From Rebecca billardiae RCC1528 (lineage: Eukaryota > Protista > Haptophyta): 64,000 nucleotides of DNA. Under the pieces are notes generated by a model that did not search any database, had not been told where the DNA came from, and worked only from the letters and a program-made list of their open reading frames with translations. A program made the translations under genes and the position numbers. Position 1 is the first letter of the stretch, and each line of letters begins with the position of its first letter. Location of the stretch: contig OZ251230.1 in NCBI GenBank assembly GCA_965240325.2, forward strand, positions 1 to 64,000, read 5' to 3'. This document shows positions 1-64,000 of this stretch, piece by piece.

Positions 1-1925
1 CCGCGCGCGCCGGGCTCGGGCTCGAGCTCGAGCTCGAGCAGCAGGTCGGGCGCGCCGCGCAGCGCGGCCAGCTCGGCGCGCACCAGCCCCGCCTCGCGCC
101 GCGCCGAGTCGATGCGCGCGCGCACGGCGGAGAGGCGGGGCAGCAGGAAGGGCTGCTGCACGAGCATGCCGACGGTCTGCTCGCGCGCCGCGTCCAGCCC
201 GCGCAGCAGCGCGGCCGAGCCCTCGGTGAACACCAGCGCCGCCTGCCACACGCCGGCCGCGTGCACGTCGGCCAGCGCGAGCAGCGCCGCCCACTTGTGC
301 CACGCGAGGCAGACCGAGCCGTGCGCGCGCGCGTGCAGCGCCGCGCCGAGCTTCGCGGCGAAGGCGAGCGCGGCGGCGCGCCGCGCGTCCTTCTCGGCGA
401 GGCCGACGCGCGCGTCCGCCAGCGCCGCCGCGTCGCGCGCCACGCGCTCCGCCGCCGCGCGCGCGCGGCGCTCGGCGGCGCGCGCCGCGCCCGCGGGCGA
501 CGCGTCGAGCGCCGCCGGCGCCGCCGCCTCGGCGGGCGGCGCGCCCGCCACCGCCGCGGCCGCGTCGCGCTCGGCGAGCGCGGGCGCGGGCAGCCGCGTC
601 GGCGGCGCGGGCGCGCCGAGCGCCGCGCCGCCGCCCGGCGCGCCGCCGCCCGCCGGCGCGCGCGCCGCGCGCCGCGCGCCCGGCGCGCCCGCGCCGGCGG
701 GCGGCGCGCGCAGCCGCAGCGGCGCGCGCACGACGCCGCCGCCGCGCACGCCCGCGCCCACGCGCCGCTCGAGCGACGAGCCGCCGGCGGCGGCGGCGCC
801 GGCGAAGGCGGCGGCGCGCGGGCGCACGCCGCGCTCGTCGCGCTCGTCGCGCTGCCGCAGCGCCGCGTGCGCCGCGGCGAGCTCGCGCGACAGCTCGTCG
901 GCGGCGGCGCGCGCGGCCGCGCGCTCGCGCGCCGCGGCCGCGTGCGCGCGCGCCGCGCGCGCCGCGTCCGCCTCCGCGCCGTCGAGCGCGCGCTGGTACG
1001 CGGCGGCGTCGGCGCGCAGCGCGTCGGCGTCGCGCGCGCGCTGGTTCGCCGCGCGCAGCTGCGCGGCCAGCTCGCGCGCGTGCGCGTCCCGCCTGTGCGC
1101 GGCCTCCTCGAGGTTGAGCGCGTGCGCGCGCAGCGCCTCCACCTCCTGCCGCGACTCCTTGGGCGCGAGCGAACGCCCCAGCTCGCGCATCAGCCCCAGC
1201 CGCTTGGTCTGCTCGGAGAGCTCGGCGAGGCGCGCGTCGGTCGCGGCGACGCGCTCGCGCAGCTTGGCGTTCTCCGCGTCCAGCGTGAGCAGCCGCGCGC
1301 CCTCGCGCACGCTCGGCTCGCGCGCGCCGCCGGCGCCGTCGGCCGCGCCGCCCGCGGCGGCGACGGCCGCGTACGCGCGCGCGGCGAGCGCCTCGAGCCG
1401 GCGCACGTCGGAGGCGAGCGCGCGCTGCGCGACGAGCGCGGCGTTGCGCTCGGCGCGCAGCTCCTCCGTCTCGTCCCGCGCCGACGCCTCCGAGAAGCCC
1501 GCGCGCCGCGCGAGCGCGCCGACCACCTTGGCGTGCGCGAGCTCGGCGCGCGCGCGCACCGCGTCCGCGCGCGCCTCGTCGCGCTCGGCGGCGAGCGCGG
1601 CGGCGGACGCGCCGGGCGGCGCGCGCTCGAGCGCGCCGAGCTCCGAACGGAGCAGCCCGAGCGCCACGCCCTCCGCGCGCGCGCGCGCCTCCGCCGCCGC
1701 CGCGGCCGCGCGCAGCTCGCGCAGCTCGTCGCGCCAGCCCTCGGGCGCGACCCGCCCGCGCAGCTGCGCGTGCACGTTGGCGAGCGCGCCGGTGCGCCAC
1801 GCGCGGTACCGCTCGTCGGCGAGCTCGCGCGCGTACTCGGTCAGCTGCGCGTGCCACGCGCGCAGCGCCGCCTCGTCCGCGCCGCCGCCGCCGCCGCCTG
1901 TGGCGGCCGCGCCCTCGTCCGCCAT
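1..1925 (-). CDS. Ala/Glu/Arg-rich coiled-coil protein, 3'-partial (runs off the left edge)
   Basis: Reverse strand from ATG 1925 reads MADEGAAATGGGGGGADEAALRAWHAQLTEYARELADERY..., with heptad-like segments. The plus-strand ORF 112..2058 is its Ser/Ala antisense shadow. Confidence 0.65.
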   Translation of the reverse strand, partial: MADEGAAATGGGGGGADEAALRAWHAQLTEYARELADERYRAWRTGALANVHAQLRGRVAPEGWRDELRELRAAAAAAEARARAEGVALGLLRSELGALERAPPGASAAALAAERDEARADAVRARAELAHAKVVGALARRAGFSEASARDETEELRAERNAALVAQRALASDVRRLEALAARAYAAVAAAGGAADGAGGAREPSVREGARLLTLDAENAKLRERVAATDARLAELSEQTKRLGLMRELGRSLAPKESRQEVEALRAHALNLEEAAHRRDAHARELAAQLRAANQRARDADALRADAAAYQRALDGAEADAARAARAHAAAARERAAARAAADELSRELAAAHAALRQRDERDERGVRPRAAAFAGAAAAGGSSLERRVGAGVRGGGVVRAPLRLRAPPAGAGAPGARRAARAPAGGGAPGGGAALGAPAPPTRLPAPALAERDAAAAVAGAPPAEAAAPAALDASPAGAARAAERRARAAAERVARDAAALADARVGLAEKDARRAAALAFAAKLGAALHARAHGSVCLAWHKWAALLALADVHAAGVWQAALVFTEGSAALLRGLDAAREQTVGMLVQQPFLLPRLSAVRARIDSARREAGLVRAELAALRGAPDLLLELELEPEPGAR

Positions 1926-2090
1926 GCCAAGCAGTTCGAGTGGGGCAGAAGGGGCGGTTGGGCCCGGACGCTCGCTTCGAAGCGCCGAGTCCGGGCGGCG
2001 CCCATCAGCCTCCAGCCAAGCTCTTGTCCGATCGAGAGCGATCGAGAGCTGGTGCTGAGCTCGAGCTCGATCGAGGGCGTGGCCGCGGCG

Positions 2091-2661
2091 ATGGGCTTCC
2101 TCGAGAAGATCAACCTCTCGTTCGCGCGCATGATTACGGGCGACGTGTACCGGCGACTGGCGCAAGTCGGTGCGCGCTCGGCCCCTCGCCCCGCGCGCGC
2201 GCGCCCCGCGCGCTCGGCGCTCGCACGGCGGCGGCGGCTTCCGACCCGCGGCGCGAGCGTTTGGCCGCCCCTCGCGGGCAGGCCTGCGGTACGAGGACCT
2301 GTACATCGAGACGGCGGATGTGCAGCTCGCCCTCTCCCGCCTCCCCAAGGAGGCGCTCATCGCGCGCGAGCAGCGCCTCAAGCGCGCAATGGACCTCTCG
2401 ATGAAGCACAAATTCGTGAGCGCGCGGCGCGGCGCGGCGCGGCGCGGCCCGAGCGCGGCGGCGCAGGCGGCCTCACGCGCACACGCGCCCGTGCGCTCGC
2501 CCGCGCCCGCGCAGCTGCCCGACAACATCGTGCAGCTGCACCTCGAGCAGTCGGCCGCGCGCTCGTACCTGACGCCGCACCTCGAGGCGATCAAGGCGGC
2601 CAAGCAGGAGAAGTTCCTCGCGCCCGGCAGCATCGGCAACCCGTACGACTGGAGCCCGTGA
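2091..2661 (+). CDS. QCR7: Cytochrome b-c1 complex subunit 7 (3 exons: 2091-2169, 2282-2415, 2515-2661)
   Basis: Spliced product MGFLEK...YRRLAQV/GLRYEDLYIETADVQLALSRLPKEALIAREQRLKRAMDLSMKHKF/LPD...SYLTPHLEAIK matches the QCR7/UQCRB pattern GLxYDDL..E...ALxRLP...RxxRxKRAxDLS.K. Introns 2170-2281 and 2416-2514 are GT-AG. Confidence 0.92.
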
Positions 2662-3215
2662 GCGCACGTCCGCGGCGCGCACGGCGCGCGGTGGTGGCGG
2701 GCACGCGGATGGGGCCGCCTGCGCGGCGGTGGCGCCGGCCGGGGCTCGGCGCGGCGCCGGGCCGCTGGGGCCGAGGTGCTGCGTCAGCGGCCAGCCCGCG
2801 GCCGCACCGCAGCGGCACTAGCCGCTAGCGCCCGTCGACGTCGACGTCGCTCTCGCGGCGGCATCGACCGGGCGCCTCGCGTGCGGGGCCCCGGCTGTAC
2901 AGTCCGTGCCAGCCATGATCCGTGCCGGGACCGCCTTCGCCAATAGCCGAGTCTTAGCGCCCGGGTCCCAGCTTGTCAGCCGCTGAGCCTTGCTGCTGAT
3001 GACTCGGACAGCCGCACAGGCCACAGCGCCACACTCACAGACAATCAATGGCGTCTGGTGATTCAGCCGATAATCAATGCGCGCGCATCTCGAACGACGA
3101 CGGGCGCGCGCGGGCGGCCGTAAAAAAGGACCGCGCTTGCAGCGGAATCCATCGTCGTCGCCGCTTCATCGGCGACTCTCGGACGCACTCTGCGAGCGAG
3201 GCCGCGCATCGAACC

Positions 3216-5464
3216 ATGTCCGCGCCCAAGCCGTGGACCCCGCAGGAGGTGCGCGGCTGCGGCGGTGGCGGCGGCTGCTGCTGCTGCGCGCGCCCTCGGC
3301 GCTCGGCGCCGGGCGCGCGCGCGCAGCGGCTCACGCGCGCGGCGCGGCCGCTCGCGCGCGCGCGCCGTGTTGCGCGCGCGCGCGCAGGTCGAGGACTACC
3401 TCTCGCGCTTCCGCGTGCAGGAGCTGCTGTCGGAGGCGGTGAACGACGCCGTGACCGCCAAGGCGACCGACCCGGTCTCGCACATCGCCGACTTCTTGTC
3501 CAAGGTCGGCTCCGCAGACCCGCTCGGCGTGGAGGAGGTGCCGACCACGCCGATCGACGGCCAGAAGCCGGGCACGTCGGGGCTGCGCAAGAAGACCAAA
3601 GTGTTCATGGAGGGCGCGTACCTGCACAACTTTGTGCAGGCCACCTTCGACACGCTCGTCGCCGAGGGCGTGCCCGTCTCGGGCGGCACGCTCGTCGTGT
3701 CGGGCGACGGGCGCTTCTACAACAAGGAGGCGATCCAGATCATCCTCAAGATGGCGGCGGCGAACGGGGTGGCGCGGCTGTGGGTGGGCACGGACGGGCT
3801 GCTCTCGACGCCCGCGGTCTCCGCCGTCGTGCGCGCGCGCGAGGGCGGCTTCAAGCCCTTCGGCGCGTTCATCCTCTCCGCGTCGCACAACCCGGGCGGG
3901 ATCGACGAGGACTTTGGCATCAAGTTCAACATGGCCAACGGCGGGCCCGCGCCCGAGAAGGTGACCGAGGGGATCTTCGCGCGGACCAAGAGCATCAGCG
4001 CGTACAAGATCTGCCCCGCCTTCCCGCACGTCGAGCTCGCCGAGCCCACCACGCGCGCCGTGCCCAAGGCCGACGGCTCGGGCTCGGTGAGCGTGGAGGT
4101 GTTCCCGTGCACGGAGGACCACGTGGCGGTGCTCAAGCAGTGCTTCGACTTTGGCCAGATCAAGGCGCTGTGCGCGCGGCCGGACTTCTCGATGGTGTAC
4201 GACTCGATGAACGGCGTGCAGGGGCCGTACGCCAAGGCGGTGCTCTGCGACGAGCTCGGCCTGCCCGCGTCGAGCCTGATGAACGCCGTGCCCAAGCCCG
4301 ACTTTGGCGGCCACGCGTCGCCCTCGCACGGCCACGCCGACCCCAACCTGACGCACGCGGTCGAGCTGATCGCCAAGATGGGGCTGGACAAGATGGGGAA
4401 CAAGGTGAACACGCCCGCGCCGCCGCCCAAGTTTGGCGCCGCGGCCGACGGCGACGCCGACCGCAACATGATCCTCGGCGAGCAGTTCTTCGTCACGCCG
4501 TCCGACTCGCTCGCCATCATCGCCGCCAACGCGGACGCCATCCCCTTCTTCAAGAAGAACGGCGGTACGCACGCACGCCCAGCGCACGCCCAGCGCACGC
4601 CCAGCGCACGCCCAGCGCACGCCCAGCGCACACCCAGCGCACCAAGGGACCCGCGCCGCGCTCGGCGCGCGCGCGCGCGCGCTCACCCGCGCCGCCCGCA
4701 CGCGCGCGATGCCGCGCGCAGGCCTCAAGGCGTGCGCGCGCTCGATGCCGACCTCGTGCGCGCTCGACCGCGTCGCGGCCGCGCGCTCGATCGAGGCGTT
4801 CGAGGTGCCGACCGGCTGGAAGTTCTTTGGCAACCTGATGGACTCGGGCACGGCCGCGTTCCCCAAGGGCAAGACGTACACGCCCTTCCTCTGCGGCGAG
4901 GAGTCGTTCGGCACGGGCTCGAACCACGTGCGCGAGAAGGACGGCATGTGGGCGGTGCTCGCGTGGCTGCAGATCCTCGCCGCCAAGAACGGCGACGCGG
5001 CCAAGCCGTTTGTGAGCGTCGCCGACATCGTGCGCGCGCACTGGGCGGAGTTTGGGCGCAACTACTACGCGCGGTACGACTACGAGGCCGTGGACAAGGC
5101 CAAGGCGACCAAGATGATGGAGGAGATGGCGGCCAAGGCGGGCGAGAGCGGCACGGAGTACGAGGGCGGGTACACGCTCGCCAAGCTCGACGAGTTCACG
5201 TACAACGACCCGGTCGACGGCTCCGTCTCGCAGCACCAGGGCATCCGGTACGTGATGACCGACGGCAGCCGCATCGTCTTCCGGCTCAGCGGCACGGGCG
5301 TCGACGGCGCGACCGTGCGCCTGTACCTCGAGAAGTACGAGCCGCCGTCGGGCAACCTCGACCAGCACGCCTTCGACGTGGTCAAGCCGCTCGCCGCGAT
5401 CGCGCTGCAGGTGAGCAAGCTGCCCGAGTTCACCGGCCGCACCGAGCCGACCGTCATCACCTGA
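3216..5464 (+). CDS. PGM: Phosphoglucomutase with N-terminal RIIa/Dpy-30-like docking domain (exons 3216-3248, 3388-4564, 4722-5464)
   Basis: Motifs GQKPGTSGLRKK, catalytic LSASHNPGG, metal loop DGDADR, GEESFG, REKDG and C-terminal PTVIT. GT-AG introns restore the frame. Confidence 0.96.
4573..4642 (+). repeat. 11-bp tandem repeat (GCACGCCCAGC) x~6 in PGM intron 2
   Basis: Read directly from the sequence. Confidence 0.9.
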
Positions 5465-6413
5465 GCGCCTCCGACGCACGTGACAGTCGTGACACGTCCG
5501 CCTGCGAAACGGCCGCGGGGCGCGGGCAGCGCCGCTGCGCCGGCCGCCGCAGCGTCCAGCAGGCGCGACACTGCGCGCGAGGACCGGTGGGATATGCGCG
5601 CAGCGCGCAGCAGCAGGCGTGCGCGCGCATCATCCGTCGTCGTCACAGTGATGACAGTGTCGGCGCCGCATCACGCGACGCGATCATCGGACGCCGCAGA
5701 CTCAGCGCTCGTGCGCATCGCCGACCTACTTACCGGTTACCCGGTCGTCCCGCGCTTCATCAGCCTATGGCATGCAGCTCGTCGCAGCATATATAGCGTC
5801 CGCCATGATCGATCATCATCAAATCAATAATCGCGTATACGCATCGTCATATCACACCACAGCAACGATTTCTTTTTTAAAGCGGCCGTTAAGGAAACTC
5901 CAACAAATTGATTTTCGGCCGTTAACGGCTCAACCCGGGCGTCCGGCCACAATCCCGAGAGCCTCCTCGCGCCGCTCGGACCAACCGACGGTCGTCCAGA
6001 GCTCCGACGCGAAGTTGAAAGTCCCGGTGCGCGCGTGCGCCGTGCGTGCGCGTGTGGCGGCGTCCACGTCGCCGCTGCGCCACCGGTGCTCTAATCGCGG
6101 GTGTTCCCCAACCTATCCCCCACCTGCCCCGCACCCGCTCCGCGTCCCGACCCGCCACGCCGATCTACTTTGCTAGGTCTGTTCGTAACACGGTGCGAAT
6201 CTGCGCCCGCCTGCACGCCGCCGCGCGCGGGGATGCAGGAAGTGTATGGAGGGGCGCGGAGTTTGTATTCAGGCGGCGGGTTACTCGTGATCCACGCACA
6301 TGCTCAGCGGGAACGCTTACTTTTGCATGGGTGACCGGGAATTTGCATCAGACTAACTTGCTGCGGCTGCGCCCGGCGGCGGCCGCGCGGGACCGCGCTC
6401 GCCGCGCGCAGCA

Positions 6414-7271
6414 ATGACGACGGCTGTGCTTACCGTGGGCAAGGGCAAGCGTTCCTGCGCGAAGCCGAAGAAGGTCAAGCTGCAGCGGAAGGGCGGCTAC
6501 GGCATCGGGCGCAAGGTCTCTGCCGCATCTGTGCGGCGGCGCATGGCCGCGGCGGCCGCGGAGAAGGCGGCTGAGCACGAGACGCTCATGCTGCGCGCGC
6601 GCGAGGCGGCGAGCGAGGTGGACCACTCGATCATGCCGAACGAGAACTACCTGGCGGAGGTCAAGCGCAAGGTCAACAACTTCGTCGCCATCAAGGGCAG
6701 CCGGAAGAAGGGCAACCTGCTGCGCAAGGCCAAGCTGGCGCTGTTCCCGCGTGACGCCCTCTACTCGCCGATGTTCACCTCGCTCGACGACCAGGGCGTC
6801 GTGCACGAGACGCGAGAGAAGGACCGCACGCGGCGCACCGTGAGCTCGTACCAGCCCGAGCGCATCTCGACGTGGCTCAACCTGGGCATGCGCCGCGTCC
6901 CGAAGCCGCTGCGGGCGAACGCGCTCGGCGGCGCGCGCACGGACCGGCACCTCTCGGCGATCAACACGGTGCACTCGCTCTCGATCGAGCACACCGAGAT
7001 GCATCGGCTCGATCCGGACGGCGCGTACCAGCAGTTCGCGCACGTGCGCGTGGGCGTGATCTCGCTCAACGCGCAGGGCGGCCTGCACGCGCCACAGGAC
7101 GCGCAGGGCGGCGTGAGCGTCGACGCCGAGCGCTACGCGCTGATGCAGCCATGGCGCTTCAAGAAGGAGAAGGGGCGCGCTGACGTGAGCGGCGAGCTGC
7201 TCAAGGTGTGCGCGCAGGGCGTCTCGATGCGCCGCGGCGGAGGCGGGGCTGGCGGCGCACGCCGTCTGTGA
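6414..7271 (+). CDS. Transposon ORF1, basic 285-aa protein of unknown function
   Basis: Protein-like, non-shadow composition with Lys/Arg-rich NLS-like N-terminus; lies between the TIRs. The 3' end is uncertain because a coding-like tail continues to 7417 in another frame. Confidence 0.65.
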   Translation: MTTAVLTVGKGKRSCAKPKKVKLQRKGGYGIGRKVSAASVRRRMAAAAAEKAAEHETLMLRAREAASEVDHSIMPNENYLAEVKRKVNNFVAIKGSRKKGNLLRKAKLALFPRDALYSPMFTSLDDQGVVHETREKDRTRRTVSSYQPERISTWLNLGMRRVPKPLRANALGGARTDRHLSAINTVHSLSIEHTEMHRLDPDGAYQQFAHVRVGVISLNAQGGLHAPQDAQGGVSVDAERYALMQPWRFKKEKGRADVSGELLKVCAQGVSMRRGGGGAGGARRL

Positions 7272-7636
7272 CGAAGGGCCCGTCGGAGCTCACGGGCGCG
7301 CCGCCGGCAGCGCCTGCCGCGGCGCCCGCCGCGGCGGCACCGGCGGCGCCGCCCGAGTCCGACGTCTCACGGCGCAAGCGCGCGGACTGGAAAGCGCGCC
7401 GCGCGCAGCGCGAGTAGCTGACCGCCACTCGCCGAGCAGCGAGCAGCGCCCGATGGCGTCGCGCGCCAGCTGGTGACGGCGCGGTCGCGCCGCATCCCCC
7501 CCTCGATCTCTCTGCCCTCGATCCCACGCATGCCCATCTGCATTCTCATTCTCAGCCTCTCTCGCATGTTCCAGTCCTCGGTCTCACGCCCGGCCTCTGC
7601 GCCGACGCGCCATCCGATCCATCGTCCGCCGCCGTG

Positions 7637-10600
7637 ATGCCCTACGCGGTCGCGGACACCCAGCCGCTGCCTCCGTTGGGGCCGCCGCCGCTGCCGTCGC
7701 TTCCGCCACCGCCGCAGCTGCCGTCGGCGCCTCCGCACCTGCCTCCGCCGCTCGTGCAGCCGCCGCAGCCGCGGCCGCGGCCGCGGCCGCGGCCGCAGCC
7801 GCAGCCGCTGTCCTCGCCGCATGATGCCGCCCGTCCACCGACCGCGCGCGCGCTCGCTCTCCTTCGAGCTGATGGCGGCGAGGCGGCGGCATCAGCCGCC
7901 GCCGCCGCCGCCGATTTGTCTCCCGCCGTCGTCGCTGCCCGCTTCTCGTCTCTTCCCGCTCACGCCGACCACCTCGTCTTCTCGCCCGCCACTACCAACG
8001 CCTCCTCCGCCTTGAGCTTTCCTGCTGCCGCTGCGCCGTCGCCCGCGGTCACGCGCAGCGCCTCCCGCCAGCCCGCGCCGCCACTCCTCCTCGCTGGCGC
8101 GGCGGCGCAGCCGTTCGTCGGTGGGTCGGCGGAAGAGCTGCTGCCGCCGAGGTCACCTGCCGTCGCCTCGCCCGCCTTCATGTCGCCGCCGCCTGCCGTG
8201 CTGCTCTCGGCCGCGCCCACCCGCCAGCGGCCTCTCACGCGCTCGGCTGGCAGCGTGGCGCCGACGCCCGAGGCAGAGGCGGACGAGCAGACAGCACGGG
8301 GTCGAAGGCGCATGGCCGAGCTGCAGCACGTGGCCGAGCTCGAGCAGCAGTTGCGGCGCTCGCACAGCACGCGCAGCGTCCCTTCCGAGCTCGAGCTCAC
8401 CTCGCTGCGCACACGTGTGACCGAGCTCGAGCACTTCAACGGCGAGCTCGAGCGCGAGCGCGACGACGCGGTGCGGCAGCGCGAGGACATCGTCAACTCG
8501 GCCGCCGTCGATCTCGAGCCGGTTCTCGACGTGGTGATCGCCGCCGTCAAGCTCGAGTGCGAGAACATCGAGCGCGAGGCCCTCGACCGGATCGCCGCCG
8601 CGCGCGCCGCCGCTGCTGCCGCGGAGAGGCGCGCTGTGCTCGCCGGGTACCGCGCCGGGCACAGCGCGGATGCGCGCACCCGCCACGACGCCGAGGCGGA
8701 GCAGGCGCAGGCGAAGCTTCGGCGCGATCTCGAAGAGGCGAACGCGCGGGCCGCAGCTGCGCAGCGCGCCGCCGACGCGCAGCGCGATCGGGCCCTCGAG
8801 TTGGAGCGCCGCCTCACCGCGACCGAGCACATCGCCGCTGACGCGCTGAGCGGCGTCGAGCACGAGCTCGCGGCTGCGCTGCACGCGCAGCAGCTGCTCG
8901 AGCAGCAGTGCGCGCACGCCCAGTCGCTCTGCGACGAGCAGCAGTCGCAGCTTGTCGAGCTCAAGCGCGACAAGGACGCCGCGCGCAAGCGCGCCGACCG
9001 AGCCGCCGGCAAGTTCGAGCACCTCGCCGAGCTGAACGGGCTGGACGGCGCTCATCGGCAGCGCGCTCAGCGCCCATCTCTCTCGGTCTCGAGCAACGCG
9101 TGCCGCAAGCGCAGGCGGGGGGAGGCGGACCATATCGAGCACATCCTGCGTGGCACGCCCGACGACGTGATGGACCTCGTGCTGCACGAGATGCTCGAGG
9201 GCGCAGACGACGGCTCGCGCAAGCCGTGGGCGAGGCACGCCTACCTCCAGCAGCGCCGCGGCGCAGTGGGCGTTGTGCGCGAGATTCAATCTCATCAGAC
9301 GCACCACGACGTCGCCGGCTACCTCGTCTCGAAGAACGTCACGGACGCGCAGTTCGACACGTGGCGCGAGTGGGTGGGGAAGGAGATCCACCCGGTGACG
9401 GGCGAGCACTCGGCTCGCACCGTCTTCCGCGGCGGCTTCGGCCGCGAGCCGATCCGCCACCCGATCCCGCCGCCGGCGGCTGGCTCTCGAGAGGTCGCGC
9501 AGCGCGATCGCGAGCACGCGGGCGCGGGCGTGCTCATGATCGGCAGCGAGTCGGCGGCGCGGCCGTGGGCGCAGGCCGTGCACGCCGTGCTGGATCGCTC
9601 GGAGCGCAACGGCAAGTCCGCGCGCCCGCGCGGGCAGCCGCACGTCCTCCTCCTCTCGGCGGACGCGGGCAACACGGCTCACTCGCGCACGGCCACGATC
9701 GCCATCGTGCGCAACGGCTGGGGCGTCAACTACGGCGCGCTCGCGTCGTCAGAGGCGATCGCCATCTCGGAGCGGCCGGACTCGGACATGTCCGAGTTAT
9801 GGAGTGCGCACGCCGACGCGATCAATGACGTGATCCGGAGCGGCCTGCTTCCGCCGCGACCGACGCCGCCTGCTGCCGCCACCGCACGTGTGGCCGGCGC
9901 GGCCGGCGGCGCGGCCGCGGCCGTCACAGCCGGCGCGGCCGGCGGCGCGGGCCGCGGCGAGGCCCGCGGCGCGGCCGGCGGCGCGGCCGGCGGCACGGCC
10001 GGCGGCACGGCCGGCGGCACGGGCGGCGCGGGCGGCGCGGGCGGCAGCGGCAGCGGCGTGGCTGGCGGCACCGCCGGCGCTGGCGTCCGCGCGGCCGGCG
10101 GCGCGGCCGGCGGCGCGGCTGGTAACGCGGGCGCGGGCGCTGGCGGCGGCGCGGGCGGCGCGGGCGGCGCGGGCGGCAGCGGCAGCGGCAGCGGCGTGGC
10201 TGGCGGCACCGCCGGCGCTGGCGTCCGCGCGGCCGGTGGCGCGGCCGGCGGCGCGGCGAGCAGCGCGGCTGGCAACCCGAGCGCGGGCACGGCCGGCGGC
10301 GCGGCCGCCGCGGCCGCCGCGGCCGCCGCGGCCGCCGCGGCCGGCGGCGCGGCCGGCGCGGCCGGCGCGGCCGGCGCGGCCGGCGCTGCCGGCGCGGCGG
10401 GCGGCGCGGCCGGCGGCGGTTTTGGCGGCGGCGGCGAGGCGGCCGACTACGCGGAGGAGCAGAAGGCCATCATCACGTACACCGGCGATTATGTCAACCT
10501 TGCCAGCCTCGCCGGCCAGGGCTCGCACAACGTCTCGCCGCTCCGCTTCAACGTGTGGGCGGTCAAGGAGGCGGGCGCGGACGGCGGCTCGCCTCAGTGG

Positions 10601-11953
10601 CGGCTGCGCACGTACAAGCGCGCGCGCGCGCTGTGCCACGCGGACCCGGGCGTGACGTGCCCTGCGTGCAAGGTCACGCCTGCCGACCAGGGCGAGTGCG
10701 ACGCCGAGATGACCAAGCGCCGCCGCCTTCTCGCCGACGACTCGAAGGACGCCGAGCGCATCGTCGACCAGAAGCTGCACGAGAACCAGTGGCTGCTACC
10801 GCAGCTGGAGCTCGAGCACGTCAACTACTTCCCCGGCATCATGCACTTCAAGCACGACACTTTCAAGCCGGTGCTGTCGGCGCTGTGGAGGGAGGTGGAC
10901 GAGCTGTACGGCCGCGACGCGCCGCTCACCAAGTACGACCTGATCGTCCTGTTCAAGAACGCGGGCGTGCCTGTGCGAGTGCCCAAGCGGCGCACGCGCA
11001 CCAACGAGATCGGCGTGCCCGACCTCCGCGGCGACGGCATCTCGCTGCTGCGCACGCACGCGGTCTTCTGGGCGTTGGTGCAGGTCGTGTGGAAGATCGA
11101 CGCGGATCTCGACGGCGCGAGCAGCGCGGGCGCGGCGGACAGCGGCGACGAGGACGCGCGCATCTCGGACATGCAGGACGAGGAGGAGCGCGAGATGATG
11201 GACGAGATCGGCTTTGACGACGAGGCGCAGTTGAAGGCCGAGATCGCGGACATGCCGCGCATGGCACTCTTCTGCCGCCTGCTCATGCTCACGTGGCAGC
11301 TGCACGACCTCGTCTCCTCGCGCGGCTACACGGACGATGACGATGGCCGCGCGAAGCGTGCGGACGAGGTTGAGGCAGCCGCGACGGCGTGGGTCGAGGC
11401 GCTCGACCTGTTCGTCCTCAAGCCGGTCACCTCGCAGTACAAGACGATCGCGCGGTTCGTCTTGCCTCTGCTGATCAGGCGGTGGGGCCACCTCGTGCAG
11501 CTCGCGGACGAGCAGGTGCAGGAGCACTTCGTGCAGGTGACCAAGCGGGCGATGCCGCTCGTGAACGCGCGCAAGTCGCTCGACTCGTTCGTCCGCGAGT
11601 ATGCCGAGGGGAAGAAGTCGACGGTGCAGCCGCACATCTCGACGGCCGCGCAGCTCCTGCGCCGCGTGTCGCTTGCGACGTGGGCGGAGGAGGAGTTCGG
11701 CGACAAGGTGCGGCGGCTCTGGCTGAAGAAGGAGGGCAAGCGGCAGCGCGAATGGCAGCGCAAGGCGAAGGCCGGCGCGCACGACCTGGTCGACGAGTAC
11801 ATCGCGGCGCGCAAGCTCGTGCGCGAGGAGGCTGGGCTTCCGGAGGAGGACTTGTCGGCACTCAAGAGCAAATTGAGGGCGGCGGCGCGCTCGGCCTCGG
11901 CGACGGTGAGCGACGGCGCGGATGTCGCGCGCGACGGCAGCGGGGCTGGGTAG
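7637..11953 (+). CDS. Putative DDE transposase (~1438 aa)
   Basis: Candidate triad LLLSA-D-AG (9662), YTG-D-YVNLASLAG (10487), DEQVQ-E-HF (11522). Also CPAC (~10658), PGIMH (~10835), and an N-terminal Pro-rich then coiled-coil region; lies inside the TIRs. Confidence 0.72.
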   Translation: MPYAVADTQPLPPLGPPPLPSLPPPPQLPSAPPHLPPPLVQPPQPRPRPRPRPQPQPLSSPHDAARPPTARALALLRADGGEAAASAAAAAADLSPAVVAARFSSLPAHADHLVFSPATTNASSALSFPAAAAPSPAVTRSASRQPAPPLLLAGAAAQPFVGGSAEELLPPRSPAVASPAFMSPPPAVLLSAAPTRQRPLTRSAGSVAPTPEAEADEQTARGRRRMAELQHVAELEQQLRRSHSTRSVPSELELTSLRTRVTELEHFNGELERERDDAVRQREDIVNSAAVDLEPVLDVVIAAVKLECENIEREALDRIAAARAAAAAAERRAVLAGYRAGHSADARTRHDAEAEQAQAKLRRDLEEANARAAAAQRAADAQRDRALELERRLTATEHIAADALSGVEHELAAALHAQQLLEQQCAHAQSLCDEQQSQLVELKRDKDAARKRADRAAGKFEHLAELNGLDGAHRQRAQRPSLSVSSNACRKRRRGEADHIEHILRGTPDDVMDLVLHEMLEGADDGSRKPWARHAYLQQRRGAVGVVREIQSHQTHHDVAGYLVSKNVTDAQFDTWREWVGKEIHPVTGEHSARTVFRGGFGREPIRHPIPPPAAGSREVAQRDREHAGAGVLMIGSESAARPWAQAVHAVLDRSERNGKSARPRGQPHVLLLSADAGNTAHSRTATIAIVRNGWGVNYGALASSEAIAISERPDSDMSELWSAHADAINDVIRSGLLPPRPTPPAAATARVAGAAGGAAAAVTAGAAGGAGRGEARGAAGGAAGGTAGGTAGGTGGAGGAGGSGSGVAGGTAGAGVRAAGGAAGGAAGNAGAGAGGGAGGAGGAGGSGSGSGVAGGTAGAGVRAAGGAAGGAASSAAGNPSAGTAGGAAAAAAAAAAAAAAGGAAGAAGAAGAAGAAGAAGGAAGGGFGGGGEAADYAEEQKAIITYTGDYVNLASLAGQGSHNVSPLRFNVWAVKEAGADGGSPQWRLRTYKRARALCHADPGVTCPACKVTPADQGECDAEMTKRRRLLADDSKDAERIVDQKLHENQWLLPQLELEHVNYFPGIMHFKHDTFKPVLSALWREVDELYGRDAPLTKYDLIVLFKNAGVPVRVPKRRTRTNEIGVPDLRGDGISLLRTHAVFWALVQVVWKIDADLDGASSAGAADSGDEDARISDMQDEEEREMMDEIGFDDEAQLKAEIADMPRMALFCRLLMLTWQLHDLVSSRGYTDDDDGRAKRADEVEAAATAWVEALDLFVLKPVTSQYKTIARFVLPLLIRRWGHLVQLADEQVQEHFVQVTKRAMPLVNARKSLDSFVREYAEGKKSTVQPHISTAAQLLRRVSLATWAEEEFGDKVRRLWLKKEGKRQREWQRKAKAGAHDLVDEYIAARKLVREEAGLPEEDLSALKSKLRAAARSASATVSDGADVARDGSGAG
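9890..10440 (+). repeat. Gly/Ala low-complexity tract with an internal ~100-bp direct duplication, inside the transposase ORF
   Basis: GCGGCCGGC-type repeats; block GGAGGAGGSGSGVAGGTAGAGVRAAGGAAGGAA occurs twice (~10020-10120 and ~10150-10255). Confidence 0.85.
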
Positions 11954-12426
11954 CGGGAATCAGGCAGCTGACGGTTAGGGCATGCAGGGGGGACTAGTCG
12001 CGCGCGCGCGCCGCCCGCTGGGCGCGCGCGCGCAGCGCATAGTAATTTTCCGTAAAATAATCCGGCCGATGGACACGCTAACGGCCGCTTTAAAAAAGAA
12101 GTCGTTGCTGTGACTGATGTCGTGACAATACATCTAGACGCGATGACGACAGCAGCTAGCTCGTCGAGGCTCGAGCGGCAACAGGTAGCGCATCGCGATC
12201 GTGGCACCCGGCTGTCAATCCCCGTGGCGCCGGCGGTGCTCCGTCGTGCGCACTGGCTCGGCGCTGCGGCGGCGGCACGCGCGGCCGGCTGCCGCGCGGT
12301 CCGGTCCGGCGGGTGGGCTGGTGGCGGCGCGCGGCACGCCCACGTACGCGCGCGCCCGCCGCCAGCCTCCCTCGCTCGTCAGGGCTGAGTCGCCCCTAGC
12401 TAGCGCGCTCCCCTCGCCGGGGCGGC

Positions 12427-13484
12427 TCATTGGAACTGCAGGTCCATGCTCGGCAGCTGGTACGAGTTGGCGTGCGGCGGCGGCGAGGCGGAGGAGGTGA
12501 GCGAGAGGATCGCCTGCGCCGACTCGATGTCGTCCCAGCTGCGCGCGGTGCTGCCCGCGGCGGCGCAGCCGCACGCGCCGTGGGCGGCGGACGCGACGGC
12601 GCCGCCGATCGCCGCGGAGAGCGAGCGCGGCCCGTCGTCGTCCGACTCCATCGGCAGCGAGCCGACGTGCGGGTCCGCGCCGAGCGGCACGGGCTGCCGG
12701 ATGGCGATCGGCGCGGTGTGGCCCGCGTGCGGCGGCGTGCGCGCGCCGGTGCGCAGCGGCCCGCCGGCGGTGAGCCCGCCGGAGGTGGAGTGCGCGGGCA
12801 GCGCCGCCTCCGGCACGTGCGCGACGGGCAGCGAGCGCGAGAGCCGGCCGAGCGCGCCGCCGAGCGCGGCCGCGCCGCCCGCGTGGGGCTGCGCGGGCAG
12901 CGCGTCCTCGATGCGGCAGTTTTCAAACGCCGCGGCGAGGTCGACGGAGACGGGGCTCGCGGCCTTGAGCCACGCGCCCAGCGTCTCCGCCTGCGCGGGG
13001 CTCAGCGCCGCCTTGATGGACGCGAGCACGCGCGCGGTCGCCGCCTCCTCGCCCGCGCACAGCTGCGCCTCGAGCTCCCGCACGCGCGCGTTCAGGCCCA
13101 TCATCTGCTCGTGCATCTCGTTCACAAACTGCTTGTGCCGCAGGCGCGCCGCGCGGGCCGACTCCGCCTTGCGCGCCAGCCTGCGCGCGGCGCGGCGCGT
13201 GCGCGCGACGCGCGCGGACGCGTCGGCGCGCGCAGGCGCGCGCGCGCGCGGGGTGGGGGTGGGAGGGGGCGCGCGCACCTCTGGTGGCGCGCCGATTCGT
13301 TGTCGCCCTTCCCGATCGAGCTCGCCGCGCCGCCCTGCGAGCCCGACGTGTTGTGCGGGATCGGGATGGGGCACGAGCGCGCCATCACGTCGTCCGAGTT
13401 CTCCGAGGGCGAGCCGCGCGGCTCGGGCGCGTAGCCGCCGTGCCCGTTGGCGCCGCCGGGGATGGCGACGGGGTTGGACGCCAT
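12427..13484 (-). CDS. bZIP transcription factor (intron 13181-13278)
   Basis: Spliced basic region RHQR/LARKAESARAARLRHK followed by zipper FVNEMHEQMMGLNARVRELEAQL. Confidence 0.85.
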
Positions 13485-14015
13485 GGCCGTCGGTCGCGCC
13501 CCCGGCCCGCGCGCGCGCCGCGTCGCGCGCTCCTGCGGCCGGACGCGGCGTGCAACAGCTGCGCCGCGGCTGCCACGCGGCTGCTAATGGGCGCCACCCT
13601 CCAGGCGGCCTCCGCTGGGCTGGGCAGTGGCAGCGGTGGACACGGGGCCCAGAGCGCAACATTGCTGATGCAGTGCTTGGTGAGTTGAGTCGCAGGGTGG
13701 CACCTGACTTGAGTGTTTTAACTGTAGTAGCGCTTGGACGGTGCCGCTTGGCAGTGTGTGCATCGTCGGCGCGAGTGCTCGGTCTCATCAAAAGCGCGCC
13801 AAATTCTTCATCAGCACACCGAACAAGTACCCAACCAGGCTGCGGACGGGCACTCGCTCGGGCGGGCCGTTGGGCTGGACACCTGGGAGTGCTGGACGCT
13901 GACGGAGCGGGAATCCATGAAATCGAATAACGGGATTCCGCCGTATAATCAGCTGATGGCGCACGATGGCCGCCCGCGCGGCGCCACCGGCGTAGTCGGC
14001 CAAAAGGCGCACGCC

Positions 14016-15850
14016 TCAGCGCGCGTACCGGCGCTGCGCGACGCCGTTCGAGCCGCCGCTCTCCGATGCCCAGCTCAGGCTCCGGCCCGCCGCCGCCGCC
14101 GCGCGCGCGCCCGCGCCGCCGCCCGCCGCGGCGCCGTGCGGCGCGGCGGCGGTCGCGTGCGCGTTCGCGCTGCTCGCGGGCGAGCGCGCGCTCGCGCCCG
14201 GCGCGGTCGAGAGCCCGCCGAGCGAGAGGTGGACCGAGCGCACGCCCGACCCGCCCGACGGCGCGTGCGCCGCGCCCGAGCTCGCGCTCGCCGGCCGGCG
14301 ACGGCCGGATGCGGCGGGGCGCGGCGCGGCGTCCGCGTGCGGCGGCGAGGTCGACGCAAACGGCGCGGGCCGTGGGTGCGCGTCGAGCGCGCTGGGCAGC
14401 CGCGGCTGCGTCGGCGTGGAGTGCAGCGAAGATGTCGGCATGCGCCGCGCGCTCGCGCGCGCGGAGCCGCCGCCCGTCGCGCCCGCCGCGCCCGCCGCGC
14501 CGAGCGCCTGGCGCGCGAGCTCGCGCACAGCCGCCTCCTGCGCGCACACCGCACACACACCCGCACACGCGCGCACCGCGTGAGCGGGGCGGTCCCGGGC
14601 ATGCCCGCGCACGCGCAACCACGCACACACGCGCACGCGCGCGCACGCGCACGCACGCGCACGCGCCTGCTCCTCGAGGTCCGAGAGCAGCTGCGACGTG
14701 TGCGCGCAGTCGAGCCTGCGCTGCGCCACCAGCCGCCCCGCCGCGGCCGCCGCCGTCTTGCCGTCCACGCCGCGGCGCAGCAGCGTGGACTCCTGCTGCA
14801 GCTGCAGCCCCGACTCGTACAGCGCGTACACCACCAGCTTGAGCTCGCGCGCCTGCGGGCACCAGCGCGCGGGGGGCGGGGGAGGCTGAGCGAGCGCGCG
14901 GCCGCGCGCGCGCGCGCACCGCGCGCCGCGCGCGCCGCGCGCACCGCCTGCCGCTCGCGGTCGGCGAGCGCGAGAGTGCCCACGTCGGCCCACGCGCGCA
15001 TGCAGCGCGCGAGCAGCCGCCGCGCGTGCACGCGCGCGCCGAGCGCCGCCGCGGCGGCGCGCGCCGTGCCCTCTCGGATCAGCACCGCGCGCACGCCGCC
15101 GCGCGCGCGCGCGCGCGCCGAGCCGCCGCCGCCACTATCGGCGTCGGCGTCGTCGTCGTCGTCGTCGAGCTCGAAGCGCAGCTCGGCGCCGCGCGCGCGC
15201 TCCGCGTCCGCCGCCACGCGCGCGCGCTCCGCCACCGCCGCCGCCTCCGCCGCCTGCGCCGCGCTCGCCCGCGCCGCGCGCACCGCCTCGGCCGCCGCCT
15301 CGGCCGCCGCCTCGCCGTCGGCCGCGCAGCGCGCGCGCACGTGCCAGCGCACGACGGCGCGGCCGAGCCGGCCGTGCGCCGCGACGTGGCACGCGCGCTC
15401 GAGCGCGCCCAGCCGATCGCCCAGCAGCCGCTCCCCCGCCGCGCGCAGCTCGGCCGCCTCGTCGCCCAGCGCGCGCGCCGCCAGCCGCCACGCGTGCACC
15501 GCGCCGGGCGGCGGCGGCAGGGCGCGCGCGAGGAGGCGGCGGAGCGCGGCGGCGCGCGAGGACTCGAGCAGCGCGATCGAGCGCGCCACGCCGCGCCACG
15601 CGTGCAGCGCCGGCGCGAGCGCCGCGCGCGCGCGCGCGTCGAGCGCGGCGCACAGCCGCGCGCCGCGCGCGCGCGCGGCCGCCTCGTGCTGCGCGAGCGC
15701 GAGCGCGTGGAGCTCGGCGACGCGCTGCGAGAGGAGGCCGTTGCCCGCGCGCAGCTGGTCCAGCGCGTGCGCCAGCAGCTCGGGCCGCTCCGCCGCCAGC
15801 TCGGCGCCGCTCGCGAGCAGCTCGTCGAGGGCGGCGCCGCCGACCGACAT
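14016..15850 (-). CDS. Coiled-coil protein with Sfi1-like Trp repeats (probable introns 14853-14944 and 14538-14666)
   Basis: Starts MSVGGAALDELL...; repeats ALHAWRGVAR, AVHAWRLAAR, AVVRWHVRAR, RCMRAWADV. Intron-like GC tracts carry GT/GC-AG ends. Confidence 0.55.
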
Positions 15851-15937
15851 GCTGAATTTGACCGCACGCCCCTCCCTCGCTTCGTCGGAAAGGCGCGCCG
15901 CCGTTTCAGCTGTCCGCACTCCTCAAGTACGCAAGCC

Positions 15938-17716
15938 ATGCCGCCCGCGGGCGGCGCGGGTGACGAGGGCCCGCTGCCCGCGCTGCACGAGCAGCTGCGG
16001 AGCAAGCACGTGCGCACGCTCGAGCTGCTGCAGGCGACGCTCGACGAGAACGCCGCGCTCAAGAAGCAGGCCGCCGCCGCCGGCGGCGGCGGCGGCGCGC
16101 ACGCGCGCGGCGCGGCGGACGCGCTCGCGGACGACGAGCTGCCGCCGTGCCACGCGTACCACGACAAGGAGCGCAAGCGGATCGAGGTGCTCGAGGCCGA
16201 GCTCGCCCTCGCGCGCGAGGCGCCGGACAAGCTGCAGGCGCTCGTCGACGCCGCGCGCGCCGACGCCGCGCGGTACAAGGCGCGCGGCGCCGAGCACGCG
16301 GCCGCGGCCGAGCAGCAGCGCGCGCGCGCGGCCGAGCGGCACGCGGCGGACCTGGCGGCGGCGCGCGAGGCGCGCGAGGCGGCGGAGGCGCGCGCGCGCG
16401 AGGCCGAGGCCGCCGCCGCCGCCGCGCGCGCCGACGCCGCCGACGCCGCCGCGCGCGCCGACGCGGCCGCCGCGCTGGGCGCGCGCGACGTGGCGGACGC
16501 GGCCGCGGCCGCCGCGCGCGAGACGCAGCGCGAGCTGCGCGACGCGCGGCGCGAGGCGGAGGTGGAGCGCACGCGCGCGGACGCGGCGGAGGCGGCGCTC
16601 GCCGAGGAGCGCGCGCGCGCCGCGCGCGCCGCCGGCGACGACGCGCAGCGCGCCGAGGCGGCGGACGCGGCCGCGCGCGCCGAGGCGGCCGCGGCGATCG
16701 GCGCCGCCGCGGACGCGCGCGCCGCCGCCGCGCGCGACCGCGGCCGCGCCGAGGCGGCGGAGGCGGCGCTCGGCGAGGCGCGGCGCGCGGCGGCGCGCGG
16801 CGCCGACGAGCTCGACGCCGCGCTGCGCGCCGAGCTCGACGCCGCGCGCGCCGAGCTCGGCGCGGCGCAGCAGCAGGCGGCGCGCGCGGAGGGTGCCGCG
16901 GCCGCGGAGCGGCAGCGGTGCGCGGCGCAGGCGGCCGCGCGCGCGCGCGCGGAGGCGGGCGCGGCCGAGGCGGGCGCGCGCGCGGAGGCGGCGGAGGCGC
17001 GCGCGCGCGACGCGGCGAGCGCCGCCTCCGCCTCCGAGGCCGCCTCGCTCCGCGCCGCGCTCGAGCAGCGCTGGGGCGAGCTCGAGGCGGTGCGCGCCCA
17101 GCTGCGCGCCACACACGCAGACGCGGCGCGCGCGGCACAGGCGGCGCACGCCGACGCCGCGGCCGAGCGCGCGGCCGCGGCCGAGCAGATCGCCGCGCTG
17201 CGCGCGCGCGCGCTGGCGGCGGAGGACGGGCTCAACCAGCTCTCCGCGCTGCGGCCCGACCGCTTCGACTCGTTCGTCGCGCTGCGCCGCGAGAACGCGC
17301 AGCTGCGCGCCGCGCTGGGCGCGCTGCAGCAGCGCTCCTCCGCGCAGCCGCAGCCGCAGCAGCACGGCGCGGACGCGGAGGGCGGCGCGGCGGTGGGCGC
17401 GGCCCACCGCGTGGTGAGCGGGCTGCGCGAAGGCAGCGCCGCCACGATGGTCGCGGCCGCGGGCGCCGCCGCGGTGACGACGATCGGCGCGCAGCCCGGC
17501 GGCGGCGCTGGGCGGCGGCCCTCGGGTGGCGGCGGGCTGCAGCGCGGCGGCAGCTGGGGCGGCGGCCTCGCGGCGCGCGGCGGCGGCGCGGGCGGCGCGC
17601 TCGCCCCCGGCCGGCGCATGTCGGCGAGCACCGTGCAGGCCGGCGTGCCGCCGCTCGCGGGGCTGGGCGCGGGGCTCGGCGGCGGCAGCTTCCGCGGCGG
17701 TCGCATCATCGGCTAG
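15938..17716 (+). CDS. Long Ala/Glu/Arg coiled-coil protein
   Basis: Starts MPPAGGAGDEGPLPALHEQLRSKHVRTLELLQATLDENAALKKQ; extended heptads; single exon. Confidence 0.7.
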   Translation: MPPAGGAGDEGPLPALHEQLRSKHVRTLELLQATLDENAALKKQAAAAGGGGGAHARGAADALADDELPPCHAYHDKERKRIEVLEAELALAREAPDKLQALVDAARADAARYKARGAEHAAAAEQQRARAAERHAADLAAAREAREAAEARAREAEAAAAAARADAADAAARADAAAALGARDVADAAAAAARETQRELRDARREAEVERTRADAAEAALAEERARAARAAGDDAQRAEAADAAARAEAAAAIGAAADARAAAARDRGRAEAAEAALGEARRAAARGADELDAALRAELDAARAELGAAQQQAARAEGAAAAERQRCAAQAAARARAEAGAAEAGARAEAAEARARDAASAASASEAASLRAALEQRWGELEAVRAQLRATHADAARAAQAAHADAAAERAAAAEQIAALRARALAAEDGLNQLSALRPDRFDSFVALRRENAQLRAALGALQQRSSAQPQPQQHGADAEGGAAVGAAHRVVSGLREGSAATMVAAAGAAAVTTIGAQPGGGAGRRPSGGGGLQRGGSWGGGLAARGGGAGGALAPGRRMSASTVQAGVPPLAGLGAGLGGGSFRGGRIIG

Positions 17717-18367
17717 CAGCGCGCCGCAGCGCCGTCGGACTGACGGACTCGTCGGAGCCGCCCGACTCGCGACACTCGTCACCCGACTCACCGACGGTAT
17801 AGTATGCGCGCGCCTGAGTTTATGTCGTTGATGACGCGACGCTAGTCGTCGATCACTTTATATTGATGATCGGTCGTGAAGCACGGACTCATCAGAGCGG
17901 TAGTCTGCCGGCCCGCTGACGCGTCGTCGAGTCGTCGCATCCGGTCCGCGCGCGCATCATCTCGGCCGGATGACAGCAGCAGCAGCAATAATAAGTATGC
18001 GCGCGGCAGCAAGCAGGCGCGCGGCCATCTGCTCGAAGTCGATGCGCCATCCCGGCGGGCCCGGGGGCTGCGCGCCGGGCCCGTGTACTCACGCGGCTTA
18101 GCTGAGCGCGTTATTATTTCTCATTGACATTGATGGGCTGCTGACGACGATATGTACCGCGCGCGACGATGCTGTTTAATACCGTGTCAGTCGGATATGC
18201 TGTAGTATATATATATATATATCGGCGTCAGATGACGCTGACCCTCGTCATCGCGCGCCGCAGATGATGACGATGCGCGGCGGACGACGTCGGAGCAGGC
18301 CCTGAGGCCCGAGCAGACAGACAGCAGGCACGAGCTGCTGTGCGTACGACTTGTAGACCTTGCGGCG

Positions 18368-21300
18368 TCAGCCTCCGTCGCCCGAGGCTGCCGGCGGTGA
18401 TGACGGCGGCGGCGATGGATGTCGCGCTCGCGGCGCGCGCGCCTGAGCGACCAGCAGGCTGCCTTGCAGCTCGGATGCTGCCGGCAGGACGTGCGCCAGC
18501 CTGGGTGCGCCGGCGCGCGCAAGGATGGCCTCCGCGCCGCTGCTGGCGGTGCTGCCGGCCGCGCTGGGCGTCAGTGGCGTGACGATGGTCCTCGCCGTCG
18601 ACGGCGACGATGCAGCTGCCGGCGCTACTGGCGGCCGCTGCCGCGAGGGGCTCAGGTCGCCGGGCGGTGCGACCGACGACAGCGCGTCGGCGGCGGAGTG
18701 CGCCGCGCTCGCGTGCTGGAGGCGATGCCCGTCGGCGCTAACGGCCGCGTCCTCGGCCGCCTTGCTGTAGCGGCGCGCGCGCGACGGGGGCGACGGGGTG
18801 CGGGACGGCGAGCGCTCCGCAGCGGGTGTGCTGCGCGCGGCCGATGCCGGCGGCGACGGGGACGCCGCCTTGCGGTCGCGCACCCAGCCGCCGACGAGAG
18901 CGCGCGGCGGCGAGCGCCCCACGGCCGCCCGCGGCGAGCCCGCGTCGAGGGAGCCCGGGTCGTGCTGCATCTCGCCAGCGCGCGCGTCGGGACCGTCGGC
19001 ACAGCCAGTTTGGCCGCGCGCGGGCTCGGCGGCGCTCGTCGCAGGCATCGGCTCCGAGCGCGAGGACTCCGTGCAGGCGCCCACGCCCTCGCCGCTGCCC
19101 TCGGCGCACGCGTTCGGCGCCGACATCGCGCGCGGCAGCGCCTCCGCGCCCGGCGCGCGGAGCCGCTGCGGGAAGGCGGGCGTGCCGGGGTTGGAGCGCC
19201 GGCCGAAGCGGCGAGCCGAGGCGAGGGAGGGCGTGTTGAGGCGCGACCCAGAGGAGGAGGGCGTGTTGGGGCTTGATCCGTGCTGCGAGCCCGGGTGCGT
19301 GCGCCGCCTCGTCGAGCGCGCCGGCCCGACGCCGCGCCAGCTGGCGAGCGAGAGCGCGCGCAGCAGCGCCTTGCGCACCTCCGCGTTGAACGCGTCGAGC
19401 GCGGCGCCGTCGGCGCTCGTCGAGGAGCGGGCCGCGCCGAAGCTCCCCGCTTGGCTCAGCGCGTCCGCGATCGCGCTGGACACGGCGGCGGCGAAGCGGT
19501 TCCGGCCCATCTGTGAGCTCGGCCGCCCGCTCTGCGGCGCGAACGTCGCGACGATCAGCTCGTGGATGCGCTGCCGGTCGTCCGCGACGCTCGCGGCGGC
19601 CGTGCGGCAGTCGAAGGACGAGAGCGTCTCGAGCACGCGCGACGCGTCGGTGTCGAGCGCGGCGAGGAAGTCGCCCAGCTCGGACGGCGGCAGCGCGAGC
19701 TGCAGCTCGACGTGCGGGTGCAGCCGACACTGCACCACCTCGTACAGGCACCACATCCGGCCGAGCGAGACGGCCGAGTGCCACGGGTCGAGCACGAGCA
19801 CCATGCTGCCGATCCGCTCGATCACACTGCCAATGTGCCGGATGCCCGCCTGCACGTCGTGCTGCCGGATGGTCGCGAGGTCGAGCCAGAGGTACAGCTG
19901 GGATTCGTCGAGGCTGCAGAACGCGGCGTGCAGCCGCACCGCGCCGAGCAGCTTGCGGAACGAGCACGCCTGCGCGTGGCTGACGAAGAGGTTGGCCTCG
20001 CCCACCGCGGCGGTGCCGTCCGGCAGCCGCACGTGCGCGTGCGCCTCGGCGAGCGACTGGCCGCTCTCGCGCGTGAGCGCGGCGACCATGCGGCCGACAT
20101 CGGCGGAGGTCGTGTCGAGCTCGACGCCGTGCTCGTCGCACCACGCCTCGAGGTGGCGCAGCTGCACGCCCAGGACCAAGTGCCCGTCGTCGTCGCGCGG
20201 CGACAGCTCGTCCGCCGCCGCGCCGAGCGCCGCGCTGGCTTCGCGCACGCGCCGCGACGCGCCCCGGGGGAAGCGCCCCCGCCCCGAAGGCTGCCGGCTC
20301 AACGAGCGCGGGGCGCGGGCGGGCTCGGGGCGCCCCTTGCCGCCGGCCGGGCGGGCGCCCGGCCCGACGCGCGCCGAGCGCGCCCCCGCGCCGCGCCCGC
20401 CGGCGCGCGCGGCCGCGCCGAGCAGCCGCTGCAGCCGCGGCGCGCAGAGCGAGCCGAGCGCGCGCGCCGCCTTGGCCAGCGGGTGGGCGAGGCTGGTGGT
20501 CGAGCCGACGATGGCGCTGATCTCGACGTGCGAGGTGGCGTTGGAGAGGCCCGTGTACGCGGTGAAGACGCCGGCGCACGCCCACGGCCGCACGTACGCG
20601 ATCGGGAACGCGGCGCCCACGCCGGCCGCGAGGCACGAGAGCAGCAGCGAGGTGCGCACGCGCCACAGCAGCGCGCGCACGAGCAGCGCGGGCGCGTCCG
20701 CGAGCGAGCGCCGGATCATGCAGTCGGCGTGGAGCGCGAGGGCCGCCACGACGAGCGGGAGGAGCGCGCCCGCGCACATCACGACGAGCAGGGAGTTCGC
20801 GCCGAGCATCCGCGCGCCCAGCGCGCGCGAGACCTCGGCCGCGGCGAGCAGCCCGCCCAGCGCGAGCACGAGCGCGCACAGCGCGCGCTGGTACGCGGGG
20901 CGCGTCACGCGCAGCGAGGCGAGGCCGGCGTTGGCGGCGGCCTGCGCGACGAAGACGAGCAGCAGCGTGGTCGCGCACGTGCTCAGCACCTCCGGCACGA
21001 GCTGCAGCCGCAGCGCCGTCTCGTAGTCGTACCAGCGCAGCCGGAGGAACGGGTTGAGCTGCGCGGCGGCGCGCCCGCCGTTCGCCGCGGCCTCGAGCGC
21101 GAGCGCCGCCTGCGACACGTCGATGCGGGGCCCGCCCACGTCGCGCACGACGCGGCCGAGGGCAAGGGTGGCGTAGAGCGCGTTGAGCCCGCTCTGCATG
21201 CCGACGACGGCGGCGAGGCCCGTGGCCAGCGGGTGCTCCCACATCGCGTCCCACGGCGTGTGCGACGGGCGCACGCGCACGCGCACCGAGCCGCCGCCGT

Positions 21301-43279: not shown

Positions 43280-43890
43280 GAGCCCGGTTTGGCGCCCACG
43301 CGGCGAGGGCGACGACGGGCGTACACGGGGGGGCCGCGGCGGCGGGAAGCGCGCGGGCGCGGCCGAAAACGGCACGGCCCGGATGCCTCTCCCAGGCCGC
43401 GGACGCGCACCGCGCCTACTCCTCGCACGCTGCTAACTTGAACTTCATCCGGTGCATGCGTTGTTGGTTGTTTTTACATTGTTTGCTGCCGACCAGCTCA
43501 AGTTCCACGGCTGGTCAAGGTTCGGCTTGCGACCTCGCCGCTTGTGCTTGCAAGAAGGTACACGAGTTGTTCGAACTCCCACGCACCCCCTCTGCGCTTG
43601 TCGACGCCCTCTGAAGGTGACTCGGGGTGCATGCGGGGCAGTGGAATGCAGTGGGTCGGCATTGACTCCCAGTCGTCCAGCGCGCAGGCCACGTAGCGCG
43701 GATGTGGTGCGCGCATGGCCCGGTAATTCGGTGGTGGCATGTCTGCATGGGCTACCCAAGGCCTGCCGCTCTGCGAAGCGAGCGCTTAGAAGCGTGTGCC
43801 GACCGTGCCAGCCACGCCAAGATGGGGCACTTCGCTGGGAAATGCGGGCTCAAGTTCCATCCCTGGCTCAAGTTCCTGAGTTCCAAGGAA
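43280..43890. mobile_element. MITE-like element, copy 2 (inverted, termini eroded)
   Basis: Reverse complement of ~25460-26030; 55/60 identical in a sampled stretch; terminal TATGGAGCG missing. Confidence 0.85.
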
Positions 43891-43899
43891 TCCGGATGG

Positions 43900-46800
43900 C
43901 AGTCCGGGTCAAGTGCACGCTTCGCGAGATCTGAGCCTCGCGATGGCGTCGGCCGGGATGCGGCCCCGCAGCCGACGCCCCTCGGCGGAGGGGGCGCGGC
44001 GCCGCGGCGCGAGCGAGGAGGCGGCGACGAGGTGCGCGCCTGCACGCATCGGTCGTGTGTGGCCCTGCTCCGCGCCTCCGCGGCCAAGCAGCTGCACTCC
44101 CTCGCCCGCCCGCCCGCTCGCGCGTGTGGCGTGCGTGCGCGGGGCGGCCGCGCACCCTCGCGGGGTCGCGCGCGCGTGGCACGGCCGAGGGCGGCCAGGC
44201 GGGCGCCGCGCGTGGGGGCCGTGCGTATGACCCCAAGAGCCATCGCGCGCGCCCGGGCCACCGAGCCGGATACGGCCGCGTTGCGATTTCCGCAACCGCC
44301 AGACACGCGCGTGCTCAGAACGGCGCCCCGCGGCCCCGCGCGCGCGCGCGACGCGCGCGCAGGGCGAGGGAGCGCCGCAGGGGCTGTTTCTGGCGCGGGC
44401 AAAGAGGGGCAGGTATAGCTGACTGCCACCATCTCTTCTGACCTGGCGGTGACGGTGGCAGGCTCGGCAGCGAGCTCGGCGGTCGGGTCGGCGGCTGTGC
44501 TGATGGCGGCGATGATGGTAGAGGGCTTGGTGGCGGAGATGTAGGCAGTGACGGTTGCGGGCTCGGCGGCGGGCTTGGTGGCGGCGACGTAGGCGGTGAC
44601 AGTGGCGGGCTCGGCGACGGGCTCGGTAGCGGCGACGGTATGCAGCTGACCCGCCACCCACGGCCCGCGGCCGACGGGCCGCTTGCGGCTTGGCGGATGG
44701 CCAGAGAAGCAGACGGCCGGGCAGTCTGGGCGGCAGCGAGGGTGGTGGGGATGGACGCGGGCTCGGTGGCGGAAGCGGCAGAGGCGGGCTTGATCAGCGG
44801 GCTCGCGCGGCGGCCAGCATGGCTGGTTCGGCGCTGGCGATGGCGGTGGGAAGAGTCTGAAGGTCAAAGCCTCCTGGCCGGAGTAGCTCCGCGGGACTCC
44901 CTGCGTCACCACGGGAGGGCTGAGTTCGTGAGGGAGATCGATCGGCGTCATCACCAGGCGGTCGATCTGGTAGATCGAGTTCCACAGCAGGAGCTGACGC
45001 CGCATGTTGCATATTAGCAGTCACGTAACGACAACCGTATAGTAGCTGTCTACTATCGCGGCTGCATCACTATCGTCGCGTCATCGTCATAATATCATTA
45101 TTTTTATTCGATCGTCTCGCGGCCCGGCAGCGGGCAGCATCCTCAGGCTCAGCTTCACAGTCGGCTGACGACTTGGCAATCAATCCTTGATAGATTGCGG
45201 TCCTTCGGCTGCGAGTGCCCGGCCAGCGCGCCCGGGGCCTGCTCCTGACGACACGCGACCTGAGACTGCCTGCCTGAGGCTAGCTACTCCTGACGATCGG
45301 ACAACGCTGGCGGAGCACTAGCAGCCTACGGTCGCTGAGTAGTCTAAGTCAGTTCATCAAACTCGACCAGACTGGGCAGCGACGACCATCCCTCTCACGG
45401 ACTCAGCCTTACTGAGGTGACGCAGCCATCCCGCAGAGCCCTGCTTCAGCATGTCCGGGCATCGGTGAGCCAGAGCCAAGCGGGTGGCCCGTGCGACAAC
45501 ATGGCAGCGTCAGCACCAACACCCAGAGCTTGGCCGCGCTGTGTCACCGCAAAGCTCTGACCGAGAGCGACAGTGACGCGGCGATCCCGCCGCCGCGCCG
45601 CCGCCTCAGCCGTCTCACAGCCCGTCTTCGTCGGGCCGCCGAACCGTCCACCGAGCCAGCCACCGGTCTCCACCATCACTGAGCCACCGCCCGCAGCAGT
45701 CTACGTCCCGGCCAAGGCGCAGGCATCGGCCCGGCGTTTGAGCCTGCCAGCACGCCGGCCAGCGCTCTGATGCCGCGCGTCCTCGATACTGGTTGCCGAG
45801 CTGTCGCGCTGCCGTGCCCGGCAAGACACGTGGATCCGCTGCCGAGCATTCACCAGCCTCCGAACCCGCGCACGCCTCCGACCGGGGCATGCATGCACCG
45901 TCGATCTACCCAGCCGGAAGCAGCTCGACAGCCCCGCTGTGTGGCGCGCCTGCCGGTACGTCCGCTGCCTGCTCGAGGGCGAGCGCGCACCGCCTCACCT
46001 GTCGACCACGACAGCACGCCTCGCGTGCACACTCTGACGGCGAGGCCCGGGATCCGGGCGGGCGATGGCACTACCCACGCCTCCGCCAAGTCTCGGCCTG
46101 GCCGAGGGGCGCAACACTGGCCGAGCCCTTGGCCCGGCGCGCCGCCGCCAGCCTGTGCTGACAAGCCCAAGCCGTGCGCGGCAGGCATGCACGTGAGAGC
46201 GGCGATGGGCGGCGTTGCGCGGCGCCAGGAGGGCCAGGGGCATGTCAGACTCGACTCCGCCGCGTCGCGCGCGGCCAAGCGCGCGCTCTGCACTAGGGAC
46301 GCGCGACGCGAGGCGGGCGCTGCGCACGCACGCGGCCATCCCGACCAGCGTCAAACGGGCGGCGCCAGCGGAGGGAGGTGGTGTCGTCAGACGAGAGCAC
46401 CTCCCTCCGAACGAGAGCGCCTCCCAGTGGGAGGGACGTGCTCACGAGTACGAGTTCGGCTGTGCGCACTCTGTTCGCGCCGGCCGGCGGCGCACGGACA
46501 GACACACAGATCACGTCGGCTGGCAGCCAGCCGCTCTCTGACCAGGTCAGAAGAGATGGTGGCAGTCAGCTGTACCTGCCCCTCTTTGCCCGCGCCAGAA
46601 ACAGCCCCTGCGGCGCTCCCTCGCCCTGCGCGCGCGTCGCGCGCGCACGCGGGGCCGCGGGGCGCCGTTCTGAGCACGCGCGTGTCTGGCGGTTGCGGAA
46701 ATCGCAACGCGGCCGTATCCGGCTCGGTGGCCCGGGCGCGCGCGATGGCTTTTGGGGTCATACGCACGCCCCCCGCGCGCGGCGCCCGCCTGGCCGCCCT

Positions 46801-47088
46801 CGGCCGTGCCACGCGCGCGCGACCCCGCGAGGGTGCGCGGCCGCCCCGCGCGCGCACGCCACACGCGCGAGCGGGCGGGCGGGCGAGGGAGTGCAGCTGC
46901 TTGGCCGCGGAGGCGCGGAGCAGGGCCACACACGACCGGTGCGTGCAGGCGCGCACCTCGCCGCCGCCTCCTCGCTCGCGCCGCGGCGCCGCGCCCCCTC
47001 CGCCGAGGGGCGTCGGCTGCGGGGCCGCATCCCGGCCGACGCCATCGCGAGGCTCAGATCTCGCGAAGCGTGCACTTGACCCGGACTG
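43900..47088. mobile_element. 3189-bp non-autonomous element or foldback with 547-bp inverted arms
   Basis: 43900-44446 is the reverse complement of 46542-47088 (about 8 mismatches seen). TGG flanks both ends (43897-43899, 47089-47091). No transposase seen inside. Confidence 0.8.
44447..45005 (-). pseudogene. Decayed Ser/Pro-rich (SPPPSPP) gene fragment inside the inverted-arm element
   Basis: Minus strand of ~44447-44650 encodes PSPSPSPPLSPPTSPPPSPPPSP..., out of frame with upstream MRRQLLLWNSIY...; cut off at the arm boundary. Confidence 0.4.
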
Positions 47089-47211
47089 TGGGTTCGGAGA
47101 GCACGCTCGTCGCTCCGGTCCGATCGCTCGCCCGGCTGGCGGAGGCTTCCAGACGCCGGCCACCGACGGCGCTCACGGCCGGGCGACGCCGTTTAGGCGC
47201 GAGCGCGCGTC

Positions 47212-47841
47212 GTGGCCATGTCGCGGGCGAACGGGGGGTTCGCGTCGATGGACGAGATGATGGGCATGAGCTTCGATCAGATGCGCGCGTCCATGGGCCC
47301 CGCGCACTCCTCGGCGTCGCATGCCGCACTGAGTGCGCACCGCAGCGGTGGCGACGCGAGCATGCCGCTGCCGCTCGGCAGCGCACTCGGCACGGGCATG
47401 CTGACAATGAGTGCAGCGCCGCCGTCGGGCCCCGTGGAGATCCCCGACCACCGCCAGGAGCTCGACGTCTACTTCGTCGGCCCGGGAGCGGCCGAGGCGG
47501 CCAGCGGTGCGGCGGGGCTCAGCTCGCTCGACGCCGCGCGGGCGGAGGGCGTGTGCGCGGGCAAGTCCGACTTCTCAGAGCTCGAGGCGCTGGACGCGGC
47601 GGTGCGGCGCGGGGAAAGAGTGGTTATCGCCGTCAACCGTGGCGATCGCTCGCTCAAGTCGGCGCAGGCCTACCTTGCCACGAGCATCGCGCGCTGGCTC
47701 TCGGAGCGGCAGCCGGACGGCGCTGGACGGCTGACGGGCGTGAGCAAGAATGTGGACCCGGCCACGCGCAAGCACTTCACGCGCAGGCAGATCCAGGCCA
47801 TCGTCGACTTTGCTGGGGGCATGGATGGGCAGCCGCGATGA
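47212..47841 (+). CDS. Hypothetical 209-aa protein, possible degenerate U-box-like C-terminus
   Basis: Coding-like composition; AYLATSIARWL...DPATRKHF. Confidence 0.6.
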   Translation: MAMSRANGGFASMDEMMGMSFDQMRASMGPAHSSASHAALSAHRSGGDASMPLPLGSALGTGMLTMSAAPPSGPVEIPDHRQELDVYFVGPGAAEAASGAAGLSSLDAARAEGVCAGKSDFSELEALDAAVRRGERVVIAVNRGDRSLKSAQAYLATSIARWLSERQPDGAGRLTGVSKNVDPATRKHFTRRQIQAIVDFAGGMDGQPR

Positions 47842-48939
47842 TCGGAGGAGATTTCACTACGACGATACAGCAAAACTCACGAGTTAAGGGCCGTTCGCGA
47901 GAATCCTGGGCCACTAGTGTCCGTGTACTGTGCCTGCTCTGCAGTGCTGCGGGCTGCCTGTGAGTACGACTGCTGCCTCCGGCCCGGGCACTCAGTAGCC
48001 CGCAAGCGCAGCACCAGTGACGACGCCGTTATTGCTGTTGCCTGTTTAATGTCAACACCAAGGATCACACGCGAGGGCACTGTCTGTCAGCCGGACCGCG
48101 GCGCGCCCGCGACGCGGTCCACGTCGGACTCGGTACTACTACTCGGTCCCGGGTCCGGTCGTCGTCCGCCGTGACTGCTCGCCAGAGCCTGCTGGCACCG
48201 CGGCGCCGCGCCGGGCACTACGCGCGCGCCGCGCGCCGAGCAGCTACGGAGTACGGTCGTTAAAAGTTAAGCCTAAGAGTCTGATCGTGTCCGAGCTTGA
48301 GCAGTGGCATCAGCCTATACGGCTATACTCGCTTGACTCAGTCAGACAGTACGGTACTACAGACTCACTATTAACTACTCAGACGGTTCCGGGGGCAGTT
48401 GGCGGGCAGTCAGTTCCAGAGTATAACTGCAGAGTGCACGGTAGTCGCGATCTGTCGGACTGCGCTGTCAGTGTCGTATTTGACCGGGCCATGTTCCGCT
48501 TGAAGCGGGCGGCCCGGCGCCTCGGGCCTCGCCGAGAGTCCGCGGGAACAGTACCCGCCGGACGGCGGCTGTGGGCGTGGCGCGGGCCGTGGCGCCGCCG
48601 GCCCGGCCCGGACTCTCAGTCTCACCCGATCGACCGAGTCTCGGATATCACCGATCAGCATATCACATTATTATTATTCCGTATTTCACTGATCGGATTC
48701 ACTACTGGCGAGTCACGGATCAGACATCGCATCGATATATATTAGTCCGGGCTCGCATGGTCAGTGGCTCACTCGCCTCCGCGACCGCTACCGGGTGGGT
48801 CTGAGACTGAGTCCGGGGTCGGCGGGGTCCGACGGCGCTGACGAGTCTCAGTCAGAGAGCTTGACAAGCACTGGTCACCAGACTGTCTGTCACGGTCGGT
48901 ACCGTATCGGAGTGTCGTCACATCAGTATGTGCCAACGA

Positions 48940-49058
<119 letters not shown>

Positions 49059-49553
49059 ATAAGCGCGTGTTCCGGTCCGTCCGACGAGACGGAGAGTGAC
49101 TGCTCTGCCTCTGGCCGTGACTCGTGAGTCATCACTCTCGAAGTCTCCGGTCCTGACGGCGTGGTCCCGGTTACACTCGGGTCTGGCGCAACTCCCGCGC
49201 CGGCGCGGATCGATGACCCCGCGCGGTCGTGATGGCTCATGGCCGTCAGAGTCTGTCGTGAGTGAGCTGATTCTGGCGCGCGGTCTCGGCCGCCCCCGGG
49301 AGGGCGGCCGTCGCGTGACAAGCAGCTCACCGGTCGACACTGTCAGCCCGCGGCCTCCCGCGCCGTCGCGGGCGCGCAGCCTCAGACTGCGGGGGCCGAG
49401 GGCGGAGCCCACGGCCGCGGATTGCCCCGCGTCCACGAGCCCAGCGCCTCCTCGACCTGAGGCCGCCAGCGCCGGCGTCGGCCGTCGTCAGCGCGGGCCG
49501 CACGCGCCGCGCCGCCGCGGCCGAGAGTCCGAGGGGGGCTCGGGAGTGCGCGC

Positions 49554-50888
49554 CTAGTACTCCTCGCCCTCCTCCTCGTCGAACTCGCCCTCCTCCTCGG
49601 CGGAGGCGTCCTGGTACTGCTGGTACTCGGAGACGAGGTCGTTGAGGTTCGACTCTGCCTCGGTGAACTCCATCTCGTCCATGCCCTCGCCCGTGTACCA
49701 GTGGAGGAACGCCTTGCGGCGGAACATGGCGGTGAACTGCTCGGAGATGCGCTTCATCACCTCCTGCATGCACGTCGAGTTGCCGACAAACGCGACGGCC
49801 ATCTTGAGGCCCTTGGGCGGGATGTCGCAGATGGACGACTTGATGTTGTTCGGGATCCACTCGACGAAGTAGGACGAGTTCTTGTTCTGCACGTTGAGCA
49901 TCTGCTCGTCCACCTCCTTGGTCGACATGCGGCCGCGGAAGAGCGCCGCCGCCGTCAGGTAGCGGCCGTGGCGCGGGTCGGCGGCGGCCATCATGTTCTT
50001 CGCGTCGAACATCTGCTGCGTGAGCTCCGGCACGGTGAGCGCGCGGTACTGCTGCGAGCCGCGCGAGGTGAGCGGCGAGAAGCCGATCATGAAGAAGTGC
50101 AGGCGCGGGAACGGCACGAGGTTGACGCCCATCTTGCGCAGGTCGCTGTTGAGCTGGCCCGGGAAGCGCAGGCAGCACGTCGACGACGACATGACGGCGG
50201 CGACGAGGTGGTTGAGGTCGCCGAAGGTGGGCGTGGTGAGCTTGAGCGTGCGGAAGCAGATGTCGTACAGCGCCTCGTTGTCGAGCAGCAGGCACTCGTC
50301 CGAGTTCTCCACCAGCTGGTGCACCGAGAGCGTCGCGTTGTACGGCTCGACGACGGTGTCCGACACCTTGGGCGACGGGAAGACAGAGTAGGTGACCATG
50401 ATGCGGTCGGGGTACTCCTCGCGGATCTTCGAGATGAGGAGCGTGCCCATGCCCGAGCCCGTCCCGCCGCCCAGCGAGTGCGTGATCTGGAAGCCCTGCA
50501 GGCAGTCGCACGACTCCGCCTCCTTGCGCACGACGTCGAGCACCGCGTCGATCAGCTCGGCGCCCTCGGTGTAGTGGCCCTTGGCCCAGTTGTTGCCCGC
50601 GCCGGATTGGCCGAAGACGAAGTTGTCCGGGCGGAAGATCTGGCCGAACGGCCCCGAGCGCACCGAGTCCATCGTGCCCGGCTCGAGGTCCATCAGGATC
50701 GCGCGAGGCACGTACCGCCCACCGGTCGCCTCGTTGAAGTACACGTTGATGCGCTCGAGCTGGAGGTCCGAGTCGCCGTGGTACGTGCCGGTCGGGTCGA
50801 CGCCGTGCTCATCGGAGATCACCTCCCAGAACTTCGCGCCGATCTGGTTGCCGCACTGGCCGCCCTGGATGTGAACGATCTCACGCAT
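49554..50888 (-). CDS. TUBB: Beta-tubulin, intronless, 444 aa
   Basis: [54 protein letters not shown]. Confidence 0.99.
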
Positions 50889-51426
50889 GGTGCGAAGGGG
50901 GGCGGGGGGGGCGCAAGCTAAAGTAGCGGGTGCGCACGTTGACGCGCGCTTGGGGCAGTGCGCCAGTGCCACTGGCAAAAAGCGCTTGATTGCCGCGTTC
51001 CACGAAGCCGCCCTTGGTTCCAGGGCGCTTTTCGTGGTAACTGGCACGAGTACACTCATTCGTGCCGGAACCGCCCGCCAAAAGAGGCCCAAACCAGTGG
51101 CGCCCCAACCGTATTCAGTTACTGTGCAGATGATACTGCTGACGGCGGGCGCGCTCAATACCAAACGCCTTGTAACTGCTTATTTCGGTCGTAGGCTCAT
51201 AAAAGTTGGGTATGTACTTAGGTGGGGCCGGGTCGTAATGAGCACATATCGTATAGGGGCACTGCTGAATTGTGAGCGGCCTACAAGCCACGTCGTCGCT
51301 CGACTGTTTTTAATCCCTCCGCCTGCGACTCGTATGATGAGCTCTCATTACACTCTCGTCAGCACAGCTCTGTGAACAAGGGTACCCATAGTCACGCCAC
51401 CGGTGGGGCTACGAGGCGATCAGAGT

Positions 51427-52803
51427 TCAGACCGTGAGGTTCGCCTCGTCAGTGTAGTCGACCGGCTGCTCGTACGGCGGCAGCTCGCGTACCAAGCGCG
51501 CCGCCGCGCGCACGGCGGCCGTGCAGTCGTTCTCGTCCCACCAGCACGCCTCGACGAAGCACGCGTCGTCGCACACGCCGTCGCCGATCCAGTCGACGCG
51601 GCAGCCCGGCACGCAGGTCGAGACGTGCCCGAGCGCGTTGCGCACGACGCGCGAGACCATGCTCGGGTGCGGGTGCGGGTAGTGCTCGTTCAGGTTCTGC
51701 GCCAGCCCGCTCTGGTGGCGCGAGGACAGCCGCGCCCAGCTGCAGTCGCCGCCGTCGTGCCTGCACGCCGTGTTCATGCACGCCTCGTCGCACACGCCGT
51801 TCGACACGCGCGCGATCGGGCAGCCGGGCGCGCACTCGCGGTGGTCGAGCATCGGCGCGGACGCGCGGCTCTCGTCCGCGGGCAGCGCGTCGGCGAGCGC
51901 GAAGCCGGCGGGCGGCAGCTCGGCCACGCCGAGCAGCGTCAGCCTCACCTCGAACTCCACCACCGCCGCCTCGCGCGCGCCCGCCAGCCGCTCGAACAGC
52001 TCGCGGTCCACCATGAAGGAGAGCGTGGCGGTGCACGCGAGCTCGAGGGCGAGCTCGCAGAAGGCGGCCGAGTCGCGCCGCACCACCACGTCTCCGGGCA
52101 TCGGCAGGTACCAGCTCGCGGGGAGCTTGCGCAGGTCGCTCGCGGTGAAGGAGAGCGCCGCGCCCACGCCGTGCTGCAGCTCCTCCGACAGCGACGGCGC
52201 CGCGATGTGCACCGCGAGCGCGGCGTCGGCCGGCGCGAGCGTGCGCGCGTCGACGGGCAGCTGCACGGACGTGCAGTTGGGCGACAGCCCGCCCAGCGCG
52301 GGCGAGTAGCTGCCGTGCCGGTGGCACGCGACGCGGAGCGTGCGCGAGGCGGCGGCCTCGTCGAAGCCGCGCATCTGCACGCTGATGCTGCTCACCGCGT
52401 CCGCGTGCGCGAGCACGCTCGCGTGCAGCACGAGCTCGTCCGAGCTCGCCGGGAAGTGCGCGCTGCCGCGCTCGATCAGCAGCGGCGCGTCGTCGCACCA
52501 GCCGACGGACCAGTGGGCGTTGCGCGCGCTGGGCCGCGCCTCGCCGATGGCGAGGTACGTCCGCACGCCGTCCGCCTGCCCGCCCCGCCGCGGGCAGCCC
52601 TCGAGCTTCACGCTGAGCGCCATCGCCGAGGGCGGCACCTTGGTGCGGAAGTGCTGCACGCCGTGCTCGCTCAGCTGCAGCAGCGCGGGGCGGCCGGCGA
52701 AAAGGTCGGCCTCGTCGGGGGAGCTGCCCGTCAGCGCGGGCGGCGCGGACGCGACGCCGTGCGCGAGGAGCGCTGCGGCGCCGAGCGTGAGCAGGCACCT
52801 CAT
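51427..52803 (-). CDS. Secreted protein with two LNR (Lin-12/Notch) repeats
   Basis: Signal peptide MRCLLTLGAAALLAHGVASA; repeats CAPGC...NGVCDEACMNTACRHDGGDC and CVPGC...GDGVCDDACFVEACWWDENDC. Confidence 0.8.
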   Translation of the reverse strand: MRCLLTLGAAALLAHGVASAPPALTGSSPDEADLFAGRPALLQLSEHGVQHFRTKVPPSAMALSVKLEGCPRRGGQADGVRTYLAIGEARPSARNAHWSVGWCDDAPLLIERGSAHFPASSDELVLHASVLAHADAVSSISVQMRGFDEAAASRTLRVACHRHGSYSPALGGLSPNCTSVQLPVDARTLAPADAALAVHIAAPSLSEELQHGVGAALSFTASDLRKLPASWYLPMPGDVVVRRDSAAFCELALELACTATLSFMVDRELFERLAGAREAAVVEFEVRLTLLGVAELPPAGFALADALPADESRASAPMLDHRECAPGCPIARVSNGVCDEACMNTACRHDGGDCSWARLSSRHQSGLAQNLNEHYPHPHPSMVSRVVRNALGHVSTCVPGCRVDWIGDGVCDDACFVEACWWDENDCTAAVRAAARLVRELPPYEQPVDYTDEANLTV

Positions 52804-53210
52804 GCACCTCGTGCACGTGGGGCGGGTGGTGGCGGGGAGCCGCGGCCTTTGAAGGTGCTCGTGTGCGTCTGTGCGAGACCTGCACTATCCGTTTTACCTG
52901 TAGCGGGTAACGCGGTAAGTTCATCGAGCCTGCCTAGGAGTCGATGAATATGTGTATTCAGCCTGAGAGTTTCGGCAGCACTCAAAGTGCTGGGCGGGAA
53001 CGATTATTGAACGCCCACCGACTGTTTACGGGTGAACATATGCGCCGCTTCCCAGCCCTGCGATTAATACAAACCTGGGTATGAGGGTATCTTGTCGGCG
53101 GCACAAAAATGGATCAAAAGGTCACCTGCCGGGGCCAAAGGACGAAACGGCCGCCGCTCGTACGAAATGGCGGCCGTCCACCAACCGCCGGGCTCCCAAA
53201 GGTGAGCGTG

Positions 53211-56180
53211 ATGGGCGTGGGCTGCCTGCTGTGCGCGCCGCGCGCCGGCGTGCGCCGCGACTCGGACGCGGCCGACGCGCACGAGCGGCTCTCGCGCGAG
53301 GACACGGCGCGGAGCGACGCCATCGCCGCCGCGCTCGCGCACGCCGAGCCGATGCCGGTCGTGCAGCTAGACTCGTGGCTCGCCGCCCTCGCGCGCGACG
53401 ACGGCGACGTCGCGCGCGCCGCGGGCGGCGACGAGCTCGCGGGCGAGGTCTCGGCGGCGGCGCGCGCGGCGCACGCGTCCTGGCAGCGCGCGGGCTTCTT
53501 CCTCGAGCTGCCCGGCCGCGCTCAGCCCGAGGCGGCGCGCGCCTCGCACGCCGGCGGCGCGGCGGACGCCGCCGTCGCGGCGGCGGACGCGGACCGGCTC
53601 GACGAGCTGCTCGCGGAGCACGCGCGGGACGAGCGGGTGTGGGTCGAGCTCGCCAGCGCCCGCGCGCCGCGCTCCCTCGGCCCGCCCTCGCCCGCGGCTG
53701 CGCTGGGCGCGCTGCTGCCGCTCGCGCAGGCGCCGCTCGACCTCGCGGTGGCGGCAGCGCACGCACGCGCGGGCCGTGCCGAGCTCGCGGCGCTGACGGC
53801 GGCGGTGGTGGCGGCGGCGTACGCGCTCGCGTGGCTCGCGCTGTACACCGCCGCGCGCAGCTGGCACCTGGCGCGCGAAGCGCCGCGCGACGTCTTCGCG
53901 CCGGGGCGCGCGCGCGCGCGCCTCGCGCGCTGCGGCGGAGGCGGCGGCGTGGCCGCGTGCGCTCGCTCGCCGCTGCTCGCCGTCGGCGTGTGGCTCGGGC
54001 CGCTGGGCCCGCTGCTCGTGCTCGACCCGCTCCTCGCGCTCGGCGCGGCGCGCGGCATGACGCCCGCCGCCCTCGCGCGCACGCCCACGCCGCCGGCGCA
54101 GCACGCGGCGGCGGCGCGCGCGCCGCGCGCGCGCGTGTGGCGCGGCTGGTTTGCGCGCGGCGCGGCCGCCGCGGCGGAGACGAGCGCCGTGCTCGGCGAG
54201 TACGCGGTGCTTCGCGCGGGCGTGCGCGCGTGGGCGCACGCGCTGCCGCAGGCGCTCGTGCACGCGTACGCGCTGCTCGCGCTCGCGCCCGCCGCGCGCG
54301 CCTCGCCTCTGCTGCCGTGCGCGCTCGGCTGCGCCGCCGCCGCCGCGGGCTTCGGGCTCTGGGAGCTGGGCGCGGCGGCGGGCGCGGCGCGGCTCGGGCT
54401 GGGCGAGTACGGGCGGCGCGTGCTGCTGTGCGCGGGCTGCCCGCTCGCGCCCGCCGCCACGGCCGGCTGGCTCCGCCAGCTCGGCGCGGCGCGCGCGCGC
54501 GCCGGCCGCACGCTGAGCGGCGCGCCCGGCGGCTCTGAGCTGCTGGCCGGCTGCGCGCTGCTGCACGCGCGCGCGCGGCCGTGCGCGCTCGTGGCGGTGG
54601 CGGTGGCGGCCGCGCGCGGCGTGGACGCGGACGGCGCGGCGGTGCTCGCGCGCGCGGCGCTGTGCGCCGACGGCACCGCTGTGCGCGCGCTCCGCCTCGC
54701 CGACTGCGCGCTCGGCGACGCCGGCGGCATCGCGCTCGCGGCCGCGGTGCGCGCGTCGCCCGCGCCGCGCGCGCCGCCGCTGCACTCGCTCGAGCTCGAG
54801 GGGTGCGAGCTGGCCGACGCGGCGGCGGTGGGGCTCGCGCGCGCGCTGCCGGCGCGGGGCGCGGAGCTCGAGCGGCTCGTCCTCAGCGCGAACCGCCTCA
54901 CCGCGCGCGGCGCCGCCGCGCTCGCGGGCGGGCTGCGCCTCTGCGCGCGGCTGCGCGCGCTCGAGCTGCGAGCCAACCCTCTGGGCGACGGCGGCGCGCA
55001 CGCGCTGGCCGGCGCGCTCGGCGGGATGGGGGCGCTGCGCCGGCTCGGGCTGGGCGAGGCGGGGCTCGGGCCGGAGGGCGCGATCGCCCTCGTCCGCGCC
55101 GCCTCCGCGCCCGGCGCCTCCGGCCGCGCCGCGCTGCGCTGGCTCGACCTCGGGCGCAACGACGTGGGCGATGGCGGCGCGCTCGCGCTCGCGCGCGCGC
55201 TCGGTGGCGGCGCGCACGCGGCCGGCGGCGGCGCGGAGGCGGAGGAGTGGGGCGAGGCGGCGGAGGTGCGCCCGGGCGGGCTGCGCCACTGCCTGCGCCA
55301 CCTCTTCCTCGACCACAACCGCACCCTCGGCGACGAGGGCGGCGTGGCGCTCGCGCGCGCGCTCGCGCCCGCCGCCGACGCGCATGCCGCGCGCGGCGCG
55401 CTCGAGTCGCTCGACCTCTCCGCCACGGGCGTGGGCGACAGGAGCGCGGCCGCGCTCGGCGCGAGCGCGGTCGGGCTCGTCGAGCTGTGGCTCTCCTCGA
55501 GCGCCATCACCGACCGCGGCGCCGCCGCCCTCTGCCCGCTGCTCGGCGGCGCGTGCGCGCTGCGCTCACTGGCGCTCTCCGCGTGCGCGCTCGGCGATGC
55601 GGGCGCGGCCGCGCTCGGCGGCGCGCTCGGCGGCGGCGAGTGCGCGCTGCGCGAGCTCCGGCTCTCGAGCAACGCGATCGGCGCGCTCGGCGCGGTGGCG
55701 CTCGCGCACGGCGCGTGCAGCGCGCCCGCGCTGCGCGCGCTCGCGCTCGGCGCCAACCGCATCGACGACGGCGCGTGCGCCGCGCTGTGCGCCGCCGCCG
55801 CCACCGCGCCCGCGCTGCGCAGCCTCGGGCTGGCGGCCAACCCGCTGTCCGAGGCGGCGGAGGGCGCGCTGCGGGGCGCGTGGGCGAGCCGGCGCGCGCG
55901 CCGCGCGGCCGACGGGCTGCAGCTCGGCGACGGCTCGCTCGCGCCGGGCTCGCCCGTGCTCGCGCGCGTGCGGCGCATCCGCCGCTCGCACAGCGCCAGC
56001 CTCAGCCTCAGCCTCAGCCTCAGCCCGTCCCTCAGCCCGTCGGTCGCACACAGCGCCGCGCACAGCGTGAGCGTGCTCAGCGACGGCGCGGCCGGCTCCG
56101 AGCCGGCGGCCGCGCTCGCGCCCGCCGCGGGCGGGGGCACGTCTCGGCCTCACCAGCAGAAGGGCGCGCAGGCCGTCTAG
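53211..56180 (+). CDS. Membrane protein (possibly XK-related) with C-terminal RI-class leucine-rich repeats
   Basis: Hydrophobic N-terminal half including ALPQALVHAY; about 12 LxxLxLxxNxLGDxGAxAL repeats. Confidence 0.75.
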   Translation: MGVGCLLCAPRAGVRRDSDAADAHERLSREDTARSDAIAAALAHAEPMPVVQLDSWLAALARDDGDVARAAGGDELAGEVSAAARAAHASWQRAGFFLELPGRAQPEAARASHAGGAADAAVAAADADRLDELLAEHARDERVWVELASARAPRSLGPPSPAAALGALLPLAQAPLDLAVAAAHARAGRAELAALTAAVVAAAYALAWLALYTAARSWHLAREAPRDVFAPGRARARLARCGGGGGVAACARSPLLAVGVWLGPLGPLLVLDPLLALGAARGMTPAALARTPTPPAQHAAAARAPRARVWRGWFARGAAAAAETSAVLGEYAVLRAGVRAWAHALPQALVHAYALLALAPAARASPLLPCALGCAAAAAGFGLWELGAAAGAARLGLGEYGRRVLLCAGCPLAPAATAGWLRQLGAARARAGRTLSGAPGGSELLAGCALLHARARPCALVAVAVAAARGVDADGAAVLARAALCADGTAVRALRLADCALGDAGGIALAAAVRASPAPRAPPLHSLELEGCELADAAAVGLARALPARGAELERLVLSANRLTARGAAALAGGLRLCARLRALELRANPLGDGGAHALAGALGGMGALRRLGLGEAGLGPEGAIALVRAASAPGASGRAALRWLDLGRNDVGDGGALALARALGGGAHAAGGGAEAEEWGEAAEVRPGGLRHCLRHLFLDHNRTLGDEGGVALARALAPAADAHAARGALESLDLSATGVGDRSAAALGASAVGLVELWLSSSAITDRGAAALCPLLGGACALRSLALSACALGDAGAAALGGALGGGECALRELRLSSNAIGALGAVALAHGACSAPALRALALGANRIDDGACAALCAAAATAPALRSLGLAANPLSEAAEGALRGAWASRRARRAADGLQLGDGSLAPGSPVLARVRRIRRSHSASLSLSLSLSPSLSPSVAHSAAHSVSVLSDGAAGSEPAAALAPAAGGGTSRPHQQKGAQAV

Positions 56181-56835
56181 TACGGTCAGCAGCAGCCAGC
56201 CATCAAGCTCGGTATCGTCGCAAGCGCGGCGTGGCGGCGCCTGCGGCTGCGGCACGGCAGCGCGGTGCTTCTTGAGTTAATTTGACTTGACGAGTAGTCT
56301 GCTGCTGGGCGCGCGCGCTGACGATGAATATAGTGCGCGCATGCGCAGCAGCGTATAGTCGTGCGCTGTCTGATCGATCGCGGCGGACTGCTAATAAACT
56401 GCTTTATATATATTACTACTCACTATAATATATATACTACTATATATATGTATATAGTAGTATAAGTCAGCGCTGCTAATAACGAGCGACGACGCTGATG
56501 CTGCTCGTGCTACTTATACTACCGTCACCGAGGCCCGGACGACGACTTTTAGATCGACACCGTGGCTGGCTACGGGGCCCGAGCCGAGAGTAGAGCCTCA
56601 GCCTGCGTGGCTCCGGGCCAATCCGACTGAACCGTGCAAGTGTGCCTATACTCCGGAAATGTGATGCTGCCGAGTCCGCGCGTCGTCGTCCACTCGTCAC
56701 CCCGCCGTGCGCTGCTGCGTGGCAATGCGGAGCCAGTGCCGTCAGCCATCGCGGCCGCAGCCAGCAGTGCCGGCCGCAGCCGGGCCGGGCCGAGCGGCAG
56801 CGGGCAGGCCGCATGGGCGGCATGGCTCTGCAGCC

Positions 56836-58753
56836 TCAGCCGTACACGCCCGTGCAGTTGGTGCGCAGCGCGTACCCGACGAGGCCGAGCATCGGCAGCA
56901 GCGGCAGGTGCACGCTGATGTGCCCGTCCCACCAGGACGGGTCGTCCATTCCGGCGAAGAAGTTCCAGCTAAGCAGTGCGAAGGCGGCGCGCGCGCGCGC
57001 GGGCGGGCGGGCGGACGGGCCCGTGGCTCGGCTCAGGCGCGGCCGGCGCGGCGCGCGGCCGGCGCGGCGGGCTTTCGCACGCGGCGCGCACCGGTGCTTG
57101 TTCCACGGCGTGGACGCATCGCCCCCCGGCGGCGCGCCGCGCAGCTCGCCGACCTTCATGCCCTCGAGCTTGGCGTTGGCCGCCTTCGAGTGGCCGATCG
57201 CGTTGTAGTCGTCAGTGCAGTCGCGCCCGGCCGCGCCCAGCACCGCCTCCCGCCCGCCCGGGTGCTCGTCCAGGTAACGGCTCGCGTCGTACACCACGCC
57301 GCCTGCGCGGAGGGGGAGCGCACGCGGGGCCAGGGCCGCGCGTGGGCCTCGCGCGCGGGCGCCGCGCGTGGCCCGGCCCGCTCCCACTCCGCGTGTCGCG
57401 CCCCGCCCGCCGGCCGCCGGCCGGCTTGGGCGCGCGTACCGATGGCGAGCCAGACGCCGTCCTTCTCGTTGGCGTGCCGCGCGAGCTCGCCCAGCCCGAT
57501 CCGCGAGGCGTCGGTGTCCGCCGCCTCGGCCTCGGCGGCGCGGCGCGCGGCCTCGTCGGCGAGCGCCTGGTTCGCCGTGATCTGCCGCCAGTCCAGCGCG
57601 GTCGCCTGCTCGCCCACGTACTGCGCGCGCCCCTCGTGCCTCGTGCCAAACGCGGCGTCCCACAGCCCGCCGATCGCCGAGAAGGAGAAGTTGCACGACT
57701 TGTGGCCCTCGTGGTGCCAGTCGTGGTGGTGCGGCATCTGCGAGAAGGGGAAGAAGCGCTGCGCGTTGTGCGCCAGGTTCGCCGCGCACGACACGCCCGA
57801 GTGCTTCTCGAGCGACTCCATGATCCGCACGAACACGTGCGCGTAGAAGGTCGCGTGGTCGAGCGGCACCAGCACCTGCGCGGCCGACTGGCCGACCATG
57901 CCGGCGAGCAGGTTGTCGAGCGGGTGCGACTGGTAGGTGACGCGCGAGAGCGGCGTGGTCGGGTGGTGGTGGATGCCGTGCAGGTACCTCCACGCCCACT
58001 CGCCCACGTGCCCCGCGCGGTGCACCCAGTACATTGCGTAGCTCATCGCGTACTGGTGGCCCACGAAGCGCAGCGCGCGCTGCAGCGGCGGATGCGTCAC
58101 GTGCCGCGCGGGGAAGTAGCCGGGCACGAGGTAGTACCAGCCGAGCAGCCACGCCACGTCGAGCAGGATCGTGCCGCCTGCGACCGGCGCGGCGCGCGCG
58201 CGGGCGCGGGCGCGGCGGCGGCGGCGTCAGCGCGCGTCCGCGCGCGTGACCGCGCGCCGGTGCGCGCGCGCTCACGGTCGTTCCACTCCTGCGCGGCGAG
58301 GAACTTGATCTCGCGGCCGACGAGGTCGGTCTTGGTGTTGAGCGCGTGCGCCTTGGTCGGCTGCGTGCGGTACTCCGGGAACTTGAAGAAGACGCTCTCG
58401 AGGAAGAGCGTGTACGCGCGGATGAAGACGGACTGGCCCACCAGCCAGCAGCCCACCTCGAGCAGCGACTGCGAGTTGGGCGCGGAGAGGTGCGGGTAGC
58501 AGTACCCGACGGCGACGAGGCCGAGGCGGAGGCCCCACTCGAGCGCGGTGGTCCAGCCCGAGCCGCCGAAGAGCAGCCCCGAGAAGTGCTGGCCCTGCTC
58601 GTACTGCTGCTCCGCGAGCGTCGGCGGCGGCGGCTGCACGGCCGAGCGCGACTTCTTGAGCGAGACGATGCGCTCGACGTGGCCCGAGAGCATGGACGAG
58701 TCGCGGCGCATGACCATGGGCGTCGAGCCCTTGCGCGAGAGCGGCTTGATCAT
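56836..58753 (-). CDS. Fatty-acid hydroxylase/sterol desaturase-superfamily enzyme with C-terminal cytochrome b5 (introns 58178-58275, 57303-57439, 56969-57091)
   Basis: His boxes YWVHRAGH, LHGIHHH, EKHSG, HHHDWHH; b5 motif WLAI/GGVVYDAS.YL.EHPGG...AGRDCT..Y..IGHS; hydrophobic tail. Confidence 0.88.
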
Positions 58754-59552
58754 CGCGCCGGCTCCCCGCGCCGCGTGCGCGCGCTCGGGAGGGCCCGCGG
58801 ACGGTGCGGCGCTCGCGGCCCGAGACCGCCGATGCGTCGCCGAAGGGCGTTGGCCGGAGCGCAAAGAAAAGCCGTGAGGGCCGGGTTTGTCGTCTTTTCG
58901 CGGAAAGATTGCGCTCCGCACTCTGGAAAGCCTGGTTTATAGTGGTTTGCAGGCGGGTTTCGCGCGACTTTTCGCTGAACTGATGCTAAGTAGGAGCCTG
59001 GTAAGTTCCCACTATGTAACCTACCGACGTGGACGAAGCCGTCTATTTCACTTTTAACCCGCAGAGGAATCAGTAGGAACTGTGCTGCCCCGTTGACATA
59101 CGAAAGTGCGCGCGATGCGTTTTGCGACGTCAAGTTGGGTCCCTCCAGAGCTTTTTAGGAACGAACCATAGAAGGCATGCGTGGAGAAAAGGGGCGACGG
59201 GGTCGTGATTCGAGCGAGGCCAGTCGAGCGGTGCGCTTTCTGAAGTTCTCCCGGCGATTAAACCACGCCTGCGCCCGGCGGCGGCGGCGGCGGCGGCGGC
59301 TGGCAATCTGCCAAGCGCCCCTGGCCTCGCGTCGCCGCGCGAGCGCACGGCGCCAGGCGTCGGATAGGCAGATCTCCCTCTCGCTCGGGTCCGGCCTTTC
59401 AACCAGCTTACTTGTACCTTCGCGACGCGCTCTTTTTACCCGCTCGGGCTCGGCGTCGTCGAGATCATCAGGACAGCCGCCGGAGCAGCCAGCCGAGCCG
59501 TGCATCGTCGGCAACTCGCGCCTTCCACACCTCGCCGAGCACACAGAGAGAG

Positions 59553-61668
59553 ATGGCGCCGCCAACGGTCCCCGCGGAGATGGACAACAAGGACTTCCTC
59601 CACCAGGTGCGCGCCCACGCGCCGTGCCGCGAGGGCTGCGTGCCCGCGCGCGCCCGCTTGCGCGCGCGGCGCGGGCGCGCGCGTCCGCGCTGGGCGGCGT
59701 CTGCGGCGCCGACCGGAAGGCGAGCTCGCGTGCCCGCGCGCCCGCGCGCCCGCACCGCGCGCGCCCGTGCGCGCACAGACGGCGAAGAACCACAAGCTCG
59801 AGTCGAAGGAGCACCCGAACGGCATCAAGGAGCTCTCGATGCACATCGGCGAGCACACGTACCCGGTCTACCTCGGGTACAACAAGCTGCCCGAGCTGAT
59901 CGCCGAGCTGAAGAAGCTCGACCTGGACAAGGTGCGCGCGCACGGGGCGGGCGGGGGCCGGGGATGCGGGCGGCGGGGTGCGACGGCTGGCTGGGCGAGG
60001 GCCGTGGGCCGCCGTGGACGCGAAGGGCGAGCGCGGCGGGCTTGGCGCCGCGCGCGCTCCGCCGCGCGCGGCCCGGCGTGCGCGGATCGGCCGGCGCCGC
60101 GGCGCACGTGGCGTGGCGTGTGCGCACGCGCGCCTCGCTGCGCTCTCACAGCCGCCCCCGCCCGCCCTTGCCCCCCGCAGGTCTTCCTCGGCTACGACGA
60201 GATGACGGCGAAGCACTGCGGCCCCAAGCTCGAGGCGGAGCTGACCAAGGCGGGCGTGCCGTTCCAGCGCTGCGTGATGGGGCTGACGGAGGCGGCCAAG
60301 ACGGTGTCCACGCTCGACATGATCCTCGAGACGTTCCTCAAGGGCGGCGGCTCGCGCAAGACCATCATGATGCCCGTCGGCGGCGGCATCGTCTCGAACA
60401 CCTTCGGCCTCGCCGCCGGGCTGCTCTTCCGCGGCATCCGGCTCGTGCAGGTGCCCACCTCGTTCCTCAACGCGCACGACGCGGCGGCGTCGTCGCAGAA
60501 GCAGGCGGTGAACCACGCGGGGTACAAGAACATCGTCGGGCTGTACCACAGCCCGACGATGGTCCTCGTCGACACCTCGTTCTACGCCTCGCTCGGCATG
60601 GTGCAGATGAAGGCGGGGCTGGGCGAGCTGACCAAGAACGCCGCGCTGTTCGGAGGCGTGCACTACGAGCTGATGAAGAAGACCACCAAGGTCAAGGGCT
60701 GGAAGCTGAGCGGGGAGGACCTGGTCGAGGCGACGTTCACGGGGATCGGCGCGAAGGACATGCTGCTCAAGCTCGACCCGCGCGAGAAGCACATCGCGCT
60801 CCTCTTCGAGTACGGCCACACCATCGGCCACGCGCTCGAGCTGACCGAGGGCACGATCACCTCGCACGGCGAGGGCGTGGCCATCGGCATGCTCGGCGCC
60901 TCCTACATCTCGCACAAGATGGGGCTGATGAGCGCAAAGGACCGCGAGGAGCACGACCAACTGATCGAGTGGCTCGACCCGGAAATCTTCCTGTGCGCGC
61001 GCGCGCCGCCCGGCCCGCGCGCGCCGCCGCCCCGCGCCGCTCACGCGCGCGCCGCCGCCCGGCCCGCCGCCGCCGCCTGGCCCGCCGCCGCTGCCGCCGC
61101 CGCCGCAGCCCGGACCGCGACCTGGAGGCGGAGGTGCTCGACAAGGTGCTGCACGACAACAAGCGCGGGTACATCCCGGAGAAGGAGGGCCACGCGCCGT
61201 TCATCCTCAACAAGCGCATCGGGGAGATGCACTACCCCAACATCTACTACCTCGAGTGAGTCGCGCGCACACCGCGCACACCGCGCACACCGCGCACACC
61301 GCGCGCACCGCGCGCGCATGGGCACACGACGAGCGCGGGCGCGCGACCGCCGCGCGCGCTCACGGGCCGCCCCCGCGCCGCGCCTGCCGCCGCCGCCGCG
61401 CCGCAGGTACGTGCCCGTGCCCATCGTCAAGGAGGCGATCAAGTACGTGCTCGAGCGGATGCGCAAGCGCGGCTACTCCGGCGGCAACGCGTCGGGCGAG
61501 GACGGCACCGTCAAGCGCGACACGCGCCGCGCCGCCAAGCCGCTCAAGCGCCACCCGTCCTCGTTCGTGTACGGTGACGACTTGCCCGCGGCCAAGGTGG
61601 CCAAGGCGCTGGAGAAGGGCATCACCAAGGAGAAGTCCATCAAGATGGAGGCGCCCAAGCACTTCTAA
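59553..61668 (+). CDS. 2-deoxy-scyllo-inosose synthase-like sugar-phosphate cyclase (exons 59553-59606, 59779-59931, 60181-60992, 61109-61255, 61407-61668)
   Basis: GGGIVSN..G.AAGLLFRGIRLVQVPTSFL, KQAVN...KNIVG.Y, KAGLGELTKN, DPREK...FEYGHTIGHALEL, HGEGVAIGM, HDNKRGY; four GT-AG introns give a continuous frame. Confidence 0.85.
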
Positions 61669-62159
61669 GCGGCAGCCGCCTGAAAATGTCTAATGACGAG
61701 ATGAGGCTGCACGATGGCGTTGAGGCCGCGGGCGCCGCCAGCCGTCGTGAGTGCCGCTCGACAGCCGGAGAGCCGCTGCCGCTGATCATCACGGTAGTCC
61801 GGGCGGTATCATGATACAGCAGCAGCGTCACAGCGCAGCAGCAGCATATCATATTATATTAGTATCGTCGATCGCGTCGGCAGTGACTGTACGTGAGCGA
61901 GTGACTGAGTTACTAATACGAGTAGTCGTACTGATATAGCGGCGGTTATTAGTCGTGCGTAGTCGCGCGTCTGAGCGCCGGGCGCGCGCCACGCAGCGCT
62001 GATGCTTACACGCGTGTGATCTGTGACTGTGAGCATCCGCGAGTACGCGCTGTACGCGCGCGATTCTGCGGACGCACCTACTCGGTCACGATCAGATGGT
62101 CCCGCGCAGGTGCCGCCCGGCAGCTCCCACTCGAGCGGCACGCCACCGAGCTGCTGTGC

Positions 62160-64000
62160 TCACACCAGCATGCCCCCCTTGAGGCCGCCGCCGTGTGCAG
62201 CGCCGCCGAGCTCGCGGTGATGCCCGCCATGGTGCCCGCCATGGTGCCCGCCACCGCTGCGCGGCTTCTTGCCCGGCAGCGCGAGCGAGCCGCGCCGCGT
62301 CGGCGCCGGCGTGCGCGCCTTGCGGAGGGGCGTGGCGGCGCCGGTCGCGGCGCCCGTCCTCGCCGCCCGCCCGGGCCGCGCCGAGCTCACGTCCTCGACC
62401 GCCACCTCTCCGCTGCCCGCCGCGCTCTCGGAGGCGTCCGCGTACGCCCACAGCGCCTCCGCCCCGCGCCCGGCCTTGGGCACGGCGCCCAGCACGCAGC
62501 ACGCTAGCAGCAGGGCGGCTGCGCACGCGGGGTGGGGGCACGCGCGCGGGGCGGAGGGCGGCGCGTGAGGGCGCGGGCCGCCGCAGCACGCGCGGCGCCG
62601 CGCCGCGCAACGCTCGCGGCGCGGCGCGCACACCTCCGCACGCGAGGTGCACCCACGCCGGCGCGCGCGCGGGCAGCACGGCCCCCTGCGCGCCCAGCGC
62701 ACCGCCCAGCGCCACGCGCCCGGCCGCGCAGCACAGCCGCAGCGCGCGGCCGACGGGGGCGCGCACAAACGCCAGCAGGCCTGCGCGCGGCGCGCGGCAC
62801 GCAGCGGTGGCGCGGTGGGGCGGCGGTGGCAGCGGCGCGCGGCGTGAGGCGCGAGCAGCACGCACGGCGCGCGAGCGCGCGCGTGCGCGGGCCGTGGGGT
62901 GCGCGCACACACCCGCGTGTGCCGCCTCCAGCGCGAGCAGCAGCAGCGACACAGACCCCAGGCACACGCCGAGCAGAAGAGCCACGCACGCCGAGGGCGG
63001 CGCGGCGGGCGCGCCGACGAGCGTCTTGAGAGCGGCGGCCAGGCCTGCGCGCACACGCGCACACACACGCGCGCACACACGCGCGCACACGCACACGCAC
63101 ACGCACACGCACACGCGCACGCGCACGCGCACGCGCACGCGCGCGCGCACACAGCGCCGTCCGCTCAGTGGCCGCGGCGCGCGCGCGCGCGCGGCGCGCG
63201 CGCGGCGCTGCGCCGCGCCCCGGCGCGCGTCGCGTGCGCGCACAGAGCAGCGCGACAACGGCCGGCCAGTGCGCGTAGCGCCACGCGAGCGCGCGCGCGC
63301 CCGACCTCCGCAGCGCGTGCCTGCGCCCGCCGGCGCCGCTGCCGGCCACAGCGTAGCCGCAGCCGAGGGCGAGCACTGCGCACAGCGCGCACGCTAAGCC
63401 GAGCGCGGCGGCAGCGGCCGGGGAGAGGGCGGGCGGGGCGGCGGAGGCGGCGGCGTGGTGCAGGGCCGCGGGCTCGGCGCGCTCGAGCAGCGCGCCCAGC
63501 GCCGCGCCGCCGCCGCCCAGCCCGCCGCCCGCCACGCTGCCGCCGGCCGCGAGCGCGGCGCCGCGCGCGGCCGCGGCCGCCGCCAGCCGCCGCCCCGCGC
63601 CCGCGGCGGCCGCGAGGGCGGCCGTGGCCGGCTCGGCCGGGAGCGCGGCGGCCGCGGGGCCTGGCGCGTGCGCAGGCGACGGCGGCGCGGCGGCAGGCGA
63701 CGGCGGCGCGGCGGCAGGCGACGGCGGCGGAGTGCTCGTCGCGTCGCTCGGCGCGGCCGCGGCGGCGGGCGCGCGCTCGACGGCCGAGCGCGCGCCCGCC
63801 GCCGCGCTAAGCGCGCTCGGCGCGGGCTCGCCCACGGCGGGGCCGTGGCCGGCGGGCGAGACCGCGGTGACGATGCTGAGCACGCACGTGCCCAGCGCGA
63901 GCATCAGCAGCTCGCCGAAGCGCCGCGCGCTGAACTCGGCGCCGGAGGCGGGAGCGGTGGAGGCGGGAGCGCGTGTGCCGGGCGCGGGCGCCGCCCCCGC
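62160..64000 (-). CDS. Hypothetical multi-pass membrane protein, 5'-partial, exon structure uncertain
   Basis: Hydrophobic segments (LMLALGTCVLSIV, ALGLACALCAVLALGC, VALLLGVCLGSVSLLLLAL, LLLACCVLGAV) separated by intron-like (GC)n/(GCACAC)n tracts. Confidence 0.45.

Follow-up and report, generated by a model that had tools for sequence, protein, structure and literature searches.

A CACAG-ended, apparently recently active DNA transposon with a predicted RAG1/Transib-like transposase core in the haptophyte Rebecca billardiae

The window analysed here, a 64,000-nucleotide stretch at the start of contig OZ251230.1 from Rebecca billardiae RCC1528, contains a 6255-bp element (5858-12112) in which two open reading frames, ORF1 and ORF2, lie between terminal inverted repeats (TIRs) (Table 1). 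The TIRs are 35 bp long and agree at 34 of 35 positions, with one mismatch; no such TIR match arose in 100 shuffles of the window. The element ends are CACAG...CTGTG, and CACAG is also the opening five bases of the RSS/Transib heptamer. The initial annotation, made from the sequence alone, had reported near-perfect TIRs beginning CACAG, AC on both flanks and an uninterrupted ORF of ~1440 aa, all of which were found again; the uninterrupted frame spans 7634-11953 (1439 codons, first ATG at 7637), and the second ORF is located upstream of it. The inner TIR motif CGGCCGTTA occurs four times in the window, where 0.44 occurrences would be expected, and three of the four are inside the element ends. 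A T-rich tract in the TIR was considered as a possible RSS-like nonamer and dropped, as its strand and spacing appeared ill-fitting.

Table 1. Map of the element (window positions; ORF2 residues are numbered from the GTG at 7634)
Feature	Position	Strand	Evidence or remark
Left target site duplication copy, AC	5856..5857	.	same dinucleotide past right end
Left TIR, begins CACAGCAACGA	5858..5892	+	pairs with right TIR
Subterminal direct repeat, inner TIR motif CGGCCGTTA	5916..5924	+	motif count
ORF1, 285-aa accessory protein	6414..7271	+	open reading frame upstream of ORF2
ORF2, putative transposase, 1438 aa from first ATG	7637..11953	+	open reading frame
Predicted RAG1-like core, ORF2 residues 609-1363, broken by Gly/Ala repeat	9458..11722	+	AF2 model
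D677 codon, proposed first catalytic Asp (D1), S-A-D-A-G	9662..9664	+	conserved 12/12
Tandem 9-12-bp repeat between D1 and D2, coding for a disordered insert rich in Gly and Ala	9892..10418	+	
D952 codon, proposed second catalytic Asp (D2), T-G-D-Y-V-N	10487..10489	+	conserved 13/13
C(2)C motif, C1009-P-A-C1012	10658..10669	+	conserved 12-13/13
M-H-x-x-H motif (H1071, H1074), start of long helix	10841..10855	+	H1071 conserved 13/14
E1293 codon, proposed catalytic Glu, A-D-E-Q-V-Q-E-H	11510..11512	+	conserved 7/8 in alignment A1
Right TIR	12078..12112	-	pairs with left TIR
Right target site duplication copy, AC	12113..12114	.	repeats left flank

The perfect 34-bp TIR end (0 mismatches) occurs 90 times in the 72-Mb genome, and the reversed control pattern 0 times. 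The genome contains at least 10 coding copies, ~99.95% identical, and ~30 copies of a non-coding 3.5-kb relative; median identity was 99.95% for full copies and 99.75% for short copies. The autonomous and 3.5-kb subfamilies are identical over the first 51 bp and the last 43 bp and 10-13% diverged elsewhere. Among 8 full-length copies examined, 7 retain an intact ORF2; one copy, L046, has a premature stop. The C-terminal 450 aa of ORF2 are 100% identical across 10 genomic copies, and all 7 full-length copies carry an identical ORF1; the length of the Gly/Ala repeat within ORF2 varies among copies by a 9-bp or 6-bp deletion. From this copy identity and the intact ORFs the element looks recently active, in agreement with the earlier suggestion of a young, possibly active family. 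Diverged paralogs are also present in the same genome, at C20:11312-12412 and C13:2821832-2822413.

Mirage elements generate 2-bp target site duplications (TSDs) and EnSpm elements 3-bp TSDs, and En/Spm carries two ORFs (TnpA/TnpD). Among 40 paired copies of the present element, the TSD was 2 bp in 30, 3 bp in nine and absent in one, so that a 2- or 3-bp TSD flanks 39 of the 40; the 2-bp TSD of the initial annotation stands for the majority and does not extend to the nine copies with 3 bp. A 5-bp TSD was required by none of the 40 copies, longer matches being confined to TA or GT microsatellites. TSD sequences vary (ac, at, gt, ct, ga and others), and insertion sites are AT-rich, with 68-69% AT in the adjoining 10 bp against 25% AT in the window. 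Sharp boundaries with identical TIRs were seen at more than 40 places on more than 25 contigs, with short duplications that differ from site to site. The search for an empty site or excision footprint of the window copy, proposed along with the original reading, found none in this single assembly; the flanks of this copy are unique in the genome, and hence there is no paralogous empty site.

An ORF2 search of 1.84 billion representative proteins returned 28 matches, of which 27 are credible relatives. The relatives come from marine eukaryote data, and one is a Pavlovales protein. Plant CACTA proteins, though abundant, were not reached by this exhaustive phmmer search. ORF2 and its parts matched nothing in Pfam (hmmscan, E<=10), including Transposase_21 and the RAG1-family models, apart from a spurious Gly-rich match, and ten ORF2 homologs likewise gave no Pfam match, except for an fn3 false positive in P0021, which was dropped. 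Against PDB sequences, ORF2 as a single sequence generated only Gly-linker noise, and the family profile had 0 matches at E<=10, RAG1 and Transib chains included. A word-index search with the C-terminal region of ORF2 gave no match, its profile version re-found family members only, and the ESM Atlas provided no usable lead for ORF2. By sequence, the family thus matches no described family in Pfam, the PDB or the representative proteins, in line with its initial description as possibly unclassified. A related metagenomic element, L071, has perfect 33-bp TIRs beginning CACTG, an upstream ORF of the same size and position as ORF1, and AT-rich flanks (tca / atc).

The spaced D, D and LIRRWGHL..ADEQVQEH motifs pointed out in the initial annotation are present and coincide with those that the family alignment shows to be conserved. 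In a template-free AlphaFold (AF2) model of ORF2 (m31ac5635bd5f), the core has pLDDT 80-96 and the element order beta1-beta2-beta3-alpha1-beta4; D677 falls within predicted strand beta1 (model residues 191-202), D952 immediately follows predicted strand beta4 (model residues 465-472), and E1293 begins a predicted helix. The E and Q of the A-D-E-Q motif are invariant in alignment A4. The Gly/Ala insert, ~170 residues within the RNase H domain, has pLDDT <50 over model residues 287-449 and is replaced by a Cys-rich segment in most homologs. The C(2)C motif is located ~55 residues past D2, and three His are conserved, H1002, H1049 and H1071. Conservation together with the predicted model indicates that ORF2 is very probably a DDE transposase with D677/D952/E1293 as the candidate triad.

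Model residues 130-884 superposed on residues 490-1008 of mouse RAG1 with Z 20.9, 419 residues aligned and an rmsd of 4.7. The VIA Z values for the AF2 model were 20.9 for RAG1, 18.5 for BbRAGL, 17.1 for HzTransib, 11.9 for the P element transposase and 8.4 for Hermes. The top ~45 Foldseek matches were all RAG1, BbRAGL or HzTransib; RAG1 was matched again (Z 19.3) by a wide search independent of Foldseek, and the BFVD viral fold library gave no match. Taken over the comparisons, the predicted core superposes on RAG1 with Z ~19-21 over ~405-419 residues and on HzTransib with Z 13-17. In contrast to this structural likeness, ORF2 is only ~10-12% identical to RAG1, BbRAGL and HzTransib, with no sequence match, and differs from them in that its RNase H domain is interrupted by the 170-residue Gly/Ala insert; nothing in the element could be recognised as a RAG2-like partner. 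ORF2 is thus predicted to have a RAG1/Transib-type core architecture with an RNase H-like DDE domain, the outcome anticipated for the structural check against RAG1 and HzTransib.

ORF1 did not match Pfam, gave no usable lead in the ESM Atlas, and yielded a poor AF2 model (pLDDT 56.8) whose fold search generated no credible match. A metagenomic homolog, P0051, is 50% identical to ORF1. Judged by these sequences, ORF1 is an accessory protein conserved in relatives of the element; by analogy with the second En/Spm protein, it may bind DNA or have a regulatory role.

The CMCT clade unites EnSpm/CACTA, Mirage, Chapaev, Transib, Plavaka, ESTA, Lanisha and RAG1 (Kojima 2025, PMC12730594), and its traits are C(2)C, H(3-4)H, CA..TG termini and 2-5-bp TSDs (PMC12730594). 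The element resembles this clade in its predicted DDE/RNase H fold, its C(2)C, its CA..TG termini and its 2-3-bp TSDs. It differs in that the H(3-4)H motif was not seen in the family alignment, in which the sole paired His are those of M-H-x-x-H, with a spacing of 2, and upstream of E1293 there is no conserved pair of His; it also differs in its haptophyte-type algal host and in showing no detectable sequence similarity to the listed lineages in the Pfam, PDB and representative-protein searches. The fungal ESTA transposons are EnSpm-like, have TA TSDs and resemble RAG1 by HHpred (PMC12730594). They share with the element a 2-bp TSD and a RAG1 link that is remote and at the level of structure only, whereas the element has no fixed TSD sequence, no TET/JBP gene and an alga as host.

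We regard the element, with a probability of roughly 0.8, as a cut-and-paste DNA transposon from a GC-rich alga that is autonomous, has been active very recently and belongs to a previously unclassified CMCT lineage. The initial reading, EnSpm-like ends combined with a Transib-like protein, was right, because an RNase H-like fold is predicted and many TIR-bounded copies exist; the ends proved to have mixed TSDs. Since the CMCT grouping already permits EnSpm/Mirage-like ends with a Transib/RAG1-like core (Kojima 2025, PMC12730594), the combination indicates a lineage that is new within an already recognised supergroup. The family is accordingly most probably a new algal branch of the CMCT group rather than a new kind of element, as judged from Pfam, PDB and representative-protein searches and from comparison with solved structures.

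A possible, if somewhat unlikely, alternative is that the family is a very divergent member of CMC proper, of the Mirage or EnSpm type, and that the RAG1-like fold is common to any CMC transposase, appearing as such because RAG1 and Transib are the sole solved relatives. The PDB match lists contain no CMC structure, which would make RAG1 the nearest solved fold by default. The 2-bp TSDs are Mirage-like and the 3-bp TSDs EnSpm-like, the termini are CAC (CACTG in L071), the transposase is large as in both groups and accompanied by a second ORF as in En/Spm, and C(2)C is located past the second D. Against this, Transposase_21 and related Pfam models remained unmatched even at E<=10, plant CACTA proteins stayed out of reach of the exhaustive phmmer search, and the C(2)C at ~55 residues past D2 goes with a His spacing unlike the published H(3-4)H. 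The element further differs from both Mirage and EnSpm in mixing TSD lengths inside one family and in an ORF1 with no recognised family similarity. It is more doubtful still that the family forms its own superfamily-level lineage between CMC and Transib/RAG1, hosted by haptophytes, with a whole RAG1-type core and ORF1 as a partner.

Membership of the Transib superfamily, or a direct sister relationship to the Transib/RAG1 line outside animal hosts, is improbable. It would account for RAG1, BbRAGL and HzTransib being the top structural matches over ~370-420 residues, far past the RNase H domain, and for the CACAG shared with the heptamer. However, the TSDs are 2-3 bp rather than the 5 bp of RAG1 and Transib, terminus bases 6-7 are CA rather than TG, the 1438-aa protein has a long N-terminal extension and is joined by a second ORF, and no RAG1/Transib sequence similarity was detected even by the family profile at E<=10. 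Finally, it is hardly credible that the copies are non-mobile members of a host gene family scattered through the genome, or products of segmental duplication, or that the family is already dead: the single assembly shows no empty site, footprint or polymorphism and L046 has its premature stop, but identical TIRs bound the many sites described above, each with a different short duplication, the copies are near-identical, and the deletion-type non-coding subfamily has only the ends in common.

For the transposon of a new CMCT lineage, the following mechanism can be proposed. The ORF2 enzyme would bind the conserved 43-51-bp element ends and cleave at the CACAG termini, probably via a hairpin on the flanking DNA by analogy with RAG and Transib. 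Reinsertion would take place in AT-rich DNA with a 2-nt, sometimes 3-nt, stagger, and the same enzyme may also mobilise the 3.5-kb non-coding relative, which has the same ends.

The known working of such elements is unchanged by this family. For annotation, ~45 genome repeats that sequence libraries would leave unclassified are explained. As a small, apparently active element that targets AT-rich DNA and has defined 43-51-bp ends, it could also be used as an insertional mutagen in haptophytes. Transib and RAG have been studied mostly in animals, and the element described here, intact and apparently live, adds a transposon with a predicted RAG1-type core in a unicellular alga remote from animals. 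The family could help to root the CMC/Transib/RAG1 tree and reveal ancestral parts of the RAG1 architecture; if it were indeed a lineage of its own, it would provide a non-metazoan, apparently active model for the origin of the RAG1-type recombinase architecture.

The element (window 5858-12112, 6255 bp) had been described initially as ending in near-perfect terminal inverted repeats (TIRs) starting CACAG, flanked by AC and carrying an uninterrupted frame of about 1440 aa, and all of this was recovered (see table). The pairing of the two TIRs was absent from shuffled versions of the window (0/100 shuffles with a match), and AC was present on either side. With a G+C content near 75%, the window yields long open frames cheaply. 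Even so, the last 960 residues of ORF2 are of ordinary protein composition, and homologs were found elsewhere.

Features of the element in window coordinates, with ORF2 residues in the text numbered from the GTG at 7634
Feature	Position	Strand	Description
Left TIR	5858-5892		Starts CACAG; 35-bp inverted repeat with the right end, one mismatch
ORF1	6414-7271	+	285 aa
ORF2	7634-11953	+	Uninterrupted frame; first ATG at 7637; 1438 aa
Gly/Ala repeat	9892-10418		Tandem 9-12-bp repeat encoding a ~170-residue Gly/Ala insert; replaces the Cys-rich segment of most homologs
Right TIR	12078-12112		Partner of the left TIR, 35 bp

The collection of TIR copies proposed in the initial annotation yielded 90 occurrences of the 34-bp end (46 forward, 44 reverse), each with 0 mismatches, in the 72-Mb, 41-contig genome from which the window derives; a reversed control pattern gave 0 occurrences in the same 72 Mb. 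Forty paired copies were retrieved for comparison. Seven were full-length (6246-6255 bp), with a median pairwise identity of 99.95%, and the window copy differed from four of the others by just 2-3 bases. ORF1 was identical in all seven, ORF2 was intact in all but one of the readable full-length copies (7 of 8; L046 has a premature stop), and a translated search found the C-terminal 450 aa of ORF2 100% identical at 10 genomic places, in keeping with the young age first proposed. A single-base difference at window 7415, T in the window copy against C in each of the six other full-length copies, gives the window copy an in-frame TAG within the spacer that precedes the ORF2 ATG. The other copies lack this stop, and their ORF2 frame continues open for about 78 codons further upstream, into the end of ORF1.

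A 3.5-kb short form, present in about 30 copies (median pairwise identity 99.75%), aligns with positions 1-1037, 3595-4752 and 5618-6255 of the element. Its identity to the long form is only 79-90%, so it is a non-coding relative derived from a diverged master rather than a fresh deletion. The first 51 bp and last 43 bp are identical between the two forms, the signature of ends kept constant by a shared transposase. The short copies form a partner family that is non-coding but has these ends in common with the long form. A solo left end was located at G000:C23:970800, 255 bp after a complete short copy (G000:C23:966992-970545), and several further solo ends lie on contigs C1, C5, C15, C16, C22, C33 and C35. 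The C-terminal region of the transposase also has diverged paralogs at G000:C20:11312-12412 (33% identity) and G000:C13:2821832-2822413 (26%), which lie in frames open for 1293 and 1677 aa, respectively, so this genome contains older lineages of the same family.

The 2-bp target-site duplication (TSD) first read from the AC flanks held for 30 of the 40 copies, but nine had a 3-bp duplication unreadable as 2 bp, and one had none. The duplicated bases showed no fixed sequence. The sole paired copy without a TSD (L047, G000:C30:1294518-1298142; gaa / cga) may be a product of recombination between two copies. The 10 bp adjoining each insertion were 68-69% A+T, compared with 25% for the window, indicating that the element picks AT-rich islands. 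Copies lay somewhat nearer contig ends than a uniform spread predicts (median relative distance 0.147 vs 0.25 expected; KS p 0.014, 46 sites). The look-up of an empty site for the window copy found no paralogous one in the genome, since its flanks are unique there. The copies are those of a multi-copy element with defined boundaries, near-identical sequence and short TSDs. Three copies contain unrelated insertions of 1.4, 2.0 and 3.3 kb (L070, G000:C13:2585839-2590841; L054, G000:C36:832331-837975; L055, G000:C38:179074-188699), each about 50 bp inside an end, within an AT-rich subterminal stretch. AT-rich islands thus seem to be targets for other mobile elements of this GC-rich genome as well.

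Pfam searches with ORF2 and its parts gave nothing even at E<=10, and no solved structure was matched by sequence. When the C-terminal 450 aa of ORF2 were searched exhaustively with phmmer against 1.84 billion representatives, 28 hits were returned, one of which (P0021) was dropped as an fn3 false positive. The others came from marine eukaryote transcriptomes (MMETSP), marine metagenomes and a hypothetical protein of Pavlovales sp. CCMP2436, so the family appears, from these sequence matches, limited to haptophyte-type algae, and its host is probably one of them. The closest outside homologs, P0001 and P0029 (68% identity over the matched stretch; alignment A4), skip the catalytic core: a coiled-coil segment resembling ORF2 residues ~230-330 runs straight into the C-terminal region. 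A related organism thus has a derivative with an internal deletion, which parallels the 3.5-kb form.

The 6.7-kb metagenomic contig L071 encodes a more distant homolog (~21% identity to ORF2) in a 5957-bp element with AT-rich flanks, enclosed by perfect 33-bp inverted repeats starting CACTG. By eye, its TIRs and those of the window element have in common the terminal CAC-[A/T]-GC and, roughly 30 bp from the end, an inner CGTTAAG. An upstream 296-aa ORF matches ORF1 in size and position. The like ends and gene order indicate that the plan of the element has been kept on both sides of a deep split within the family. Together with a partial metagenomic homolog (P0051, 50% identical), this ORF identifies ORF1 as a real, conserved second gene; a structure model of ORF1 was poor and matched nothing.

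The spaced D, D and EQxxE motifs noted at the outset were conserved in the family alignments, as S-x-D-A-G (D677), T-G-D-x-x-N-x(5)-G (D952) and N/D-E1293-Q-x-Q-E. Also conserved were H1002, C1009-P-x-C1012, H1049, M-H1071-x-x-H-N and an invariant Pro. The alignments thus show that the acidic triad is conserved and that a C(2)C motif is present. Between the two Asp, most homologs have a Cys-rich segment, where ORF2 has about 170 Gly/Ala residues; the length of this repeat varies in frame between copies, by 9 bp (L044, L055) or 6 bp (L046).

A template-free AlphaFold2 model of ORF2 residues 480-1439, built from a 35-sequence alignment, had a mean pLDDT of 65.8 and a pTM of 0.61 (core 80-96, Gly/Ala insert disordered). 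Its predicted order of elements is beta1-beta2-beta3-alpha1, insert, then beta4; beta1 carries D677, D952 comes immediately after beta4, and a helix begins at E1293. Such a layout is usual for RNase H-like DDE enzymes. Essentially all of the first 45 rows of Foldseek against PDB were RAG1, amphioxus RAG1-like and HzTransib chains. A second look with VIA matched the model (130-883) to mouse RAG1 490-1007 (Z 20.9, rmsd 4.7, 419 aligned), followed by BbRAGL (Z 18.5, 426), HzTransib (Z 17.1, 370), P element transposase (Z 11.9, 302), Hermes (Z 8.4, 284) and ISCth4 (Z 8.3, 224). A Foldseek-independent wide search again listed RAG1 (Z 19.3, 403), BbRAGL (Z 18.4, 413), HzTransib (Z 13.2, 328) and P element transposase (Z 11.4, 291), above a background of Z 9 or less. 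The match of the model extends far beyond the RNase H domain. The initial reading of a CMC/Transib(RAG1)-like transposase holds, and the core is predicted to be RAG1/Transib-type, though any CMC-type enzyme might give the same result because RAG1 and Transib are the only solved relatives.

ORF2 would bind the conserved ends and cut at CACAG, most likely by way of a hairpin formed on the flanking DNA, like RAG and Transib. Insertion into AT-rich DNA would then proceed with a stagger of 2 or 3 nt, and ORF1 may assist or regulate. Assignment to Transib by its usual features fails on TSD length (2-3 bp vs 5 bp in Transib) and sequence similarity, of which there is none. EnSpm is not recognisable either, ORF2 having no Transposase_21 match; Mirage/EnSpm is closest in TSD and gene plan. 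Members of the CACTA/EnSpm-Mirage-Chapaev-Transib (CMCT) supergroup have in common CA..TG termini, TSDs of 2-5 bp, and the C(2)C and H(3-4)H motifs (Kojima 2025, PMC12730594). The window's family has the triad, C(2)C, termini and TSDs of this supergroup, but in place of the H(3-4)H pair its three conserved His are spaced otherwise. Within the supergroup the family may sit inside CMC, beside Transib or on its own. The finding is real: the element represents a new lineage, but one within a supergroup already known, and is no new kind of element.

Follow-up and report, generated by a model that had tools for sequence, protein, structure and literature searches.

In bacteria, 2-deoxy-scyllo-inosose (DOI) synthase (DOIS) catalyzes the step that commits biosynthesis to the 2-deoxystreptamine aminoglycosides. 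It is represented by BtrC of Niallia (Bacillus) circulans (EC: 4.2.3.124; PDB 2D2X/2GRU) and by the NeoC/KanC-type enzymes of actinomycetes. To our knowledge, a DOIS-type cyclase has so far not been described from any eukaryote. Another member of the superfamily is 3-dehydroquinate synthase (DHQS), found as AroB or as the DHQS domain of AROM. Eukaryotes have also taken over bacterial-type sugar-phosphate cyclases to make protective small molecules. The vertebrate and green-algal EEVS, which belong to the sedoheptulose-7-phosphate (S7P) cyclases, make gadusol or MAA (PMC4426668, PMC7826186), and EboD/DEIS is found in eustigmatophyte plastids (PMC5133447, PMC12904256).

The gene considered here is located on the plus strand at 59553–61668 of a 64-kb window, by which the whole stretch of DNA analysed is meant. 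The first-pass annotation assigned its product to the DOIS type rather than to the DHQS type. This is supported by the protein sequence and its signature residues, by the predicted structure and by the phylogeny, which also set it apart from the S7P-cyclase type. The predicted protein shares with BtrC and the NeoC/KanC-type DOIS the fold (TM 0.91), the motifs GGGxxxN, KQAVN, ELxKN, EYGHTIGHA and DNKRGY, the glutamate corresponding to Glu243, the absence of the carboxylate-binding Arg and a common tree clade. Unlike them, it is eukaryotic, is encoded with introns and carries a disordered tail of ~65 aa; its identity to them is ~31–33%, its activity is predicted from sequence, and its gene is not accompanied by a nearby aminotransferase, radical-SAM dehydrogenase, deacetylase or glycosyltransferase. 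AroB and the AROM domain belong to the same superfamily and resemble it in fold, in the chemistry of NAD and metal, and in the five-step type of mechanism. The locus represents a conserved, intron-bearing eukaryotic DOIS-type subfamily, expressed in relatives, of an enzyme described until now only from antibiotic-making bacteria.

Gene structure and genomic neighbourhood

The gene starts with ATG at 59553 and ends with TAA at 61668. Its five exons, joined by GT..AG splicing, form a CDS of 1428 nt, which encodes 475 aa with no internal stops. Exon 1 (59553–59606, +; 54 nt, 18 codons) contains the start codon and was placed by the splice model, with cDNA L005 aligned at 59553–59602. Intron 1 (59607–59778, +; 172 nt, GT..AG, 87% GC) is skipped in cDNA contigs L016 and L005. 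Exon 2 (59779–59931, +; 153 nt) encodes N-terminal strands of the Rossmann-like domain and is followed by intron 2 (59932–60180, +; 249 nt, GT..AG, 86% GC), both being based on the splice model and cDNA alignment. Exon 3 (60181–60992, +; 812 nt) encodes the cyclase core, recognized by Pfam DHQ_synthase and DHQS_C, by the match to BtrC (E = 3e-42) and by the residue table. It includes the NAD motif GGGIVSN, K176 of KQAVN, the metal ligands E218, H282 and H298 and the DOIS-specific E279. Intron 3 (60993–61108, +; 116 nt, GT..AG, 95% GC) occupies a position at which Diacronema lutheri has no intron. Exon 4 (61109–61255, +; 147 nt) carries the HDNKRGY motif (N357, R359, G360). Intron 4 (61256–61406, +; 151 nt, GTGAGT..AG, 85% GC) contains a tandem CGCACACCG-type repeat. 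Exon 5 (61407–61668, +; 262 nt with the stop codon) encodes the final helix of the cyclase fold and then the C-terminal tail. GC content amounts to 60–66% in the exons, 85–95% in the introns and 74.7% in the whole window.

Contigs of cDNA from two pavlovophyte relatives (L016; L005, from D. lutheri) align with the window in five blocks equal to the five exons, and proteins derived from the relatives' transcripts are colinear over all exon joints. The four GT..AG introns and the match of the exons to spliced cDNA bear out the five-exon gene with host-style introns described in the first pass. The exact gene sequence was absent from the sequencing runs of RNA (best word share 0.11); its expression is therefore deduced from relatives' transcripts only. 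The N-terminus is hydrophilic and belongs to the fold, and a presequence appears to be absent according to the sequence and the model of ortholog P0001. The C-terminal tail is pavlovophyte-specific and predicted to be disordered (pLDDT < 50 at residues 416–476 of the P0001 model); no Pfam family matched it.

The enzymes of 2-deoxystreptamine synthesis taken from L006, L007 and L008 (DegT-type aminotransferase, dehydrogenase/radical-SAM, deacetylase, glycosyltransferases) gave no tblastn match in the 64-kb window at E ≤ 0.01. This agrees with the earlier remark that the window shows no aminotransferase or glycosyltransferase, which argues against an aminoglycoside cluster. In D. lutheri, whose counterpart of the cyclase is KFE25_003690, the neighbouring genes are unrelated as well. 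Since clustering is not obligatory for eukaryotic genes, these results exclude the cluster but not the pathway. An IolE-like, IolG-like or SDR partner was not found in the 64-kb window. A functional link to the head-to-head cytochrome-b5 gene (ATG at 58752, minus strand) was rejected because the upstream gene of D. lutheri carries a Ydr279_N domain, not cytochrome-b5, and synteny is thus absent.

Phylogeny, bacterial relatives and proposed pathway

A phylogeny against other sugar-phosphate cyclases had been proposed in the first-pass annotation. In the tree built here, which does not include DEIS/EboD, EVS, DDGS and aminoDHQS (DDGS was compared via PDB scores only), grouping with AroB or S7P cyclases was not seen. 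The protein is nested within a DOIS clade of 62 rows (support 100/99), apart from DHQS and S7P cyclases. The same clade holds DOIS from canonical 2-DOS-type clusters, in which a DegT aminotransferase, a radical SAM enzyme, a PIG-L deacetylase and glycosyltransferases are also encoded. The eukaryote-dominated subclade to which the protein belongs nests among bacteria. The tree is compatible with the probable horizontal acquisition suggested earlier, and a bacterial origin fits it.

The closest non-algal relatives are DOIS-like cyclases of Ca. Kentrum, Moorea and metagenomes (P0030, P0034–P0036), which form the sister clade (100/99). Their identity is 47–51% over exon 3 and, against ortholog P0001, 45–48% over the whole protein. 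They have identical signature residues and, like the algal gene, are located outside aminoglycoside clusters. They differ in being bacterial, intronless and arranged in operon-like pairs or clusters, adjoining either IolG-like dehydrogenases and an SDR or an IolI-like TIM barrel (PF01261). For one member of the sister clade, the cluster also includes a type I PKS and a P450. The cyanobacterium Oscillatoriales USR001 encodes a more distant DOIS-like cyclase (32% identity), again next to a protein of this TIM-barrel family. The IolG-like dehydrogenases, the SDR and the TIM barrels are cyclitol-modifying enzymes of the inosose/inositol type, not aminotransferases or other aminoglycoside enzymes. 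In Ca. Kentrum and Oscillatoriales the IolI-like TIM barrel is encoded 3' of the cyclase; its co-transfer found no support, as its 120 best relatives include no eukaryotes. The sister clade possibly contains choanoflagellate members.

Matches were obtained in haptophytes and one raphidophyte, the named taxa including Fibrocapsa and Chrysotila. Every pavlovophyte data set among the matches has the gene, namely the D. lutheri genome and transcriptome and three MMETSP-type transcriptomes. The family is also recurrent in marine metatranscriptomes, where it is found on mRNA-length contigs. No named sequence of Emiliania or of the model diatoms is present among the close matches, and the Atlas search yielded just the general family.

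It is rather probable that the protein is a DOIS-type enzyme acting in a non-aminoglycoside deoxy-cyclitol pathway of a pavlovophyte in whose genome the gene has long been resident. Its substrate, product, cellular location and metabolic fate we infer by analogy. The enzyme would bind a hexose 6-phosphate, glucose-6-phosphate being the likeliest by comparison with BtrC, and the bound NAD+ would oxidize C4. Elimination of phosphate could be aided by the DOIS-specific glutamate (E279; BtrC E243), after which C4 would be re-reduced. Ring opening and intramolecular aldol closure of the carbocycle would then produce 2-deoxy-scyllo-inosose, which in the alga could enter the non-aminoglycoside deoxy-cyclitol pathway.

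1,4/2,5-Cyclohexanetetrol is a major compatible solute of pavlovophytes, the classic group for this compound, and would be the most attractive end product in these algae. It was found in the 1960s, and we know of no gene assigned to its biosynthesis so far. In the literature searched, no DOIS homologue is tied to algae or to cyclohexanetetrol. Synthesis of the tetrol from DOI could be realized via IolE-like beta-dehydration to 4,5-dihydroxycyclohexane-1,2-dione and two subsequent ketoreductions; this link is chemically plausible. That the family is the missing entry enzyme of such a route, from glucose-6-phosphate through DOI, dehydration and both reductions, is proposed tentatively. No better candidate is at present available for the first step of algal deoxy-cyclitol osmolyte synthesis.

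A true DOIS could also serve another product, be it a quercitol-type pentol, an aminocyclitol, or a lipid, polyketide or signal that bears a cyclitol. The tetrol would in that case come from another route or from a DOIS-like paralog. The PKS and P450 genes around the bacterial sister-clade member agree with such a fate, as does the occurrence of the family in taxa without known cyclohexanetetrol; we know of no report of the compound in Fibrocapsa or Chrysotila. Cyclohexanetetrol has been reported in some diatoms (PMC5334607) and, putatively, in Isochrysis (PMC7998644), although the close matches include no named sequence of Emiliania or of the model diatoms; this counts against the proposed link to the tetrol. 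Against a different product stand the presence of the gene in all pavlovophyte data sets matched and the carbon skeleton and trans-4,5-diol of DOI, which suit the tetrol. Fusions of the cyclase with an AKR were likewise not found, either in a length-extended word search or among the 150 best relatives. We therefore regard this alternative as rather unlikely.

If the family does provide the entry enzyme for cyclohexanetetrol, a horizontally acquired bacterial antibiotic-pathway enzyme underlies an abundant marine osmolyte. This bears on the old question of how algae synthesize deoxy-cyclitol osmolytes such as cyclohexanetetrol, and the gene would supply a marker for tracing deoxy-cyclitols in ocean transcriptomes. 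DOI is a sought-after intermediate of green chemistry, so a eukaryotic source enzyme is of some applied interest.

Active site, predicted structure and substrate

Pfam detects DHQ_synthase (1e-24, N-terminal) and DHQS_C (7e-20), i.e., the two domains of the DHQS fold. The metal triad E218/H282/H298 is invariant, and the Gly-rich NAD+ loop (G136–G138) is present, as in the superfamily as a whole. Comparison with solved structures gives the highest bit score for BtrC (148), followed by the best DHQS (107), ValA (EEVS, 83) and DDGS (73). The AlphaFold model of ortholog P0001 (pLDDT 86.9) has BtrC chains as its top four PDB matches (TM by target 0.90–0.92, identity 31–33%). DHQS, EEVS and DDGS rank behind them, and all 50 PDB matches listed belong to the sugar phosphate cyclase superfamily.

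All 13 BtrC active-site positions checked, which we take to be the metal ligands and the sugar and phosphate contacts, are conserved in 21 of 21 eukaryotic sequences. Among them is E279, the equivalent of BtrC Glu243, presumably the DOIS-specific catalytic glutamate; this position is occupied by N in 7/7 AroB and by D in the S7P cyclase. In a column scan of our own alignment with a conservation cut-off of 90%, the protein matches 12 of the 16 DOIS-only signature columns and 2 of the 17 AroB-only ones.

An enzyme of the same fold and chemistry could use another substrate or have another stereochemistry, e.g., cyclize mannose-6-phosphate to an epimeric deoxy-inosose. Hexose-phosphate cyclases of differing specificity are known, such as the recently described DEIS/EboD, which acts on mannose-6-phosphate (PMC12904256). 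The branches that separate the algal clade from characterised, assayed DOIS are long (~2.3 substitutions per site), and identity is 30–34% to named DOIS and about 31–33% to BtrC; a shift of substrate or stereochemistry is thus possible. Of the 16 DOIS-only columns, four are not shared: R is replaced by K129, H by Q159 and V by A172, and L150 is kept in 19/21 sequences, just below the 90% cut-off. However, all the BtrC positions checked are identical, and EboD is reported to form a separate superfamily clade beside the S7P cyclases (PMC5133447), whereas the algal protein nests in DOIS. Altered specificity is accordingly considered unlikely, slightly more so than a different product.

The S7P cyclases are distinguished by their own residues. 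At BtrC positions 243, 187, 225 and 250 the S7P cyclase compared has D, M, M and P, whereas E279, N222, K261 and H286 are present here. EEVS and EboD belong to other clades with other fingerprints, ValA and DDGS score far under BtrC, and EboD is set apart by its published description.

The protein could also be the 3-dehydroquinate synthase of the algal shikimate pathway, in line with its public annotation as '3-dehydroquinate synthase domain-containing protein'. Pfam and NCBIfam likewise call it DHQ synthase or aroB-like, under the aroB cut-off: TIGR01357 gives 177.7 bits for exon 3 alone (270/475 aa), the cut-off of 305 being meant for the whole protein. The motifs contradict this annotation, and here the first-pass reading holds in every instance. 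GGGIVSN is found in place of GGGxxGD (in alignment with AroB, S7P cyclase and named DOIS), and LLFRGI in place of the (S/T)Y(M/Q)RG of two of three AroBs, the third having IVRRG. SQKQAVN replaces GGK(T/V)(A/G)(V/I)N, FEYGHTIGHA replaces LNLGHTFGHA, HDNKRGY replaces DKK, and ELxKN is present as ELTKN. At the positions equivalent to BtrC 239, 243 and 187, AroB carries R, N and Y/H/E, respectively; the R, found in 7/7 sequences, corresponds to A275 of the algal protein. None of the AroB features GGGxxGD, GGKT, R with N, and DKK is retained. The Arg, Asn and DKK lysine that are invariant in the AroBs compared are replaced by A275, E279 and N357; in DHQS of A. nidulans we equate them with Arg264, which binds the carboxylate, Asn268 and Lys356. 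Branches with 99/88 and 100/99 support also separate the protein from AroB. A role as DHQS is therefore very improbable.

Residence in the pavlovophyte genome

The gene is a nuclear, intron-bearing pavlovophyte gene that has long been resident in the genome. The first pass had supposed a Pavlova/Diacronema-like host, and a pavlovophyte is indeed indicated, the closest relatives being D. lutheri and its allies by identity (88% over exon 3, 84% over the whole protein) and by the tree. The published GC content of the D. lutheri genome is 73.25% (PMC8379373), against 74.7% for the window. Although bacteria are its nearest non-eukaryotic relatives, a bacterial contaminant or a dead horizontally acquired relic, the least probable explanation by far, is refuted by the four spliceosomal GT..AG introns, two of them at positions common to D. 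lutheri (CDS nt 54 and nt 207), by a GC3 of 98.7%, which matches the GC-rich window, by the orthologs found as spliced transcripts, and by a dN/dS of 0.11–0.17, i.e., purifying selection.

Gene structure and residence in the nucleus

The cyclase gene, obtained by reading window 59000–62300 and splicing it by script, lies on the forward strand and comprises five exons (59553–59606, 59779–59931, 60181–60992, 61109–61255 and 61407–61668). The four introns (172, 249, 116 and 151 nt) all have GT..AG borders, and the spliced coding sequence of 1428 nt encodes 475 amino acids. Two mRNA-length contigs of relatives, L016 from a pavlovophyte transcriptome and the D. lutheri cDNA contig L005, whose product is identical to Diacronema lutheri KFE25_003690, break into five blocks, corresponding to the five exons, when aligned to the window. 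The transcript-derived proteins P0001–P0004 are colinear with the window protein across every exon joint. As judged from this agreement with transcripts and proteins of relatives, the gene model rests on more than splice consensus, and the intron-containing five-exon gene proposed by the first-pass annotation is borne out. No public sequencing run contained the exact gene sequence, so the evidence for transcription comes from relatives.

The GC content is 60–66% in the exons, 85–95% in the introns and 74.7% in the window. An uninterrupted 722-aa ORF (59500–61668, + strand) spans exons 1–3 and introns 1 and 2 and reaches the true stop codon in frame, because the GC-rich introns have no stop codon in that frame; such a read-through ORF is a trap for gene callers that rely on ORFs in this genome. 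A (GGC)8 microsatellite (59279–59302) precedes the start codon by about 250 bp, and intron 4 contains a tandem 9-bp CGCACACCG-type repeat (61262–61310).

By exon 3 identity, the closest proteins are pavlovophyte (P0001, 96%; D. lutheri, 88%), and the D. lutheri pair forms the sister group of the window protein in the tree (100/93). A Pavlova/Diacronema-type haptophyte host is thus supported at group level, but the species is distinct from D. lutheri NIVA-4/92, with whose cDNA exon 3 shares 83% nucleotide identity. The GC content of the D. lutheri genome is 73.25% (PMC8379373). The D. lutheri gene (L004 10001–13111) has five introns versus four in the window copy (59553–61668), and the two copies share only their first two intron positions (after nt 54 and nt 207 of the CDS). 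The common ancestor must therefore already have had introns in this gene, and the introns have since turned over between pavlovophytes. Pairwise dN/dS among three cyclase coding sequences is 0.11–0.17, and GC3 of the window cyclase is 98.7%. A bacterial contaminant or relic was rejected in view of the spliced introns, the shared intron positions, the transcripts of relatives and this dN/dS range. The cyclase gene is thus a functional nuclear gene of long residence.

Assignment to the DOIS type

Family profile searches were performed with exon 3 alone (270 aa). It matches Pfam DHQ_synthase and DHQS_C, and scores 177.7 bits against the NCBIfam aroB equivalog, below a cut-off of 305 defined for full-length proteins. 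The top solved structure by sequence is BtrC, the DOIS of Niallia circulans (E 3.3e-42, 148 bits), followed at lower scores by the best DHQS (107 bits), ValA EEVS (83) and Anabaena DDGS (73). The AlphaFold model of the pavlovophyte ortholog P0001, built from a 55-sequence alignment (mean pLDDT 86.9), has BtrC chains as its four best PDB matches (TM by target 0.90–0.92, 31–33% identity); DHQS (22–26% identity) comes next, then EEVS and DDGS.

Thirteen active-site positions, numbered as in BtrC from the alignment to 2d2x_A, were tabulated over 60 aligned sequences. D135, K141, N151, E183, K186, N187, K225, E235, E243, H246, H250 and H262 are identical in 21/21 eukaryotic sequences, in six sister-clade sequences and in 13 named DOIS; all of these groups have G or A at position 239. 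In BtrC, E183, H246 and H262 are the metal ligands, and Glu243 acts in phosphate elimination. At the discriminating positions (BtrC numbering), AroB has R239, N243 and Y/H/E187, and the S7P cyclase has D243, M187, M225 and P250; Arg264, Asn268 and Lys356 are active-site residues of A. nidulans DHQS. In an unbiased column scan, 16 columns were DOIS-only (conservation of 92% or more among named DOIS, for a residue that no AroB has) and 17 were AroB-only (invariant in AroB, for a residue that no DOIS has). The eukaryotic clade keeps 12 of the former and has the AroB residue in only two of the latter.

All six motifs quoted earlier as DOIS-type rather than DHQS-type proved correct, and the DOIS-like identity drawn from them holds: BtrC ranks best by sequence and predicted structure, and the active site, column scan and tree agree. 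In silico, there is good support for a DOIS-type cyclase that descends from bacteria and has been domesticated in a pavlovophyte.

The enzyme is probably cytosolic, because the N-terminus is hydrophilic (highest 9-residue Kyte–Doolittle mean 0.32 in the first 45 aa) and folded into the domain in the P0001 model. The C-terminal 60–65 or so residues (P0001 416–476; within exon 5, window 61407–61668) are predicted to be disordered with one short helix. This pavlovophyte-specific tail matched no Pfam family; it carries the motif KPLKRHPSSF(V/I)Y, conserved in pavlovophytes and followed by GDDLP in the window protein and three of four orthologs.

Phylogeny and probable bacterial origin

The tree (IQ-TREE, LG+C20 PMSF, 68 rows) was rooted on three AroBs from shikimate operons. 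A 62-row DOIS clade (100/99) stands apart from AroB, a Streptomyces S7P cyclase and two DHQS-family proteins. It includes Burkholderia L007 and Sodalis L008, from canonical 2-deoxystreptamine-type clusters (DegT aminotransferase, radical SAM/SPASM, PIG-L deacetylase, glycosyltransferases), and Streptomyces and Paenibacillus proteins named DOIS by NCBI. The grouping with DOIS anticipated by the first-pass annotation was thus recovered with respect to AroB and one S7P cyclase; DDGS, EVS, aminoDHQS and EboD/DEIS lie outside the tree, a gap that the PDB rankings cover only partly.

Within the DOIS clade, a 22-row clade (100/99) unites pavlovophytes, the raphidophyte Fibrocapsa japonica and many marine metatranscriptome contigs of mRNA length. 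One sequence cluster in this set includes an acantharian transcriptome member, and Chrysotila carterae, outside the tree's rows, has a homologue of the window cyclase. The sister of the 22-row clade (100/99) consists of Ca. Kentrum, Moorea, two metagenome proteins and two choanoflagellate transcriptome proteins, with weak internal grouping (82/48). Acquisition of the cyclase from bacteria is the simplest reading of this tree, whose root is set by the outgroup. The choanoflagellate proteins P0038 and P0039 (Salpingoeca helianthica and a second EukProt transcriptome) could represent a second eukaryotic acquisition or contamination by prey bacteria.

Genomic context and proposed product

In the 64-kb window, tblastn (E ≤ 0.01) with the enzymes of bacterial 2-DOS clusters (aminotransferase, radical-SAM enzyme, deacetylase, glycosyltransferases) detected no homologue of any of them, in agreement with the earlier reading that aminotransferase and glycosyltransferase are lacking there, nor of the IolG-like, SDR and TIM-barrel neighbours of bacterial relatives. 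The neighbouring gene on the − strand (56836–58752) is arranged head to head with the cyclase, its ATG (58752) and that of the cyclase lying 800 bp apart. Its ORF 56836–58275 encodes a cytochrome-b5 domain close to the C-terminal end (Pfam 2.9e-14). A functional link was given no weight, because the upstream gene of D. lutheri differs (Ydr279_N domain) and the adjacency is not conserved. A 1023-aa ORF (53109–56180, + strand) has strong LRR_6 (RNI-like leucine-rich repeat) matches (1.7e-26).

Among bacterial relatives, the P0034 cyclase is flanked by a double IolG-like Gfo/Idh/MocA protein and an SDR, adjoined by a type I PKS and a P450. Metagenome locus L001 (1–13750) encodes a P450, a 2261-aa type I PKS, a double IolG-like Gfo/Idh/MocA protein, a DOIS-like cyclase, an SDR and an amidase; without an aminotransferase, it is a candidate cyclitol-polyketide pathway. 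In Ca. Kentrum (L018 159–2240), a PF01261 TIM-barrel gene, whose solved relatives include 3u0h and inosose isomerase IolI (1i60), directly follows the cyclase. Oscillatoriales USR001 (L020 5841–7870) has a member of the same family directly after a more distant DOIS-like cyclase, which is 32% identical to the D. lutheri protein; the TIM barrels of this organism and the gammaproteobacterium Ca. Kentrum are 75% identical. This two-gene module of DOIS-like cyclase and xylose-isomerase-like TIM barrel recurs in bacteria; a Na+/H+ exchanger gene lies just upstream of the USR001 pair. No aminotransferase occurs in the P0034, Ca. Kentrum or USR001 cyclase contexts. Since their neighbours are IolG-like, SDR or IolI-like, without aminotransferase, the bacterial relatives look like inosose-type cyclitol makers, whose product would be reduced, isomerised or dehydrated, not aminated. 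The 120 best relatives of the TIM barrel include no eukaryotic member, which gives no hint that a partner enzyme was transferred together with the cyclase. Within the 50%-identity library, DOIS-like domains are also fused (P0420, P0424, P0444, P0483, P0484, P0502, P0505, P0518, P0160) to NTP_transferase, APH/choline kinase, GT9, GT2 with radical SAM/SPASM, a periplasmic-binding domain, PAPS reductase with glutaredoxin, and RRM_2. The 150 best relatives of the cyclase included no fusion to an AKR.

By homology with BtrC, the cyclase would use NAD+ to oxidize C4 of glucose-6-phosphate, eliminate phosphate with assistance from a Glu and then reduce the intermediate again; the ring would open, and an aldol reaction would close the carbocycle of 2-deoxy-scyllo-inosose (DOI). 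Chemical reasoning favours the first-pass idea of a route to cyclohexanetetrol: IolE-type beta-dehydration of DOI could yield 4,5-dihydroxycyclohexane-1,2-dione, in which the methylenes are para to each other and DOI's trans-diol is kept. Reduction of both ketones would give the 1,2,4,5-tetrol skeleton, making the trans/trans arrangement of 1,4/2,5-cyclohexanetetrol accessible; direct reduction of DOI would lead to quercitols instead. DOIS activity of the window protein and a link to cyclohexanetetrol are plausible hypotheses.

The searchable literature yielded no paper connecting DOIS homologues with algae, or cyclohexanetetrol with any gene. In a 2026 review (PMC12904256), DOIS appears only in connection with aminoglycosides, and DEIS/EboD is the most recent addition to the cyclases. 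The D. lutheri ortholog is publicly annotated as 'hypothetical protein' or 'DHQS domain-containing protein'. Cyclohexanetetrol is present in Monochrysis/Pavlova lutheri. It is also reported from two diatoms, Chaetoceros muelleri and Nitzschia ovalis (cited in PMC5334607), and was putatively assigned by NMR in Isochrysis galbana (PMC7998644).
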